Assembly (NCBI GenBank): GCA_965215265.1 | Contig: OZ244048.1 | Span: 4,736,001 to 4,800,000 of the forward strand | Length of the DNA stretch: 64,000 nucleotides | Direction of reading: 5' to 3' | From: Candidatus Poribacteria bacterium | GTDB lineage: Bacteria; Poribacteria; WGA-4E; WGA-3G | Shown here: positions 1 through 64,000 of the stretch, one piece after another | Position numbering within the stretch: position 1 is the stretch's first letter | How the letters are laid out: each line of letters begins with the position of its first letter | The notes under the pieces: model-generated | Databases searched by the model: none | Seen by the model: the letters and a program-made list of their open reading frames with translations, nothing else | What the model was told of the DNA's origin: nothing | Translations under genes and position numbers: made by a program

Positions 1-567
1 GGAGATGTCTTTATGACTGGCGAATGCACAACTGGGACAGAACGCGTTGCTGTCGTCGCCAAACAACTTTCATGTGATATTGTCGCAAACATCCAAGGCG
101 ATGAACCGCTGCTTGAACCAGCACAAATTGACCTGATGCTGCAACCGTTCATCGATAATCCGGCTGTACAGGTGTGTACCTTAAAACAGAAAGTTGATAC
201 TGCAGCCGATTATTCGGACGTTAACGTCGTTAAAGTCGTCACGAATCTTGAAGGAGATGCGCTCTATTTTTCGCGTGCAGCCATACCCGGCAAGGTCACC
301 GAGGCGACACTCCGTGCATCTCCGGTGTACCGGCATGTCGGACTGTACGCTTATCGCAAAAAACAACTTGAGGCCTTCGTACAGTGGGAACGGACGCCTT
401 ATGAGAAGGCGGAAGGATTAGAGCAGCTGCGCTTTTTAGAAAACGGCACCCCGATTCATGTTGTTGAAACTGATGTACCACTTATCGGTGTCGATGTTCC
501 TGCTGACCTGGAACGCGTGAAACAGATTTTAGAAAGGAGACGCGCCCGCTCTGACAGAGGGCAGTAA
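1..567 (+). CDS. kdsB: 3-deoxy-manno-octulosonate cytidylyltransferase (5' truncated by window edge)
   Basis: Motifs TGTERV, NIQGDEPL, NVVKVV, ALYFSR, HVGLYAY, EKAEGLEQLRFLENG, GVDVPADL; lies directly upstream of pyrG. Confidence 0.95.
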   Translation, partial: GDVFMTGECTTGTERVAVVAKQLSCDIVANIQGDEPLLEPAQIDLMLQPFIDNPAVQVCTLKQKVDTAADYSDVNVVKVVTNLEGDALYFSRAAIPGKVTEATLRASPVYRHVGLYAYRKKQLEAFVQWERTPYEKAEGLEQLRFLENGTPIHVVETDVPLIGVDVPADLERVKQILERRRARSDRGQ

Positions 568-2196
<1,629 letters not shown>

Positions 2197-2326
2197 ATAA
2201 AAGGGTTGGCATCTCCCTGCCTGGACAAGAGATACGCACACGAGCCTTTGAAACGGGCAAACAAGTGCTAACGTTGCATGACGTAAACTTACAGAACATG
2301 CCAAAAACTGAAAATGGAGAATCATC

Positions 2327-3589
2327 ATGAAAAATATCACAACCGTCCATTCACGCGCGTGGTACGGCGATAAAGAACTCACCCTGCATTTCCCAGAAGG
2401 CTGGGAAATAGAGATGCTCGGACCGAAGGATGCGCCTGCACTTTCTGATGCGCAAATTGAACGTGCATTCGCGCAGCCCATTGGCACACCGCGTATCGCT
2501 GCGATGGCAAAAGGGAAAAGCAGGGCTGCTATTATCGTTGATGATTTGAGCCGGCCAACCCCGGCAGCGCGGGTTATTCCGTTTCTCATACGAGAACTAA
2601 CCGCTGCAGGCATTCCAAAGGCAGAAATTCGATTCGTTGTCGGAGGCGGCTCACACCGGCCACTCACCGACGAAGAAGTAGCGAAGAAAGTTGGAACGGA
2701 TATCGCTGCTGACTACGAGGTAACCAGCCACAACTTTATGAGCGGAGACCTTCGCGCATTGGGTAGCTTGGATAACGGCATGCCTATCTACATCAATCGC
2801 GTGGTGGCAGATGCTGACTTCAAAATCTGTTTGGGTGGCATCTATCCGCACGGCTCTGTCGGCTTTGGCGGGGGCGCGAAACTGATTGTACCAGGCGTTG
2901 CTGGTTTCGCTACCATGTTCTATTTCCATAGCTTCTCCCCAAGCCGTGGGCATGCCGTCATTGAAAGACGGAGTAGCGAACCGGATCATCGCGACTTCGC
3001 TGAAGCCGTCGCAACACGCCTGGGGCTTGATGTCATCGCCAACGTCGTACTCAACAGCCGGCGTGAAATCTGCGGACTGTTTGCCGGCGATTTTGTGCAG
3101 GCGCATCGCACAGGCGCACGGTTCGCCTTAGAGACTTACGGCACAGAAATTCCCGAAGCCTGCCGAAAAGAGACAGATTTGGTTGTGTTAAACTGCTACC
3201 CGCTTGATAGCGACCCGATTCAAACAGGGAAGGCACTCTGGGCACGTGCATACTTTGAGAAGGCCTACTCATTGGCGCTTAACCCTGCTACTGACGGCAT
3301 CTGCTACCACGGCCTGTTTGACCAGGTTGACTACGCACGTTTTCTACAGCAGCGGGAAGCGAAAACGGAGGCTGAACTTCCGGCACCACAACTCGGAACG
3401 CCACAGCAGCTGCACGTCTGGTCGGAGAACTTTTTAGTCGATGATTTCTACAAGAAGCATCAGGGTGCGCTACTCTTCCGTGACCTGCACGAACTGATTC
3501 AGTTATTTGCTGAGAAATTACCGTCAAACGCAAAAGTGGCTGTCTTACCTGCTGCAGGAATTCAGGTACTCGCCAAGGAAAACGATTAA
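2327..3589 (+). CDS. larA: LarA-family (lactate racemase-like) nickel-pincer enzyme
   Basis: IIVDDLSRPTP, GGGSHRP, PHGSVGFGGGAKLIVPGVAG; GGAG RBS; substrate not determinable from sequence. Confidence 0.75.
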   Translation: MKNITTVHSRAWYGDKELTLHFPEGWEIEMLGPKDAPALSDAQIERAFAQPIGTPRIAAMAKGKSRAAIIVDDLSRPTPAARVIPFLIRELTAAGIPKAEIRFVVGGGSHRPLTDEEVAKKVGTDIAADYEVTSHNFMSGDLRALGSLDNGMPIYINRVVADADFKICLGGIYPHGSVGFGGGAKLIVPGVAGFATMFYFHSFSPSRGHAVIERRSSEPDHRDFAEAVATRLGLDVIANVVLNSRREICGLFAGDFVQAHRTGARFALETYGTEIPEACRKETDLVVLNCYPLDSDPIQTGKALWARAYFEKAYSLALNPATDGICYHGLFDQVDYARFLQQREAKTEAELPAPQLGTPQQLHVWSENFLVDDFYKKHQGALLFRDLHELIQLFAEKLPSNAKVAVLPAAGIQVLAKEND

Positions 3590-3624
3590 CGGAATCACCA
3601 CACCGGAGCAGCTGATATTTTGAA

Positions 3625-4056
3625 ATGTTTTCTAACACTCAGGTTTCTTCAGAGAACGGACATGAAGCTGTGAAGACAGTAAGCTCCGCCAACAAAAATC
3701 AGGAACGGCAACATGAGGCAAATCCTGCCCTTTTCGATGTGCTTGAACTTGATGCACCATTGACACAAAGTCTCAAGTATACTGGATCCAAACTCAAGCT
3801 CATCCCGCAGATCCTGCGGCTCGTAAAGAGAGTTGACGCGCAAACCGTTTTAGACGGCTTTTCAGGGACAACGCGCGTCTCGCAGGCACTCGCTAAATGT
3901 GGCTATACTGTTCTCTTACATAATACGCGTAAACTGGATGCGATTCGGGAGGGAATTGAGGTACTTAAACTGAATACAGTTGAGAAAGCTGTGGTCCTGA
4001 CGAGTCTGATGCTGGCCCTTAACCGGGTGGACACACGACTAGTTAAAAGAGACTGA
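3625..4056 (+). pseudogene. Truncated, internally deleted D12-class DNA adenine methyltransferase remnant
   Basis: KYTGSKLKLIPQI and VLDGFSGTTRVSQA (motif I) jump directly to HNTRKLDAIRE; no DPPY motif before the stop. Confidence 0.7.
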
Positions 4057-4164
4057 ACAACCTAACAAGGAATTCTTGTTCTTACTTGACAAAACAACAA
4101 ACCTTTAAATTATGTCGCATCCAAATTGTAGGCCGCGCTGACGGTGTGGCATCATAAATGCTAT

Positions 4165-4764
4165 ATGAAAATGCTTAAACGACTTAATGCGTACCTCGGT
4201 CAGATTGAAACAGGCTTGCTGTGCCTCATCGTCGCAATGATGATAGCACTCGCAATGCTCAAAATTGTCTTGCGCTATGTTTTCCAGACCAGCCTTTTGT
4301 GGAGCGACGTGATGCTCCAGCATTTGACGTTGTGGCTCTGCTTTCTCGGTGCTGCACGTGCTACTTGTGAAAAACGGCACATCAGCATAGACATCCTTAG
4401 CCGGCTCATGCCCGCCAGAATCACGCGTTGGAGCACCCTCATTGTGGAGAGTCTCAGTCTCATCGTTGTCGGCATCTTAGCCTACTACGGCTTTGTATTT
4501 CTTGCAGACGAACGGTTAAGCCCGGCAGTGCTAATTGGCAGCATCCCCTTGTGGTGGGCGAAAACGATTATTCCGTTCGGGTTTGTCCTAATCGGAATTC
4601 ATCTAATACTCCATTTAGGTTTAGGGTTTACAGGAAGAACTCACATGACAGAAACAGCGCCTGCTAAGACGTTGACAGACGAAGCCCCCGATGGTGAAAA
4701 TCCGGACTTACAGCAGATAGATGAAACATCTAAAAAAGGAGAAAAGCAGACATGGGATTGTTAA
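4165..4764 (+). CDS. dctQ: TRAP transporter small permease
   Basis: 4 TM helices, LWLCFLGAA...HISIDIL; overlaps dctM start. Confidence 0.9.
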   Translation: MKMLKRLNAYLGQIETGLLCLIVAMMIALAMLKIVLRYVFQTSLLWSDVMLQHLTLWLCFLGAARATCEKRHISIDILSRLMPARITRWSTLIVESLSLIVVGILAYYGFVFLADERLSPAVLIGSIPLWWAKTIIPFGFVLIGIHLILHLGLGFTGRTHMTETAPAKTLTDEAPDGENPDLQQIDETSKKGEKQTWDC

Positions 4765-6038
4765 TTGGAGTCGGGTTGGTACTTTTTGCGCTCCTCGGCG
4801 GTGCGCTGTTTGTCTTACTCGGTGCAGCAACGATTATCGGCTACGCGACAGCAGGCGAACCGATTTCCACAGTGCTCATCGATCTAAACCGCCTCACCAA
4901 GAATCCGACGATTCTGATCATTCCGCTTTTTACCTTTGCAGGGTATATCATCGCAGCAGGCAATGCCCCGCAGCGACTGATTGCCTTTGCACGCGCCACT
5001 GTCGGATGGCTACCCGGTGGAATAGCCGTTGTTGTTCTCGGTACCTGCGCGTTTTTTACAACCTTCACCGGTGCATCCGGCATCACCATCATCGCACTCG
5101 GCGGCTTGCTCTACCCTATCCTCCGGCAAAATTATAGTGAACGATTCTCGCTCGGCTTAGTGACAGCGTCCGGGAGCATCGGCCTGCTATTCTTTCCGAG
5201 TATTCCGCTCATCCTTTACGCGATTATCGCGCAGGTGAACATCAACCGGATGTTCCTCGCTGGCATCATACCCGGCCTCCTCATCTTGGGAATTCTCAGC
5301 ATTTACTGCTGTGCTTGGAGTCTTATCAAACGTTCTGAAACCACCCAGCTTAACCTCTCCGAAATCTCCCGAACCTTATGGGCAGCAAAATGGGAACTAC
5401 TTCTACCTCTTCTATTGCTAAGCGGAATTATCTCCGGCACCGTTACCCTCGACGAAGCCGCCGCTCTCACAGTCATCTACGCACTCATCGTAGAAATCGG
5501 CATACACCGCTCCATTTCACTCAGAGACTTCCCACATATTGTCAAAGAGAGCATGTTATTAGTCGGTGCAATCCTGATTATCCTCGGCATCGCTTTAGGA
5601 TTGACAAACTATCTCATCACACTTGACGTACCCACAAGCGTGCTCGAGTGGATGCAAGCGAAAACGGACAGCCGCTTGATGATGCTGATCGGACTCAACA
5701 TCTTCCTGCTCGTTGTCGGCTGTTTGATGGACATTTTTTCTGCTATCATCATCGTTGTACCATTGTTGCTGCCACTCGCTGAGGAATTCGGGATTGACAA
5801 AGCCCACCTCGGCATCATCGTTTTGACAAATCTTGAGATTGGATACTTAACACCACCAGTCGGAATGAACCTATTTATCTCAAGTCTGAAATTTGAGCGG
5901 CCGGTTGTAATACTCTACCGTTCGGTGCTGCTGTTCATCGGATTGCTGCTGATAGCGCTCATCCTCGTAACCTACCTACCACAGTTAAGCCTCTGGCTCC
6001 CTCAGCTATTCGGTGAGACCCCGGCACCCTTGCTGTGA
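4752..6038 (+). CDS. dctM: TRAP transporter large permease
   Basis: IPLFTFAG, GLLFFPSIPLILY, NLEIGYLTPPVGMNLF. Confidence 0.93.
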   Translation: MGLLIGVGLVLFALLGGALFVLLGAATIIGYATAGEPISTVLIDLNRLTKNPTILIIPLFTFAGYIIAAGNAPQRLIAFARATVGWLPGGIAVVVLGTCAFFTTFTGASGITIIALGGLLYPILRQNYSERFSLGLVTASGSIGLLFFPSIPLILYAIIAQVNINRMFLAGIIPGLLILGILSIYCCAWSLIKRSETTQLNLSEISRTLWAAKWELLLPLLLLSGIISGTVTLDEAAALTVIYALIVEIGIHRSISLRDFPHIVKESMLLVGAILIILGIALGLTNYLITLDVPTSVLEWMQAKTDSRLMMLIGLNIFLLVVGCLMDIFSAIIIVVPLLLPLAEEFGIDKAHLGIIVLTNLEIGYLTPPVGMNLFISSLKFERPVVILYRSVLLFIGLLLIALILVTYLPQLSLWLPQLFGETPAPLL

Positions 6039-6149
6039 ACTAGAGTGCCAGCATCTTCTGCTCTTAATAGGCAAACTTTCTAGCGCTGTGCCAGTGATAC
6101 TGCTGTTTATTTGGAGTGCTGATAGATAGATAGGAATAAGACGGACAAA

Positions 6150-6171
6150 TGGGCGACGGCAGTGTCGCCCA
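6150..6171. terminator. Hairpin between convergent dctM and LamG genes
   Basis: TGGGCGAC-6nt-GTCGCCCA inverted repeat. Confidence 0.55.
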
Positions 6172-6196
6172 ACGTTTTATGTTATGAAAATTGATA

Positions 6197-6991
6197 TTAC
6201 TTGATAGATTTCAATTCACCCCACATAACGCTTAATTTTTCCGTGGGTTCAACTGCCAAACTGATATCCATCATCTCCCGAATCTCTTTTACGTCTAATG
6301 CGCGTTGCCAAAACGAAATTTCGTCAATGATACCTTCTGCACCGTTTGTCAGCGCAATGTACTGGATGGTTTCCCACCCGAACCGCGGTTTTTCGTGCAA
6401 TGCGGGGAAACCGCCCGTGATTTTCCGGCTCGTCGCCTGCTCTTTGCCATCAATATATACGAAGGGTGCCTCACCTGCAAAATCCCACGTCGCAGCGCAA
6501 TGAAACCACTCTTCCTCCTTAATAATGCCTGTCGGATCGAATTCCACATCTTGCCAATCGCCATCGTCGGCTGCTTCAAAATAGAATCCGAATTCTGCGG
6601 GCGTGATATCCGCATGCGCACTACCTTTGCCGATAAAGAAATAGATAGGACCGAAACTTGCATCAAAAAGTCGGTAATCTTCGTCACTTTTACCGTCCCA
6701 ATCCGGTCTGAACCAGAACAGCACGCTTCCGGCTTCCGTGATAACGTTCGGTACTTCAAGGAAACTTTCTTTCCCACGCAACGCGATGCCGGACGCGTAT
6801 TTACCCGCGCCAGCAACCCATTTTGCGTTACCACCAAAGGTACCATCATTGCCATTTCCGGTACCGTCAACCGCTGTAGCGCCACGCCCTTCGCCAATCC
6901 ATAAGAGCAGATCTTTATCATTCGGAACTTGAGATAATGCCGGCGCGATGCACATCAGGCTAATCAGTAAAATCAAAGAGAGATATTTCAC
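6197..6991 (-). CDS. Secreted LamG/concanavalin-like domain protein
   Basis: Signal peptide; D.TGNGNDG, WFHCAATWD, YIDG, GIIDEISFWQRAL; GAGGAGG RBS before GTG; C-terminal AVEPTEKLSVMWGELK tail. Confidence 0.85.
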   Translation of the reverse strand: MKYLSLILLISLMCIAPALSQVPNDKDLLLWIGEGRGATAVDGTGNGNDGTFGGNAKWVAGAGKYASGIALRGKESFLEVPNVITEAGSVLFWFRPDWDGKSDEDYRLFDASFGPIYFFIGKGSAHADITPAEFGFYFEAADDGDWQDVEFDPTGIIKEEEWFHCAATWDFAGEAPFVYIDGKEQATSRKITGGFPALHEKPRFGWETIQYIALTNGAEGIIDEISFWQRALDVKEIREMMDISLAVEPTEKLSVMWGELKSIK

Positions 6992-7174
6992 AAGTTTTAC
7001 CTCCTCAAAGTTTTAAGTTACGGATATTTTAACAGAATTTGGAAATTAGGTCAACTTTCGGGCGGGGCATCTGCACAATTTTTCGCGGAGGTACACTTGA
7101 ATCGCACAATATAGGATGAGACATCTGATGGTGGAGAACGCGATTAATGGGGTACCCGCATCTGCTCGCTATCT

Positions 7175-7384
7175 CTATTCTGTCGCCGGCAATGCATCTT
7201 CGGCGGGTTTCACGTTTTGTAAAGGGTACAAACGTCTCCGTGTAGAAACGGATGTATGGCGGAGTTTCGGCCGTCTGCGGAATTGCGGCAGCGGTTCCGG
7301 TGGTTCGTAACTCACATGGATGGGCCGCTGACCCACGGATTGTTCAATAACTTCTGACTGGATTTCCGTTTGCTGTTCTTTCAT
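7175..7384 (-). CDS. Small Pro/Arg-rich hypothetical protein
   Basis: 69-aa ORF with GGAG RBS, 21 nt downstream of the 7406-7984 gene. Confidence 0.45.
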   Translation of the reverse strand: MKEQQTEIQSEVIEQSVGQRPIHVSYEPPEPLPQFRRRPKLRHTSVSTRRRLYPLQNVKPAEDALPATE

Positions 7385-7405
7385 AGCAACTCCAAAATTT
7401 GACCT

Positions 7406-7984
7406 TTATAAAATCATATCTCCCATTTGCTGATTCAGTTTTTTCTGAACCTTCGTTCGCCGCTTCCGCGTCAAAAGTATATCATCCTTCAACATTTGCG
7501 AACCAACCAGTAACCACTCTCTATACAACTCAAACGTGGTTTTGAACTGTTCCAGCGAAAAATCCGGATCAATTTCCATCTCATAAATGAACCGTTCCAA
7601 ATTGAGCCTTAAACTTTTGAAGTACTGTAAATTGTGACTTAAATCCGTTAACCGGTCGGAAATTTTGAGGATGACGTGCAAAAGCGCTAAGAAAGCAGCA
7701 GTCCCAGCAACGGCGAGCCATATTAATTTCTCTATATTGAGATTATACGGTGATGCCGTGTTCAAGCCAGCTACCTCACCTATGGGAACATCCCATGCCG
7801 CCCAACCCAGTATAACAGAGGCAATGGTGGTGAGCGTTACCATGCTTTTGATAAACCCATCAACCGGGCGCCACGCTTGCACTACTGAGGTGAGTAGGCT
7901 CTCTGCATAGGCCACACGATAGAAGGTTTCAGCAGCTGTCCGCCAGAGGAGTTCTTTTTGGTACTCTTCAACATTTTTATCCAT
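7406..7984 (-). CDS. Two-TM hypothetical protein, SLATT-like topology
   Basis: N-terminal helix, two hydrophobic segments, C-terminal helical domain; family call is inference. Confidence 0.6.
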   Translation of the reverse strand: MDKNVEEYQKELLWRTAAETFYRVAYAESLLTSVVQAWRPVDGFIKSMVTLTTIASVILGWAAWDVPIGEVAGLNTASPYNLNIEKLIWLAVAGTAAFLALLHVILKISDRLTDLSHNLQYFKSLRLNLERFIYEMEIDPDFSLEQFKTTFELYREWLLVGSQMLKDDILLTRKRRTKVQKKLNQQMGDMIL

Positions 7985-8219
7985 AGTCGACCCAGTGGGT
8001 GGCAGGTAAAAGGTTATCTTATCTCTCCTGAAAGGAGAGATAAAGAATACCTATCCTGCCACTTTTCAATCCTTGCTAGGAGTCTACTCTTGTCTAATTT
8101 AACGAAAGAATCTGATATCGGTAACAAATTATTTGAAGAGTATGCCCATAAAGAGAGGTAAGGTGAACCCAAAGGTGCATACCATCGGTTTTCTGTCTCA
8201 GGCTGTCGGAGTAAATTCC

Positions 8220-8870
8220 TTAGCGCGATGCTCCTTGCACAAAACTTGAATCGTGCTGCCTATCATCCTGTACCCTCAGGCATCCCTGCACAACATCCCG
8301 GTAAACATCTAAACCTGGCACCGTCAATCCTTTGAGTTTCGCTAGGTCGTCCCATCGCCGCAACATTAGGGCATCCTCGAAGTATGGGAGCCGTTCAAAC
8401 CTTCGCTGCGCCTCAGTATCCATGATACCTCCTTGGAGCTGGAAACTCCTTTTTGAGGCATCGGATAAATCTTCATAATACGTGGCATCAGTTGTGCAAA
8501 GATACCTTTTTGCGGGTACATGCAACCGCATCGGCATTGTAACGGCTTCTGGAAAAAACGGCTCTAGATACGTCGCGCCGATCTCTTCGTGATTCTGATC
8601 TGTGTGCAAAAAGTCGTTATGGGCGTTGTGTTCCTCTAAAAGAAAATGCCCAATATCGTGCAGCAATGCACTCGTAATCTGCGTTGGACCTGCGCGATTT
8701 ATTTGGGCTTGGTTCGCGCACTGGAGCGCATGTTCCAACTGTGTGACGACCTCGTCGTAAAACGACTGCCCTTTCCGTTCCATATACTCGAAAAGTATGC
8801 GAACCTGCTCTTCTGCCTTTGCTCCTGACATCTCTGCGGCGAGGCTCGCCTCAACGTTATGCTTGATCAT
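8220..8870 (-). CDS. phnZ: HD-domain phosphonate dioxygenase (PhnZ/TmpB family)
   Basis: YDEVVTQLEHALQCA, ALLHDIGH, HEEIGA, LHVPAKRYLC, LSDASKRSFQLQGG, LRRWDDLAK. Confidence 0.88.
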   Translation of the reverse strand: MIKHNVEASLAAEMSGAKAEEQVRILFEYMERKGQSFYDEVVTQLEHALQCANQAQINRAGPTQITSALLHDIGHFLLEEHNAHNDFLHTDQNHEEIGATYLEPFFPEAVTMPMRLHVPAKRYLCTTDATYYEDLSDASKRSFQLQGGIMDTEAQRRFERLPYFEDALMLRRWDDLAKLKGLTVPGLDVYRDVVQGCLRVQDDRQHDSSFVQGASR

Positions 8871-9682
8871 TTTAAGACTGTTCTCCCTTGGAAGTGTGAA
8901 ATTTTACTGATTTGACCTGCTCTGTCAGAACCGTCGTTTAGCGCCGCTAAAAAAGCGCTTCGCTTCTCTTGGTAGTACTTCTCACGCCAATTCCCTTGTG
9001 AAAGCGCGTTGTAGGTGAGATAGATGATGCGCCTAGAACGGTTCGAACGGTTTGAACCGCTCTTGTGTGGTATGTAAGAACCGAAGAGCAGAATATCCCC
9101 AGGCTCTGTCGGTACAGCATGCCACTCCATTTCCGAGGCAGTCTCCGGTGCCACACAACCGTTTTCATCTAGCGCGATGAAACCTTCTTCATGTCGCCCC
9201 GGTGCAAAATAGAGACAACCATTCTCCGGCGTGGCAGCATCAACCGAAATCAGACAGGTAATATGGAAGGTGACGAATTCGTACGCGGATGCATCCTGGT
9301 GCGCAGCGTAACCACCGCCACCCGGATACTTGTAATTGATTTTCTCTTTGTACAGCACCGCCGGTTCGCCCATCAACGCCGATACAACTTTTAACGCCCT
9401 GCCTCGCGTCACGGTACGGTTCATACCGGCGTGATACGGAACAAAATTCTCTGAACGCGAAAGTCTTGGACCTTCCGGGGTCGATTCAAAATGGTGCATC
9501 CATTTATCTTCGGTTGGCGGCCACGCCGCAATTTGAGCCGTCCAATTCTGCAGTGCAGCTACCTCCTCATCTGAATAGAATCCCGAAATTTTCAGGTAGC
9601 CATTCGCTTTCCAATCTCTCTGATGCAGCGGGCTTATTGAAAACGCATTCGCGGACTCCAAATATTTCTCTTTAGACATCAT
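8867..9682 (-). CDS. phnY: Fe/2-oxoglutarate phosphonate hydroxylase (PhnY-like, PhyH family)
   Basis: KWMHHFE, SRSENFVPYH, AVLYKEKINYKYPGGGGYAAHQDA, PGDILLFGSYIPH; 4-nt overlap with phnZ. Confidence 0.82.
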   Translation of the reverse strand: MMSKEKYLESANAFSISPLHQRDWKANGYLKISGFYSDEEVAALQNWTAQIAAWPPTEDKWMHHFESTPEGPRLSRSENFVPYHAGMNRTVTRGRALKVVSALMGEPAVLYKEKINYKYPGGGGYAAHQDASAYEFVTFHITCLISVDAATPENGCLYFAPGRHEEGFIALDENGCVAPETASEMEWHAVPTEPGDILLFGSYIPHKSGSNRSNRSRRIIYLTYNALSQGNWREKYYQEKRSAFLAALNDGSDRAGQISKISHFQGRTVLK

Positions 9683-9730
9683 TCACATCCGTATCATCAA
9701 TCTGGTATTCGATGGGCAAAAACAAGCACA

Positions 9731-10093
9731 TTCAAATGCTTTTTGATAGAAATTGATAAAGATTTAACAAATTTCCCTCTACTCCAGAGAATTGCCAAAC
9801 GATACTATCCGCTCGGTATTCGCAATTGGTTACTCGATAACGAGGACAGCCCTAATCCCACATCTGTGGCGTAAAACTCACATCTCCGGATACTGCACGA
9901 TGGACGGGTACCTACATGTCAATTCAATACAATGACTTACGATAAATTTACTGAACTCTGGGAAAGTACAGAAATTCTGAAACAGCGGGAAGGGGTAAAC
10001 AGATGCCCTGGCTGTTGGGCGGAATGCGAGGTCCTGCCCAGCGCAATTTACATTGGAGATTTGTTGATGAAAACGCTATTCCCCGGCAAGTAG
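9731..10093 (+). pseudogene. C-terminal SPASM-domain remnant of a radical SAM enzyme
   Basis: One frame reads ...PNPTSVA*NSHLRILHDGRVPTCQFN...FTELWES...CPGCWAECEVLPSAIYIGDL; in-frame TAA at 9872; radical SAM core missing. Confidence 0.7.
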
Positions 10094-10116
10094 GTTTAAA
10101 CGGAGAGAGGCGAGAG

Positions 10117-10152
10117 GTCTGTGGTTGTCCAATCCAGCGGGCAACCACAGAC
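10117..10152. terminator. Long hairpin between convergent genes
   Basis: GTCTGTGGTTGTCC-8nt-GGGCAACCACAGAC. Confidence 0.65.
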
Positions 10153-10157
10153 ATAAT

Positions 10158-10820
10158 TTAATCGATCCTGAAGTCGCCCACAAAGACGTTGTTCTCTGCA
10201 CCACCTTGGCTCCATGTCACCGGCAGTGCCCCTTTATCTCTGTAACTATAGACATCAGACTTGCCGACAATAGCGCCCTCAATCTCTGTCAGCGGTTTGT
10301 ACCAAATTTGATGAGGCTGTGTACAGCCGCTACACGGATAGCGATTCGCAGAGAGCGCGAGGACTTCGCCAACCTGTACATCATATTCGGTACCGTTCTT
10401 TTTGAACGTTATCGGCGCAACTTGGGTTGCAACAAGCTCCCCTAAAACAGCAGCGCGTTTCGTCTGCATCAGATGCGTTACTGCTTCACGCTGTTGCACC
10501 GTGGCTCTAATGTCCACATACAATACACTCTTACGGTTCGCAGTCTCAATCGCCAAATTAGCGTCACCACTTACCACTGCAACCACCGTTAAACCGTCTA
10601 GCGAAACATCGTTCCAGCTGCCACTCTGGATATTCCATATCAAGGTCGCCTCTTTACCGCCTTCGACAAACTCTGCACCGAAGTGGCACGCGCCGATGTA
10701 TACACTCGCGGAGCGGGCTTCAATATATTCGCCTCGCACGCTTGGCGCTTCCGTTGCAAATGCAATCATCCCTGCCGCGACCATAAGGGCGAGCATTGTG
10801 AAAACCAGAATCTTTTTCAT
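10158..10820 (-). CDS. Secreted DUF1326-like protein
   Basis: Signal peptide; GEYIEARSASVYIGACH..., WNIQSGSWNDVSLDGL; AAGGAGG RBS. Confidence 0.6.
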   Translation of the reverse strand: MKKILVFTMLALMVAAGMIAFATEAPSVRGEYIEARSASVYIGACHFGAEFVEGGKEATLIWNIQSGSWNDVSLDGLTVVAVVSGDANLAIETANRKSVLYVDIRATVQQREAVTHLMQTKRAAVLGELVATQVAPITFKKNGTEYDVQVGEVLALSANRYPCSGCTQPHQIWYKPLTEIEGAIVGKSDVYSYRDKGALPVTWSQGGAENNVFVGDFRID

Positions 10821-11023
10821 CAGTTTTTCCTCCTTGATGCATTACACGACGCAAAATTCTCATTTCAACTCTGCGTCCGTTGATTACCTATTATACACTT
10901 TTCTCTTTTTAATATGCAACCCAAAAGTTAATCCTCATTTACCCCCATTTTCTTCGCAAGTTGCCGGTAAATGTGAGAAAACCTGTCAGGCACCAGCAAA
11001 ATGGATACCTAAAATCGGGTTAA

Positions 11024-12232
11024 CTAACTGCTCTCTTCAGGAATCACGAGCCGCGTCCGCCCCGTCAGGAGCTCCTGCATCATCGCCTTTTTGATGTCGC
11101 GTATCTTCTCAACCTGTTTCTCCAGTGCAGCTAGCTCCCCATCCATATCGGAGAGGATAGTAACAATAGCTTTTTGTTCCAATACACTCGGGGCAATGAA
11201 GTAAAAGTTTGCCATGTCACGACCATACAAATGAAACACTGTTGTACCTGCCACCAGTTTCATCACCTGATTACGGTTCATTTTTATCGAGTATGCGAGA
11301 AAGGTGCCATTGAGAATCTGCTCCGGGACACGTATAACCAGAATGTCCCCGCCAAGGATAACATCAGGCACGGAGATACAACTTGCTGTCGCAAGCCCAT
11401 TAGGCGTAACATCGGATGCTGGCATAAGGACATCATTAGAGCAAGAAAGCAAAAAGACATCTTCTCTATTCGTGCGATGTAGGACTTCAGTGATACATTC
11501 CTTGTATGTTGTAAACAACTCCCCATAGTGAATACATGGTCTTTTGCCATCAAGAGATAGATCTGTTTTCAACAAACTGCTCGTCCCTTTAAAAAATGAT
11601 GCGATATCCCCTAATCGCTTCGTCTGCCACTCGTCTGTGAACCCCGGCAGTCGCGTTTTACCCGTCAGCAGTTGCTGCATCGCCGCGAGTTTTATCGCCT
11701 GCTTCTTTGCAATCAGCGCCTCCAACGAGTTGATGAGTCCATCCACATCCGATAAGACTTCCGCGATGGCAGCTTGTTCTTTTATATTTTCAGGAAAACG
11801 AACAACCATCCCACGGAATTTTGGCAGGCTTATGACATACCGCGTTCCACTCCCATCACACTCTCTGCTGGCTTGATCGAGGAATCCCTTCGTGTCAAAA
11901 ACATAAGCACGAAAGCGAAGGTCCCAATTCGTTTTCAAACGCAACCGGATAACGTGATAACTATAAACACCATCCGGAATATCCTCCATTGCTACCGCAC
12001 AGCGACCTATATCTTCACGTATCTCCGAGGAGGGCGTGAAGAAAATATCACCCTTTTCAACTGCAAAGCGCCGAACCTGATCCGGTTTCGCTGTAACATA
12101 GTGCGTCAAATCTTTTGAATACAAAAAGGTCTTGTTGTAGACATCAAGATAGTTCACAAGCCGGACAGGCAACTCATCACGACTCACTTTTTTGTTAACT
12201 CCAGTTCCTGTTATGTCACCAATTTCCCCCAA
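11024..12232 (-). CDS. hsdS: Type I R-M specificity subunit (start uncertain; frame open up to 12325)
   Basis: Two TRDs and conserved helices EQAAIAEVLSDVD...MQQLLTGKTRLPGF and EQKAIVTILSDMD...MMQELLTGRTRL. Confidence 0.9.
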   Translation of the reverse strand: MGEIGDITGTGVNKKVSRDELPVRLVNYLDVYNKTFLYSKDLTHYVTAKPDQVRRFAVEKGDIFFTPSSEIREDIGRCAVAMEDIPDGVYSYHVIRLRLKTNWDLRFRAYVFDTKGFLDQASRECDGSGTRYVISLPKFRGMVVRFPENIKEQAAIAEVLSDVDGLINSLEALIAKKQAIKLAAMQQLLTGKTRLPGFTDEWQTKRLGDIASFFKGTSSLLKTDLSLDGKRPCIHYGELFTTYKECITEVLHRTNREDVFLLSCSNDVLMPASDVTPNGLATASCISVPDVILGGDILVIRVPEQILNGTFLAYSIKMNRNQVMKLVAGTTVFHLYGRDMANFYFIAPSVLEQKAIVTILSDMDGELAALEKQVEKIRDIKKAMMQELLTGRTRLVIPEESS

Positions 12233-12248
12233 TCGCTTCGTCTGCCAC
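11613..12248. repeat. Identical 18-bp direct repeat AATCGCTTCGTCTGCCAC at 11613-11630 and 12231-12248, at the start of each TRD
   Basis: Both copies encode WQTKRL on the minus strand. Confidence 0.8.
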
Positions 12249-12325
12249 GCCCCGCTGAACCGCTTTGGGGAGGGCTTGAAATCACGCGAACTGTCCGACT
12301 CACACGGAGCTTGGGTTGTGTTTGC

Positions 12326-14875
12326 TCATATCCCTGTCCACTCTATCCCCATATTTTTCAGATGCACTTCCAGCTGCGCGCTGAACGCTGACACTTTGAC
12401 GGCTAATTCTCGCAACGGCATCGCATAACGCCCCGCCAACCCCTGCACACTCCCCGTCAACGCTTGCGTCACCCCTTCTATTTCCGCCTCAATCGCCCCA
12501 TGGATACTGGCTAACCACTTCCCTTCCACTACCAACGTCTTAATCTCTATTTCGCGCAGCTCCGCATACTTCCCAAGCACCGAAACCGCCAGCGCCTCTG
12601 ATGTCTCTTTCTGCAGCCGCTGCAGGCGCGTCTCCTCCCCTATCAGCTGCAGATACTCATAAAGAACGTCCAATTCCGCAAACAGACACCCGGCATCCTT
12701 CACGCCCTTCGTCCAGGCGCAAGCACCGAAACTCGCTTTCTTAATCGCTTTCGCCTGTTCAGACTCAGCAGTGCCTTCAGCAAACTCCCTCAAAATAATG
12801 TCCCTATACTCCATCACGCGCTGTAGCACATTCCCCTTGCTTATGCCTCGCGCCCCTTCAAGCCCAGCCAGCGCACCACCCTCTGCGGCGTGTTCCTCAA
12901 CGAACGCCTCAACTTCCTGCGCTGCCCTTTCATGCGACGCTTGGAGGCACTCTATAGCCGCCTGCTCATCCGAAAAGTAGCGTGCAACAATCAGACCCGG
13001 CGGTATCAGATCCAGCTTATATTTCTTGCGCTTGACGACGAGGTCCGGTGCCTCCTTGATCCGCTTATCCTGAATCAGCGCGCGCGGTTTCACCCCTTCA
13101 CGCCACCCCTCGGCAGCGATAAGATACACATCGTCCTGCATCACCGCTTCCCAATAATCCATCAATCCTTGGTAGACATCATACGCATCCAGCAGCGGCG
13201 CGTCTGCAAAGTACGTCAGTAAATCCGCAGACAACGCATCAATTACCGCTTTAGGCGATGTCCCTACCTCAATGCCAAACAGACGCCGCGTGTGAACCTC
13301 ACGCCAAGCGTGAAAACACCTCTCAACCCCCCGCCGGTAAACTTCTAACTCATGATGTCCTACTATCGTGCTTTTCACTTCTTCTGCTTCCACGCGCACA
13401 TCGCTATAGCCCGGCCGGATGCCACTCTCAAACAACTCCTCACGTAATGTCGGGAATACCTTCCAATACCCCTCCAAGCTGGCAAGCTCACTCTCAGGAA
13501 TCCCACCGTTCAGGTGGGCATCCAAGTCATGCAAATCTTCCGCCTCGCTCGCATCTAGATAGCGCGGGATGTTCAGATTGTAGGCGTTCGCGGCACTCGC
13601 AATCTCAGACACGGGCACCAGCCGCGCATAACCCGCCATCTCCCGCTGTTCGGTGAACACCCTCACTATTTTATCAATATCTCGCGCACGCAGCCTATTC
13701 TTGTTACCCGCCTTCAGGAACCCCCGGCTCGCATCTATCAGGAAGATGCCACGGCGCGCAGGCGCCTTCTCCTTGTCAATAACCAGAATACACGCGGGAA
13801 TGCCGGTACCGTAGAACAGATTCGCAGGCAACCCGATTATCCCCTTGATGAACCCACGCTTGACCAACGCTTTCCGAATCTCCCCTTCTCTATTCCCTCT
13901 AAACAACACGCCATGCGGCAAGATTATCGCCCCCTTCCCGTTGCTCTTCAACGAGGCGAGGAAATGGAGCAGAAAAGCATAATCTCCATTCTTCGCAGGC
14001 GGCACTCCATACGCAAAACGGCCATAAGCGTCATGCACAGGATTCAGCCCGTTTGACCACGCTTTGTCCGAGAACGGCGGATTCGCAACCGCAAAATCGA
14101 ACGTCTTCAAACCATGCTCCGCGTTCAGAAAGTAGGGCGCGGAGAGCGTGTTACCATGCCAGAGCTCCGCCGTCGCCGTATCGTGCAAAATCATGTTCAT
14201 CCTGGCCAGCGCGTAAGTCGCATGATCCTTCTCTTGTCCGTAAACCGACAACCCCCGCGGCGCCTCCGCATTTGCCCTCAGCAACAGAGACCCGGAGCCA
14301 CACGCTGGATCATAGACAGTCCTATATTGGGGCGTGTCTGGGCCGATGCCGATAACTTTTGCCACTACGCGCGACACTTCCGCAGGGGTGTAGAATTGTC
14401 CCTTACTCTTCCCTGACTCCGTCGCGAAATGCCGCATCAAATACTCATACGCGTCACCCAGCAGATCCTCAGCCGATGCCCTATGCCCCCGTAAATCAAG
14501 CCCCTCAAAAATAGAAACCAGTTTCGAGAGCCGGTCCTGCATCTCTTTCCCTCTGCCCAGTTTGCTCTCATCGTTAAAATCCGCCTGATCTATCACACCT
14601 TTCAGTTCATTGGCGTCTGCCAGTCTTCCGATGATTTTATTGATTTTGTCACCGATGTCTTTGTTCCCCTTCAACTTCACCATATCGGAGAACCCCCCGC
14701 CAGGGGGAACCACAATCAGCGTCGCATCCCCAGGCACTGCCGCCTTATCCGACACAGACTTCAGGAAAAGCAGTGTCAGCACATAGTCTTTGTATTGTGA
14801 TGCGTCCATCCCACCGCGCAGCTCATCGCAGCTCGCCCATAGAGACGCGTAAAGTTGTGATTTCTTTATTCCCAT
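12326..14875 (-). CDS. hsdM: Type I R-M methyltransferase subunit (long form)
   Basis: LWASCDELRGGMDASQYKDY, GQFYTPAEVS, YDPACGSGSLL, ANPPFS, LPHGVLFRG, YNLNIPRY. Confidence 0.96.
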   Translation of the reverse strand: MGIKKSQLYASLWASCDELRGGMDASQYKDYVLTLLFLKSVSDKAAVPGDATLIVVPPGGGFSDMVKLKGNKDIGDKINKIIGRLADANELKGVIDQADFNDESKLGRGKEMQDRLSKLVSIFEGLDLRGHRASAEDLLGDAYEYLMRHFATESGKSKGQFYTPAEVSRVVAKVIGIGPDTPQYRTVYDPACGSGSLLLRANAEAPRGLSVYGQEKDHATYALARMNMILHDTATAELWHGNTLSAPYFLNAEHGLKTFDFAVANPPFSDKAWSNGLNPVHDAYGRFAYGVPPAKNGDYAFLLHFLASLKSNGKGAIILPHGVLFRGNREGEIRKALVKRGFIKGIIGLPANLFYGTGIPACILVIDKEKAPARRGIFLIDASRGFLKAGNKNRLRARDIDKIVRVFTEQREMAGYARLVPVSEIASAANAYNLNIPRYLDASEAEDLHDLDAHLNGGIPESELASLEGYWKVFPTLREELFESGIRPGYSDVRVEAEEVKSTIVGHHELEVYRRGVERCFHAWREVHTRRLFGIEVGTSPKAVIDALSADLLTYFADAPLLDAYDVYQGLMDYWEAVMQDDVYLIAAEGWREGVKPRALIQDKRIKEAPDLVVKRKKYKLDLIPPGLIVARYFSDEQAAIECLQASHERAAQEVEAFVEEHAAEGGALAGLEGARGISKGNVLQRVMEYRDIILREFAEGTAESEQAKAIKKASFGACAWTKGVKDAGCLFAELDVLYEYLQLIGEETRLQRLQKETSEALAVSVLGKYAELREIEIKTLVVEGKWLASIHGAIEAEIEGVTQALTGSVQGLAGRYAMPLRELAVKVSAFSAQLEVHLKNMGIEWTGI

Positions 14876-14925
14876 ATCTCAATGCCTATCCTTACTGGAT
14901 GCTTTGACCTGATTACAAGCAATTC

Positions 14926-15056
14926 TTCAATTGTTCGCCGGTTTTCGATGTCTGCCTTTCCTTGAATCAATGGCAGTCCCTCGGCGTGTTGGTTGGTGAC
15001 AGTCCCATCATAATAGCAGCAAGGTGACTAAGCGTTTTTTCAGTCCACTCGTCGCT
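14926..15056 (-). pseudogene. Frameshifted fragment of a different hsdS TRD N-terminus
   Basis: SDEWTEKTLSHLAAIMMGLSP / EGLPLIQGKADIENRRTIE in two frames, resembling HsdS 'W...L..I.MGQSP...GLPLIQGNADI'. Confidence 0.65.
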
Positions 15057-15057
15057 G

Positions 15058-15350
15058 GTTTCGATTTCAAATTGGTTCGATTAAAAGATTGAATGGAGAG
15101 AATTCTCAATCGTAGTGAACGGAGTTTTGATTCCAAATTGATTCGATTAAAAGTAGGTTAGCACCTTATACAACACAGAGGATTCTTTGTTTTAATTCCA
15201 AATTGGTTCGATTAAACGTCTAAAACTGATATATACAGTATACCACATCCTTATGCCGCTTGTCAAGGTAATTTTTATATTTTTTTTACATTTCCAAATT
15301 GGTTCGATTAAAAGCGGCCCACCCGCCCAAATCCTTGGTTTTGATTCCAA
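15058..15350 (-). CRISPR. Degenerate cas-less CRISPR mini-array: four 30-bp repeats plus one partial repeat
   Basis: Repeats at 15058-15087, 15124-15153, 15189-15218, 15285-15314 and partial 15338-15350; consensus (+) GTTTTRATTCCAAATTGGTTCGATTAAAAG; spacers 36, 35, 66 and 23 nt; minus-strand 3' end AT(T/C)(A/G)AAAC resembles type I-B/III ATTGAAAC. Confidence 0.85.
15237..15266 (-). promoter_or_regulatory. Sigma70 promoter inside the CRISPR array, facing hsdM
   Basis: Minus strand TTGACA-18nt-TATACT with extended -10 TG and A-rich UP-like region. Confidence 0.75.
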
Positions 15351-15359
15351 GGAAGTAAC

Positions 15360-16202
15360 CTATGTATCCATCTTCCCAAGGCTTGCAGGTGCGCGCGATT
15401 TTCCGACAAGTCCGGCGAGTACGACCATGGTTAAAATATAAGGTAAACTCTCTAACAACTGTGTTGGGATCTGCCATCGGTTCGCCAGTTTTAACGCTGC
15501 AGCAAATCCAAAGAGAAAACACGCGGCGATGCCGCGGAGCGGGTGCCAATTCCCAAAAATTACAGCTGCAAGTGCGACATAACCGCGCCCAGCCGTCATA
15601 CCTTTTGTGAAGTAGTGAACCTCAGAAACGAGGAAACAGCCGCCGACTGCGGCAAAGATACCGCTGCAGATAACAGCAAAATATTGCCATCGAGCACGGC
15701 TCAGACTAAGCGTCGCGAGTGCCTCCGTCGATTCGCCTGCAGCTTGCAACCGCAACCCCCATGGCGTTTTAAAAAGCAGAACGTGACTTATAACCATCAA
15801 AACCGGCATCAAATAGACAAGAAAGTTGTACGAACCGATAAAAGGAAATTGCCAATAGGGAAGCCCACTGACGCGCCCGGAAGTAGGTAAGATAAACTCT
15901 GTAATACCCAACGCCAAAATGTTAATCGCAATCCCGCTAACGATCTGCTCCGCATGAAATGTAACAGAGGCGACAGCGTGTAACAACCCTAATGCCGCAC
16001 CGAAACAGAGGCCCACCATTAAACCACACCACGGTGAACCGAAGCCCTGGGTGCCGATAACGTAACCAAACGCACCGATGAGCATCATGCCTTCTAGGGC
16101 GATGTTAATCACGCCAGAACGTTCAGAGTAAATACCGCCAAGCGCAGCAAATCCCAGGGGTGTTGACATCCGCAGTGTCATTGGAATTAATTCAAGAATC
16201 AT
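15360..16202 (-). CDS. ABC transporter permease (nucleoside/simple sugar type)
   Basis: ALGGIYSERSGVINIALEGMML, TPWGLRLQAAGE, GMTAGRGYVALAAVIFGNW. Confidence 0.92.
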   Translation of the reverse strand: MILELIPMTLRMSTPLGFAALGGIYSERSGVINIALEGMMLIGAFGYVIGTQGFGSPWCGLMVGLCFGAALGLLHAVASVTFHAEQIVSGIAINILALGITEFILPTSGRVSGLPYWQFPFIGSYNFLVYLMPVLMVISHVLLFKTPWGLRLQAAGESTEALATLSLSRARWQYFAVICSGIFAAVGGCFLVSEVHYFTKGMTAGRGYVALAAVIFGNWHPLRGIAACFLFGFAAALKLANRWQIPTQLLESLPYILTMVVLAGLVGKSRAPASLGKMDT

Positions 16203-16325
16203 TTTCTACAAATCAGGTATACACACATGAGAATGTCCGTGCTTGGCAGCAACCCCTGCATGCACTCCTGCTTGATTCAGCCGTGCTGACAAGATAGACA
16301 CAAACACCTCATAAAAATTTGAGAG

Positions 16326-17444
16326 TCATCTCTCTGAGCTATGTAAAAAATCGGATTTGTGCGAAAACCCATCAATGCTGACCAAGCAGATAATGAGAAA
16401 CCCTTGTCCAACAAGAAACAGGCCTCGTGGAACCTCCAAAAATATCTCAATATCTAAGGCAACTTTACTGAGCAGGCCAAATAGGACTGCAGCTACCAAA
16501 ACGCCAAATGGCTGATTTCTGCCCAACAGGGCAACGGCTATTCCTGTAAAGCCCCACGCAGGCGAGAAACTATCTAAAAACCGGTAACGGTAACCGAGAA
16601 CCTCAGCAACTCCGGCTAAGCCTGCAGTCGCACCGCTGATTGCCATTGTCCATACCGTCACGATGCGTGGGTTTATCCCACCGTACGATGCTACCTCTGG
16701 CGCGTTCCCTACCAAACGGAGTTCGTACCCCCAACGTGTGTGCATTAAAAAGAGATAACAGAGCACGACACAACCACAAGCGAACAGAAAACTGACGTTT
16801 AGGGGATTACTCTCCGGAAGCAACCGGAAATACGGGGCCAACCGCGGAAGCCGTGCGGCTTCAGAAATCGGTGCGGTTTGCGGATTCATCTGATCCGGCT
16901 CTTGGTACACAACCGTAACGAGGTAATTCATGAGTGCGAACGCGATGAAGTTCATCATTATTGTGTTGATAACTTCATGCGTCCCGAATTTCGCTTTTAA
17001 GAACCCCGGAATTCCACCCCAAGCCGCCCCGGCAGTTACGGCACACCCTATACAGAGCGGTATCAGCACTACAGAGGGCATTGCTACATGCAGCCCTACC
17101 CATGTAGCAGCAAACGCCGCAACGTAAAGCTGCCCCTCACAGCCGATATTGAATAAGCCACCTCTATAACCGATTGCAACAGCGAGCCCGGTAAAAATAA
17201 GCGGTGTCGCGTTAAACAACACATAACCAAAATCGTCAAAACTGGCAAAACCGCTGACAAAGAGAACCCGATAGAATTCCCGCGGATGCCGGCCCCTCAC
17301 GATAAGCACAAGCCCACATAAAATGAAAAAGCCAAACGTCACAACCACCGGCGGCATGCAACTACGCAAGATTTGTTTGCCGTGCTTACGGATTTGGCTC
17401 GAACCTTGTTTTCTGGTAAAATTAAAATAGCGTAGGATATTCAA
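16326..17444 (-). CDS. ABC transporter permease (nucleoside/simple sugar type); start uncertain
   Basis: ATPLIFTGLAVA, GLFNIGCEGQ, HEVINTIMMNFIA, GFTGIAVALLGRN. Confidence 0.88.
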   Translation of the reverse strand: MNILRYFNFTRKQGSSQIRKHGKQILRSCMPPVVVTFGFFILCGLVLIVRGRHPREFYRVLFVSGFASFDDFGYVLFNATPLIFTGLAVAIGYRGGLFNIGCEGQLYVAAFAATWVGLHVAMPSVVLIPLCIGCAVTAGAAWGGIPGFLKAKFGTHEVINTIMMNFIAFALMNYLVTVVYQEPDQMNPQTAPISEAARLPRLAPYFRLLPESNPLNVSFLFACGCVVLCYLFLMHTRWGYELRLVGNAPEVASYGGINPRIVTVWTMAISGATAGLAGVAEVLGYRYRFLDSFSPAWGFTGIAVALLGRNQPFGVLVAAVLFGLLSKVALDIEIFLEVPRGLFLVGQGFLIICLVSIDGFSHKSDFLHSSER

Positions 17445-17477
17445 ATTGCTTCTTTTATTTATGGATACATCCACAAC

Positions 17478-17506
17478 TTGACAAAAAAAATAAAACATGC
17501 TAATAT
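17478..17506 (+). promoter_or_regulatory. Sigma70-like promoter upstream of the DegT-family gene
   Basis: TTGACA-17nt-TAATAT with TG extension. Confidence 0.5.
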
Positions 17507-17621
17507 GGATGTCTATTAGCAAACTAACTGGCAGCTATAACCTACAAGACTATTTTAATACAAATGCAGTATTAAAACAACCAGAAATACAAAACCGAGA
17601 CATGACAACCCTAAACGAAAA

Positions 17622-19061
17622 ATGAGCAAAACGGACAACAGAAAATCTAAGAAAAATCGCGATGTTGCATCCTGTTTACCGGCTGCGTTAGGCGGAAAAC
17701 CGATTTTTGAACGAACACGGGAGACACCGTATCCTAAACTAGAACAGTGGTGCCAAATGACTGAAGCAGAAGCACAAGTCGCTTATGAAATGACGTTCCG
17801 CAATGAACTCTCTGGCACGTCCCCCACCGTTCAGAAATTTGAGGAAATGTGGTCTGAACGACATCAGACACAATTTGCAATAAGCCTTGTTAACGGAACT
17901 GCGGCGATTCATAGTGCAATGTTTGGACTCGGCGTTGGTCCAGGGGATGAAGTTATCTGCCCCACTTACACCTGGATGGGTTCAATCACGCCAGCACTGA
18001 CGTTGATGGCAAAACCTGTCTTCTGCGAAATTAACCCGAGAACCTTGCTAATTGATGTGGAAGACGTTCGCCGGCGAATTACTGGCAAAACAAAAGCCAT
18101 CGTAGCTGTGCATCTATGGGGAAATGTCTGTGATATGGATGCACTGATGGCTTTAAGCGACGCAACCGGGGTCCCTATCATAGAAGACTGCTCTCACGCA
18201 CACGGTGCCTCCTATAAAGGGAGAGCGTGCGGAAGCATCGGGCATGCAGGTGCTTGGAGTTTACAAGGGAGCAAACCCGTTAGTGCAGGCGAAGGGGGCG
18301 TGCTGGCAACGAATGACGCAGCACTCTTTGAACGGGCTTGTCTACTCGGCCAAGTCAATCGCTCAATAGATATTCCGGAGGCGGGCCGGAAATACGTGGG
18401 TATTCCGTTCCTCGGGCTTGGTGTTAAATTTCGTGCACACCCCGTCGCTATCGGTATTGCCGGCGTGCAGATGCAGAAACTGGACGAACTCAACGCGAAA
18501 CGCCGGGCTTACATTCAAGAAATCTCAAATGGATTGCGTGACCTTCCCGGTATCAGGCCCGTTGAAACTCACCCTGGTGCGGAACCTGCTGGATTTTTCG
18601 GACTACCGATTCACTACAAGGCGGAGGAGCTACATGGCCTTCCAGCACCCGCGTTTGCCGAGGCACTTCGTCAGGAAGGCGTTTTGGCAAATAATAACCC
18701 TTACCCAGCGTTGGTAGGAGACGGAGTGCCCATTTTTTCAGGGAATTTTCCAACAAATAGGAATCCGTACCCACTCTTGCACACACTACCACCTTTCAGG
18801 CAGGGGGTAGACCTTTACACCGGCGGGCGCGGTTCTCTCTGCCCACCGGATATCGGCGGCACTTATCACGGATACACCGAGGGGGATTTCCCTGTCACTG
18901 AAGAAACCTGTTCGCGGCTGGTGTTTTTGCCGATGTTAACGCATCCGCGGCCACATGCAGTGGAAGGTATACTCGCCGCAATTCAAAAAATTGTCGCCCA
19001 TGCCGAACCCCTTGCACAACTTATCAAAAAAGGGGTAACCCTAAAAGAGTTCGCCAAGTAA
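17622..19061 (+). CDS. DegT/DnrJ/EryC1/StrS family PLP-dependent aminotransferase
   Basis: NGTAAIH, GVGPGDEVICP, VHLWGN, IEDCSHAHGA, SLQGSKPVSAGEGG. Confidence 0.92.
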   Translation: MSKTDNRKSKKNRDVASCLPAALGGKPIFERTRETPYPKLEQWCQMTEAEAQVAYEMTFRNELSGTSPTVQKFEEMWSERHQTQFAISLVNGTAAIHSAMFGLGVGPGDEVICPTYTWMGSITPALTLMAKPVFCEINPRTLLIDVEDVRRRITGKTKAIVAVHLWGNVCDMDALMALSDATGVPIIEDCSHAHGASYKGRACGSIGHAGAWSLQGSKPVSAGEGGVLATNDAALFERACLLGQVNRSIDIPEAGRKYVGIPFLGLGVKFRAHPVAIGIAGVQMQKLDELNAKRRAYIQEISNGLRDLPGIRPVETHPGAEPAGFFGLPIHYKAEELHGLPAPAFAEALRQEGVLANNNPYPALVGDGVPIFSGNFPTNRNPYPLLHTLPPFRQGVDLYTGGRGSLCPPDIGGTYHGYTEGDFPVTEETCSRLVFLPMLTHPRPHAVEGILAAIQKIVAHAEPLAQLIKKGVTLKEFAK

Positions 19062-19098
19062 TGCTGAAGACAGTCATCACAAATTGAACGAATCGAAA

Positions 19099-20880
19099 AT
19101 GAAAATAGAATTTTCTGCACGCACTCGAGCCGAGAATATAAAAAGATTACAGACAGAACCCCTGGATGTGCTAATCATCGGTGGTGGAATCGTTGGAGCA
19201 GGGGTTATCCGCGACCTTGCGCTAAACGGAGGCATCAAAGCCGGGTTAATTGAGCAATCCGATTTTGCAAGCGGCACAAGCAGTAACACCTCACAACTTG
19301 TGCATGGTGGGTTTCGTTATCTTTCCAAAGGCGATATTGCACTCGTTAAGGAGGCACGCCGCGAACGAGAAATACTTTCGCGCATTGCGCCGGTGCTTGT
19401 CAAACCGCTGCCTATTGCTATTCTCTGTTACGCCGGCGACCGGTATCCACTCATAGGCATACAGATAGCGGCAAGTTACTATAATTACCTATCTCAGGGA
19501 GATAGAGCCGAAAAATCTCAGATTATCCGCAATGTAATGGAAATTCAGCAGCGCATGGGTGCCATTGAAAAAACAGGCTTAAAGGGTGCCGTAATCATTT
19601 GGGATAGTACTGTAGATGATGCCAGGCTCTGCCTGCTAACCATCAAGGATGCCTACAAACATGGGGCAATAGTCACCAACTATGTCCGTTTCCTCAACTT
19701 TGTACAACAGACAAGTCTATCGAGTAGGGCGACGGCTGAGACGGCAGCTACGGTAAAGGTCGAGGATAGCATCACGGGTGAACAGTTTGAGATCCGCACA
19801 AAGCACATTGTGTCTGCGACAGGACCGTGGACAGATAAAATTTGGGAGAAGGAACCCGGTTATGACGGTGTGCCGAAATTGTCAACCCAAAAAGCGAAGG
19901 GCATCCATATCATCTTACCGCGTCTTCAAGCCAGTCATCACGGGATTGCAACTTTTACCCGGCCGGAGAAATCAACCCATGGAAAACCACGCATCATTTT
20001 TGTCTTACCTGCAGGCGAATTCAACGACCTAACGTTGATTGGTACCACCGAAACCCATCTGGAGGGTGCACCAGAATCTGTGCGTCCATCTATTGAAGAG
20101 GTGGAGTACCTACTCTCTGAAACGAGGCACATTTTCCCTAACGCCGCACTCAGCCGTTCCAACGTCCTTTCCGCTTATGCAGGTATCCGCCCGCTCATCG
20201 CCGCCACGAGCCAAACGCGAGGGAGCAGAGCAGTGAAACCCAACATATTCCGCCCCGACCGGCACATGTCGAATAGAAAGAGAAAAACAAGGGACAATTT
20301 TATCTCTCGGAAACACATTATCACTGAAAGCGACAGCGGTGTCATCTATATCTACGGTGGGAAACTGACCACCCATAGATTAATAGCCGAAGAAACAGTC
20401 AATAGGCTCGCCGAAAAACTCAGAGTAGCCCGCTACTGTAAAACCGCCACACAGCCGCTGCAAGATATGAGCCAGAAACCTAAAATAGATGGCGGAATCG
20501 CCGCCTTTAACGGCACCGTAGAAAAACTCATCCCGCATAATGCTGATAACACACGCCTCATTCAGCGATACGGTGCAGATGCAGAAGTCATACAACAGTG
20601 GATAACAGAAGAGAAAACACTCGCCGAACCGATTACAGAATCATTGCCGTTTTTGAAGGGAGAAGTGCTCTACGCTTTTTGGGGCGAAATGGCAATGAAC
20701 TTGGAGGATTTTCTTTGGCGGAGAACTAGAATTGGATGGACAGCAGGACAGGGAGTGGACTTAGCACCGAACATTGCTCGGTTGCTCTGTAAAAACTATA
20801 ACTGGGACGAGGCACGCGTAAATAGAGAAGTAGAAACATATTACCAACGTATCAATTGGTTAAACGCCAAAATCAAGTAG
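19099..20880 (+). CDS. glpD: FAD-dependent glycerol-3-phosphate dehydrogenase/oxidase
   Basis: DVLIIGGGIVGAG, DFASGTSSNTSQLVHGGFRYL, DDARL, AYAGIRPL, GGKLTTHR, DFLWRRTR. Confidence 0.88.
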   Translation: MKIEFSARTRAENIKRLQTEPLDVLIIGGGIVGAGVIRDLALNGGIKAGLIEQSDFASGTSSNTSQLVHGGFRYLSKGDIALVKEARREREILSRIAPVLVKPLPIAILCYAGDRYPLIGIQIAASYYNYLSQGDRAEKSQIIRNVMEIQQRMGAIEKTGLKGAVIIWDSTVDDARLCLLTIKDAYKHGAIVTNYVRFLNFVQQTSLSSRATAETAATVKVEDSITGEQFEIRTKHIVSATGPWTDKIWEKEPGYDGVPKLSTQKAKGIHIILPRLQASHHGIATFTRPEKSTHGKPRIIFVLPAGEFNDLTLIGTTETHLEGAPESVRPSIEEVEYLLSETRHIFPNAALSRSNVLSAYAGIRPLIAATSQTRGSRAVKPNIFRPDRHMSNRKRKTRDNFISRKHIITESDSGVIYIYGGKLTTHRLIAEETVNRLAEKLRVARYCKTATQPLQDMSQKPKIDGGIAAFNGTVEKLIPHNADNTRLIQRYGADAEVIQQWITEEKTLAEPITESLPFLKGEVLYAFWGEMAMNLEDFLWRRTRIGWTAGQGVDLAPNIARLLCKNYNWDEARVNREVETYYQRINWLNAKIK

Positions 20881-21015
20881 AAACGCTTGCAAAAATGGAT
20901 TTGACGGCATCGCGTGTACGAAAGTTCACGTCAAAACAGAGACTAAAAAGAGGAGGCAGTGCCGATTAGTTTTCCTGAGTTGGCGAATTAAACAACTCTG
21001 GAAATCGAATAAGCA

Positions 21016-22008
21016 ATGGAAGTTTATCGCTGGGAAACTCGTAAATTTGGGAAGCTGCAACCCCTCCGCTTTGGTGCAGAACGAGACTTCGAGGATCTGC
21101 TAGAGCAAGATGCAACACTCGTACTCGGTGAACGTATTTGTGTTATCAGCCGCCAGCCGCCGTTAAGCACCTCAAAGCAAAAAATCGATCTGCTCGCCTT
21201 GGATCGGCAAGGCAACTGTGTCATAATAGAACTGAAACGTGGGAGGCCCTCGCGTACCGCAATCGCGCAGATATTAGAATACGCAGCCGGTGTCTCACAA
21301 CTCGCTTTCATTGAATTGGAACAACTCGCTTATCGATGGGCACAGCAGCAGGGCAAAGAATTTACCTCTCTGACAACGTTGCACAGTGAATTCTTTGACT
21401 ATCCGATCGGCGATATCCCCAAATCCGCTTTCAACCAACGGCAACGATTGGTGCTAATTTCCGAAGGCGTTGATCCGAGAGTGCTTGAAGTTGCCGAATA
21501 CTTGCGCAGCCTCAACATTGACATCAGCTATATCTCATACTTTTCCTACCACGCCCCTGATGAAATTTTAGTTGCCACCGAAACCATTCTCGGGGGTTCT
21601 GTGCTCAAAGATGAGGAACGGAAGTACCGAGGAGCCGCTCGGCAGTTTATGACGTACGATCTTTTTATAGAGACGCTACAGACGAACGCCAACTTGCAGA
21701 AGATTGCCGAGGAATTCTTTATGTATATCAATTCATGCGGTGCGACAATACGACCGCGCATTGCGAAACTACGTATGACTATCGGCGGGCGTTGGTGGTT
21801 AGATACTTACCCATCAAAACGCGCAACGCATTTTCGGGTTGATGTACATGGAGACTTCACCCCGATTCATATTGTCGAGTGCAGAGCGAATCTGCCTAAC
21901 GTAACCGTTAAGAATTTTGGCATCTCTTTTAACATTGCATCCCAAGCTCATTTGCACTATGCAGTTGAAATTTTTGAGCGCATCCGAAATACCATCTTAG
22001 AAAACTAA
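21016..22008 (+). CDS. NucS/DUF91-like PD-(D/E)XK endonuclease domain protein
   Basis: ERDFEDLL, IDLLALDRQGNCVIIELKRG, AIAQILEYA. Confidence 0.75.
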   Translation: MEVYRWETRKFGKLQPLRFGAERDFEDLLEQDATLVLGERICVISRQPPLSTSKQKIDLLALDRQGNCVIIELKRGRPSRTAIAQILEYAAGVSQLAFIELEQLAYRWAQQQGKEFTSLTTLHSEFFDYPIGDIPKSAFNQRQRLVLISEGVDPRVLEVAEYLRSLNIDISYISYFSYHAPDEILVATETILGGSVLKDEERKYRGAARQFMTYDLFIETLQTNANLQKIAEEFFMYINSCGATIRPRIAKLRMTIGGRWWLDTYPSKRATHFRVDVHGDFTPIHIVECRANLPNVTVKNFGISFNIASQAHLHYAVEIFERIRNTILEN

Positions 22009-22055
22009 GTTCCATCAAGCATTCGTGCAATCTCACTGAATGTTGACTCAAAAAA

Positions 22056-23102
22056 ATGAATTGGATCCATTTTGCCTCTCCGGAATTCCTTTATTTTCTG
22101 TGGAGCGTGCCGCCATTACTGCTCGTTATCTGCTTCGGAACCTTGCAGAAACAGAAGGCGTACCTGCGGTTCTATTCGGATGTGAACCTTGTACGAACGC
22201 GACGACATAAAATTCAAGCGGCACTGCTGATAGCGAGTTATCTTTTCCTAACCATCGCTATCGCGCAACCACAGTTTGGCGAGAAACAGGTGTCAGTCCA
22301 ACAAAATTTGGACATCATGCTCGCCCTGGATATTTCAACCAGTATGCTCGCCGCAGATGTGAAACCTAACCGCTTGCTTCGTGCAAAACAGGCGATATTT
22401 TCTCTTCTTGAACGGTTACAAGGAAACCGCATCGGTTTACTCCTCTTCGCAGAATCCAATTTTGTAGTATGCCCTTTAACAACTGATACCACCACCCTAA
22501 AAGAATTCTTAACTGCTGTAACCCCAAACGCCCTCGTACACAGCGGCACCCGCATCGGCAATGCAATTGAGACAGCGACTGCTCATCTTAACAAGAAGCC
22601 AGATAATAATCAAATTGAAACCGGCCGCCCATTCTACGGAAAGGAAGGCAGCGGACATAAAGCAGTAATCTTGTGGACAGATGGGGAGGACCACGGTGAA
22701 ACCGGACTGGAAGCAGCAGAAACAGCAGCGAGGGCCGGGGTGCATATCTATTGCATCGCTATCGGTAATCCTGCACAGCCAGTCCCAATTCCGATTTCAG
22801 AGGCTGTCTTACAACAGAAAGAAAACGGCATAACTTATAAGCGCGATGCCAGCGGACAATTGGTACTAACAGAATTAAATGAGGAACTCTTGCGCAAACT
22901 CGCGAAACAAGGACGCGGAAATTATTATCATGAGACAGAAATTGAACCCCTTGTCAGAGACTTAGCACGACTGCAGAAACGCACAACTCAGGCCCGGGCA
23001 AATGGGCACTACGCAGACCGGTTTCAATTGTTTGCAGCAGCCGCCCTCATCCTGCTACTCTGTGAGATGTTGGTGCCGTACCAAAAAGAAAAACGCCACT
23101 AA
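22056..23102 (+). CDS. VWA domain protein (BatB-like)
   Basis: N-terminal BatA-like TM, ALDISTSMLAADVKPNRL (MIDAS), CPLTTD, TDGEDH. Confidence 0.88.
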   Translation: MNWIHFASPEFLYFLWSVPPLLLVICFGTLQKQKAYLRFYSDVNLVRTRRHKIQAALLIASYLFLTIAIAQPQFGEKQVSVQQNLDIMLALDISTSMLAADVKPNRLLRAKQAIFSLLERLQGNRIGLLLFAESNFVVCPLTTDTTTLKEFLTAVTPNALVHSGTRIGNAIETATAHLNKKPDNNQIETGRPFYGKEGSGHKAVILWTDGEDHGETGLEAAETAARAGVHIYCIAIGNPAQPVPIPISEAVLQQKENGITYKRDASGQLVLTELNEELLRKLAKQGRGNYYHETEIEPLVRDLARLQKRTTQARANGHYADRFQLFAAAALILLLCEMLVPYQKEKRH

Positions 23103-23228
23103 CACTAAAAGAGCATGAACTCTAATTTGACACGGTTTAACAAATTTATACGGTAATAGCGGGTTCATGGACTTTCAACAATTTTTCAACGGATTAACTT
23201 CTCAAACTTCAGTGTTATTAGATGATGT

Positions 23229-24224
23229 CTACGTTTTTTTAGCGACCAACCCTTCAGGCCGGAAACGCATTAACGCGACTAAAATCAGCCCAAAAATGAG
23301 GATGCGTGCACCACTAAATTGGTAGGGGATAATAGGCGGACGCAAGATCTCACCTAAGGTAGCCAAGATTGCCGCGCCTATCATAGAGCCTTTCATATTC
23401 CCCATTCCGCCAAGCACTACCATACAGAGAATGAAAATTGATTCCCAGAATTCAAACGCCCCAGCACTGATGTTAACCTGAAACTGGGCAAAGAACGCCC
23501 CACCCAGGGCACCGATTGCCGCGCTCACTGCAAACGCAAGCGACTTATAGCGCGCCAAATTAATACCCATGCTCTCTGCCGCTTGTTCATCCTCGCGGAT
23601 GGCAACCCATGCCCTGCCTACACGGGAATTATGTAACCGATACGTCACTAAAACCACCAGAAGGAGTAAGATAAGAATATGGTAGTAGTTATGCCAATTG
23701 TGTTTTAACTCGAAACCGAAAATCGTAGGGACTGGAATGTTATGGACAAACCCATTGGGACCGCCAATCAGCCAGATTTCATTTTTCACAATACGGAAAA
23801 GGAGCTCCGCAAAACCGAACGTGACAATCGCGAAATAATCACCGGTCAGCCGCAGCGTCGGAATACCACGCAAGAGCCCCCATAGAACGCCATTCAGCAC
23901 CGCAATCGGCAGAACCATCCAGTAACTTAAGCCGAGACGCACCATCAAAAGCCCAGCCGTATAGCCACCAACGAGGTAAAACCCAACATACCCCAGATCC
24001 AACAAACCAGTATATCCGCAGACAATATTTAACCCAATAGCCAGCAGCATATAGAGGTACGCCCTAATTATAATCCGGAGAAGGTAATCGCCACTCGGAA
24101 TAGGTAAATAGACCCCGCGATCTGTTAGAAGACGGATGACAGAATCCATCCCGTACATAAGTACCGGTAGAAAAGCAATGAGGAGACAAAGAATGAGATT
24201 TTTTACTGTTAATTTATCTCGCAT
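23229..24224 (-). CDS. livM: Branched-chain amino acid ABC permease
   Basis: GLNIVCGYTGLLDLGY, LRLTGDYFAIVT, GRAWVAIREDE, RFRPEGL. Confidence 0.92.
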   Translation of the reverse strand: MRDKLTVKNLILCLLIAFLPVLMYGMDSVIRLLTDRGVYLPIPSGDYLLRIIIRAYLYMLLAIGLNIVCGYTGLLDLGYVGFYLVGGYTAGLLMVRLGLSYWMVLPIAVLNGVLWGLLRGIPTLRLTGDYFAIVTFGFAELLFRIVKNEIWLIGGPNGFVHNIPVPTIFGFELKHNWHNYYHILILLLLVVLVTYRLHNSRVGRAWVAIREDEQAAESMGINLARYKSLAFAVSAAIGALGGAFFAQFQVNISAGAFEFWESIFILCMVVLGGMGNMKGSMIGAAILATLGEILRPPIIPYQFSGARILIFGLILVALMRFRPEGLVAKKT

Positions 24225-24240
24225 AATTCCTGACTATGGG

Positions 24241-25137
24241 CTAAGCACGGGTGCTCGTCGATTTTCCAAACAGCCCAGAAGGACGAATGAGAATCACTGC
24301 AATCATGATAATATAAGCAATTGCTAACCGGTAACCGGAGGCAATATAACCGGCACCTAGTACCTCTGCTATCCCTATTAAAAGCCCACCGAGCATTGCG
24401 CCCGTGATATTTCCAATGCCGCCAAGCACCGCCGCTGCAAATGCAGCCACCCCTTTATAATACCCCATCGTCGGTTCGATCGCCTCTCTTAGCCCTACCA
24501 TCACTCCTGCAACAGCTCCAAGTGCAGAACCGATGGCAAACGTTACAGCAATAACTTGGTTCGTTTTGATCCCCATCAAATTGGCAGCGACCGGGTTTTG
24601 CGCACACGCGCGCATCGCCTTCCCAATTTTGGTAAAATAAATCAGGAAGTTTAAGCCAGCCATTAAGGCAACAGCCAGCATAATGATGAAGAGGTCCCGG
24701 TAAGGTAACCCAGCCCCCCCGGGAAGTTGAATTGCATGTTCAGCTAAGAGGTAAGTTGGAAGTAATTCTTCCGGAAATGAACGCTGCCTCGCCCCCCAGA
24801 TAATCCGTGCGAGGTTTTGTAAAGCAAGAGACATCCCGATAGCAGTAATTAACGCCGATAACCGAGGTGCACCACGCAGCGGACGATAAGCAATCAGATC
24901 CAACAGCATACCCATCATTGCACAGAGCAGCATACTGACTGGTAAAGCAACCCAAAACGGGACGTTCAAAACCGTGATGAGGGCAAACGCGAAGTACGCA
25001 CCAAGCATGAAAATTTCACCGTGCGCGAAATTGATGAGCTGGATAATGCCGTAAACCATCGTGTAGCCTACTGCAATTAAGGCATAGATACCTCCAAGCA
25101 CAAGGCCGTTAATCAGTTGCTCTAAAAATTGTGCCAT
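24241..25137 (-). CDS. livH: Branched-chain amino acid ABC permease
   Basis: YALIAVGYTMVYGIIQLINFAHGE, AFAAAVLGGIG, RPSGLFG. Confidence 0.94.
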   Translation of the reverse strand: MAQFLEQLINGLVLGGIYALIAVGYTMVYGIIQLINFAHGEIFMLGAYFAFALITVLNVPFWVALPVSMLLCAMMGMLLDLIAYRPLRGAPRLSALITAIGMSLALQNLARIIWGARQRSFPEELLPTYLLAEHAIQLPGGAGLPYRDLFIIMLAVALMAGLNFLIYFTKIGKAMRACAQNPVAANLMGIKTNQVIAVTFAIGSALGAVAGVMVGLREAIEPTMGYYKGVAAFAAAVLGGIGNITGAMLGGLLIGIAEVLGAGYIASGYRLAIAYIIMIAVILIRPSGLFGKSTSTRA

Positions 25138-25170
25138 AGTTTATTTATCAATTCAAGCTACTACACAGAA

Positions 25171-26382
25171 TCAGTCTGTCTCAAGCATTTGCTGCGGTGC
25201 AGTGATAAATTCTCCATTCTGAACCACTTTGACGTACGCAGGTTTAATACAGTCGCCATTTTCATCAAAGTAGGTAAGACCGGTAATCCCCTTGTACCCT
25301 TTTTCAGGCGTATTCAATCCGGCTAAATAGTCACGAATCGCTTTGCGATTTTCCTGACTTGATGCTTTAGCATTATAGGTATTGGCAATTGCATCTGCAA
25401 TCATACCCACTGCATCATAAGTGAGAGCTGCCCAGGTATCAGGGGCTACACCGTAATCTTTTTCAAATGCGATGGCCACTTGCTGAGCACTTTCCCCACC
25501 AAAATCAAAAATAAAAGGGGTACTGACGTACGTGCCTTCTGCAGCTGTGCCTGCGATTGAGAGGAAATCCGGCGAATCTACACCATCTGCAGCGAAAAAC
25601 TGCGCTGTGATACCCGCCTCGCGTGCTTGTTTTACAATTAAACCCGCTTGACTATAGAGCCCCGAGATGAAAATCAGATCCGGATTTTTCGATTTGATGC
25701 TGGTGAGCTGTGCCTTAAAATCTGTATTTTCCCGGTCGTACGCTTCCTCACCTACAATGGTGAGACCGATTTCTTCGGCAGCGACGGTGAACCCATCACG
25801 AAGACCACGGCCGTAATCATCGTTATCAAAGAAAATTGCTACAGATTCAAATTCTGGCAACACCTTCTTAATATATTTGGCCACGAATTGACCTTGGAAA
25901 TCGTCACGGTACAAATTTCTAAAAGTCCACTCACTTCCTACACAGACATTCACATTCGTTGAACCTGGGGATAATTCTACAATACCATTACGTTTATAGA
26001 TAGGCTTACCTGCTAATGTGCATGAGCTGTTAAAGTGCCCCACCACGGCAAGGTATTGTGGATTTGTCGCGATACGTTCTGCGACAAGCCCTGCCTCAGT
26101 ATCTTTGCCTATATCATCTTCAAACGTAGCGGACAACTTCATCCCGTTGATTCCCCCTGCTTCATTGATTTCTTTTACTTTGAACTCAGCACCGCGTCTG
26201 ATCGTTTCACCAAAGGCAGCGGCATTTCCAGTGAACGGACCAGCAACAGCTATCTTCACCTGTTTTTCAGCAGGTTGGCACCCGAAAAATAACGTGGTGC
26301 CGGCTAACAAGAGAAGGACGACAAACCATCTTAGCGAGTAGCTGACAACCCTCCTCGAAAATATTGAGACACATACCTTCAT
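25171..26382 (-). CDS. livK: Branched-chain amino acid ABC substrate-binding lipoprotein
   Basis: Lipobox FFGC; AGPFTG, INEAGGING, VVGHFNSSCT, TDFKAQLT, GITGLTYFDENGD. Confidence 0.9.
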   Translation of the reverse strand: MKVCVSIFSRRVVSYSLRWFVVLLLLAGTTLFFGCQPAEKQVKIAVAGPFTGNAAAFGETIRRGAEFKVKEINEAGGINGMKLSATFEDDIGKDTEAGLVAERIATNPQYLAVVGHFNSSCTLAGKPIYKRNGIVELSPGSTNVNVCVGSEWTFRNLYRDDFQGQFVAKYIKKVLPEFESVAIFFDNDDYGRGLRDGFTVAAEEIGLTIVGEEAYDRENTDFKAQLTSIKSKNPDLIFISGLYSQAGLIVKQAREAGITAQFFAADGVDSPDFLSIAGTAAEGTYVSTPFIFDFGGESAQQVAIAFEKDYGVAPDTWAALTYDAVGMIADAIANTYNAKASSQENRKAIRDYLAGLNTPEKGYKGITGLTYFDENGDCIKPAYVKVVQNGEFITAPQQMLETD

Positions 26383-26409
26383 CTTTTTACTCCATTCTAT
26401 TCTATTATG

Positions 26410-26467
26410 TGAGTAGCGTGTTGTTTTGAGTTATGCCTTTTACACACCTCTAGTAACACGCTACTCA
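26410..26467. terminator. 13-bp inverted repeat downstream of the 26473-27285 gene
   Basis: TGAGTAGCGTGTT ... AACACGCTACTCA. Confidence 0.5.
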
Positions 26468-26472
26468 AATCT

Positions 26473-27285
26473 CTATTTTACATGAGAAATCTGTTTAAAA
26501 TCAAACTTAAATTCAAGTTTGTCCTGCTGACGATCTTCGCCAATTATCTGGAGCCCTGTCACGATAACCTGGACATCCGTTGCTTCATGCGTAAGCCGGT
26601 CGAAGATTAAAAGCCCACGCCGCTTCGCACCACGGAACAGTTTCCCGCCAGTGAAAATACTCTCTTCCATCACGGTGCGCCCGCCTTCCAGCGCGGCGTA
26701 ATCAACATAATTCTGGTAGTGCGGAAAATACCGATGCCGATAGTAGGGAGAGTACGAACGGGCGTAAGCCGGTGCAGCGAAAACGGTACCGTCTGAAACG
26801 TCTACCTCATCATAGAGGGACTCAAAGTACGCATAAGGCAGCGCGGCATACTGTGCACCGTTTACATCAATTAGCACAGCCCCCTCATCAGCGATAACCC
26901 GTGAGTTATCACGGTTGTGGACGGTGATTTCAAAAACTGTATAAAGCGGTTCAACAGCACCGCCTCTTCCAACAATGAGATAGGGGTTCAGTGCCGGGTC
27001 TTCTGTCAGTTCGAATAACTCTACTTCATTGAGAGGCTCAAGCGTCACAGCAACCCCTTTTTGTTCAACGGTCATCGCACCAATCTCGGAATCAATTTTC
27101 GTGCTTAACCGCCCCATAACAGGCTCTAAGGAAATTTCAACAGATGGTTGAGGGGCCACAGCACATCCGATGAACATAACGTTCACAAAAAAGAACGAGC
27201 TAACGCATAAGGTGTAGCACAAAACTCTTAAGCAGATAGAAAGAGAACGAACTGTTTGCCGGTGAGTAAAAATGGGATACGTCAT
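26473..27285 (-). CDS. Hypothetical lipoprotein
   Basis: GGAGGGG RBS, lipobox-like FIGC, Tyr-rich internal segment. Confidence 0.75.
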   Translation of the reverse strand: MTYPIFTHRQTVRSLSICLRVLCYTLCVSSFFFVNVMFIGCAVAPQPSVEISLEPVMGRLSTKIDSEIGAMTVEQKGVAVTLEPLNEVELFELTEDPALNPYLIVGRGGAVEPLYTVFEITVHNRDNSRVIADEGAVLIDVNGAQYAALPYAYFESLYDEVDVSDGTVFAAPAYARSYSPYYRHRYFPHYQNYVDYAALEGGRTVMEESIFTGGKLFRGAKRRGLLIFDRLTHEATDVQVIVTGLQIIGEDRQQDKLEFKFDFKQISHVK

Positions 27286-27423
27286 GAGATTACCCCCTCC
27301 TTTTCAATAGTTTATTAAATTCTGGCCATGATATCTCTAACGAAATCAATAGGTGGTTCGTTCACCGGATAGCCATGTTTGATCAGCTGCAAAAAACATT
27401 TTAACACAATCCAATAGCGTGGT

Positions 27424-28650
27424 TCAACCTCTTTTTTCGAATTCCTGATATTGTCTCGTTAAATTTGAGACAATCCCTGTCCAAATTGCTGCCATTACCA
27501 TCGCAGAAATAGAGAACGCAGCCCCAGGAATTACCTTCACACCAAGCCGTACAAGTTCAATGGTACCGGCGCTGCCCCCCTTTCCGAAACGGTAACAGAA
27601 GGAGTCAATAATCTGTTTAGCGCGATACCGCTCGTCATACGATAGCGGCATATAGAACAATTCCTTTGCTGCACGAAAAAGCGAGTAGTCCAAAGTTTTA
27701 AACAGTAGATACGCCGCTGCACCAGTACGCATGGACGGGAAAACCGTAAGGAACAGCCCGCTAAGCAAATTCACTATCGGAATCGCACTATGGATAACGC
27801 GGATGCTGACAAACTGCAGTGCAAGCGGGACAAAGACTAATTGTAAAAAGGCAGCACTCGCACCAAGGGTTGCGTAAAAATTACCATAAAACGCAGTTCT
27901 ATCGTCCTTAATCGGATATTCAAGTCCAGCAAGTCCGTTAAACCGCAGATCTAGGACAGTGGAGACAAATTGTGTGATTAAGATGAGCACTGCGATGAAA
28001 ACCAAATATTTAGAACTGAAAAGTGTTTTTACACCCAAATGCCCGCGCTTCCCACCGACTTCTGCCACACTCGGTTTCGGTTCGCCTCCGAATTTGTAAG
28101 CGAGGGCACTTAGAATTGTTGTCGGAATCAACGAACCCACTGTAAATAAGAGTAAGGTTTCGGAGCCGAGCTGCACTGCCCACTGCCCTACAAGCAGGCC
28201 ACCTACAATCGAGCCGCCCGACGCAATCGCACAGAAGGGACCATTAATCCGCTTCGCTTGTGCCGGTGTCAATGTACTATTGACAAAAGACCAGTACTGC
28301 TCAATAACGATTACAATGTACGCTTCCCGAAAGACATAGATAATAGCCGCAGCAAAATGCACACCGTGGGACAGGGCAACGTAACAGCCGAAAATTAAGA
28401 CACCAGACAGCAACGACGTAATGATTAAGGTCCGTGTCGCGCCGAACCACGAAAGTAAACGTCCATAGCCGTAGAGCAGAAGCATCAGACTAGGGGGAAT
28501 CGCGATCATCGCGCGGGTTAGGTTCTCCGCACCGTAACTCTCAATAAATAAGGAGGTAGAAACCGCGCGGATAAATTCGTAGCCGCAGAGTAGAAAACTC
28601 GCTGCTGTGGCGATGCAAATTGCAGTCAAAAGCAGACGGCGTGGAAGCAT
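27424..28650 (-). CDS. Npt1/Npt2 (TLC/NTT-like) MFS nucleotide transporter homolog
   Basis: About 12 TM; GYEFIRAVSTSLF, QYWSFVN, DYSLFRAAKELFYMPLSYDERYRAKQIIDSFCYRFGKGG. Confidence 0.75.
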   Translation of the reverse strand: MLPRRLLLTAICIATAASFLLCGYEFIRAVSTSLFIESYGAENLTRAMIAIPPSLMLLLYGYGRLLSWFGATRTLIITSLLSGVLIFGCYVALSHGVHFAAAIIYVFREAYIVIVIEQYWSFVNSTLTPAQAKRINGPFCAIASGGSIVGGLLVGQWAVQLGSETLLLFTVGSLIPTTILSALAYKFGGEPKPSVAEVGGKRGHLGVKTLFSSKYLVFIAVLILITQFVSTVLDLRFNGLAGLEYPIKDDRTAFYGNFYATLGASAAFLQLVFVPLALQFVSIRVIHSAIPIVNLLSGLFLTVFPSMRTGAAAYLLFKTLDYSLFRAAKELFYMPLSYDERYRAKQIIDSFCYRFGKGGSAGTIELVRLGVKVIPGAAFSISAMVMAAIWTGIVSNLTRQYQEFEKRG

Positions 28651-28652
28651 TT

Positions 28653-29483
28653 TTACCGTCTCTCTGGTATTATGTCTTCAGTTGGCCTTGGCGCGTGCAG
28701 CCAATGCCCACTCGCATCGCTGCCTCTTGCGATAATAGCACGTTTGTTCCAACTGTTCGCTGCTCGCACATCCGGTGGGACGAACCGCATTGTTAAACCA
28801 CATCGCCGCCGGTTAGAAGTGTTCGGTTCAGAACCATGCAACAATAAATCCGAATGCAAAGAAATCTGTCCCGCTTTCATCTCAAATGGGAAAGGCACAT
28901 CACCGTATTTCTCCGGATGCAGGACCGTCTGGCCCAATACATTCTTTTCTTCAGCGGTGCTACGTTCAAATGCAATTTGGCCATGCAAATGCGAGCGAGG
29001 AATCACTGTCATGGCACCATTTTCAACGGATGCATCGTCAATCGCAAGCCAAACCGTCACCGTTTTACTCGGCGACAGCGGCCAGTAGGACGCATCTTGA
29101 TGCCAACTCACTTGTTGTTGTTCGCCAGGCAGCTTGCAAAAGTAGTGCGTTGCCCAACAGATAAGCGTTTCGCCCAGCAAATCTTGAACGTAATCCAAAA
29201 TCCGTCCTTCATTAATCAGGTCGTATATCCCGGTACAGTGTGTCTGCCAGCCGTTAATAGAGTAACTGTTCCATCCCAAAGCCATTGCTTTTTCCATCAG
29301 CCCATCAAAATAGGCACGGTGTTCGGCAATTTCGGGTTCCGAAAAAACACCTAACGGACAGATAAAACCTTTCTCGTTGAAGTGTTGGATTTGAGGACGT
29401 GTTAACGTTGACGGATTCGCGTTCTCAACACGAAAAAATTGAAGTGTCCGATTAAGTTCCGGCATTGCATCGGTTATTGCCAT
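28653..29483 (-). CDS. PhyH-family Fe/2OG dioxygenase
   Basis: VSWHQDASYW, TVWLAIDDA..ENGAM, LLHGSEPN.S.RRRCG. Confidence 0.9.
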   Translation of the reverse strand: MAITDAMPELNRTLQFFRVENANPSTLTRPQIQHFNEKGFICPLGVFSEPEIAEHRAYFDGLMEKAMALGWNSYSINGWQTHCTGIYDLINEGRILDYVQDLLGETLICWATHYFCKLPGEQQQVSWHQDASYWPLSPSKTVTVWLAIDDASVENGAMTVIPRSHLHGQIAFERSTAEEKNVLGQTVLHPEKYGDVPFPFEMKAGQISLHSDLLLHGSEPNTSNRRRCGLTMRFVPPDVRAANSWNKRAIIARGSDASGHWLHAPRPTEDIIPERR

Positions 29484-29973
29484 CGGATATCCTCCTTAGT
29501 TCCAGTTATGTTTTGATTACCGCAAATGACGCTAATAAATGCTGCGAGTTTCTTCCGTAAGTATTGCAATGTGTCGCTAATTTTTGCTACTCGGACGAAC
29601 TCCTGAGAGCAATGCAGCAAACAGGATCCAATCCTATTTATCTGGCATTATAGGCTACCTGCTTTTTTATGTCAAAGAATTTTTAGTCCATTCAAAAACA
29701 TCTATGACATCAGTGGTTACCGTCTATCTACCCGTCTCCTGTACTTTTGCCCATGTATTAGAATGTCCAGAAAGAACGTGAAAAACACCCCATATTTCCC
29801 TACCGCTTGCATAACGTGCCAATCCTCTCTGTACTCTTAGTGAACTCTCAAATGTGCCTAAAAAATTAAAAATTTGACAGAGAGCTTCAAATTGTGGTAT
29901 TTTAATATATTAGGAATGAAGATTGTAGCCGGCGATTGGAAATCATCGTTAATTTAAAGCAGCATAATTACTT

Positions 29974-31056
29974 ATGGAACCGCTCGATTTCAACTTCAAA
30001 GATATTTTCCGAGCGACTCGCTATGGATTCAGCGGGCGGAAAATCGCGGTCCATTTTATTGGGCTCGCGTTTGCATATCTGATTTACGAAATTTTGGTAT
30101 ATCTTAGTCTCTTTATCGTAGGTGGGTCAGCAGTGCAAGAGTTTTGGAGTACGCAGGGCCTTTTGCCTGTCACGCCTTTCTCCGCCGGAGACGGCCTAAA
30201 TAACTTAACTCGCTGGTTCATGTGGATAGGAGTCGCCAGTTTCGCTGGCATCTTTTTTCTTTCGAGCACTGTTGCCTCCAAAATCACCATTGAACAACTC
30301 CGAGGTGACTTTTTCTTTTCAATCGGAGATGCGGCAAAATTTCTGAAATCGCACTGGAAAACCGTTTTTGGCGCGTTCACCGGGCTGCTCCTCATTCTCT
30401 CTTTTTTCGCGTTAATCCCGCTGTCGATTGCGGGGCTCGGGCGGATACCGGAGATCGGCAAACCGATTCTGACGTTAGCCTCACTGTGTGCACCTATCGG
30501 CTTTTTCCTGGGCCTGCTAATCGCTTTCATAGCAGTCGTTTTCATCGTGAGTCTATTCTTCGTGCCAGCCGTTGTGGCAGTAACAGGGGCAGATGCGTTT
30601 GAAACCATCTACCAACAGTTCGCCATCGTCTGGAATCAACCGTGGCGGATGGTCGGTTATGAACTCCTGCTTTTCGCCACCAAACTTATATTCGTGCCAA
30701 TTTGGACGATATTCTGCCTCGGAGCCGTTTTCATTGCCATGCTCCCCTTAGGGTATCTGCATCCCCAAAAAATGGCACACCTCATGCACTACGCAAACAG
30801 GTGGCTCGGTGGTGAAGTACTACAACCCTTTTCGCAACTGCTACGCTCAGGCAGTGTAGATATATCCGTAAGCACCGCTGGTTTCTGGACACTCACGTCT
30901 GCTATCTTTTTTACAATTGCAGTCATTGGTACCGTGTTCCTAATTCTCGCTTACCTGCTCTCTATTGCTTCAGCAGGAAACACGGTGATTTATACCATTC
31001 TACGCAAACAGATTGATGGACAAAATCTCTTACATACGGAACAGGCACAAGTGTGA
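29974..31056 (+). CDS. Multi-pass membrane hypothetical protein
   Basis: 360-aa ORF with about 6-7 hydrophobic segments; TTGACA promoter-like motif at 29874. Confidence 0.8.
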   Translation: MEPLDFNFKDIFRATRYGFSGRKIAVHFIGLAFAYLIYEILVYLSLFIVGGSAVQEFWSTQGLLPVTPFSAGDGLNNLTRWFMWIGVASFAGIFFLSSTVASKITIEQLRGDFFFSIGDAAKFLKSHWKTVFGAFTGLLLILSFFALIPLSIAGLGRIPEIGKPILTLASLCAPIGFFLGLLIAFIAVVFIVSLFFVPAVVAVTGADAFETIYQQFAIVWNQPWRMVGYELLLFATKLIFVPIWTIFCLGAVFIAMLPLGYLHPQKMAHLMHYANRWLGGEVLQPFSQLLRSGSVDISVSTAGFWTLTSAIFFTIAVIGTVFLILAYLLSIASAGNTVIYTILRKQIDGQNLLHTEQAQV

Positions 31057-31168
31057 TTAAATCACCAAATCAAATTATACTCTACCCCTAAATCAGAAGT
31101 CTCTGACGCAGTAGATAACTTGAAATTTCACACCAGAGCAACCGTATTTGAGAACAAGGACGAAAAAC

Positions 31169-33874
31169 ATGATACAAAAAATGTTAACTAAGGTTTTTGG
31201 CAGCAAAGAAGACCGGGATGTTAAACGTTTTCGCTCACTGGTTGAAACAATAAACGCGCGCGAGCCGGAGATGCAAAGGCTTACAGATGCGCAACTTCAA
31301 TCCAAAACGTCAGAATTTCGCCGGCAGCTAGAAGTTGGAGCATCGCTTGATGAACTCCTACCGGATGCGTTCGCTGTAGTCCGGGAGGGCGCAGTCCGAA
31401 CTCTAAAACAGCGACACTATGATGTCCAACTTATGGGAGGCATAGCACTCCACCACGGCAATATTGCTGAAATGCGGACAGGGGAAGGCAAAACTTTAAC
31501 TTCAACCCTCGCTGTCTACTTGAACGCACTGACAGGCAAGGGTGTGCATCTTGCCACTGTCAATGATTATCTTGCTCGTCGAGATGCAGAATGGATGGGG
31601 AAAATTTACAACTTCCTGGGGCTTTCTGTCGGACTTACCTTGAGCATGATGCCACACGAACAGAAAAAACTCGGATATAAAGCTGACATCACCTACGGTG
31701 TCCACAGCGAATTCGGGTTTGATTATCTATGGGATAACAAAGCTTTATCATTAGATGCCAAGGTACAACGCGGGCACACATATTGTATACTTGACGAAGT
31801 CGATAGTATCCTGATTGATGAGGCACGAACACCCCTCATTATCTCTGAGCCCTCCGGGGAACCTCCTGAGCTCTATAAACAGATTAATAACGTTGTAGCC
31901 CCCTTAAAGCAGGATATCCACTTCCAAATCGACAAGAAGGGCAAGTCGCGCGGCAGTGCCACGCTCACAGATGAAGGGGTAGAAGAGGTACAACGCCGAC
32001 TCGGACTTGACAATCTCTATGAACATACTAACATCGCCTTAGTTCACCATGTTAATCAATCGCTTACAGCACACCAACTCTATAAACGGGATGTCGATTA
32101 CCTCGTCGAAAATGGAGAAGTTCTCCTTGTTGACGAATTCACGGGTAGAAAGCAGATCGGCAGGCGGCTCAGCGAAGGACTCCATCAAGCAATTGAAGCC
32201 AAAGAACATGTGAAAGTGGTACAAGAGAGCCAAACAGGTGCTAAAATTACCTACCAGAACTACTTCCGCATGTACGATAAATTGGCGGGAATGACAGGTA
32301 CCGCCGCGACTGAGGCAAATGAATTCTCGCACATCTACGGATTGGATGTGGTTGTGATTCCGACAAATGAACCGATGATCCGGATCGATCGCGCAGACCA
32401 GATTTACAAGAGCGAAGACGCAAAATACGCCGCAGTGTTAGACGATATTATTGAACAACACGAAAAGGGGCGGCCCATTCTCGTAGGAACAATTTCAATC
32501 GAAAATTCCGAAAAATTGAGCAAAATGCTCAGAACTAGACGGCGCGCCATCAAGCATCAGGTACTGAACGCCAAGGAACACGCTCGCGAAGCCGATATTA
32601 TCGCACAAGCCGGAGTACCCGGTGCCGTCACAATCGCGACGAACATGGCAGGGAGGGGGGTAGATATCCTCCTCGGTGGGAACCCGGAAGGCCTCGCCAC
32701 TGAAATGCTACGCAAGAACAGTAAAAAAGCCGTTGATCTTTCCACTGAATCAGATGAATTCCAACACGCACTTTCAGAAGCAGAACAGATTTGTGACGCA
32801 GACCGAGAAAAGGTACTCGCCGCTGGAGGACTACACATCATAGGCACCGAAAGACACGAATCACGCCGAATTGATAACCAGCTCCGCGGGCGCTCCGGCA
32901 GGCAAGGCGACCCCGGCTCATCCAGATTCTACCTATCGCTTGAGGATGAACTCATGCGGAAATTTGGCTCTGAGCGATTACAAACACTTATGACACGCGT
33001 CGGAATGGAAGAAGACATCCCGCTTGAGCATCCATGGGTTACCAAATCTATCGAGAAAGCACAAACACGTGTCGAACAGATGAACTTCGAAATTCGAAAG
33101 AATTTGCTTAAATTTGATGATGTTATGGATTCACAGCGCGATACCATCTACACTTTGCGCGATACTGTCCTCAGCGGCGATGATTTGAAGACAACAATTT
33201 GGGACATGATTGACAGAAGTGTCGCCGACGCTATTACTGATAACTTCGCAGAGACCGGCGGAAAAACTATCGAGAATCCAGAGAGATTCACGCGATGGGT
33301 AACTTCTACCTTCCCTGTTAAACTGACTTGGACGAAGCCTTTAGAGCAAGCAACACCAGACGAAATTCACAATGAAGTCATCAACGCACTGCAAAACGCT
33401 TACAAAGAACGGGAGACGGACATGGGTGAAGAAGCCATGCGGATACTTGAACGCTTGCTCCTCTTGGACAGAATTGATAGCCACTGGAAAGATCACCTCT
33501 ACAATATTGATTACATTGAAGAGGGCATCCGGTTTGGGGCTGGATATGGCGGCAAAGACCCGATTGTTGTTTTCAAAAATGAAGCACTCGGCGTGTTTGA
33601 GAGCATGTATCAACACATTGAAGAAGAAGTCAGCGAATTCATCTTCAAATCCCGGCTCAATACTGAGGCACCCCGCCGCACGAACGCACGGCGAAGTCCC
33701 AACAGAACGCGCAGGAAGATGCCTAAGCGAGCCCGAAACATAGGCGAAAGTTCTACCCAAGATTCAGCTGAATTTGCATCTAAACAGGCAATGGGAACTA
33801 TACCCAAGGTTGGAAGAAATGCACCCTGTCCTTGTGGTAGCGGAAAGAAATACAAAAGATGCCACGGGCAGTAA
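31169..33874 (+). CDS. secA: Preprotein translocase ATPase SecA
   Basis: [79 protein letters not shown]. Confidence 0.99.
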
Positions 33875-33982
33875 TTTACCTACAATCGCCAGAATTAAGA
33901 TGGGGACGAGGCAAACGCGGCCCATCTCACCGTAGACTTTTTGGCACAGCCTATTGCAATAAGAACAACAAGGAGGTCGCTT

Positions 33983-34180
33983 TTGAATTCTAACAACTCA
34001 TATACCGATACAACCCTATCGAAAACATTACTTGAACTCCTCGCCTGTCCTGCATGTAAAGGTGAGCTCGAATACCTTGAGAGTGAGGAAAAATTGAGAT
34101 GCCTGGGCGAATGTCAACGCCGATATCCAATTCGAGACGGTATTCCTGTTATGTTGATTGACGAAGCAGAACTACCGTAA
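33983..34180 (+). CDS. Trm112/YcaR family small protein
   Basis: LLELLACPACKGEL...YPIRDGIPVMLIDEA; AGGAGG RBS before TTG. Confidence 0.9.
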   Translation: MNSNNSYTDTTLSKTLLELLACPACKGELEYLESEEKLRCLGECQRRYPIRDGIPVMLIDEAELP

Positions 34181-34302
34181 GGCAGTGCCTTGTACGGACA
34201 AGTCGGCATGTTCTTTAGCCTTCAGGGCAAAGGTTTTCCGGAACCTGACTTTAGCTTCGCACGAGACAGCTGGCGAGTTCGGAAAAGTTAGTGGCAATCT
34301 AC

Positions 34303-35550
34303 ATGAAAATCCTATTTTTAAGCCTGCGATGCCCGTATCCGCCACACCGAGGCGACCGGATTCGTTCATATCACTTTATCAAACAACTTTCGCAACAGCA
34401 CGAGATAACGCTTGTCTATTTTGCTGAATCAGAGGCGGATATTGAAGCAGCACAGCATCTTCAAGCATACTGTAAACGTGTTGCCTGGGTGCCCTTCCGC
34501 CGGCACTATGCCCTGATAAATACAGCCGTTCGAAGCCTCTCACCGCACCCGCTTCAAGTGCATTATTGGTATGCGCCCCAAATGCAGCGTCGGATTAATG
34601 AACTCCTCGGACAAAACCAGTTTGATCTGATTCACGCGCAGCTTTTTCGGATGGGACAATACGTCACAAACGTCCAAGGCATAGCGAAAATGTTAGATTT
34701 GTGCGATTCCTTGGCACTCAATCTCAATCGACGCGCAAATTTAGATTGCACACCAAAACGTTTTTTGGTAAAATTAGAAGAAAAGCGTGTCCGCCGATAT
34801 GAAATTGAAATTATGAAAGCGTTTGATTGTGGAACCGTGGTTGCTGATTTTGATAAAGATTACCTACTTCAGCAGGACAGCAGTCTGAATTTATCCGTTG
34901 TCCCTATGGGCGTGGATCTGGCCTATTTTCAACCCGACCTGCCTTCAAGCTGTTGGAAAGAAGCAGCTGACACCTCGCCTAACAGCCGCACAGCCGAGGT
35001 GCCCGTTCTGTTGTTTACCGGGACAATGAGTTACTTTCCGAATTCAGATGCCGCAGTCTATTTCTGTGAGGAAATTTTTCCACAAATCCGGGAACAACAT
35101 CCGGATGCAACCTTCTACATAGTTGGGAAAGATCCGCCACAACACGTGCAGCGGCTCTCTATGAAACCCGGGATCGTTATTACCGGTTATGTACCGGATG
35201 TCCGGCCCTATTTTAAAAAAGCATCGGTCTTTGTTGCACCGCTGCGCGCAGGCTCCGGCATACAAACCAAGAACCTGGAAGCGATGGCGATGGGCATTCC
35301 AGTCGTGACCAGCTCCGTCGGGGCGATTGGACTAGAGACGGACATACATAAGCAAGAACTTCTAGTAGCGGATACCCCGGAAACCTTCGCCAAATACGTT
35401 ATTCAACTCATAAACAATAGGCATTTGCGAGAAACCTTCGCTATTGCTGGTAGAAAACGGGTTGAAGTTTCCTATAGCTGGTCTGCAATTGGCGAAAATT
35501 TAGAACAAGTCTACACCCAATGTCTAAAAAAGAGGAGGGAATATGGCTAA
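34303..35550 (+). CDS. GT4 glycosyltransferase
   Basis: PYPPHRGDRIRSY, MGVDLAYF, FTGTMSYFPN, GIQTKNLEAMAMGIPVV. Confidence 0.9.
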   Translation: MKILFLSLRCPYPPHRGDRIRSYHFIKQLSQQHEITLVYFAESEADIEAAQHLQAYCKRVAWVPFRRHYALINTAVRSLSPHPLQVHYWYAPQMQRRINELLGQNQFDLIHAQLFRMGQYVTNVQGIAKMLDLCDSLALNLNRRANLDCTPKRFLVKLEEKRVRRYEIEIMKAFDCGTVVADFDKDYLLQQDSSLNLSVVPMGVDLAYFQPDLPSSCWKEAADTSPNSRTAEVPVLLFTGTMSYFPNSDAAVYFCEEIFPQIREQHPDATFYIVGKDPPQHVQRLSMKPGIVITGYVPDVRPYFKKASVFVAPLRAGSGIQTKNLEAMAMGIPVVTSSVGAIGLETDIHKQELLVADTPETFAKYVIQLINNRHLRETFAIAGRKRVEVSYSWSAIGENLEQVYTQCLKKRREYG

Positions 35551-37630
35551 ACCCCAAGTAAAATGGCGTTCTTCAATTGTTATTGATGTGATTCTTGTTA
35601 ACACAGCATTTCTATTCGCCTATTATACCTGCAAGCAATTAGGCTTTGACTTAATTGAAAATCTGCTATTTGTAAACGAGTTACAAAACGGAAAACTCGC
35701 TCCCGAAACGGCACAACTGGCTCCGCTTTTCCCATACGGTGCATCGCCTTACCATTACTATTTCACAATTGCCGCGATTGTGACGTTAGTTCGCATTAGT
35801 TCCTTGCTCGGTTTTAATCTCTATAAACCAATATGGCAATATGCCGATGTTCAGGAGTTCCGCGCCTTAACCGGCGCAACCGCGTTGGCGACGTTAGTCC
35901 TTGTCGCGTTAGCATCATTTTTAAATCTTCCTTGGGTTCCTTTTTTAATTGATGGACTTTATAATTTTGTATTTTTCTTCTGGGGACGTTCTTGTCTGAC
36001 AATGCAACGTCCGCCTTATTCGCCGATCTATTTCTTTAAAAAATTGCGTGAACAACAACGTTCCCGAAACAAAATGCAACTGCACCTCTCCTCCTGCAAA
36101 AAGGTACTAATTGTCGGTGCAGGGGAGACAGGCATCGGAGTGCTACGCGCGCTCAGAAACCATCCCGAAAAAGGATACCTTCCGATCGGATTCATTGACG
36201 ATGACCTCCGCAAGATTGGAAAAAGCATCTTAGGTTTGGAAGTACTTGGCACGACGCGCGACTTGACATACATCACCCGGAAACGCGAAATTAAAGAAGT
36301 TGTCATTGCCATCCCTTCAGCACCCAGCGGAAAAATTCGAGAAATTATTCGACGCTGTGAATATCGAGGTTGTCAATTCAGGATTGTCCCCAATATTCAC
36401 GCAATCCTTGAAGGACGCGCGAGCGTTAATCACATCCGGGAGGTCCGCTTTGAAGATCTTTTGAACCGCTCTACCTCGGAAATCGATATCGCAGAAGTTT
36501 CGAAATATCTCTCCGGGAAGCGTGTAGTGGTAACTGGAGCTGGCGGTTCAATTGGGTCAGAACTCTGTCGCCAAGTCGCAAAACTCAATCCAGAACTTTT
36601 GATTCTCTTCGGACGTGGGGAAAACAGTCTTTACCATACAGATATAGAACTTCGTGAATCTGAGCCGCATCTCAATCGTGCAGTCATCGTCGGAGATATT
36701 CGTGATAATTCCAAAGTCAACAAAATTATCCAGAAATACAAGCCGCACATTATCTTCCATGCCGCTGCCCATAAACATGTCAAATTCATGGAAAATCACC
36801 CCGATGAAGCCGTTAAGAATAATATTCTCGGCACACAGAACCTCATAGAAGCCGCCATAGAACATCATGTAGAGGCGTTTATTCTCGTCTCCTCTGATAA
36901 AGCGGTGAATCCGACGAGTGTCTACGGTGCCTCTAAGCGCGTAACCGAAAAATTAATTCAGTGTAAAGCGCGACGGAACGGGACACGTTTTATTGCAGTC
37001 AGATTCGGCAACGTTATTGGCAGCCGAGCCAGCGTGCTCCCCAATTTTAAACGACAAATTGCGAAAGGCGGGCCGGTCACCGTAACCCATCGCGAAGCAA
37101 CACGCTATTTTATGACAATCCCTGAAGCCGTGCAGCTCCTCATCCAAGCAGGGGCAATGGGAAATGGCGGCGAAATTCTGATGTTAGACATGGGCGAACC
37201 CATTAAAATTCTAGATCTCGCACGAGCCCTGATCCGACTCTCAGGACTTGAAGTCGAGAAAGACATCAAAATTGCTTTCACCGGACTCGATCCTGGCGAA
37301 AAGTTATATGAAGAACTCCTAACGCCACAAGAAGGGGTCACCGCAACAAAGCACCAACGCATTTTCGTGGCTCAGCTCGAAAAAATAGAGGAACGTCAAT
37401 TGCTATCCCAGATTGAGGAACTCGCACAACTCGCTGATGCACTTGATGCCGAAGGCATTGTCGCGAAATTCCAAGAACTCGTTCCAACATACGAACCGAA
37501 CCGGACGTTCCACACGGATAGTGATGAGGACATCACCAGCAGTACTGAAAAACCCGATATCGTCAGGTTCCCAAACGAAACGAAAACTGATGAAGATGAC
37601 GTTTTGTTAACGAATCGAAAGGTCCACTGA
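35543..37630 (+). CDS. CapD/PglF-type nucleoside-diphosphate sugar dehydratase
   Basis: N-terminal TMs, IVGAGETG, VTGAGGSIGSELCRQ, FHAAAHKHV, SSDKAVNP, VRFGNVIGS. Confidence 0.93.
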   Translation: MAKPQVKWRSSIVIDVILVNTAFLFAYYTCKQLGFDLIENLLFVNELQNGKLAPETAQLAPLFPYGASPYHYYFTIAAIVTLVRISSLLGFNLYKPIWQYADVQEFRALTGATALATLVLVALASFLNLPWVPFLIDGLYNFVFFFWGRSCLTMQRPPYSPIYFFKKLREQQRSRNKMQLHLSSCKKVLIVGAGETGIGVLRALRNHPEKGYLPIGFIDDDLRKIGKSILGLEVLGTTRDLTYITRKREIKEVVIAIPSAPSGKIREIIRRCEYRGCQFRIVPNIHAILEGRASVNHIREVRFEDLLNRSTSEIDIAEVSKYLSGKRVVVTGAGGSIGSELCRQVAKLNPELLILFGRGENSLYHTDIELRESEPHLNRAVIVGDIRDNSKVNKIIQKYKPHIIFHAAAHKHVKFMENHPDEAVKNNILGTQNLIEAAIEHHVEAFILVSSDKAVNPTSVYGASKRVTEKLIQCKARRNGTRFIAVRFGNVIGSRASVLPNFKRQIAKGGPVTVTHREATRYFMTIPEAVQLLIQAGAMGNGGEILMLDMGEPIKILDLARALIRLSGLEVEKDIKIAFTGLDPGEKLYEELLTPQEGVTATKHQRIFVAQLEKIEERQLLSQIEELAQLADALDAEGIVAKFQELVPTYEPNRTFHTDSDEDITSSTEKPDIVRFPNETKTDEDDVLLTNRKVH

Positions 37631-37724
37631 TTCGAAGGAAAATGCATCGGCACCAGAAAGTGCTACGGTTATAGAAAACGTTGACGTATAGATAACCTTA
37701 TCACTAATGTAGCCAAAAATTGCG

Positions 37725-38429
37725 ATGAAGAAATTCGGCACCAAATCGCAGGCGAGTCATGCCGTGCGTCTCACCGGGGGAACTTCTAAAAAACGCCACA
37801 ACTACTTGAAACGGCTGTTCGATCTTCTCTTTGCAACAGTAGCCTTAGTCCTGCTTTCACCCCTTTTTTTGATTGGAAGCGTACTCGCTAAGTTGCAATC
37901 CACGGGGCCCGTGTTTTACAAAGGGAAACGGGTCGGCAAAAACGAGATTATTTTTGAGATGTACAAATTCAGGACGATGGTTGTTAATGCTGACAAAATC
38001 GGGGGGGATTTGACAACCTATCAGGATTCACGTATTACAACCCTCGGCCAATTTTTGAGATGGACGAAGTTGGACGAGCTCCCGAATTTAATTAACGTGA
38101 TGAAAGGTGAAATGAGTTTGATTGGACCCCGCCCTGAAGCGCCTGCATACGTTCGATATTATACTGAAATACAGAAACAGGTACTACAAGTGAGACCGGG
38201 GATGACCGGCCCATCGCAGCTTGCAAATCGACATGAAGAACAGAAACTCAAAGCACAATGCAATCCTGAGCATTATTACATAACAGAGTTAATGCCCAAG
38301 AAACTTGCCTTGGATCTTCACTATGTCGCAACACAAAGTTTTGCTACAGATCTCGGCTGGCTGTTTAAAACTGTCTGGGTAGTCATTTTTTATGCAAAAA
38401 CACGAAACGGAGGCAGAGATGAAAAATAA
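37725..38429 (+). CDS. Bacterial sugar transferase (phosphoglycosyl transferase)
   Basis: KRLFDL, YKFRTM, KLDELPNLINVMKGEMSLIGPRPE, RPGMTG. Confidence 0.93.
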   Translation: MKKFGTKSQASHAVRLTGGTSKKRHNYLKRLFDLLFATVALVLLSPLFLIGSVLAKLQSTGPVFYKGKRVGKNEIIFEMYKFRTMVVNADKIGGDLTTYQDSRITTLGQFLRWTKLDELPNLINVMKGEMSLIGPRPEAPAYVRYYTEIQKQVLQVRPGMTGPSQLANRHEEQKLKAQCNPEHYYITELMPKKLALDLHYVATQSFATDLGWLFKTVWVVIFYAKTRNGGRDEK

Positions 38430-39285
38430 ACGAGTACTCATTATTTTAGTTACTATAATCGGACTGTTTTTTTTTACGGTAGTTCTACGTTTAATGCTCG
38501 GCAGTACTGCAATAGGGGAAAAGGTTGGAGTCATTGATATCATAGGTGTCATTTCACAAGCGGATCCGACTATTAAACTGATACACGCTTATCGCGATGA
38601 TCCGAGCGTGAAGGCAGTTGTTATCAGAATTGATACCCCCGGTGGCAGTGTTGCACCTGTACAAGAAATTTATAGTGAACTCAAAAAAATAGATAAGCCG
38701 CTTGTGGCTTCAATGGGGGGAACAGCAGCATCTGGCGGCTATTATCTCGCTTGTGCAGCCGATACAATTGTCGCAAACCCCGGGACATTGACCGGGAGTA
38801 TCGGCGTTATCATGCAGTTCACACGGATAGAAGACTTATACAACAAAGTCGGCTTAGAACAGCAGGTGATAAAAAGTGGGAAATTTAAGGATAAAGGTTC
38901 ACCTTTTCGTGAAATGAATGAAGAAGAACGCATCATTCTTCAAGAAACCGTTGATGATGTTCACGCGCAATTTGTGGAAACAATCTTTCAAGCAAGGGAA
39001 GTACACTTAACGCGAGGCGAAGTAGAAGAACTGGCCGATGGGCGAATCTTTTCCGGTAAACAAGCATTAGATTTTAAGCTGCTTGACAAACTCGGAAATC
39101 TGCCTGAAGCGATTGAGGTTGCAGGACAACTCGCGAACATTCAGGGAACCCCCAAGGTTGTACGAAAAGAGAAAAAAGTGTCCTTACTTGAACAACTGTT
39201 AGGTATCAACGCAATCTCGAAACTGGATAATATATTCGGAGAAACCAGCCCCACTTTTCGATATCAACTCAATCTCCGACCTTAA
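38419..39285 (+). CDS. sppA: Signal peptide peptidase, 36K type
   Basis: RIDTPGGSV, AASGGYYLAC, TGSIGVI, KSGKFKD, ADGRIFSG. Confidence 0.93.
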   Translation: MKNKRVLIILVTIIGLFFFTVVLRLMLGSTAIGEKVGVIDIIGVISQADPTIKLIHAYRDDPSVKAVVIRIDTPGGSVAPVQEIYSELKKIDKPLVASMGGTAASGGYYLACAADTIVANPGTLTGSIGVIMQFTRIEDLYNKVGLEQQVIKSGKFKDKGSPFREMNEEERIILQETVDDVHAQFVETIFQAREVHLTRGEVEELADGRIFSGKQALDFKLLDKLGNLPEAIEVAGQLANIQGTPKVVRKEKKVSLLEQLLGINAISKLDNIFGETSPTFRYQLNLRP

Positions 39286-39296
39286 AGGAATGCGCG

Positions 39297-40370
39297 ATGA
39301 ATTTTCTTTATGAAGCGAACCAAGAATGGAGGCAGCTGGCGAGGCAGCTCGTCACACCGCAGCAGTTGGTACTCGTCATCGGTGCTAGTGATGTCGGAAA
39401 ATCAACGTTCTGTCGTTTCTTGGTGAAGTCTGCTGTGGAGAAAGGGTTGAAGGTCGCGTTTATAGATACCGATATCGGCCAATCCCAAATTGGGCCGCCT
39501 ACGACAATTGGCATGAGGGTTTTTACGTCAAATCGGATAGATGGCGAAGCAGAAGACACACTCTATTTCGTCGGTGCTATATCGCCTCAGCGTAATCAAC
39601 TTGAGATGATAACCGGGGCGCGGTTAATGGTAGAAAAGGCACATGAAACTGGGTGTGATTTCATCGTTATAGATACAACAGGATATGTTCATGATACTGC
39701 CGCCGTGGTTCTCAAGCAGCACAAAATAGAACTGCTCCGCCCCTGCCACCTCATTTGCCTTGGTAGAGTCAGCGAATTAGAACGAATCACTGCATCCTAC
39801 AGCCAATTGGATTGGCTCAGCATCCATCATTTATTACCACATAAACAGATCCGTTATAAAAGCGTCGAAGCGCGCCGCCGCTATAGAAGTGCTCAATTTA
39901 GTGCCTATTTTGCAGGCAGTACCGTGCAGCAGATACCTTTTGAACAGATTCGCGGTGCACGCGCTCCGTTTTTTATAGGGCGCATCGCAAACGAGAAAGA
40001 GTTAGCGTTGCTAACCCGTTTCGCGGAAACCGGAGTCCATCATGCTGAATGGGGGCACCGCGCATTGTCTCTCGTTACAGAGGAACCTCTGTCTCAATTT
40101 GCTCTAGAGCGCATCAAAAACTATTTGAGTTTGAAGCATGTTACCGCAGAAGTCCGCTCATACTTTGAAAAGCGCCTGGTCGGGTTAATCGGAACAACGG
40201 GGAATACACTTGCTATCGGAATTATTGAGACAATTGATTTTCAAAATCGGCAGCTCAGCATCCGATGCCAAGCAGATGTCGCCAAGGACGCTTGCATACT
40301 CCAATTTGGTGATTACGAAGCATCCCGGAGAGAGTTGATTCGCCTTGAAGAATCTGAAGTGTCTAAGTAA
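39297..40370 (+). CDS. Clp1/Grc3-family polynucleotide 5'-kinase
   Basis: GASDVGKST (Walker A), DTDIGQSQIGPP, IDTTGYV, RRRYR lid. Confidence 0.85.
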   Translation: MNFLYEANQEWRQLARQLVTPQQLVLVIGASDVGKSTFCRFLVKSAVEKGLKVAFIDTDIGQSQIGPPTTIGMRVFTSNRIDGEAEDTLYFVGAISPQRNQLEMITGARLMVEKAHETGCDFIVIDTTGYVHDTAAVVLKQHKIELLRPCHLICLGRVSELERITASYSQLDWLSIHHLLPHKQIRYKSVEARRRYRSAQFSAYFAGSTVQQIPFEQIRGARAPFFIGRIANEKELALLTRFAETGVHHAEWGHRALSLVTEEPLSQFALERIKNYLSLKHVTAEVRSYFEKRLVGLIGTTGNTLAIGIIETIDFQNRQLSIRCQADVAKDACILQFGDYEASRRELIRLEESEVSK

Positions 40371-40385
40371 GGCACAATGTAGCAG

Positions 40386-42290
40386 ATGAACGCCACGGTC
40401 AATATGTTTGAAAACCAAAACCGAAGAACTTTTTGGCGGTTTGCGACGTATCACGCACCGTACACCGGCTCCATTCTCCTCGCTATGGCATCTGCTGTTG
40501 TCATTGCTATCTGTGACTTAGGCGCGATTCAAATTTTTGCCGATACTATTGATGCCTTTGAGCAAATTGGCGGAAGCTCTTTTGAGGAACCCGTCTCTAT
40601 TAGATACCTTCAGACTGAGGATATAGTTCACTTTGAAGGGTTTGAGATTTTACTCACCGATGCCGGAGGCGCACTTCGCGTAATCTTTTGGTTACTCGGC
40701 GGTTTACTCAGCCTCGTTTTTATAAAAGGGATTTTTGTATACAGCAATGATTATCTGATGGCGCGTGTCGGACATAAAGTCGCCTTTCGCCTACGGAACG
40801 CACTCTACCAGCGAATTGTTGTCGCACCCTTAGCGGTTTTACGCAAAGAGCGCAGCGGTGACTTGATGGCACGCGTCACCGATGATGTACGGATGTGGCA
40901 GAACGCCGTAGCCGCTATGGCAAATATCATCCGTGCCATCAGTCTCGTTACCGTCTTTATGTCTATGATGCTTATCAAGAGTGTCCAGATGACGTTATTT
41001 GCGCTACTTGTTCTTCCCTTTCTTGCATACCTCATCACGCGTATAGGGACAAGCATCCGTAAAACCAGCACAGAAATTCAACTACGGAGTGCGGACATCT
41101 ATGCTCAATTAAAAGAAACACTTTTCGGAATTAAGATTATCAAAAGTTTTACCTCCGAGGAAGCAGAACGCCAACGTTTCCGGAGCATCAACTGGTACCA
41201 GTATTGTGCAGCAATCCGACGGGCACGGCTCGCTGCATTCTTACCTCCCACCATTGAATTTTTGGGCGCGGCCGGCATTGCAACTGTCTTCGGATTAGGA
41301 TGCTGGCAAGTTATCAATGGGCAGCTCTCAACAGGATGGTTCATCGGTTATATCACAATGGTAGGTTTGATGTTGAAACCCATTAAAACGATTGGAAGTG
41401 TTAATAACGTTTTGCAACAGAGTCTTGCCTCAGCTGAACGCATCCTTTATCTACTTGATTTTCAAGAAGAGGCATATTGTAAGAAGACGGAAACAGGTTC
41501 GCAAGGCGGTGAAGTTTCAAAACGCATATCGCTATTTTCTACAGAAAAGGGCAGCCACACGCACGCAGCGGTGAAGTTTCAAAACGTTTCCTTTGCTTAT
41601 CAGCAAGAACCTGTGATTAAAAATGTCTCTTTCACCGCGAAACCGGGGGAAGTCGTCGCGCTCGTCGGCCCAAGCGGAAGTGGAAAAACCACACTCCTCA
41701 ATCTGTTGTTACGATTCTATGAGGTTGACTCTGGGGCAATTTGGATTGACAATCTCTGCATTTCCGAGGTGCCCTTGGGGACACTACGACAAAACATCGC
41801 GCTTGTGCCACAAGATACCTTTCTCTTTGACGGGACAATTCTGGAAAATATCGGATACGGATGCCCCAGTGCCTCGCGCGAATTGATTATTGCAGCGGCA
41901 AAAAAGGCAAATGCACATGAATTTATCACGAAAACGCCACGCAGCTACGATACTGCAATAGGCGAAGCAGGCATAACACTGTCCGGCGGAGAACAGCAAC
42001 GTATCTCAATCGCACGGGCAATTCTAAAGGATGCCCCGATCCTTGTCTTGGACGAAGCAACGTCCGCATTGGATACGCACTCCGAAGCATTGATTCAAAA
42101 CTCATTATCGAATTTGATGAAGGGTAGAACAAGCTTTATTATTGCCCACCGCCTCTCTACTGTTATCCGAGCTGACAAGATTCTGGTCGTCCAAGCAGGT
42201 GAGATTGTAGAAACAGGAACCCATGAAATACTATTAGCAAAGGAAGGGGTGTATCAGAAACTCTGCAAGATGCAGTTCGGCATCTCTTAA
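40386..42290 (+). CDS. MsbA-like ABC exporter (TMD+NBD)
   Basis: GPSGSGKTT, LSGGEQQRISIARA, LDEATSALD, IAHRLST. Confidence 0.92.
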   Translation: MNATVNMFENQNRRTFWRFATYHAPYTGSILLAMASAVVIAICDLGAIQIFADTIDAFEQIGGSSFEEPVSIRYLQTEDIVHFEGFEILLTDAGGALRVIFWLLGGLLSLVFIKGIFVYSNDYLMARVGHKVAFRLRNALYQRIVVAPLAVLRKERSGDLMARVTDDVRMWQNAVAAMANIIRAISLVTVFMSMMLIKSVQMTLFALLVLPFLAYLITRIGTSIRKTSTEIQLRSADIYAQLKETLFGIKIIKSFTSEEAERQRFRSINWYQYCAAIRRARLAAFLPPTIEFLGAAGIATVFGLGCWQVINGQLSTGWFIGYITMVGLMLKPIKTIGSVNNVLQQSLASAERILYLLDFQEEAYCKKTETGSQGGEVSKRISLFSTEKGSHTHAAVKFQNVSFAYQQEPVIKNVSFTAKPGEVVALVGPSGSGKTTLLNLLLRFYEVDSGAIWIDNLCISEVPLGTLRQNIALVPQDTFLFDGTILENIGYGCPSASRELIIAAAKKANAHEFITKTPRSYDTAIGEAGITLSGGEQQRISIARAILKDAPILVLDEATSALDTHSEALIQNSLSNLMKGRTSFIIAHRLSTVIRADKILVVQAGEIVETGTHEILLAKEGVYQKLCKMQFGIS

Positions 42291-42545
42291 AATATACGGT
42301 TGCCCCGCACAGGATGCCTTCTAGAAAAAATGAAATTTAGGTAAACCTTTAGCCTCTCATTAACGTCACAGATAAATGATTAGCAACGTAATTTCTGCCC
42401 GGGTTCTTAACAGCATTCATGACTGTCAAACGCAATTAGAGGCGCTTATGACGTTTACCGCAAATCTGATGCAAAACAGAGAGGGGCTTGCCAATAAACT
42501 TGATATGAGCAACCAGCTCGACGTAGATGAACTATTCTCGATGCA

Positions 42546-42580
42546 TCGGTAGGATGAGGCACAAGCCTACACCCTACCGA
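42546..42580. repeat. GGTAGG/CCTACC palindrome (REP-like or terminator)
   Basis: TCGGTAGG...AGGC-ACAA-GCCT...CCTACCGA between convergent genes. Confidence 0.5.
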
Positions 42581-42594
42581 ATCGGTACGAGCAC

Positions 42595-43170
42595 TTAATT
42601 TCGCCCTCTTTTCGTGATAGCCCCTTCCAAGTCGGTATCGCGATAGACTGTTTCAGAAAGATCGACTTCATATAGATAGGCACCTTTGAAATTAGCACCG
42701 AGTAAAACGATGCCTTTGAGTTTAATTTCACCGAAAATTGCTTCTTCAAGATTCGCGCCTTCGAAACTGGTTAAAGTTCCAAACGGCCCTGGAACCTTGC
42801 ACTGCGGACAGCCAAGGGTGGCACGGTGCAAATTCGCTTGACGGAAGTTAGTACTACAAAGCAGACTCCCGCTGAGAAACGCACCGCTCAGATTCGCATT
42901 CTCAAAGTTTGCATCTGTTAAATTCGAACCGACAAGATAGGCACGGTGTAGAATCGCATCTGTTAAATTCGCACCGGTTAGATTGGCATCGTTTAAATTG
43001 GCATCTGTTAAATCGGTTTTGCTTAAATTAACGCCACTTAGATTAGCTGCAGACAAATCAATGCCCATGAGGACCTGGTTCGCCAAATCCAGGTCTGCTA
43101 AATTTTTACCTGAAAAGGATTCACCCGCAAGGCATCCTTGGACAATATCATTTTGCGTTAGTTGATGCAT
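42595..43170 (-). CDS. Pentapeptide repeat protein
   Basis: Tandem A(N/D)L.. pentapeptides; GGAGG RBS. Confidence 0.92.
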   Translation of the reverse strand: MHQLTQNDIVQGCLAGESFSGKNLADLDLANQVLMGIDLSAANLSGVNLSKTDLTDANLNDANLTGANLTDAILHRAYLVGSNLTDANFENANLSGAFLSGSLLCSTNFRQANLHRATLGCPQCKVPGPFGTLTSFEGANLEEAIFGEIKLKGIVLLGANFKGAYLYEVDLSETVYRDTDLEGAITKRGRN

Positions 43171-43459
43171 AAACTGCCTCCAATTTTCGGATATTGGTTC
43201 TTAAAACGGCTGCACTGGCGTGAATGTTGAACACTGAAACTCGCCAGAGATGTTTTGGCCGAGAAGAATCTGGTACTGTAATTACGTGCTTTTGGGAAAA
43301 CATAAAAACGATGTTGCATCCCCAATTTTTATATAGAATACCACATATACACAGAAAAGTTAAATCTTTTTATGGTGTGCTGCAACTAACTAACAGCAAT
43401 CGACTATTTTTAGTTGAGGAGCGGTTTCACCCCAATTTTCTATTCCATGAGGTGATAAC

Positions 43460-45076
43460 ATGAAAAACTTTGAGCAAGGCTATTTTGTAGAAGAATTATT
43501 TGCCAACGAGGAGAAACAGGAAGAGCCCGTAGAGACACCCAGGGATGAAAATTTCGCGTACCTACAAAAAATCGCGAAGACCCCTTTACTTGAAACCCAA
43601 CAAGAGAGACATCTTTTTAAAAAATACGAAGAAGGACTGCACACCTTCAACACCCTTTTAAATCAATTTCCTGCATGGATACTGACATCTCTTGAATTCT
43701 CGCAAAACCGCGCCGCTAGTGGGCAATACCGCTTTGAACCTGCTCAAGCGGAACATGGTACAATCATGAACCAGGTGCGTTCACATGTCCTTGTTATTCA
43801 GGATTTATTGGAAAAACTGCAAAAGAAGGCAGGGCAACTGTTGAAGATAGAAGAGACGATTTTTGCAGCCAATGTACACCTCATTGGAAAGTACCTCAAC
43901 GAAGCATCGCCTGCAGAATTGAACCAAGCGGGAAGGTCTGGGCTCCTCAAAGCCATTGAGACGCGCGGAACGCGACGTGGCAAAGCATTCCGGGCACATG
44001 CACGCCTGTTAATTCGAAACAGCATCAGCACTGCTGCCAAACAAGCCGACACCTCCAACAAGATGGAGAATATAAGCTGCACAGCGAGTAAAGCAGCAGC
44101 CATAAGTAAGAAACCTGCATCAAATCTGCTTAGCCCGGCGGAAGAAGCAGGCGCATTTGAGAATTTCGATATCATCCATTATGAAATCGTGCGCATGTTG
44201 GATAAACTGCCGAACGGAATTTTACCCGAAAAGTCTTCGCCTTGCAAACCGAGGACGCTCCCGATTGTCCTTGAATGCCTGCAAAACGAAGTCCAGCATC
44301 TTAACTGGTTATCAAACAAGCTGCAAGACGCAGATCAGGTGACACACACCACCAAATTAGAGATTGTAGAGGCAAACCTCAGACTGGTTGCTAGCATCGC
44401 CAAGCAGCATCACTTTAACAAAACCTCTTTAACCTTTCTCGATTTGATGCAGGAAGGCAGCATCGGACTAATGAAGGCGGTTGATAAATTCGACTATACT
44501 CTCAGCTATCGATTCAGTACGTATGCCACCTGGTGGATTATGCAGTCGATTAAACGGGCACTTGACCAGCAAGGACAGATAATTCGTGTGCCCTGCTATA
44601 TTGGAGAGGCACGCCGCGCTATTAAGCAGGCACAATCGACCCTCACCATGGAACTCAAACGCGAGCCAAATATCCAAGAGATCGCTAAGGAAGTCGAACT
44701 TCCGGAAAAAAAGGTCGTCGAAATTCTACAAGCCACGAAAGATCCGGCATCTCTGGACGCACCGATTAGTGACGATTCGCCCGAAGCGACTTTTTCTGAA
44801 CTGATTCCTGATCAGTCTCAAATCACCCCGGAAAACTACTTGCTCGACTACTCCAAAATTGAAGCAATCGTGGAAGTACTCAACAAAGCACTCAACCCAC
44901 GCGAAGCACAAGTGATGGTCCTACGATACGGGCTCATCGATGGTACCGAATACACGTTGGCAGACATTGGCAACAAACTTCGCATTAGTCGAGAACGGGT
45001 ACGCCAGATCGAAGGGGAAGCCATTATTAAACTCCAAACGCATGATGCCAAAAAACTGCTACAGGAATTGCTCTAA
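43460..45076 (+). CDS. RpoD/SigA-family sigma-70 factor with atypical N-terminal half
   Basis: [52 protein letters not shown]...SRERVRQIE. Confidence 0.92.
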
Positions 45077-45182
45077 AAAAACGACAAGGCGATTCGAATC
45101 AAAGGCGAATTCCTTATCGCAGCCCGCTGGCACGAACGTTTGCTTGTCTATCTCGCCTGCCAATCTTAGGAGGGAAACAGGA

Positions 45183-46399
45183 TTGAAAATCGCGTATTTT
45201 GACTGCTTCTCAGGCATCAGCGGCGATATGATACTGGGGGCACTCGTTGATATAGGTGTCGCACCCGAAGTGCTCATATCCGAATTGGCAAAACTTAAAT
45301 TGGATGCGGAATTTAGCTTGCACTTTGAAAAGGCAACGAAACACGGCATTTCCGGAACCCGGGCTGTTGTTAAAGTTCCGGACGCGCACACATCACACAC
45401 CCCAGGGCACCACCACGGCCCCAGTCGTCACCTCGCGGACATTTTCAAACTGCTTGACCAGAGCGGGCTTAACGCAGACATCCGCGATGGTGCAAAACGT
45501 GTTTTCGACCGGCTCGCGGAAGCAGAAGCGAAAGTACACAATACCACCAAAACTAACGTTCACCTCCACGAAGTGAGCGGCATCGATTCAATTGTTGACA
45601 TCGTTGGAGCAGTCATCGGGTTATCACACCTTGACGTTGATACGCTCTATGCCTCGCCTCTCTCCCTTGGACGTGGCTTTGTCCAATGTGCACATGGACT
45701 CATGCCGGTCCCCGCCCCAGGAACTATGGAACTCTTGAAAGGTGTCCCTATTCACCAGACGGACATCCCTAAAGAATTGGTGACACCGACAGGTGCCGCA
45801 CTCATCACAACGTTCGCTAACGGATTTGGGACAATGCCACAGATGACGCTGACGCAGGTAGGCTACGGCGCAGGAACGCGAGATTTAAAACAACGTCCTA
45901 ACCTGCTGCGCATCTGCCTCGGAGAAAAAAAAAAGGATTAAATGAAGAGACTGACCAGGTCGACATCATTGAAACCAATCTGGATGATATGTCGCCAGAA
46001 ATCACCGGATATGTGATGCAGAAACTCTTTGAGAACGGTGCACTAGAGGTCTTCCTCACACCGATTTTCATGAAGAAGGGGAGACCTGCTACGAAGATAA
46101 CCGTGCTCTGTCATGCCGACCGGCGCGAGATGCTGATTGAACTCCTTCTCACTGAGACAACAACCTTTGGGGTTCGCTGTACTTCCATGGCCCGCGTCAA
46201 ATTGCACAGGCAGTTTACCCAACTTGAGACACCGTGGGGAAACATCCAAGCCAAGTGCGGGTATTTCAACGGCACACTCATCAAAACAGTCCCGGAGTAT
46301 GACGACTGTAAACGCGTCGCGGAAGAGAACAATATCCCGATTCGAGACGTTTATGCAGAGGCACTCCGCGCACTACATAAATCGCATGTGCCACACTGA
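45183..46399 (+). CDS. larC: Nickel-pincer cofactor nickel insertase LarC, split by a -1 frameshift at 45925-45935
   Basis: KIAYFDCFSGISGDM, His-rich loop, HLHEV..IDSIVDIVG, ELVTPTGAA; the -1 frame continues DQVDIIETNLDDMSPE, MKKGRP, ETTTFGVR, PEYDDC. Confidence 0.9.
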
Positions 46400-48252
46400 T
46401 AATTTGGATGAACTTCTTCGCCAAAGTAGTCTCGGATCGTGCGTGTCCGGCAGGTTCCCTCCAAGGCATAGAAAACGACTTTATCAATTTGACGGTATTT
46501 GCGGCGGACATAGTCTCCCACCTCGATTTGCTCGTCTGTCAGTGTACTGAAAAGCTCGCTGTCATGAATTAGTTCCAGGAGCATCAGGTCTTCCTGTCCC
46601 CAATACTGAATATAACCCTCGCTCTGTAATTCGGCAAGTTGCTCCATAACCTGCTTAGGATTCAACTCCGTTTTCTGACACAATTCCAAAATAGTTCCTC
46701 GGTACGCATGCATGTTTGTGTTTAGCCCAAGGTGCTGCCCAAAATACGTTTGAAGACACTCTGCTACAAGTGTTTTCTCATCAGTCGTCCGTGCAAGCGC
46801 AGATTGTGAATGATGAACTAACCGGACTGAAAGTTGCGAAGGCACGTTGTACCACCTCTTCACAAATCCAAGTTTCTCAAGATAACTGAGGCAGACTTGA
46901 ATTTTTGTGACTTTAAGTCCGCTCATCCACTCCAATTCATCATGAGCAATCGTCCGGTAGCGGCCATCACCTTTGAAATTCTCAATCACCTTTAAAAGTT
47001 TGAGCAGAGATAGTTTATCCGGTGCACTCTCTTTGATAAACCACTCGTGCAATCCCCTGTCTTCCGGGCAATAGAGCAAAACACATTGTGAATCTTTTCC
47101 ATCTCTCCCGGCTCTTCCAACTTCTTGGCAGTATTCTTCAAGGGTACCTGTCATGGTCCAATGTACAATATACCGGATGTCAGGTTTGTCAATTCCCATT
47201 CCGAAAGCATTTGTGGCGACAAGGATGTCCAATCCACTTCCGCTATCATCAAAAAACGCTTCTTGGACGGGTGCGCGTTGATGCGGTTCAAGGCCCGCGT
47301 GATAATAGTCGGCACGGAACCCACGTCTTTTTAAATAAGCGGCAATCTCCTCGGTTTCTCGGCGGCGGCCCGCATAAATAATCCCATTATGAGATTCTGA
47401 GCACTCAGGCTGTTCTCTGCAAAACACACCCATCGCAAGCAGAATCTCTTCGAGTCGTTGATACTTTTCGGCTTCATCTCTGCTTTCTTGGACGCTCAAC
47501 TTCAAATTCGGACGTTCAATTCCTTGTGTGAAAACCTTAGGGGACGGAATCTTTAGGAGATGTCGGATATCTTCGCGAATATCCGGCGGTGCGGTAGCAG
47601 TGAAGAGGGAAATCACACGCGGCTGGAGAACTTCAAGCGTGTCACAGAGCGACAGATAGGCAGGCCGAAAATCGCGGCCCCATTGTGAGATACAGTGTGC
47701 TTCATCTATAACAAACAGAGAGATGGAGGCTGCATTTAGGATGTCTAAAAATCGCCGACTTCGCAGACGTTCAGGTGAAATGTAGAGAAGCCGGATGTCG
47801 CCACGTCTCACTCTGCTCAATTCATGTTGATAGTCATCCCACGTCTGCGTACTATTTATGAACCCAACGCCGTCAATGCCGAGTGCCTTCAAGCCATCAA
47901 CCTGATCTTTCATCAACGCAATGAGGGGCGAGATGACCACCGTTATACCATCAAGCATTAGCGCCGGTAGTTGATAACATAACGATTTGCCGTGCCCTGT
48001 TGGAAATACCGCGAACACATTTTGACCTGCTAAAATTGCTTCAATAATCTCGCGTTGTCCTTTGCGAAACGAGGTATACCCAAAATAACGCCGCAGGGCG
48101 CTAAGGAGCTCGTCGTCAAGGAGCTTCTCGTCAGGACGTTCTTCCGGATAACCGGCAGGCACGTTTGTTGCTACTGCTCGTGTTGATTCTGTCGAACCGG
48201 TTGACGTGAGAATCGCATCTACTTCTTGAAGCAAATCCTGCAACTTGACCAT
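46351..48252 (-). CDS. recQ: RecQ-family ATP-dependent DNA helicase
   Basis: PTGHGKSLCYQLPA, IDEAHCISQWGRDFRP, ATNAFGMGIDKPD, QEVGRAGRDG, CR...YFGE...CGTCDLC; 3' end overlaps larC by 49 bp. Confidence 0.93.
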   Translation of the reverse strand: MVKLQDLLQEVDAILTSTGSTESTRAVATNVPAGYPEERPDEKLLDDELLSALRRYFGYTSFRKGQREIIEAILAGQNVFAVFPTGHGKSLCYQLPALMLDGITVVISPLIALMKDQVDGLKALGIDGVGFINSTQTWDDYQHELSRVRRGDIRLLYISPERLRSRRFLDILNAASISLFVIDEAHCISQWGRDFRPAYLSLCDTLEVLQPRVISLFTATAPPDIREDIRHLLKIPSPKVFTQGIERPNLKLSVQESRDEAEKYQRLEEILLAMGVFCREQPECSESHNGIIYAGRRRETEEIAAYLKRRGFRADYYHAGLEPHQRAPVQEAFFDDSGSGLDILVATNAFGMGIDKPDIRYIVHWTMTGTLEEYCQEVGRAGRDGKDSQCVLLYCPEDRGLHEWFIKESAPDKLSLLKLLKVIENFKGDGRYRTIAHDELEWMSGLKVTKIQVCLSYLEKLGFVKRWYNVPSQLSVRLVHHSQSALARTTDEKTLVAECLQTYFGQHLGLNTNMHAYRGTILELCQKTELNPKQVMEQLAELQSEGYIQYWGQEDLMLLELIHDSELFSTLTDEQIEVGDYVRRKYRQIDKVVFYALEGTCRTRTIRDYFGEEVHPNYQCGTCDLCSARSASA

Positions 48253-48362
48253 TACGTTTCCTCAATTCCTCAATAGACGCTACATGCACAAGTCCAATCT
48301 CTATAAGCGAACGGTATGCCGTTCTGGGCGAAAATTAGAACAGATAAACCTTTAATAGAAAT

Positions 48363-49112
48363 TCATGCGAAAAATCGGAAGCGGAGGATGTGAAAAATAG
48401 CAGCGATACCATCCTTCCAATTAACAGTCTTGCCTTCTTGGTAATCCCTGCCGCGGTAAGTGATAGGAACATCAACAATTGTACACTTCCGTTTGGCAAG
48501 TTTGGCAGTAATCTCCGGTTCGAAGCCAAACCTATCGGAACTAAGGGAAATCTCCTTCAAGATCGGCGTTTTAATCACTTTATAGCATGTCTCCATGTCA
48601 GTGAGTTTTGTGCCGTTGACAAAATTGGAAAGAAATGTAAGGAATCGATTCGCGAGGTAGCTCCGCAAAAGCCCTTTCTGTCTGCCTTTCATAAATCGCG
48701 AACCGTACACGACATCTGCTTCCCCTGCCAAGATGGGTTGGAGCAATTTCGGGTAATCCTGCGGGTCATATTCTAGATCCGCGTCCTGAATGAGCGTAAC
48801 ATCCCCGGTGATATGTTGGAATCCGGTGCGGAGTGTGGCCCCCTTGCCCTTGTTTACATCGTGATAAAAGATCTTCGTGGAAATCGGCTGCCTCTCTTTT
48901 TTAATTTCGGCTTCGTCACTTGTATTAGCATCTGGGAGTTGTTCGGCCTCGATGCGCCTTAGAATATCCCGCGTGCCATCCGTTGAAAAATCATCAACAA
49001 GAATCAGTTCTTTGCCCATCCCGACATCAACTTTAACAATCTGCCGGAGAATCTCTTCAAGGCTACTAATCTCGTTGTAAATCGGAATCACAATGCTTAG
49101 CTTAGACTCCAT
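48363..49112 (-). CDS. GT2 glycosyltransferase (DPM1-like)
   Basis: SIVIPIYNE, VDDFSTDGT, IQDADLEYDP, TDMETCYK, FGFEPEITAK. Confidence 0.93.
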   Translation of the reverse strand: MESKLSIVIPIYNEISSLEEILRQIVKVDVGMGKELILVDDFSTDGTRDILRRIEAEQLPDANTSDEAEIKKERQPISTKIFYHDVNKGKGATLRTGFQHITGDVTLIQDADLEYDPQDYPKLLQPILAGEADVVYGSRFMKGRQKGLLRSYLANRFLTFLSNFVNGTKLTDMETCYKVIKTPILKEISLSSDRFGFEPEITAKLAKRKCTIVDVPITYRGRDYQEGKTVNWKDGIAAIFHILRFRFFA

Positions 49113-49231
49113 CTGGATGCCCCCAATATTTTTCTCGGCAGTAGCGATAAAACTCTCTTAGCGTGAAACTTCCTGAGTTAATACGGTATAATACCGAATC
49201 TCTCTTTTTTCTGCAAGTGTTTTGTATCGTC

Positions 49232-50527
49232 TCAAGGTGCTTCTGTTTTCGTATCTGTTCTCGTTAAGTGCACCTGCCACATCCCCCACAGCACTGCAGG
49301 AATCAAGGGCAGGCCCGTCATGCCCCATAACACGAGACGTACATCCGCGAAAACGTCCAACAGCGCGCCGACGACTGCAGTGCCAATCGCACCCATCAAG
49401 GTAAACAACGCGAATTCCGTACCAAAAATGCGCCCCCGAATCTCATTCGGTGCCTGTTGTAAGAGCAGCTGCGTTGAAAACACCCACACAATTCCACCAC
49501 CGATACTCCGCACAAATCCACCGAGCAGTACACTCCACAGACTAAAAAGCGGTGCAGCAATTGTCAGACCGAGTGCACCAATCAGGTAACCAAGAACGAT
49601 GCTCCTACGTAGTGCCCGGCTCCGATCGCTTGTCCAATACCGGGCAAAAATCGGACCGAGGCCGCTCCCCACGCCGTTTATACCGTACATTAACCCCAAA
49701 CTCAACGCACCGCCGACACCGATAACAAAGTAATCCTTCGCAATTGCAGCCTGGATAACCTGAAATCCAGACGACATTAACAATGCAATAGCCGCTTTAT
49801 GCATTGCAATAAAAAATATATCCGGGTGCTGCAATAGGTAACGCACCGCTGTCAGTTCAGAACGCCGAGAAACTTCCGCTCTACTCCGTCTACGGTGAGG
49901 CAGCTTAACACCAAGCAGAAACGCAGCGGATACGAGAAAGGTCAAACCGTCAATAATAAAAGCTGTATGCACCCCCAGAAACCCGGCAGTCAACCCCCCA
50001 ACCATTGCGCCCAGCGCAAGCATCACTGACCAAGTTGTCGCGCCAAGCGCATTCGCTGTGCCCAACTCCCGCTGTGACGTAATATCCGGTAAAATCGCAC
50101 TCCGGGCTGGACTGAAGAAGCCGCTCACCGCAAAGAGTAACGTTGTGAGTGTATAAAGCAGCCAGATATCTTTTTCATCTTGCACGAAAAGGAACAACAA
50201 AACAACTATCGCGCGTACAATATCAGTGACAATGAGTAGGTGTTTCCGGTTGTACCGGTCGGCACATATCCCTGCAATAGGGGCTACCACAAACGGCGCA
50301 AGCATTTGCACCGTAAAGAGAATCCCAACCGCAAGACCGGATTCGGTTAACGTTGCAATTAGAGCCAGCGAGGCGATAATGTTAAACCAATCTCCTAACA
50401 AGCTCACAACCTGCCCTGTCCAGAGCCAGCGAAAGTTAGGATTAGTGCGGATTAACTCAATATATCCGACCGGTTTTGCTATCGCCTTCACCCGGTTTAT
50501 CTCTGAAGCACGTTCCTGTTTATCCAA
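49232..50527 (-). CDS. MFS transporter (DHA3-like)
   Basis: FRWLWTGQVVSLLGDW, GICADRYNRK, about 12 TM. Confidence 0.9.
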   Translation of the reverse strand: MDKQERASEINRVKAIAKPVGYIELIRTNPNFRWLWTGQVVSLLGDWFNIIASLALIATLTESGLAVGILFTVQMLAPFVVAPIAGICADRYNRKHLLIVTDIVRAIVVLLFLFVQDEKDIWLLYTLTTLLFAVSGFFSPARSAILPDITSQRELGTANALGATTWSVMLALGAMVGGLTAGFLGVHTAFIIDGLTFLVSAAFLLGVKLPHRRRSRAEVSRRSELTAVRYLLQHPDIFFIAMHKAAIALLMSSGFQVIQAAIAKDYFVIGVGGALSLGLMYGINGVGSGLGPIFARYWTSDRSRALRRSIVLGYLIGALGLTIAAPLFSLWSVLLGGFVRSIGGGIVWVFSTQLLLQQAPNEIRGRIFGTEFALFTLMGAIGTAVVGALLDVFADVRLVLWGMTGLPLIPAVLWGMWQVHLTRTDTKTEAP

Positions 50528-51715
50528 TTAGAGAGCCCACCGTTCGTTGATGGATTTCTGGTAGACTTCAACCTTCCCTGCGACGACATCCTCGTAGTCC
50601 ACGGCTTGTCCACACGCATTGGATTCGTAGATAGCCTCACAAATTGATTTTGCCCGCAGTCCTACAGTCGCATCAAGTTCGGGTGGGCGCTTGTTCTCAA
50701 TGGCATCCACAAAATCATAGCACTCCAATTGCACGCCATCTGTAAAACCGTAAGGAAACAGCCGCTCTTTTTCATGCGTTGAGAGGTTCGCCATATAGTC
50801 AGTCATAAGGCTCTCCATAGAATAGCGGCTCCCATCTTTAAGAATGATTTCGGCACCGTCAAATGGACCGTGGAAGATATCGCCATTATCCAGCAAGCAA
50901 CCTTCACTGCCGTAATAGACGACATGGTTGAAAGAATGCCCAACGGCTGCCCAAGTGCAAGTCCAAAGCCCAATAACGCCGCTTTTGAAGTTAATCGTTG
51001 CAACCCAGGTATCTTCTTGCTCATTCTTGACAAGCACGCCATCTTTTGTGACTTGCAGATTCTCAAATTGACAGACACGTCCGTAAATCGTACTCGGGTC
51101 GCCGAACAGATACCGGAGGGTATCACAATAGTGTGCCCCGGAGTCCATCACCATCCCGCCACCGCCGAGGGCAAGGTCCAGTCGCCAATGCCATGCACTT
51201 TGGGGAGCCGGCGCGCGATAACTTGCATGTTGTGCACTGAACATTCGCATCTCACCGAGCATCTGTTTATCGTTCATTAACCATTCGGCGGTCCGCCGGC
51301 TCGGCATCCGGCGGATATTCTCAGCCGTTGCAGCAATTCTGTTATTCGCCTTCGCCGCCGCAATAATTGCATGGCTCGCTTTGACGGTAACACCGACCGG
51401 TTTCTCTACCATCACGTTAACACCCGCATCGAGGCATTTTATCGCGTTGATATGGTGATGCGCGTGCGATGTACAGATATCAGCACCGTCCAAATCCACT
51501 GTGGAAAGCATCTCATCCGTATCATCAAACACCGCTGGCTTTTTGCCCGTAACCTCTTGGACCCGCGTTGCAAATGCGTCCGCTCGTTCTTTAAATGCAT
51601 CGCACATCGCAACGAGCGCCACCTTCCCAGGCACCCTTTCATGAATAGTAAGATACGCGTTGAGATGGCCGTTTGCCATACCACCACAACCGATAATCGC
51701 AACCTGAATTGCCAT
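50528..51715 (-). CDS. Gfo/Idh/MocA family oxidoreductase
   Basis: IIGCGGMA, VMVEKP, GGGMVMDSGAHYCD. Confidence 0.92.
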   Translation of the reverse strand: MAIQVAIIGCGGMANGHLNAYLTIHERVPGKVALVAMCDAFKERADAFATRVQEVTGKKPAVFDDTDEMLSTVDLDGADICTSHAHHHINAIKCLDAGVNVMVEKPVGVTVKASHAIIAAAKANNRIAATAENIRRMPSRRTAEWLMNDKQMLGEMRMFSAQHASYRAPAPQSAWHWRLDLALGGGGMVMDSGAHYCDTLRYLFGDPSTIYGRVCQFENLQVTKDGVLVKNEQEDTWVATINFKSGVIGLWTCTWAAVGHSFNHVVYYGSEGCLLDNGDIFHGPFDGAEIILKDGSRYSMESLMTDYMANLSTHEKERLFPYGFTDGVQLECYDFVDAIENKRPPELDATVGLRAKSICEAIYESNACGQAVDYEDVVAGKVEVYQKSINERWAL

Positions 51716-51846
51716 CAAAATTCTCCTTTCCCTAAAGAGTTAGAATCTCTATGCGAATTGAAAACCCACGCTCCTTTTATAGGATAGCACAATTCCAGAT
51801 TCTTGGCAAATTACAAGATACCGTCGCTGAACTCCTGTTAATCACG

Positions 51847-51876
51847 TTGACACCAAATCGAAATCAGTGCTATACT
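51847..51876 (+). promoter_or_regulatory. Sigma70 promoter for the aldo/keto reductase gene
   Basis: TTGACA-18nt-TATACT with TG extension. Confidence 0.65.
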
Positions 51877-51997
51877 GAAAAGAAAAGAGCCGAAAAGCAC
51901 GGCACTCTGAAACGAACGGTGTAACATCTATCTCGTCAGAGCCACCGTGCCCATTTCCGCTGATAAATTCACCTTCAGGCTTGTAAGGAAACACATC

Positions 51998-52984
51998 ATG
52001 GACTATGTGAATTTTGGAAAAGCAGGACTCAAAGTGAGTCCGATTGCATTGGGATTAGGATTGAGAGGACAACGCGACGAGAAAACTGCCCAACGCCTCA
52101 TCGAACACGCCATCCATTCCGGTATCAACTTCATCGATTGTGCAAATATCTACGGACCGATGGATGATAGAGCTAACATCGGACGTTCCGAAGTTGTGCT
52201 CGGTAAAGCCATCCGTGGAAAACGGGACGATGTCGTTATTACCTCTAAGGTGTTCAGCCAAATTGGACCAGGCCCCAACGACCAGGGCCTGTCACGCTAT
52301 CATATCATGCGCGAGGTCGAACGTTCACTATCCCGCCTCAACACCGACCATATTGATGTCTATCTCATCCACGCCCCGGATGCCGATACGCCGCAAGAAG
52401 AAACAATTCGTGCGATGGACGACCTGGTTCATTCTGGTAAGGTGCGATATGTTGGATGCTGTAATCATCAGGCATGGCAGCTGTGTAAAGCACTCTGGAT
52501 CGCGGATAGAATTAACGCAACACCGTATATGTGTGTGCAGAATATGTATAACCTGCTGAATCGAGACCTAGAGAGTGATATGTTTGGTTTGGTACGCGAG
52601 GAAGGACTTGGGGTAATGTGTTATAGCCCATTAGCAGTAGGCTTGCTAAGCGGTGTCTATGCTCCGGATGAACCGCCGCCTGCAGGTACGTTATGGGCAA
52701 CGCGCTATCGCGATGAATTTGAGCACAGAATGAGGGGTGCAGCTGGACAAGTCGTGGCAACGTTAAAACGGCTCGCAAGCGAATTAGGCAAAACGCCAGC
52801 CCAGCTTGCTGTGTCATGGGTGCTCTCGCATCCAGAAGTCACCGTAGCCATCAGCGGAAGCGATACCGTTGAACAACTCGACGATACCCTGGGGGGCATC
52901 GGCTGGGAATTGGATGCCGAAATCCGTGAGGAATTGGATGCCGTGTCTACGTCCTTCGTCCGTCTAGTCCCACAACCTTTTTAA
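51998..52984 (+). CDS. Aldo/keto reductase
   Basis: GLKVSPIALG, DCANIYG, SLSRLNTDHID, GKVRYVG, YSPLAVGLLSG, TPAQLA. Confidence 0.94.
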   Translation: MDYVNFGKAGLKVSPIALGLGLRGQRDEKTAQRLIEHAIHSGINFIDCANIYGPMDDRANIGRSEVVLGKAIRGKRDDVVITSKVFSQIGPGPNDQGLSRYHIMREVERSLSRLNTDHIDVYLIHAPDADTPQEETIRAMDDLVHSGKVRYVGCCNHQAWQLCKALWIADRINATPYMCVQNMYNLLNRDLESDMFGLVREEGLGVMCYSPLAVGLLSGVYAPDEPPPAGTLWATRYRDEFEHRMRGAAGQVVATLKRLASELGKTPAQLAVSWVLSHPEVTVAISGSDTVEQLDDTLGGIGWELDAEIREELDAVSTSFVRLVPQPF

Positions 52985-53002
52985 TCGTCTTTAATCGTCG
53001 GA

Positions 53003-53038
53003 TATGGTAGGACGAGGGTTCCGCCGCATCCTACCATA
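53003..53038. repeat. GGTAGG/CCTACC palindrome (REP-like or terminator)
   Basis: TATGGTAGGA-16nt-TCCTACCATA between convergent genes. Confidence 0.55.
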
Positions 53039-53056
53039 CCCAATTCCGTTGCAGGA

Positions 53057-54259
53057 TTACTCCACCGTTTGAAACTGCTCCCAGGTATCCCCAGCCGCCG
53101 CTGCATGACGTTCTAATTCAGTCTGCCATCCGACGACATGCCCGGCTTTAATCTGCTTGATATCATACCCGGCGTAGCGGTCTTCCAGTGTATCGCCCAG
53201 TTTCTGCGTTGCGGCCCAGCGGTCCCAAGCGACTTTCATCCAGTCGTAAGGCAGCGCTTCGCGCACCGCGAGGTCCAGTTGCCATGCGTGCCGTGCGTCT
53301 GCAACTGAAGGTGCCTCGGTAGGCGGCCCCGACCACTTTGACCAGCCGATGGACAGCGTGTTGCGTTCTCTCTCCGGCACGGTGTGGCCCGTGTGAATTG
53401 TCGCCCCATTGCGGATAAGCGCCTCTCCTGCCTTCAGCCGGATGGCTACCTGCCCTGGCAGCGAAGATTCGCCGTCCCAGCTCGGTGTATACGGTATACC
53501 CTGGTCTTTCATCGCCTTCGGCAGTAGCACATCATGCTCAAACGGTGTACGCCATCGACTATGGCTACCAGGGATAAGCTCATGACATTCGTCATCAGTA
53601 AGAGCTAGGAACATGCTCACGCCGTTACGCTCCGTGATAGACTTCTTGTTGCGTTCCTGTATCTCTTTCCAGCGAATTCGTTCGATTTCTTCAGTATAAG
53701 CCTCGGGCCCGTCTCCGCGGATCTCCCGTTGTGCAAAGTAACCTTTTCCAGTACCCCACCATGTCACGTCCCTGTGCCAGCCGAGTTTATTCTCATTCTT
53801 ACGCGGATTGCACCAGAGGAGCATCCCGCTCAACGTCAAGTCCTCAGGGCTGAGCCCATTACACCACGCATGAACGAAATTGAGGAACTCGTCCGAACCG
53901 TGGAATTCGGAGAAACAGGGTTCATTGAAAGCAGGATGAATCAGCCCGCGGATCGCCCACGGTTCATCAGCCCCTGCACGATGCACGTAACCTTTTGAAC
54001 AGTCGATTTTGCTATAGCCGTTCTCCGGTGCGCACGCCTGCGTAACCCGGCGGCCCGCCTCACGCAGAATCGGAATCCAAGGACTATTTACAAAGTCGTT
54101 GATAATCACGAAACCGTGCTCCTTCAAATGAGCAAGCCGCTCCGGCGTGCACCCAGGTGTCGAAATCTCAGCCTTGAAATCTGCAAACGCCTCAGCACGG
54201 TAACTCTGCCCGACCTGTTCTGATGCTGCTGCCGATGATTCATTCATGTTCATTGTCAA
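53057..54259 (-). CDS. PhyH-like dioxygenase / hypothetical protein
   Basis: LKEHGFVII, LGWHRD (HxD), LIPGSHSR, LKAGEA...IHTG. Confidence 0.7.
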   Translation of the reverse strand: MTMNMNESSAAASEQVGQSYRAEAFADFKAEISTPGCTPERLAHLKEHGFVIINDFVNSPWIPILREAGRRVTQACAPENGYSKIDCSKGYVHRAGADEPWAIRGLIHPAFNEPCFSEFHGSDEFLNFVHAWCNGLSPEDLTLSGMLLWCNPRKNENKLGWHRDVTWWGTGKGYFAQREIRGDGPEAYTEEIERIRWKEIQERNKKSITERNGVSMFLALTDDECHELIPGSHSRWRTPFEHDVLLPKAMKDQGIPYTPSWDGESSLPGQVAIRLKAGEALIRNGATIHTGHTVPERERNTLSIGWSKWSGPPTEAPSVADARHAWQLDLAVREALPYDWMKVAWDRWAATQKLGDTLEDRYAGYDIKQIKAGHVVGWQTELERHAAAAGDTWEQFQTVE

Positions 54260-54551
54260 TTCCTCTCAAAAATTCGGAGCCAAACAGACTCCCAGCTCTA
54301 GTATGAACCTTGATTAACCACTTTTTTTAGACATATTCGTAGATACTATGGCATAACATCGCAATTTTGTCAAAATTTTGTCAAAGGTTTCGTTATTCTA
54401 GCGTCATCTCATTTTCGACATTCGAGTGTTCTCGCATCTACGATAATTTCGCTGATCTTTATCTCCTTAATCCAACTGCCCAACCCTCGCAATAGAAATT
54501 GACATGAGAACGCGAATCGTAGAACGCTTTTAACTCTGAACACTTCCGATT

Positions 54552-55589
54552 CTAATGCATCTCAATTGAGAGAATATAACTCAGAATTGTCACTAGAAGC
54601 CACGTCCCGACTAACACGAACCCAAATGGGCGTTTCAATTGCGTCCCGGAGACGAAGAGCCCGACCCGGAAAACAATCAGGATAAACAGCATCGCCGGAA
54701 ATAGGAATTGGAAAAACTGCCCATCTGCCTTTAAGCCTCCTTGCGTGGCAGCCGTTGAAACCCCTGCAACAAAGAGAACGTTTAGAATATCTGCCCCGAT
54801 AATGTTACCAACGGCTAATTCGCCATGCCCGCGCCGCACCGCCGTAATCGCCGTCACCAATTCCGGAAGGGACGTGCCGAACGCAACCAACGTAGCAGAG
54901 ATGATGTGTTGTGGTACCCCTATTCTTTCCGCTAATAGGCTTACAGCCGGAATCAGAATTTGGGCCGAGATAACAATAATTGCAATCGCAAGAATCAATT
55001 TAACGAGCGTAACAAACGCACTCGATGCCTCAGCATCTGTCTCTGCTTCACTCTCCGCATTTGCACCGATTGACCTTGCCCATCGGATCGACTGCCAGAC
55101 ATAAAGCCCCAACAAAACTACAAAAACGAACCCAATTAATTGCGGGAACGCCCCGCCTTCACTAAAAACCTTCGCCGGCGATGTCCAAGGGAAGCATCCA
55201 AGCACCAACAGAATTCCCGCCCCGACCTGCACGTTTGACAACTTTGAAGCTAACGCCCTATTGAACTGTAACGGGGCGATTAGCGATGCAAGACCGAGGA
55301 TAAGCCCCGTGTCACAAATAATCGAACCGACCGCGTTCCCGAGCGCGAGCCCCGGACGGCCCTGAATCGCTGAAAGCACGGAGACAGCCGCCTCCGGTGT
55401 CGTTGTACCGATGCTGACAATTGTCGCACCAATAACCGCTTTTCCTAAACCCCATCGGCTTGATAGGACAACCGCCTCATCAACAAGCCAATCCGCACCC
55501 TTTCCTAATGTATAAAGTGTTACCACAATCATAATTAACAGAAACGGACTGGCTAAACCCTCAATCAATTTTGTAATCCATTCTTCCAT
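54552..55589 (-). CDS. Calcium/sodium antiporter (YrbG family)
   Basis: IGATIVSIGTTTPE, GNAVGS, VAFGTSLPEL, AVGNIIGADILN. Confidence 0.93.
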   Translation of the reverse strand: MEEWITKLIEGLASPFLLIMIVVTLYTLGKGADWLVDEAVVLSSRWGLGKAVIGATIVSIGTTTPEAAVSVLSAIQGRPGLALGNAVGSIICDTGLILGLASLIAPLQFNRALASKLSNVQVGAGILLVLGCFPWTSPAKVFSEGGAFPQLIGFVFVVLLGLYVWQSIRWARSIGANAESEAETDAEASSAFVTLVKLILAIAIIVISAQILIPAVSLLAERIGVPQHIISATLVAFGTSLPELVTAITAVRRGHGELAVGNIIGADILNVLFVAGVSTAATQGGLKADGQFFQFLFPAMLFILIVFRVGLFVSGTQLKRPFGFVLVGTWLLVTILSYILSIEMH

Positions 55590-55904
55590 AAACTGTTCCT
55601 TTCAATTGCGCCATTTTAGATAAATAGATTACCATACATACCCAATAAAGTCAAACAGTTTTTAGTATATTTCAGCACAGCAAAGACGGATTTGAGGATT
55701 CTGAGATTTAGATTCAATACATCGAATGGCTCTGGCGAGGGTTGTAAAGCACTAAACATTACAACTGCCTTTATTGGGCTAAAAGAGGCGAAAAAAGCGA
55801 CGGATATCAAAAATAATTTGACATGCCGCGGCACGATGTGATATATTCTCAAACTCAGGTTACAATTCACAATTTACAATAGATTTATTGAAAGACAATT
55901 AACT

Positions 55905-56879
55905 ATGGCCGTTAAAACACTATTTACAAAAGATGACTTTATAACGATCCTTTCAAAGTACCGCCTCGGAGATTTCATCAGGTTTGAACCGCTTGTAGCT
56001 GGCACAGTGCAGACAAATTTCTTATTGCAGACGACACAGGGCACGTTTGTATTTCGCTACTACGAAAACCGCTCAAAAAAGTCAGTGCAGTTTGAAAGCA
56101 GTTTGATGAAGTATTTACATCAGAAGCGTTATCCATGTCCTGCTCAGTTTAAGAATAAGGATGGCGTATATGTCGGCGGATATAAAAGAAAGCCTTTCGT
56201 GATTTTTGAATTTGTGGCAGGAGAACATATACCAAATCCTAATCACGAACAGAAACAGCAGCTTATACAAAAAGTTGCCCAACTTCATCACCTTACTCAA
56301 GGGTTTCAACCCAGAAATATAGATAAGCGATTGAATTATACAGTTGAAAATTGCAGAAATCTCGCACATAAACAAGCAAAAAGTGTTGGAACGATAGATG
56401 CACAAGCGAAGTTGAAATGGTTCGAAAATGAATTAATCACGTTGTCTTTACCGGCAGCTTTACCCAGAGGGGTTTGTCACTGTGACTTTCATTCCTCCAA
56501 TGTGCTTTTTAAAAACGGTGAATTCAAGGCACTTATAGATTTTGATGATGCTAACTATACATACCTGAGCTATGATTTGGCTGCATTACTGAATCCTTTT
56601 GTTCGTTCTTTTAAATGGGATACGTGGTTTAATTTTGGAAAAGATGAGGATATTTTTGACTTTGGAGAAGCGCAAGAAACAGTCGCGGAGTATATAAAGC
56701 ATAGAGTACTCAGTAGCGTAGAGAAGGAACATCTGTTTGATGTATTTAAACTGAGCATTATGTTTGATTGCGTTTGGTACTACGACAGAGGGGATGCAGA
56801 AGACTTTTTTGAAAAGAGAAAAATCGATGCCTTGAACTCGCTTGGACGAAAACCGTTTTATAATTTGGTATTTTTCTGA
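55905..56879 (+). CDS. Homoserine kinase type II / APH-like phosphotransferase
   Basis: GTVQTNF, LPRGVCHCDFHSSNVLF, LIDFDDA, YDLA; visibly AT-rich; TTGACA-18nt-TATATT upstream at 55818. Confidence 0.8.
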   Translation: MAVKTLFTKDDFITILSKYRLGDFIRFEPLVAGTVQTNFLLQTTQGTFVFRYYENRSKKSVQFESSLMKYLHQKRYPCPAQFKNKDGVYVGGYKRKPFVIFEFVAGEHIPNPNHEQKQQLIQKVAQLHHLTQGFQPRNIDKRLNYTVENCRNLAHKQAKSVGTIDAQAKLKWFENELITLSLPAALPRGVCHCDFHSSNVLFKNGEFKALIDFDDANYTYLSYDLAALLNPFVRSFKWDTWFNFGKDEDIFDFGEAQETVAEYIKHRVLSSVEKEHLFDVFKLSIMFDCVWYYDRGDAEDFFEKRKIDALNSLGRKPFYNLVFF

Positions 56880-56982
56880 GGAATTCACTTTTTTGTCTAT
56901 TTGAGTCCATCAACGTCTGATGTTTTGATAACCCTTGTACAAATCTCGCCAGAGCCTATCTCTGTTTTGCATTGTCTTATGC

Positions 56983-57074
56983 GCTGAAAGAGACCAAAAA
57001 ACCGTCGGTGACGTGCTGAAAGAGACGAAAAATCTGAAAAAAGACTTGACAAAAAACGTTGATTGTGTTATACT
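56983..57074 (+). promoter_or_regulatory. Near-consensus promoter preceded by two 18-bp direct repeats
   Basis: GCTGAAAGAGAC(C/G)AAAAA at 56983 and 57015; TTGACA(57046)-17nt-TATACT(57069) with TG extension. Confidence 0.7.
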
Positions 57075-57793
57075 ATAAAATACGCTTTGAGTCAGGCAAA
57101 AAGAAAGTTTGACAAAAAGTGTTGGTTTCTAATAAACTGCATTCACTAGAATCAGAACAAGGGAAAATAGAACAGATGAAACACCGAGAGTCCGTTTACC
57201 CCATAAGCAGAGTGCCTGGCCCCGTGTTGCGGGTTTGTAGTTTTGGCACGAACGCGTGCGTATGCCGTGCTGTCGTGTGTTTTAAGTCCCAGTTAAGACG
57301 ATTGACCCCCCCCTAACTTCAAGTACGTTAACCCTTTTATTAACTCAGGCAGCATCTACATCAACCTTCGTTGCTGCTTTCTCACGCCTGCACGCCTCCC
57401 GTCTCGGACGGTGGAGGCCGTTGCAGGCTTTTTTTCTGATGCATGCGGCGTTCAGTTGCAGGGCCCCCGGGCACCTGCGTGCGGACCCAGTTGGCTTATG
57501 CCAACGGTGCCGGTATGCCAGTCGCCTCAACTCCTTACCTGATAACACAAGTGCACTCACTCCTTCTTCTGTCTTTCGCGCGTTTATGAAAGACAGCCAT
57601 AAGTGCACTTATGTTAACTTCTCCGTGTTTGGGCGGGGTTCCGGCTGCCTCTGTGCGCCGACCCGCCCGCCATCAAACCGATAACTCTTTATGAACCTAA
57701 CCGGTGCGATAACCGCATCGACAACGGACACATTGTCCGAAAGGATATTTTGAAATGAAAGATTGGAAGAACGCGAAAAAAGGCATCGTGGTA

Positions 57794-59305
57794 ATGAATA
57801 GAAAGTTTGTATCGATTTTGAGCGTGTTGTTTGCGGCGGTCCTCTGCGTTTCCATAGCGGGCTGTGAACGTATAAATAAACCTGCGATGGATGTAGTAGT
57901 GCCACCGGCCGACGAAACCCCGGAGCCGGTTAATGGTTTACTTACCGAGCTATATATTCCCGGTGGCGTGCTTAAGAGGCTACCAGATTTCGACACGATA
58001 ACGCCGGTTCGAACTTTGACCGCAGCGAATATAGATTTTCCTACGAGAGATTATACACAAGGCATTCCTGAACTGGGAATAGCTCTGCGTGAAGATTTCG
58101 CGATTCGGTTTCGCGGGCGGCTGATGGTTGAAACCGCCGGCAGCCACAACTTTAAAATTCGTTCCGATGATGGTGCTCAGTTATATATCAATGGAGGGCT
58201 TATCGTAGATAATGATGGGCTTCAAGGTTCGACAACTGCACAAGGGAGCGCGAGGCTCACGACAGGATTGCACGATGTCGAAATTCGGTATTTCCAAGGC
58301 CCCCTTTTCCAGCTAGGGCTGCAATGGTTTTGGGAGCCTCCCGGAGGGCCAGAACAGATTGTTCCACCAGAAGTGCTTTATGCGCCCGGTGATGACACAG
58401 TAGTGCCGCCCGTAGCGCCGCTGGTCGTAGACACTACGCCGCCGCCAGTCACCACCGCGCCGCCCGCAGGCATGGCACTCATCCCCGCTGGCGACTTCCA
58501 GATGGGCAGTGAGGATGCTGATGCCCGGGATGACGAGCAGCCTGTGCATACAGTGCATGTGGACGCGTTCTATATGGACACGCACGAAGTGACGAACGCC
58601 GAGTATAAAAGTTTTGTGCTGGCAAACCCCGAGTGGCAGAAGACGCGGATTCCGGATGCACTCCACAATGGTAATTATCTAAACCATTGGGACGGTAATA
58701 ACTATCCAGTGGGTAAGGGGGACCATCCTGTGATGAATGTGTCGTGGTATGGTGCGATGGCGTATGCTGCGTGGGCAGGGAAGCGTCTTCCAACGGAGGC
58801 GGAGTGGGAGAAAGCGGCACGCGGTGGGTTAGTAGGTAAGAGATACCCGTGGGGGGACACGATAACGCCGAACGATGCGAACTACGGTAATAATGTAGGC
58901 GGTACAACGGCTGTGGGGAGTTATGCTGCGAACGGATATGGGCTATATGACATGGCCGGCAACGTGTGGGAGTGGTGTCTTGATGAGTGGGATGCGAATT
59001 TCTATGCTAATTCTCCATCTCGGAATCCGTTGAGTGGGGTGAGTGGCGGAACGATAGCGAATGTGGATGAGATTGTAGATAACTACACAAATGTTACCTA
59101 TTCTCGCGTGTTGCGCGGCGGTGGCTGGAACAATAATACACGCTACCTGCGCGCCGCTAATCGCTGCGGGAGTGCACCAACGTTCACGACGACTTCCTCT
59201 ACGGGTTCCGGTGTGCGAGGGCTGTTACTCCTTAAATCTTTACCCCTTTACCCCTTCCGATCTGCGTGCAGATCGGGTCGGCATAATTTATTAACTAATA
59301 GTTAA
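57794..59305 (+). CDS. Lipoprotein: PA14 domain, Pro/Thr linker, FGE-sulfatase (C-type lectin fold) domain; frameshift at ~59189 displaces the native C-terminus (stop 59235)
   Basis: Lipobox IAGC; SDDGAQLYING..VDNDG (PA14); FQMGS, HEVTNAEY, KRLPTEAEWEKAARGG, NGYGLYDMAGNVWEW, RVLRGGGW; GFRCARAVTP* lies in another frame. Confidence 0.88.
   Translation: MNRKFVSILSVLFAAVLCVSIAGCERINKPAMDVVVPPADETPEPVNGLLTELYIPGGVLKRLPDFDTITPVRTLTAANIDFPTRDYTQGIPELGIALREDFAIRFRGRLMVETAGSHNFKIRSDDGAQLYINGGLIVDNDGLQGSTTAQGSARLTTGLHDVEIRYFQGPLFQLGLQWFWEPPGGPEQIVPPEVLYAPGDDTVVPPVAPLVVDTTPPPVTTAPPAGMALIPAGDFQMGSEDADARDDEQPVHTVHVDAFYMDTHEVTNAEYKSFVLANPEWQKTRIPDALHNGNYLNHWDGNNYPVGKGDHPVMNVSWYGAMAYAAWAGKRLPTEAEWEKAARGGLVGKRYPWGDTITPNDANYGNNVGGTTAVGSYAANGYGLYDMAGNVWEWCLDEWDANFYANSPSRNPLSGVSGGTIANVDEIVDNYTNVTYSRVLRGGGWNNNTRYLRAANRCGSAPTFTTTSSTGSGVRGLLLLKSLPLYPFRSACRSGRHNLLTNS
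59105..59276 (+). mobile_element. Putative DGR variable region (VR) with downstream IMH-like tract and hairpin
   Basis: NNC/NNT codons at CLec variable positions; TTTACCCC tandem; CCGATCTGC-GT-GCAGATCGG at 59257-59276. Confidence 0.7.
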
Positions 59306-59440
59306 AAAAGCGTTATAAATAGGGTAAAATATTAACTATCTGTTAATTATCTGCTTATTTTTTGCTTGGTGCGTGCTGAACCCGGTTCGGTTTTGTGCTG
59401 GGCCAAACCGTATCTTGTCCGGCTCGTTTTATGCGCAGCG

Positions 59441-59591
59441 AAAGATAAAAGCAGAGGTGTGATGGTGAGTCGGCCGTGTGCCGAATGCTATCACACCTCT
59501 TTCTCTTTTTTCTCAGCCTGATTTATCTCTGCTTGAAAATGATTCCCTGATGTGTTATCATAAATAAAAAGTATAAGTTTTGAGAAAAAAG
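59441..59591 (+). repeat. Direct repeat copy 1: terminator hairpin plus promoter module
   Basis: AGAGGTGTGATGG...CTATCACACCTCT + T-rich tail; TTGAAA(59533)-17nt-TATCAT; near-identical to 60883-61050. Confidence 0.9.
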
Positions 59592-59624
59592 CACTTGACA
59601 ACTGATACGTTTTAGGAGTCTAAT

Positions 59625-60749
59625 ATGCAGAAGAAGGACATCCACGACTTTTTGTCCGAGATGTCTGTTTCGAACTTTTCGGATCGGAGCATACGCCGTT
59701 TATTAGAAAATACGGAAAACGTCCGGGGCTTGTTAGAAATCGTGTCGGCAGAACTCGCCGAACTGATTGACTTTGAGCATCTGGTTCTAATCAATAGGAG
59801 CCTGCTGCCCGCCACTCTCCGAGAACAAGAGGCAGACATTGTATATCGGGTGCCCTTCAAAAGTGATGGTGATGAGGGTGCGGCAGAGCTGCTCCTCTAT
59901 CTGCTGATTGAACATCAATCGACGGTAGATGCGACGATGGGATTTCGTGTGCTTTTCTACATGATGCTAATTTGGGACGCAGAGCGGCGGCGGTGGGCGG
60001 CAGAGAAGATGCCGAGAAGAGAGCGTGTATTGCCGCCGATTCTGCCCGTGGTGTTTTACACGGGGGAGCGGCGGTGGGAGAAGCCTCTGACACTTGAGGC
60101 GATGATGAATCTGCCTGCGGCGCTCTCTCGATTCGTTCCGAGATTTGACATCCTGTTTCTGAATCTGACAGGCACAGACAAGGCGACGCTGACAGAGGCG
60201 GCGCATCCATTCGGGTGGCTGATGAGAGTGCTGCAACAAGGAGATGCGGACAAAGCGTCTATAAGCCGTGCCTTAGTGGAGACGTTGACGCAGTTGGCGG
60301 CGCTTGATGCGGCGGATTCGGGGCAGCGTAGGGAAGCGATAATGTATCTGGTATCGCTGATTGTGCATCGGCGTTCAAAGGAAGAGCAAGAAGAGTTGAT
60401 AGAGCTGGTAGCCCGGCATACGAGTGACATGGAGGTAGCACCGATGGCAGAGACAATGGCCGAATTCCTCTTAGAACGAGGCATAGCACAAGGCATAGAA
60501 CGAGGCATAGAACAAGGGCGAGAAGAAGGGCGAGAAGAAGGGCGAGAAGAAGGGATTGAGCGAGGGGCGTGCCAGAATGCTATCAAAAATATAACCGCCG
60601 TCCTCAATGCGCGATTCCCTCATTGTGACATACACACTGCCACGCAGAAACTCGAAACGCTTTCTGACCTCGAACACCTCGAGCACCTGCTGCTGACAGC
60701 CGTCAAAGCCGATAGCTTTCAAGCATTCCTACAGGCTTTAGAACTATAG
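59625..60749 (+). CDS. Rpn/YhgA-like recombination-promoting nuclease (PD-(D/E)XK, transposase_31 family)
   Basis: EADIVYRV, YLLIEHQSTVD..MGFRVL.YM, LPPILPVVFYTGERRW, G(R/I)E(E/Q)G repeats; AGGAG RBS. Confidence 0.9.
   Translation: MQKKDIHDFLSEMSVSNFSDRSIRRLLENTENVRGLLEIVSAELAELIDFEHLVLINRSLLPATLREQEADIVYRVPFKSDGDEGAAELLLYLLIEHQSTVDATMGFRVLFYMMLIWDAERRRWAAEKMPRRERVLPPILPVVFYTGERRWEKPLTLEAMMNLPAALSRFVPRFDILFLNLTGTDKATLTEAAHPFGWLMRVLQQGDADKASISRALVETLTQLAALDAADSGQRREAIMYLVSLIVHRRSKEEQEELIELVARHTSDMEVAPMAETMAEFLLERGIAQGIERGIEQGREEGREEGREEGIERGACQNAIKNITAVLNARFPHCDIHTATQKLETLSDLEHLEHLLLTAVKADSFQAFLQALEL
60444..60749 (+). CDS. Putative in-frame small C-terminal protein (RpnS-like antitoxin), 101 aa
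   Basis: GGAGGT at 60431-60436, 7 nt before in-frame ATG 60444 (MAETMAEFLLERG...). Confidence 0.65.
   Translation: MAETMAEFLLERGIAQGIERGIEQGREEGREEGREEGIERGACQNAIKNITAVLNARFPHCDIHTATQKLETLSDLEHLEHLLLTAVKADSFQAFLQALEL
60476..60566 (+). repeat. 12-bp coding tandem repeats (GIAQ/GIER/GREE)
   Basis: (GGGCGAGAAGAA)x3 preceded by GGCATAG(C/A)AC.A units. Confidence 0.85.
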
Positions 60750-60882
60750 AAACGCATGCACCGAACGCCATGGCCGGCACCGGGCTGCTCTTGTCGGGGT
60801 GTCAGGTAGGAACCCTACCGTTATTATGCCCTCTGACAAGCGGAGCATGGAAGGTTGCGTACTATACCGTGTGAGATGAACT

Positions 60883-61050
60883 AAAGATAAAAGCAGAGGT
60901 GTGATGGTGAGTAGGCCGTGTGCCAAATGCCATCACACCTCTTTCTCTTTCAGGCGATACCGATTTCTCCGCCTGATTTGTTTATCTTTGCTTGAAAATG
61001 ATTCCTTGATGTGTTATTATAAATAAAAAGTAGGAGTTTTGAGAAAAAAG
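60883..61050 (+). repeat. Direct repeat copy 2: terminator hairpin plus promoter module
   Basis: AGAGGTGTGATGG...CCATCACACCTCT perfect 13-bp stem; TTGAAA(60992)-17nt-TATTAT. Confidence 0.9.
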
Positions 61051-61308
61051 TGACGGCTAAAAGAGAATTGCATGTCCTGCTCGCTCCAGTCACGGTTCAC
61101 ACTGTCCAACTTCCTGGGAAGAATGGCAGGCACAATGGGAAGATAGCCTACACAAAGGTAGATTTATTTAAGGAATCGCGGGAGGCTGGACTTCTAGGCG
61201 AAATGTATGGAAATCGCGGGACGGATATAGTATACTAGGTCTTTATGCCCCGGCCGCCGGGCGTTTTACACAAAGTTGACCGAATCGCTTTAATCAACGA
61301 GAAATACA

Positions 61309-64000
61309 ATGCAACTGCCATTCTCTGAGCAACAGCGAAAAGATATTGAAACCCTTCTCCTTGACAACTCTGACAAGGAAGCCATCTATCGGCATTTACA
61401 CCACCTTGCCGGAGACGATGTACACATCCAGAAACCGTTTGCTGATATTGTTGTTAGGTTGTTAACCGCAGCATTAAACACCCCCAACCCAGAATCTGCG
61501 TTAAATCACTTTTTCCGTTTTGTCGAAGGCTCATTTAATCGGCGGTGGCTGTATCAGTTATTGCATGACGCACCTTTTCTCATTGATGGTGTGATGCTGA
61601 GTTTCGGGGCATCTTCCTATCTCTCGGATATCCTGATTCGTACGCCGTACTATTTTTATGATATTATTGATGCCCATGTGATGACGGTTCCTAAGACATC
61701 TGTTCAGATGTATCAAGAGCTGGTGACATCACTGGCGCGATACGGCTCAGTAGAGCAGAAACTTCGCGTGCTCCGCCGTTATAAGCGGCGCGAAAGCCTT
61801 CGGATCGGATTACGTGACCTGTTTGAGGCGGCAGACCTGGAGACGACAACCTTAGAACTCAGCAATCTTGCTGAAGCCACGTTGCAGCACTGTTATGAAA
61901 TTGGCAGTGAGGAGGTAATGATACCGAAAAGCGGTACACCGCTGGATGAGGCAGGCACAGGACCCTGCAAATTCGCAATCATCGGAATGGGAAAGTTGGG
62001 GGGCTACGAGCTTAACTTCAGTTCCGACATTGATGTGATGTTTGTCTATTCAGATGAAGGGCAAACCGATAAGGGTGTCCCGAACCGAGAGTATTTCTCG
62101 CAGCTATGCGAGTTTCTTATTAAGGCGATGAGTGAGGTGACAGCAGATGGGTACGTCTTTCGCGTCGATATCCGTTTACGGCCGGAGAGCAGTGCGGGTG
62201 TGATTATTCGCTCTATGGAAAGTTACGAAAGTTACTACGAAGGTTGGGGCGATTTGTGGGAACGGCAGGCGTTAATCAAAGCGCGGCCCGTTGCTGGAGA
62301 TATGACGTTGGGTGACGCGTTCATCCGCATGATTCATCCGTTTGTGTATCAACGCTATTTAGATGGTGTCACACTGAGTGAGATTAAAGCGGATATCCGT
62401 AGTACAAAAGCACGCATAGAGGAACGACTCGTTCGCGAAAAAGCCGACTTGCAGAAGCACGTTAAGCTTGGACCAGGTGGTATTCGCGATATTGAGTTTA
62501 CCGTTCAGTGCCTTCAGATGATTCATGGGGGGCAGAGAAAGTCACTCTGTTCACAAAATACATTGGAGACACTCGCTGCCCTCAAGGCAAACAAACTGAT
62601 GAATTCAGAAGAGACTGATGTGCTCTCAACAGCGTATAGGTTCTTACGAACAGTGGAGCACCGCATCCAAATTGAGGCGGATCGGCAGCTCTATAGTATT
62701 CCAGATAAGGAGCACGAAGAGTTACAACTTGCACGGCGTAGCGGATATAGGGATACCGAAGAAATGAATGCCGTGGATGCCTTTCGAAAGGACTACCGTG
62801 CACATACCCAGTGCGTGCGTCACATCTTTGAAAAAGTTACCGCAACCTCGCTTCAACCGGACAACGAACTTGACATCCCCTTGCTCCTATCAGAAACTGC
62901 AACTGCGTCTCCGAAGCAATCGGCAAGGGACGCTTCGTACCCAAGCAGCCTTATCGCTTCCATTGACGAAAGCTTACAATCGTTCGGGTTCGAAAATGTG
63001 AGGGAAGCACAACGGTTACTGAAAAGATTGGCGAACGGTGGCGATGGGGTGCAATTCTCTCCGGGGGTGCGCCGGACGTTTTTTAAACTCGCACCGACTC
63101 TCCTCAATATCTTACGCGACTCTCCCAATCCGGACATGGCACTGCGATACCTTTCGGCATTTATGGATAAGGTAGGCGCGCGTAGCAGCTACTATACGAT
63201 GTTTACTGAAAAGCCGACGACGCTTGAAGCCCTGGTCAATGTTTGTGGTACCAGTTTATACCTCGCTGAATTGCTCATCGCGAGTCCTGAGCTCTTCGAT
63301 CTGTTGACTGTGCCGACTTTAATTGAACGTCCTAAGACGCTCCGCGAAAAACAAGTGGAAGCCCGCCAATCGATTGCAGACGCACCTTCCGGCAAAATCC
63401 TGACAACGCTCCGCCGATATAAGAACGATGAAATCTGGCGTATCGCTTTGCGAAACATACTTGGGAACGCTTCGCTACCGATGACAACTGCTGAGCTCTC
63501 TGACTTAGCCGAGGCTGTGTTGCAAACCATCTATCCGCAGGTCGCCGTGCAGCTAAGCCACGAACACGGCACCCCTCTCAGTCCAGATGGAATGCCAGTG
63601 ACCTTCACAATTATTGCGCTCGGTAAGTTTGGCGGTCGTGAACTCAACTTCAGCTCGGATCTGGACATCATGTATGTCTACTCAGAGGATGGCGAGACGA
63701 CTGAAGGATTGTCAAATGCTGACTATTTCTCCCAACTCGGTTTGGAATTGGTGAAGCAACTTGCGGGTGCTCAGGAGATGAGTCTTTATGAACTCGATCT
63801 GCGGCTCCGTCCACATGGCAAAGGGGGCGCGATTGCCCTGCCACTGGCTGGTTACCAGCACTATTATAATAACACAGCACAAATTTGGGAACGCCAAGCC
63901 CTCACACGTGCCAGACCGGTCGCTGGGGACACGGGAGGCCTGGGTGCACGGTTTTTGGAAGTGGCACACGCCTTCACTTACGGAAAACCGTTAACTTCGA
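61309..64000 (+). CDS. glnE: Glutamine synthetase adenylyltransferase (runs off the window end; absent from the ORF track)
   Basis: ATG 61309; FAIIGMGKLGGYELNFSSDID, RVDIRLRPE, WERQALIKARPVAGD, VKLGPGGIRDIEF; second NT domain ALGKFGGRELNFSSDLD. Confidence 0.96.
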   Translation, partial: MQLPFSEQQRKDIETLLLDNSDKEAIYRHLHHLAGDDVHIQKPFADIVVRLLTAALNTPNPESALNHFFRFVEGSFNRRWLYQLLHDAPFLIDGVMLSFGASSYLSDILIRTPYYFYDIIDAHVMTVPKTSVQMYQELVTSLARYGSVEQKLRVLRRYKRRESLRIGLRDLFEAADLETTTLELSNLAEATLQHCYEIGSEEVMIPKSGTPLDEAGTGPCKFAIIGMGKLGGYELNFSSDIDVMFVYSDEGQTDKGVPNREYFSQLCEFLIKAMSEVTADGYVFRVDIRLRPESSAGVIIRSMESYESYYEGWGDLWERQALIKARPVAGDMTLGDAFIRMIHPFVYQRYLDGVTLSEIKADIRSTKARIEERLVREKADLQKHVKLGPGGIRDIEFTVQCLQMIHGGQRKSLCSQNTLETLAALKANKLMNSEETDVLSTAYRFLRTVEHRIQIEADRQLYSIPDKEHEELQLARRSGYRDTEEMNAVDAFRKDYRAHTQCVRHIFEKVTATSLQPDNELDIPLLLSETATASPKQSARDASYPSSLIASIDESLQSFGFENVREAQRLLKRLANGGDGVQFSPGVRRTFFKLAPTLLNILRDSPNPDMALRYLSAFMDKVGARSSYYTMFTEKPTTLEALVNVCGTSLYLAELLIASPELFDLLTVPTLIERPKTLREKQVEARQSIADAPSGKILTTLRRYKNDEIWRIALRNILGNASLPMTTAELSDLAEAVLQTIYPQVAVQLSHEHGTPLSPDGMPVTFTIIALGKFGGRELNFSSDLDIMYVYSEDGETTEGLSNADYFSQLGLELVKQLAGAQEMSLYELDLRLRPHGKGGAIALPLAGYQHYYNNTAQIWERQALTRARPVAGDTGGLGARFLEVAHAFTYGKPLTS

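Follow-up and report, generated by a model that had tools for sequence, protein, structure and literature searches.

Listeria RliB is a CRISPR array without cas genes that is transcribed, processed by PNPase and conserved across strains that carry no cas genes. Isolated arrays have also been described in Pseudomonas aeruginosa (PMC13142298) and, for type I-B arrays, in Leptospira (PMC9372919). A different kind of small array is represented by CreA/CreR and by the mini-arrays of Shmakov et al. (type I-B, I-E and V-A), which lie in or beside cas loci and carry a spacer with a partial match, adjacent to a PAM, in the promoter of a cas or toxin gene (bioRxiv 10.1101/2023.03.10.532045, 10.1101/2023.03.03.530964). 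Among restriction-modification systems, the Sau1 system of Staphylococcus aureus is described as having one hsdR and several dispersed hsdMS pairs (PMC4373697).

The array analyzed here lies on the minus strand of a 64-kb window (the whole stretch of DNA that was analyzed, 4.736-4.800 Mb of a 4.83-Mb contig) and points towards an hsdM-hsdS pair. In what follows, plain coordinates are positions in the window, and coordinates with the prefix C1 are those of the whole contig. We interpret the locus, with a probability of about 75%, as a decaying orphan (secondary) CRISPR array of the genome's own type I-B/III-A system, i.e., a patchwork of two array fragments with a possible accidental promoter capture. 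Like orphan arrays that are served in trans, it has repeats of a cas-adjacent family, its own leader with a promoter and no adjacent cas gene, with Cas6 and effectors encoded elsewhere. Unlike them, it is very small (three repeats, every one diverged), has a second, truncated fragment fused upstream of its leader, and abuts an hsdMS cassette that has no promoter of its own. Like RliB it is a short chromosomal array without neighboring cas genes, although RliB yields RNA whereas the present array is known from sequence, and in this case the genome does encode a cognate Cas6 and two effector modules.

Read in minus-strand order, the locus begins with an ABC-type permease gene (BPD_transp_2; 15360..16202), which flanks the array upstream and whose stop codon, read from the sequence, occupies 15360-15362. 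Nine nucleotides after that codon (12 counting the stop) is the 13-nt tail of a truncated CRISPR repeat (15338..15350), whose full-length counterpart is found at C1:3923503-3923532. It is followed by a short "spacer" of 23 nt (15315..15337), a member of a dispersed intergenic repeat family of the same genome, and by repeat R4 (15285..15314). The first 23 nt of R4 are repeat, and the last 7 nt, when aligned by eye, resemble the 5' border of the main-array leader described below; its five substitutions relative to the main-array consensus all fall at the 3' end. An A-rich stretch of 66 nt (15219..15284), assigned as a leader copy by its identity to the main-array leader and its promoter hexamers, separates R4 from the leader-proximal repeat R3 (15189..15218; four substitutions). 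There follow spacer S2 (35 nt; 15154..15188), repeat R2 (15124..15153; three substitutions), spacer S3 (36 nt; 15088..15123), for which no target was found, and the last repeat, R1 (15058..15087), which has two substitutions and keeps the consensus 3' handle. Between R1 and the ATG of hsdM at 14875 there are 182 nt. R3, R2 and R1, each 30 nt long and with unique spacers of 35 and 36 nt between them, thus have the form of a CRISPR array; a repeat search of the window returned four copies, spaced 66, 65 and 96 nt apart. The original prediction had described the array, repeats, spacers and promoter hexamers from the letters alone, and all are present on the minus strand, with the array pointing towards hsdM as it had said.

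That the window repeats belong to a CRISPR family and are not a chance pattern is evident from the presence of the 30-mer 170 times in a single array of the same genome. Rfam family CRISPR-DR2 matched two of the window repeats weakly (26.9 and 23.3 bits, against a gathering score of 37). All four differ from the consensus by two to five substitutions and each is unlike every other; the handles of the variant repeats are changed at one or two positions, and judging from these changes they may have ceased to be substrates for Cas6.

The main array (C1:524246-535573) contains 170 repeats, 169 of them identical, with spacers of 33-40 nt. It directly follows cas6, csm1-5, a TM1812-like gene and cas8b1-cas7-cas5-cas3-cas4-cas1-cas2, so that the locus combines cas6 (C1:506998-507597) with type III-A and type I-B modules. 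It lies about 0.6 Mb from the window round the 4.83-Mb contig, if the latter is circular. A cognate cas locus and a main array sharing the repeat are therefore present, in trans. The mini-array had been said to have no cas gene nearby, and this was borne out by the two models, Cas1 and Cas6, with which the window (4.736-4.800 Mb) was scanned: across the genome their only matches were near 0.51-0.52 Mb and 1.47 Mb. Orphan loci of the same repeat family are scattered round the genome at eight places including this one, the other seven being mini-arrays or solitary repeats. When the spacers of the main array were compared with their own genome, they matched only at a palindromic repeated element (spacer m96, 36/37 nt at C1:623045), and they yielded no PAM for the I-B system.

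The promoter in the 66-nt stretch consists of TTGACA (15266-15261), 18-nt spacing and TATACT (15242-15237), with TG before the -10 box; it scores 11/12 consensus positions and points at R3. The predicted near-consensus promoter is thus present, about 12 nt before R3. It is not, as had been proposed, embedded in a spacer: 61 of the 66 nt (92.4%) are identical to the leader of the main array, of which it is a copy, and the orientation is the same as in the main locus (cas genes, leader, array). Two further leader copies in the genome are 90.9% and 88.3% identical to that in the window, and all four share the same -35 and -10 hexamers and the same TG. The identification of the supposed long spacer as a leader copy means that the locus consists of two array fragments side by side. 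A search of genome contigs with the leader motif gave one match (L042), an unrelated promoter before a small gene and not a CRISPR leader.

The hsdM gene (12326..14875, minus strand) encodes 849 residues with N6_Mtase and HsdM_N domains (PF02384, 1.6e-99; PF12161, 1.2e-15) and matches TIGR00497 above its cut-off (273.8 bits); a C-terminal extension of roughly 400 residues has no family match. The hsdS gene (11024..12232, minus strand; 402 aa, Methylase_S) matches PF01420 in two stretches, corresponding to two target-recognition domains (TRD1 and TRD2), and its central and C-terminal regions are conserved in an alignment. There are three copies of hsdM in the genome, 99-100% identical, and the copies in the window and at 0.83 Mb have 3299 bp in common at 99.9% identity. 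Residues 1-202 (TRD1 plus the central region) are the same in all three HsdS proteins, and only TRD2 differs. A YgjP-like gene also lies beside the 0.83-Mb hsdM copy.

The pair in the window had been called HsdR-less, which is correct locally; genome-wide it is not, as the copy of hsdM at 0.83 Mb, which is 100% identical, sits about 2.3 kb from an hsdR gene (1054 aa; TIGR00348, 530.5 bits). The window HsdMS would presumably use, in trans, the HsdR encoded beside that paralog. This resembles Sau1 in having one hsdR for the hsdM type, extra hsdMS operons elsewhere, conserved hsdM and variable hsdS. It differs from what is described there in that there are three pairs, in which the first half of HsdS is identical and TRD2 alone is different, that HsdM carries the extension of about 400 residues, and that in one pair a CRISPR leader replaces its own promoter. 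The near-identity of the hsdM copies could stem from gene conversion rather than recent arrival, so that the relative ages of the array and the cassette are not fixed by it.

The interval between R1 and hsdM begins with a unique stretch of 135 nt (14923..15057, minus strand), of which the genome holds no second copy. It probably survives from the beginning of an hsdS target-recognition domain whose reading frame has been interrupted by a stop and a shift of frame. The identification of an hsdS fragment at this position was weakly supported: 7/20 identities to residues 199-218 of a paralogous HsdS, at the start of its second target-recognition domain, gave E = 0.001 for a single comparison, but there was no Pfam match. 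The last 47 nt before the ATG (14876..14922) are 85-87% identical to both hsdM paralogs, and homology to the paralogs begins only there. The paralogs have promoters of their own (10/12 and 11/12 consensus positions), which end 156 and 94 nt before the ATG, i.e., upstream of the common 47 nt, and which are absent in the window.

In the window, where hsdM lacks a promoter of its own, there is a single strong promoter-like site upstream of the gene on the minus strand, namely the leader promoter, which lies 362 nt before the ATG. From there down to the ATG, simple consensus scans, which are blind to weak or non-sigma-70 promoters and to Rho-dependent stops, detected neither a terminator nor a second promoter, in agreement with the original prediction, which had seen no clear one of either between the array and hsdM. 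The RNA fold of the leader-to-hsdM stretch was unremarkable (z = -0.17). Read-through from the leader promoter into hsdM is plausible on this arrangement of sites. However, the missing terminator after the window array is not special, because in the main array, too, the consensus scan showed no terminator-like site beyond the last repeat. In the other orphan array that bears a leader, a terminator-like site was found about 14 nt after the last repeat.

Target searches with the spacers gave few matches. S2 has a near-match in its own genome over 28/30 columns (one mismatch, one gap) at C1:798956-798985, and another in a related genome (G072) over 30/31 columns (one gap); both sites lie within an alignable, hairpin-containing intergenic element. 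The best match of S3 in its own genome was 14 nt, and none was among the matches listed in a search of 159 genomes, where a match below about 45 bits could have been missed. The S3-R2-S2 stretch gave only matches with E = 3 against 50,697 phage records, and neither the first 22 nt of S3 nor the repeat core had an exact match in a collection of viral contigs. An Rfam scan of the dispersed-repeat loci and of the S2-like element yielded nothing near the gathering score.

The 23-mer behaves differently. The genome has 33 sites within three mismatches of its 21-nt core, a number that includes the 23-mer itself and the corresponding 23-mer (C1:3923480-3923502) of a full-length paralog of the repeat-23nt-repeat unit at C1:3923450-3923532; exact matches of 17-19 nt occur elsewhere in the genome, e.g., 19 nt at C1:566156-566174. 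All three spacers were also compared, as 14-nt matches anchored at their 5' ends, with the cas locus and with the regions upstream of the three hsdM copies and of hsdR. These matches were no better than those of 200 shuffled spacers (p of at least 0.25), with the exception of a 9/14 match to the array's own leader (p = 0.055). A 9/10 resemblance of the 23-mer to the spacer region of the leader promoter was rejected as meaningful, given this anchored result and the far better matches of the dispersed family.

The neighbors of the array are ABC permeases, DUF1326, PhyH and hsdMS, with no phage or mobile-element genes, and four rearrangement junctions fall within about 500 bp. The arrangement of array and hsdM was absent at 11/11 related hsdM loci (1.5-kb flanks, with up to nine repeat substitutions allowed) and at 2/2 paralogs in the same genome. 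In a genome of the same genus (G001), neither an hsdM of this type nor the repeat core was present; its best match to the permease was only 42% identical and its DUF1326 neighbor was elsewhere, so that no "empty site" could be reconstructed from it. The motif at the permease end had no matches in metagenome contigs or genome contigs, from which records of this genome itself may be omitted. The junction motif of the 23-mer and repeat was found, at two mismatches, in 2/60 other genomes of the family, and a reversed control matched nine, which places the former at chance level.

In other data sets, contigs from four runs of four studies cover parts of the locus and carry the same spacers wherever they do so. 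One (X6 record 13) covers 14847-15700 with three other letters and one gap, a second (X5 record 3) covers 14876-15279 with no differences, a third (X9 record 26) covers 14848-15217 with two other letters, and a fourth (X8 record 21) covers 15156-15700. The array therefore looks frozen: there was no spacer difference in the covered parts that would indicate ongoing acquisition, and the repeats are heterogeneous. Because the junction with hsdM is present in other samples, it is not peculiar to a single assembly, and it could be kept by selection.

We propose the following sequence of events. One fragment, a truncated repeat, the short 23-nt spacer and a second truncated repeat, and another, a leader copy with its three diverged repeats and two spacers, would have been brought together by rearrangements at or near CRISPR repeats, which would have joined them on one side to the end of the permease gene and on the other to the hsdS remnant and the duplicated hsdM-hsdS cassette. 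The leader promoter would fire, its transcript would cross R3-S2-R2-S3-R1, and Cas6 could cleave the repeats to give at most two crRNAs, with altered handles at their 5' ends, which could be loaded onto I-B or III-A effectors. New spacers would no longer be added to the window array, as is supported by its identical content wherever it is covered in the four data sets and by the divergence of its repeats. The window hsdM appears to have lost the promoter that its two paralogs kept, and because no terminator-like site intervenes, the array transcript would probably run on into hsdM-hsdS. The leader promoter would in that event supply hsdMS expression as a by-product of rearrangement (promoter capture), and the pair would be an extra specificity module. 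The stronger proposal is that hsdMS, which otherwise has no promoter, has come to be driven by the captured leader, and that its mRNA would start as a pre-crRNA and be freed by Cas6 at the last repeat; this is a tentative idea, and we rate it as rather improbable.

Several other explanations could be considered. The original prediction saw a selected regulatory coupling, in which hsdMS mRNA would be made deliberately from the leader promoter and carry Cas6 sites in its 5' leader, so that methyltransferase expression would track array transcription and Cas6, with two guide RNAs made as well. The sole strong promoter-like site upstream of hsdM, the lack of a terminator-like site after it and the loss of the promoter found in both paralogs would all be expected of such a device, as would a cognate Cas6, hsdM and hsdS frames that are intact and identical or nearly so to those of the paralogs, and recovery of the array-hsdM junction in contigs from other studies. 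However, the layout is missing from all the related hsdM loci and both paralogs, the window repeats are decaying and are not conserved, and the main array ends without a terminator-like site in the same way. The broken hsdS remnant between R1 and hsdM, together with the four junctions, makes the arrangement look accidental, and we regard designed coupling of the methylase to CRISPR-Cas as distinctly unlikely. A CreA/CreR-like role, in which the repeat-23nt-repeat unit, or S2 or S3, would give a crRNA-like RNA guiding a I-B or III-A effector to a promoter or to the dispersed repeats, for binding without cutting, also has features in its favor. The unit has degenerate or truncated repeats around a spacer unusually short beside those of the main array, in a type I-B host, and to that extent is like the CreA/CreR units, as described in the two preprints; it has a second copy, its core matches 31 other genomic sites within three mismatches, S2 has its near-match in an intergenic element, and the genome uses a device of that kind at its cas locus, where a mini-array with a pseudo-spacer accompanies a promoter at C1:515484-515512. 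Unlike the units described there, however, this one is neither in nor beside the cas locus, being some 0.6 Mb away if the contig is circular, has no promoter match, and is not conserved in relatives, where its junction motif is at chance level. In the 5'-anchored comparison all three spacers matched the cas locus, the hsd promoters and the region upstream of hsdR no better than shuffles did, the upstream repeat of the unit has only 13 nt left, and ahead of that repeat there is no promoter, apart from read-through from the permease gene. We consider this role very improbable.

RNA decoys made of CRISPR repeats are known from phages, and a set of repeats without cas genes, driven by a strong promoter, might similarly titrate Cas6 or subunits of the effectors and so lower the activity of the host system, perhaps as a leftover of a mobile element. 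Against such an RNA anti-CRISPR, no phage or mobile-element genes flank the array, the repeat core is not found exactly in the viral contigs, and the leader is the host's own; it is extremely unlikely to be the explanation. The decaying orphan array, which the original prediction had mentioned only as its fallback, is the best fit to the diverged repeats, the leader copy and the scattered orphan loci.

The locus is a fairly ordinary genomic relic rather than a new regulatory device, and the main value of the analysis is corrective: what appeared to be a special device in one window proved ordinary once the genome was read, because the promoter is a standard leader, cas genes and hsdR are found in other parts of the genome, and there is no conservation of the layout. 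The locus also offers a clean natural case in which promoter capture could be tested. Were hsdMS expressed from the leader promoter and its transcript trimmed by Cas6, a simple link of CRISPR transcription to restriction-modification specificity would be documented; one of three type I specificities would depend on leader activity and Cas6, linking adaptive and innate defense both physically and in their regulation. With eight orphan loci and four leader copies in the genome, the locus illustrates how CRISPR repeats and leaders are scattered and recombined. As a separate observation, one of the four leader copies precedes a different repeat family.

On the minus strand, an ABC-type permease gene (BPD_transp_2; stop codon at 15360-15362) was followed, after a 9-nt gap, by a 13-nt CRISPR repeat tail (15338-15350), a 23-nt stretch (the 23-mer; 15315-15337) and repeat R4 (15285-15314), in which the first 23 nt are those of an intact repeat and the last 7 nt are replaced. 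Next came an A-rich stretch of 66 nt (15219-15284) carrying a promoter, TTGACA-18-TATACT with an upstream TG (11/12 in a consensus scan), and then R3, a 35-nt spacer (S2), R2, a 36-nt spacer (S3) and R1, which ends at 15058, 182 nt from hsdM, whose ATG lies at 14875. This reading and a repeat search (four copies, spaced by 66, 65 and 96 nt) bore out the order of mini-array and promoter in the original prediction. With Rfam CRISPR-DR2, two of the repeats gave weak matches of 26.9 and 23.3 bits, below the gathering score of 37. The repeats are real CRISPR repeats, because the same 30-mer is present 170 times in one array of this genome.

That array and its cas locus, which the original prediction had asked for, were both found at C1:506800-535573 (C1 is the single 4.83-Mb contig, of which the window forms positions 4736001-4800000). 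A family search of the genome revealed a composite cas locus at C1:506800-524100, with cas6, a type III-A part (cas10/csm1, csm2, csm3, csm4 and csm5; a TM1812-like gene), an intergenic region of 420 bp containing degenerate repeats, then a 140-aa ORF without family match, and a type I-B part (cas8b1, cas7, cas5, cas3, cas4, cas1 and cas2). Directly after it lie a leader and the 170-repeat main array (C1:524246-535573), with spacers of 33-40 nt; 169 of its 170 repeats are identical, the last differing in its final base. Models for Cas1 and Cas6, the two families scanned, had no match in the 64-kb window, so that "cas-less" holds for these two families locally, but not genome-wide. A Cas6 encoded in trans should recognise the repeat family of the window. 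The genome scan with these models gave a second match site near 1.47 Mb: another Cas1 (548-aa open frame) and another Cas6 are located at C1:1468624-1470940, some 1 Mb away from the main cas locus. In the Csm2 ORF (237 aa; L009:5191-5904, C1:510191-510904), the Csm2 domain (residues 153-234) is preceded by an N-terminal domain that resembles cold-shock proteins (residues 49-111; CspE model, 9.1e-14).

The 66-nt stretch had been described as a promoter embedded in a spacer. Instead, it proved to be a copy of the CRISPR leader, being 92.4% identical (61/66 nt) to the sequence directly 5' of the main array's first repeat, and the last 7 nt of R4 extend this homology into the 5' edge of the main leader. 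For these two reasons, the locus is two array fragments fused together, rather than one array with a promoter in a spacer: a truncated repeat, 23 nt and a second truncated repeat, followed by a leader with three repeats. Two further leader copies lie at C1:4319782-4319847 (90.9% identical to the window stretch) and C1:24053-24110 (88.3%), and all four copies have the same -35 hexamer, TG and -10 hexamer. The order at the main locus, i.e., cas genes, leader, array, and a degenerate last repeat at the far end, shows that the correct direction of transcription for the window array is from its leader towards hsdM. At C1:4319418-4319847 (minus strand), about 130 nt of additional upstream sequence is homologous to the main leader, and the leader copy is followed by six copies of a different 29-nt repeat, not found elsewhere in the genome; the same leader thus stands before a different repeat family.

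The window repeats differ from the consensus by four (R3), three (R2), two (R1) and five (R4) substitutions and also differ among themselves, in sharp contrast to the main array with its perfect homogeneity. Seven other orphan mini-arrays or solitary repeats occur in the genome, near 24, 935, 2273, 3923, 4318 and 4463 kb, together with the degenerate units at 515 kb. The same array content was present, whole or in part, in contigs of four public sequencing runs from four studies: X6 record 13 (14847-15700; three other letters and one gap), X5 record 3 (14876-15279; no differences), X9 record 26 (14848-15217; two other letters) and X8 record 21 (15156-15700). Contigs of other studies span the junction between the array and hsdM, which therefore exists in other samples, and no extra or different spacers were seen over the array parts covered. 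The original prediction had offered a decayed array as its alternative, and this fits both the substitutions and the unchanged spacers. We conclude that the locus is an orphan CRISPR mini-array in decay, belonging to the I-B/III-A system that this genome itself encodes.

The neighbouring hsdM and hsdS are intact. HsdM (849 aa) matched N6_Mtase, HsdM_N and TIGR00497, and HsdS (402 aa) contains two Methylase_S stretches. The genome has three hsdM copies with 99-100% protein identity, in cassettes at 11024-14875 of the window, L023:8703-12488 and L024:9869-13735; the two paralogs lie at 0.83 and 3.82 Mb. About 3.3 kb of DNA is common to the copies (99.5-99.9% identity), beginning 30 nt before the ATG by BLAST, with a weaker match stretching to 47 nt. 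Residues 1-202, which include the first target-recognition domain, are identical in all three HsdS proteins; the second domain differs and the C-terminal region is common to them, so that the three specificities should share one half-site. The window pair had been called HsdR-less, which is correct locally but not genome-wide: a 1054-aa hsdR and a YgjP-like gene lie about 2.3 kb from the 0.83-Mb copy, the only one with hsdR nearby. The window pair can therefore be regarded as one more specificity module belonging to a type I system that is complete, a set resembling the layout of one hsdR and several hsdMS outlined for Staphylococcus aureus (PMC4373697). HsdM residues ~450-849 (12326-13525), i.e., the ~400 C-terminal residues, had no Pfam or NCBIfam match, and relatives align over residues 1-690 or 1-847.

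Each paralog has a strong promoter-like site upstream, TTGATT-17-TATAAT with TG (10/12), ending 156 nt before the ATG, at 0.83 Mb, and TTGACT-18-TATAAT (11/12), ending 94 nt before it, at 3.82 Mb; this promoter sequence is absent upstream of the window hsdM. The 135 nt after R1 are instead unique in the genome and without Pfam match, and show a weak similarity to the beginning of an HsdS target-recognition domain (7/20 identities, E = 0.001, in a single comparison). As originally noted, there was neither a second strong promoter-like site nor, in a consensus-type scan, a terminator-like site before the hsdM ATG; the leader promoter, 362 nt upstream, was the sole strong site on that strand. As the RNA fold of the interval was also unremarkable (z = -0.17), read-through from the leader into hsdMS is a reasonable proposal, at about even odds. 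The array is probably still transcribed, perhaps yielding two crRNAs, and the leader promoter may drive the methylase pair as a by-product. The boldest reading would be a genuine capture of the promoter, in which Cas6 also trims the hsdMS mRNA.

Nothing found shows a selected coupling of CRISPR and hsdMS. No terminator-like site follows the last repeat of the main array either, although one is present behind the 24-kb orphan array. Four junctions lie within ~500 bp (permease end/truncated repeat, truncated repeat/leader, R1/hsdS remnant and remnant/hsdM 5' region) and point to rearrangement. The layout was not conserved: in other genomes, 11 hsdM loci related to this one had no CRISPR repeat within their 1.5-kb flanks, and neither paralog had one. 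For these reasons read-through is no evidence of design. In the favoured reading, rearrangement placed the leader-bearing array next to a duplicated hsdMS cassette that had lost its own promoter. A regulatory role like that of CreA/CreR was not supported either. Units of the latter kind are marked by location in or next to a cas locus and by a spacer with partial, 5'-anchored complementarity to a promoter-proximal site (bioRxiv 10.1101/2023.03.10.532045; 10.1101/2023.03.03.530964). Unlike known CreA/CreR, the window unit is far from any cas locus. When its three spacers were compared with the cas locus (19 kb) and with the sequences upstream of hsdR and of the three hsdM copies, no anchored match was better than with 200 shuffled spacers (p ≥ 0.25), the sole borderline case being the 23-mer against its own leader (9/14, p = 0.055). 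Among 60 further genomes from the family, two had the spacer-repeat junction motif at two mismatches, which is chance level, since a reversed control pattern matched nine.

S2 had a near-match between two minus-strand ORFs at C1:798956-798985 (L037; 28/30 columns, one mismatch, one gap, E = 0.001) and another in G072, from a related genus of the same family (L036:3024-3053; 30/31 columns, one gap). Both sites sit in an intergenic element that can be aligned between the two and contains an inverted repeat (hairpin); Rfam found nothing there. S3 had no match better than 14 nt in its own genome, none among the matches listed from 158 other genomes of the order and none in phage records, and its first 22 nt were not found in viral contigs. 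The core of the 23-mer had 33 genomic sites within three mismatches, itself included; among them was a second, full-length repeat-23nt-repeat unit (C1:3923450-3923532). These sites are part of a family of dispersed intergenic repeats, one of several that are abundant (~23-50 copies of the query part matching the 23-mer, ~220 of the neighbouring part), and we infer that the 23-mer began as a spacer acquired from this family and was later shortened. Such repeats are very numerous across the genome: with L039:526-1100 (C1:928325-928900) as query, one ~100-nt part had ~220 copies and others ~50-60.

Other arrays also had matches in their own genome. Main-array spacers 96 and 11 match palindromic repeated sequence (36/37 nt at C1:623045-623081 and 28/28 nt at C1:3910679-3910706, respectively), and these sites are possible self-targets. 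The orphan array at C1:23953-24110 (L038) consists of a leader copy and two repeats, then a terminator-like hairpin; its single spacer has many periodically spaced matches (1-3 mismatches over 23-25 nt), e.g., around 974.5-976.1, 2493.6-2494.3 and 4189.9-4191.5 kb, and looks like one against a repeated coding motif. Finally, the five degenerate repeat-like units between the III-A and I-B modules (L009:10200-10570; C1:515200-515570) carry their own promoter (TTGACA-17-TATAAT) and are a good candidate for a CreA/CreR-like unit. Of the first 17 nt of their 33-nt pseudo-spacer, 15 match a site that is preceded by CCA and lies directly after the -10 box of the next promoter, before the 140-aa ORF and then cas8b1; none of 500 shuffled spacers reached 15/17.

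Follow-up and report, generated by a model that had tools for sequence, protein, structure and literature searches.

The 3' end of an FGE-type gene in the window (the whole 64-kb stretch of DNA that was analysed) is best read as a remote variable region (VR) of a chromosomal, multi-target DGR, in which a frameshift is present as a real allele linked to homing. We put the probability of this reading as a whole at roughly 0.6. That 59105-59218 is an active remote DGR target is nearly certain. That the frameshift is a real allele, tied to homing on an (AAC)4 tract, has a little better than an even chance. The features of the locus are given below; positions with the prefix C1 refer to the genome and all others to the window.

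57755-59235, plus strand: target gene in its native frame, with a leader, a PA14 domain, a Pro-rich linker and an FGE-sulfatase domain (C-type-lectin fold)
59105-59218, plus strand: VR, 114 nt against 112 nt in the template repeat (TR)
59186-59193, plus strand: indel site ACGACGAC at the 5' edge of the (AAC)4 tract of the TR; GFRC is shifted out of frame
59203-59228, plus strand: IMH-like 3' boundary; its GC-rich core of 16 nt is the same in the TR, and the 10 nt after it depart from the TR in a fixed way
59239-59254, plus strand: TTTACCCC tandem, in the spacer between the IMH and the hairpin
59257-59276, no strand assigned: GC-rich inverted repeat CCGATCTGC/GCAGATCGG, 8-bp stem and 4-nt loop
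59277-59430, plus strand: stretch homologous to the spacer between VR and avd in the DGR cassette
59440-61050, plus strand: multi-copy unit in which a ~160-nt element, containing an 11-bp inverted repeat, flanks an Rpn/YhgA-like Transposase_31 gene on both sides

Variable region and adenine signature

Compared with the TR at C1:1421035-1421146, the window VR is changed at 15 of the 35 adenines and at none of the 77 other positions, and is two nucleotides longer (Fisher p = 2e-9). As controls, seven non-target FGE paralogues were compared with the TR and differ at 19-24 of the 77 non-adenine positions. The complete lack of non-adenine differences is not a product of shared ancestry, because elsewhere in the FGE domain the identity to the closest paralogues is only 81-88%. 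In the 5' part of the VR 3 of 14 adenine sites are changed, and in the 3' part 12 of 21. The VR has its template elsewhere in the genome and departs from it essentially only at template adenines. The codons that the first-pass annotation had quoted for this 3' end are found from 59105 on, and the near-copy that it had predicted, differing only at adenines, exists and adjoins an Avd gene and an RT.

The DGR cassette

The genome has one cassette and one template.

C1:1416737-1421146: DGR cassette, with two FGE target genes, a hairpin, avd, RT and TR; the sole cassette in the genome
C1:1421035-1421146: TR, 112 nt, AAC-rich; the only TR in the genome

A profile search of the genome for RVT_1 gave a single match, at C1:1420096-1420737 (85 bits). 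The RT gene is an intact ORF of 354 aa with the motifs YVDD and IGNLTSQ, the latter having the form IGxxxSQ that we take to be the signature of the DGR-RT clade. The ORF ends 90 nt upstream of the TR, which lies directly downstream. The gene flanking the RT was identified as Avd by NCBIfam DivGenRetAVD (120.2 bits, cut-off 80) and Pfam bAvd (83 bits, cut-off 40). The NCBIfam models with which the RT was compared include no curated DGR-RT model, and those for group II, Drt and retron gave only sub-threshold matches. A comparison of the cassette with Rfam produced one match, also sub-threshold (RT-19, 20 bits against 78), leaving the TR and the region downstream of it without a known RNA family. 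Relatives of the RT were found in 379 of 416 matched stretches. The nearest, 83% identical, is from a Poribacteria MAG with a syntenic cassette, and those that follow are mostly cyanobacterial, at about 53-60% identity.

The DGR of this genome has its RT beside the TR and is accompanied by Avd. The distance between the RT and the window VR is about 1.46 Mb if the chromosome is circular. As the first-pass annotation had stated, the 64-kb window holds no RT, Avd or TR; its only TR-like site is the window VR. The suggestion that this is a remote target diversified in trans is supported by the presence of the single RT, Avd and TR elsewhere in the genome. Calling the target an "orphan" was wrong, as the template is in the same genome.

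The target gene and its protein

The assembled ORF extends from 57755 to 59305 (516 aa), running on past 59235 owing to the frameshift. According to Pfam the protein has an FGE-sulfatase domain (6.4e-61, residues 238-480 aligned to profile positions 3-246 of 255) and a PA14 domain (1.2e-14). The N-terminus resembles a signal or lipobox leader and includes IAGC, presumably the lipobox. The product would be a lipoprotein-like surface protein composed of PA14 and FGE-sulfatase parts.

The protein P0002, from another assembly, is an in-frame allele of the target. In its structural model most of the FGE domain has a pLDDT of 85-97; the PA14 half is below 50 and was excluded from use. A Foldseek search with the model matched the FGE structure 2q17 (E 1e-23, TMt 0.74) and the TvpA structure 2y3c (E 2e-13, TMt 0.64), the latter also being matched by sequence (E 6.5e-13). 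Model and alignments together place the window VR in a predicted C-type-lectin, FGE-type fold. Both FGE cysteines (C-x4-C of 2q17) align inside the VR, where the TR codes for no cysteine. In the alignment of the target with 2q17 the C-x4-C loop is shorter by three residues, and the TR gives S-W-N-N-N-T. In true FGE/SUMF1 the cysteine pair of the C-terminal loop is catalytic. The target does not show this conserved pair, which a true formylglycine-generating enzyme would have.

The 3' boundary and the hairpin

The same two A-to-G differences from the TR follow GTGCGA in every VR, and represent a fixed difference between IMH and IMH* rather than mutagenesis. The TTTACCCC spacer is kept, in one or two copies, at the loci that have a hairpin. 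In the window both the tandem and the hairpin were located where the first-pass annotation had placed them, the hairpin 21 nt past the native stop and 38 nt after the VR core. It had been described as a perfect 9-bp hairpin; the position holds, but the stem folds as 8 bp with a 4-nt loop.

The folding energy of the hairpin is -7.7 kcal/mol (z -1.35), which is weak when taken by itself. Its support comes instead from conservation and from one compensatory pair: a hairpin is present at 20 of the 30 VRs, and T:A at six loci is replaced by G:C at nine. The exact hairpin sequence of the window occurs at four loci only, which are the four VRs with zero non-adenine mismatches. Ten VRs, mostly internal to multi-domain genes, lack a hairpin and are A-biased all the same. 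The window VR has both the IMH-like boundary and the downstream hairpin, and the hairpin probably has a role in targeting.

Variable regions across the genome

The single TR matches 30 VRs in 24 genes of the same genome; 28 of the VRs, in 22 genes, are at a distance of over 100 kb from the RT. An A bias relative to the TR is seen in every one of the 30 (Fisher p from 2e-5 to 1e-15), and in none of the seven control paralogues. The target proteins carry PA14, dockerin, cohesin or peptidase modules. A count of other FGE genes with the same 3' end and hairpin had been proposed in the first-pass annotation, and many were found.

The VR is 112 nt long, as is the TR, in 18 cases. It differs in length from the TR in the other 12, by a net multiple of three in ten of them, so that 28 of the 30 VRs are in frame. 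The second frameshifted VR, at C1:4150258-4150364, has lost five separate nucleotides, each of them opposite a TR adenine. Four VRs have no non-adenine mismatch to the TR, and both frameshifted VRs belong to the four that are most TR-like. Of the four VRs that were rewritten most recently, two are frameshifted in the assembly. Truncated remnants of VRs are found beside Rpn-like units at C1:2998856-2998982 and C1:4393884-4394010.

The neighbouring unit and the likeness of the locus to the cassette

The window segment 58462-59430 matches C1:1418428-1419388, and the segment 59438-61045 matches C1:1421281-1422886. The 1.9 kb of the cassette that lies between these matches, holding avd, RT and TR, is absent from the window locus, which therefore looks like the cassette minus avd-RT-TR.

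The ~160-nt element of the multi-copy unit is situated at 59440-59600 and is repeated in direct orientation at 60885-61050, with the Transposase_31 gene at 59625-60749. This gene was identified by Pfam (4.8e-28); the match to the NCBIfam Rpn family (E 8e-11, 42.2 bits) is below the cut-off of 52.1 bits. There are 14 full-length copies of the Rpn-like unit in the genome, the copy in the window included. At 8 of 11 loci, what immediately precedes the unit is a VR, a TR or a VR remnant.

The frameshift and the alleles of the locus

The ORF of the target gene reads RVLRGGGWNNNTRYLRAANRCGSAPTFT, after which the family frame is lost. Beyond ACGACGAC the +2 frame reads DFLYGFRCARAVTP and ends with the stop TAA at 59233-59235. 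The 2-nt excess at 59186-59193, reported by the first-pass annotation as moving GFRC out of frame, is therefore confirmed. The TR of the Poribacteria MAG has four codons between ACG and GGG (AAC AAC AAC ATC), as does the TR of this genome, so that four is the ancestral number. The possibility that the TR once had five AAC codons, making the window a -1 allele, was rejected, the related Poribacteria cassette also having four.

Indels beside AAC tracts, some of them frameshifting, have been described in DGRs (Wu et al. 2018, PMC5758913). In that survey TR and VR differ in length in 25 of 372 DGRs, with a frameshift in 11, and 74% of the indels are located beside AAC.

The strain is present in sequencing runs X3, X4 and X5, whose Logan contigs are identical to the window over 58000-58507 at depths of 714, 4.8 and 45, respectively. 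Only one contig crosses the VR, with a depth of 200 in X3 and 3.7 in X4. It differs from the window at 59135, 59138, 59143, 59144 and 59145, each of which is a TR adenine; an additional G after 59187, in a GG pair, brings its length to +3 relative to the TR and restores the frame. From 59146 to 59228 it is otherwise identical to the window. Within the genome it aligns best with the window locus, with 5 mismatches and 1 gap over 174 positions; 26 mismatches separate it from the next paralogue. The two alleles have their 3' part in common and differ in their 5' part, which is not expected from one canonical homing event. In X5 no contig is at least 90% alike over 59134-59187; some contigs skip from 59121 to 59198 or 59202, and may represent either other alleles or paralogues. 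About 1% of the raw Hi-C reads of run X7 was read and gave four reads on the locus, all 90-95% alike and too few to define alleles. Searches of metagenome contigs returned no match to a locus-specific 30-mer upstream of the VR or to a 34-mer spanning the IMH and the stop.

Up to the VR, P0002 agrees with the target in 449 of 450 residues; the VR itself differs from that of the window and is in frame and of canonical length. Three length states of the locus are therefore on record (+2 in the assembly, +3 in the read contig, 0 in P0002), which shows that the length varies within one population or species. The out-of-frame allele is known from the assembly alone and the in-frame alleles from reads and the other assembly. 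Variation at adenine sites and in-frame alleles, which the first-pass annotation had proposed to look for in reads, are thus both present at this locus in reads and in a second assembly. The three alleles, taken from contigs and one protein, point to diversification that is ongoing. The +2 allele was not found in the Logan contigs of X3, X4 and X5; this is weak evidence, because such contigs drop rare variants.

The strongest competing explanation accepts the active DGR target but regards the 2-nt excess as an artefact of assembly or consensus, the true allele having one more G (ACG followed by GAC) and being in frame. A base would have been lost from the consensus where reads of many VR alleles piled up. 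We consider this a serious alternative, with somewhat less than an even chance. The extra G in a contig that is otherwise the same as the window over 59146-59228 is the pattern expected of a 1-nt consensus error, and none of the contigs of the three runs containing the strain, at depths of up to 714x, has the words peculiar to the window allele. The 5' part of the VR, where 3 of 14 adenine sites are changed as opposed to 12 of 21 farther 3', is unusually TR-like, as the majority consensus of mixed alleles would be. Moreover, both frameshifted VRs fall in the most TR-like and probably most heterogeneous group, in which consensus errors are likeliest. However, the window also departs from the contig by five substitutions, so that a single error in the contig's allele would not yield it, and the contig could be a chimeric path. 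Indels are otherwise scarce in the assembly where repeats might mislead a consensus: none of the 14 full-length copies of the Rpn-like unit is interrupted, and 28 of the 30 VRs are in frame. The second frameshifted VR would require five separate 1-nt errors.

Decay of a disused target by a spontaneous indel unrelated to the DGR is very improbable. Targets do decay, as the two truncated remnants indicate, and this locus has no avd-RT-TR of its own. Nevertheless, the absence of non-adenine mismatches at 77 positions, in a gene otherwise 12-19% diverged from its paralogues, implies very recent rewriting, the upstream 1350 nt are open and code for a protein nearly identical to the in-frame P0002, and in-frame alleles are abundant in the reads. 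A programmed frameshift, either template-written or ribosomal, is rejected with hardly any reservation because the TR, at 112 nt like most VRs, and the other alleles are in frame, the excess being specific to the window allele and absent from the read contig and P0002.

By the established mechanism of DGRs, RNA of the TR would be copied from the cassette by an RT-Avd complex, with misincorporation opposite adenines, and the cDNA would replace a VR wherever an IMH-like boundary and, probably, a downstream hairpin are available. If the frameshift is a real allele, the in-frame read allele would have one complete additional codon derived from AAC, and the window sequence would be that tract after the loss of a base at an A-derived site. 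The latter would be a null (OFF) form, as the lectin fold loses its GFRC strand through the frameshift. The IMH, the hairpin and the 5' homology are intact, so that later homing could overwrite it. The 12 length variants among the 30 VRs and the five deletions at TR adenines in the second frameshifted VR count in favor of the frameshift as biology.

A more far-reaching proposal, which we regard as tentative and rather doubtful, is that slippage or base loss on the AAC tract often writes out-of-frame VRs that the next homing erases. The 24 targets would then flicker between OFF and new ON forms, in a family that would have spread together with the Rpn-like nuclease gene situated just after the hairpin.

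Comparison with known systems

The DGR of Treponema denticola with TvpA (structure 2Y3C) reportedly has several remote FGE-type targets, as Nimkulrat et al. 2016 are said to have described. The present system resembles it in being chromosomal and non-phage and in having one TR for targets far from the RT. As in TvpA, the VR is at the C-terminus of an FGE-sulfatase-type C-type-lectin fold in lipoprotein-like surface proteins. In contrast to T. denticola, the host is Poribacteria-like and the targets have PA14, dockerin, cohesin or peptidase modules.

Bordetella phage BPP-1 is the system in which the mtd VR, the IMH and the downstream hairpin or cruciform were reportedly worked out (Doulatov 2004, Guo 2008 and 2011). 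Common to both are a GC-rich identical core followed by fixed differences between VR and TR, a GC-rich hairpin with a 4-nt loop downstream, and Avd. Here, however, the cassette is arranged as target-avd-RT-TR, 38 nt that include the TTTACCCC spacer separate the hairpin from the core, homing would act in trans over megabases, and ten A-biased VRs, mostly internal, have no hairpin.

In the contingency loci of Neisseria, slippage in simple sequence repeats gives phase variation. The resemblance lies in a repeat tract that changes length in a surface-protein gene belonging to a multigene family, and that would reversibly switch its frame on or off. Unlike in Neisseria, the change would here be written by reverse transcription from a master template, and reversed by overwriting instead of back-slippage.

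The DGR is also similar to the non-phage, "Lineage 4-related" cases with remote targets in Wu et al. 2018, and to the non-canonical mutagenesis treated there, having an indel at the edge of an AAC tract and in-frame indels in the majority over frameshifts. That treatment is a static comparison of TR and VR, whereas here one locus is seen in three length states. The maximum given in the same survey is seven non-adjacent targets; unlike in T. denticola and these surveyed DGRs, 22 genes with 28 VRs are more than 100 kb from the RT in the present genome. The study of cyanobacterial DGRs by Vallota-Eastman et al. 2020 (PMC7517822) gives 76 remote targets over 21 genomes and proposes that nearby transposase genes disperse targets. 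Here too the remote targets are CLec paralogues whose VR occupies the 3' end and which have transposase genes nearby; in contrast, 28 remote VRs are in one genome and the neighbor belongs to one Rpn/YhgA-like family.

Indels next to AAC tracts, remote FGE-type targets and the dispersal of targets near transposases are already published. Notable here are the number of targets and the host phylum. A literature search on DGRs in Poribacteria and sponge symbionts listed a paper on cold-seep viruses and a general review, and no account of DGRs in this phylum; none of the papers listed in a search on ON/OFF switching linked it to DGRs.

Implications

A single DGR cassette can serve about 30 VRs across a 4.8-Mb chromosome. 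Part of the large FGE-sulfatase family of sponge symbionts would thus be hypervariable binding proteins and not sulfatase-maturing enzymes. The requirements of a remote target can be studied in this genome as in a natural experiment, since it includes exact, variant and missing hairpins, terminal and internal VRs, and a graded divergence at non-adenine positions. If the frameshift alleles are real, DGRs may also switch their targets off and on. Should the flickering of targets prove true as well, it would amount to retroelement-driven phase variation over a whole family of surface proteins, spread around the chromosome with an Rpn-like gene.

Cassette and template

The window occupies C1:4736001-4800000 on a single contig of 4,833,177 bp (C1), and a profile search of the genome found exactly one RVT_1 match, at C1:1420096-1420737. 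The region around this reverse transcriptase (RT) reads as the classical cassette of a diversity-generating retroelement (DGR):

Two FGE genes, each ending in a variable region (VR) (sequence reading)
Hairpin, 20 nt, the same as at the window locus (sequence reading)
Avd, 118 aa (NCBIfam DivGenRetAVD, 120 bits against a cut-off of 80; Pfam bAvd above its curated cut-off)
RT, 354 aa, intact, with YVDD (sequence reading)
C1:1421035-1421146, template repeat (TR), 112 nt, AAC-rich, 90 nt after the RT

The first-pass annotation had called the target gene of the window an orphan, diversified remotely from a near copy beside an RT. The near copy exists as the TR. Since this template, together with the RT and Avd, is present in the same genome, the target is remote, not orphan. 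The RT lies ~3.37 Mb from the window VR along the contig or, should the chromosome be circular, ~1.46 Mb away.

The nearest RT in public genomes (83% identity) belongs to a syntenic cassette in the Poribacteria MAG OY282383.1, and those next in rank (53-60%) are mostly cyanobacterial. The two Poribacteria-type cassettes also share a conserved stretch of ~140 nt downstream of the TR (2552-2700 in the DNA extract L021 and 5240-5400 in L022). It matched no family in an Rfam search and may correspond to the structured, priming-related part of the DGR RNA.

Adenine-specific copying and target repertoire

Of the 35 A positions in the TR, 15 are changed in the window VR (59105-59218), against none of the 77 others (Fisher p = 2e-9); the VR also has 2 extra nucleotides. 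Outside the VR, the FGE domain shares just 81-88% identity with its closest paralogues, so the faultless match at non-A positions shows that the VR was recently copied from the TR.

A 16-nt core, allowing up to three mismatches, located 102 FGE-type 3' ends in the genome. Thirty of them have at most 12 non-A mismatches to the TR, all with a strong A bias (p 2e-5 to 1e-15); ungapped paralogue controls (n = 7) have 19-24 of 77. These 30 VRs are distributed over 24 ORFs, of which 22, with 28 VRs between them, lie over 100 kb away from the RT. Four VRs (the cassette's own, C1:1795834, C1:4150258 and the window's) have no non-A mismatches, and exactly these loci have the identical hairpin CCGATCTGCGTGCAGATCGG. 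This genome has 33 TR-like sites; six of 25 relatives searched have 9, 9, 2, 2, 1 and 1, and the remaining 19, including the same-genus genome G001 (95% complete), have none.

At C1:997696-1006764, seven short FGE ORFs (201-559 aa) stand in tandem, and every one ends in an A-biased VR. Among the other targets are multi-domain proteins whose ORFs contain two or three VRs each, such as C1:1664327-1667746 (1139 aa, three VRs). Several target ORFs (e.g. C1:1261694, 1562231, 1690240, 1793068 and 4441382) have two to three KVSKVWRAVM-like repeats in open frame upstream of the signal peptide, which may be either translated or a DNA leader present in repeated copies.

Target protein and its alleles

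The features of the window locus are:

57755-59305 (+), assembled ORF, 516 aa, PA14 + FGE-sulfatase protein (ORF reading, Pfam)
59239-59254, TTTACCCC tandem (sequence reading)
59257-59276, inverted repeat, 21 nt past the native stop
59625-60749, Rpn/YhgA-like Transposase_31 gene (unit 59440-61050)

Pfam matches to the ORF are PA14 (1.2e-14) and FGE-sulfatase (6.4e-61), the latter breaking off where the frame is lost, at residue 480 (position 246 of the 255 in the profile). From 59105 the assembled frame reads RVLRGGGWNNNTRYLRAANRCGSAPTFT. The GFRC motif of the family falls in the +2 frame after ACGACGAC (59186-59193); that frame stops at TAA 59233-59235, while the assembled frame continues for 23 more codons. 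Re-reading the sequence confirmed the codons and the place of frame loss described earlier.

The same locus was found in two other states. Three sequencing runs of one study (X3, X4 and X5) contain the strain, 58000-58507 being identical at depths of 714, 4.8 and 45. A single contig spans the VR, at depth 200 in X3 and 3.7 in X4, with none in X5; in the genome it matches the window locus best (5 mismatches and 1 gap in 174), and the runner-up is a paralogue with 26 mismatches. It differs at 59135, 59138, 59143, 59144 and 59145, each a TR-adenine site, and has one additional G behind 59187, which makes the tract 3 nt longer than the TR and so restores the frame through GFRC. The third state is P0002, a 492-aa protein encoded on a 60-kb contig in a different assembly and belonging to the same 90% cluster as the window protein. 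Before the VR it shares 449 of 450 residues with the window protein; its VR is unrelated, in frame, and has the canonical length: RVLRGGCWGGNTRDLRVAGRHGLTPAFPNSGNGFRCARAVTP. The proposed search for A-site variation and in-frame alleles thus found both, and rewriting of the locus is under way.

In the 3' part, the window and X3/X4 alleles have all 12 mutated A sites in common; they differ at five A sites within a patch of 11 nt in the 5' part, and by one base (59135-59188). A single canonical homing event does not account for such a mosaic.

The structure model of P0002 has the FGE fold (Foldseek 2q17, E 1e-23, TMt 0.74) and resembles TvpA (2y3c, E 2e-13, TMt 0.64; by sequence, E 6.5e-13). Because the cysteine pair of true FGE aligns within the VR, where the TR encodes no cysteine, the domain is predicted to be a variable binding domain rather than an enzyme. 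In the model, residues 482-483 and 487-489 form strands, and pLDDT is ~90 over residues 471-490.

The frameshift

Twelve of the 30 VRs are longer or shorter than the TR: in ten the net change is a multiple of 3, and two are out of frame. In the other out-of-frame VR, C1:4150258-4150364 (-), five single nucleotides are missing, each at a position where the TR has an adenine. Of these deletions, the first three (-1, -2) give the frame back and the last two lose it; this VR has no non-A mismatch and exactly the window's hairpin. Excerpts of Wu et al. 2018 (PMC5758913) give length differences in 25 of 372 DGRs (14 multiples of 3, 11 frameshifting), 74% of such indels adjoining AAC, which its authors explain by slippage. 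Length changes are common among the VRs of this genome, in line with published surveys.

We favor the frameshift being a real allele, at a probability of roughly 0.55. That it is a consensus artefact of the assembly is a serious, if somewhat less probable, alternative. The window's own VR words were not found in the contigs of the three runs, and the sole spanning contig equals the window over 59146-59228 but for one G of a GG pair; the likeness of the two alleles in the 3' part and their unlikeness in the 5' part, for which one canonical homing event is insufficient, point the same way. However, the assembly is clean elsewhere, with 14 of 14 full-length Rpn-like gene copies uninterrupted, and besides that base the alleles differ by five substitutions. 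All other explanations together are very improbable; a shift encoded in the template does not apply here, since the TR is in frame. As a real allele, the frameshifted form might be read as an OFF form, because the terminal strands of the modeled fold would be lost.

Downstream elements and insertion

Right after the shared core every VR has identical fixed differences from the TR, resembling IMH and IMH* boundaries, respectively, as judged from sequence. The inverted repeat lies 21 nt past the stop, as first noted, but its fold is a stem of 8 bp closed by a 4-nt loop instead of a perfect 9-bp stem. A count of FGE genes sharing this 3' end, suggested earlier, gave a hairpin behind 20 of the 30 A-biased VRs, at a distance of 30-38 nt from the core. 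At one position of the stem the pair is T:A in six loci and G:C in nine, and the bases are unpaired in five. Six of the ten hairpin-less VRs are internal to multi-domain genes.

In G001 the counterparts of 55904-56874 (a kinase-like gene) and of glnE (from 61281) are ~108 bp apart. Hence 56875-61280 is a 4.4-kb insertion carrying the target and Transposase_31 genes. The window locus matches the DGR cassette on either side of avd-RT-TR, without that 1.9 kb.

The Transposase_31 gene is bracketed by copies, in direct orientation, of a ~160-nt element that contains an 11-bp inverted repeat. It has 14 full-length copies (88-100% amino acid identity), some in tandem, and nine distant ones. The unit is directly downstream of a VR, TR or VR remnant at 8 of 11 loci, and some copies abut the DGR hairpin.

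Relation to known DGRs

Remote FGE-type targets are known in Treponema, and indels at AAC tracts are published (excerpts of Wu et al. 2018, PMC5758913), as are transposases near targets and 76 remote targets over 21 cyanobacterial genomes (excerpts of Vallota-Eastman et al. 2020, PMC7517822). As far as these excerpts go, the kind of system is therefore already known. The most non-adjacent targets in the excerpted survey of Wu et al. is seven, compared with 22 genes (28 VRs) at over 100 kb from the RT here. What is distinctive is the number of targets per template, the host group and the occurrence of one locus in three length states.
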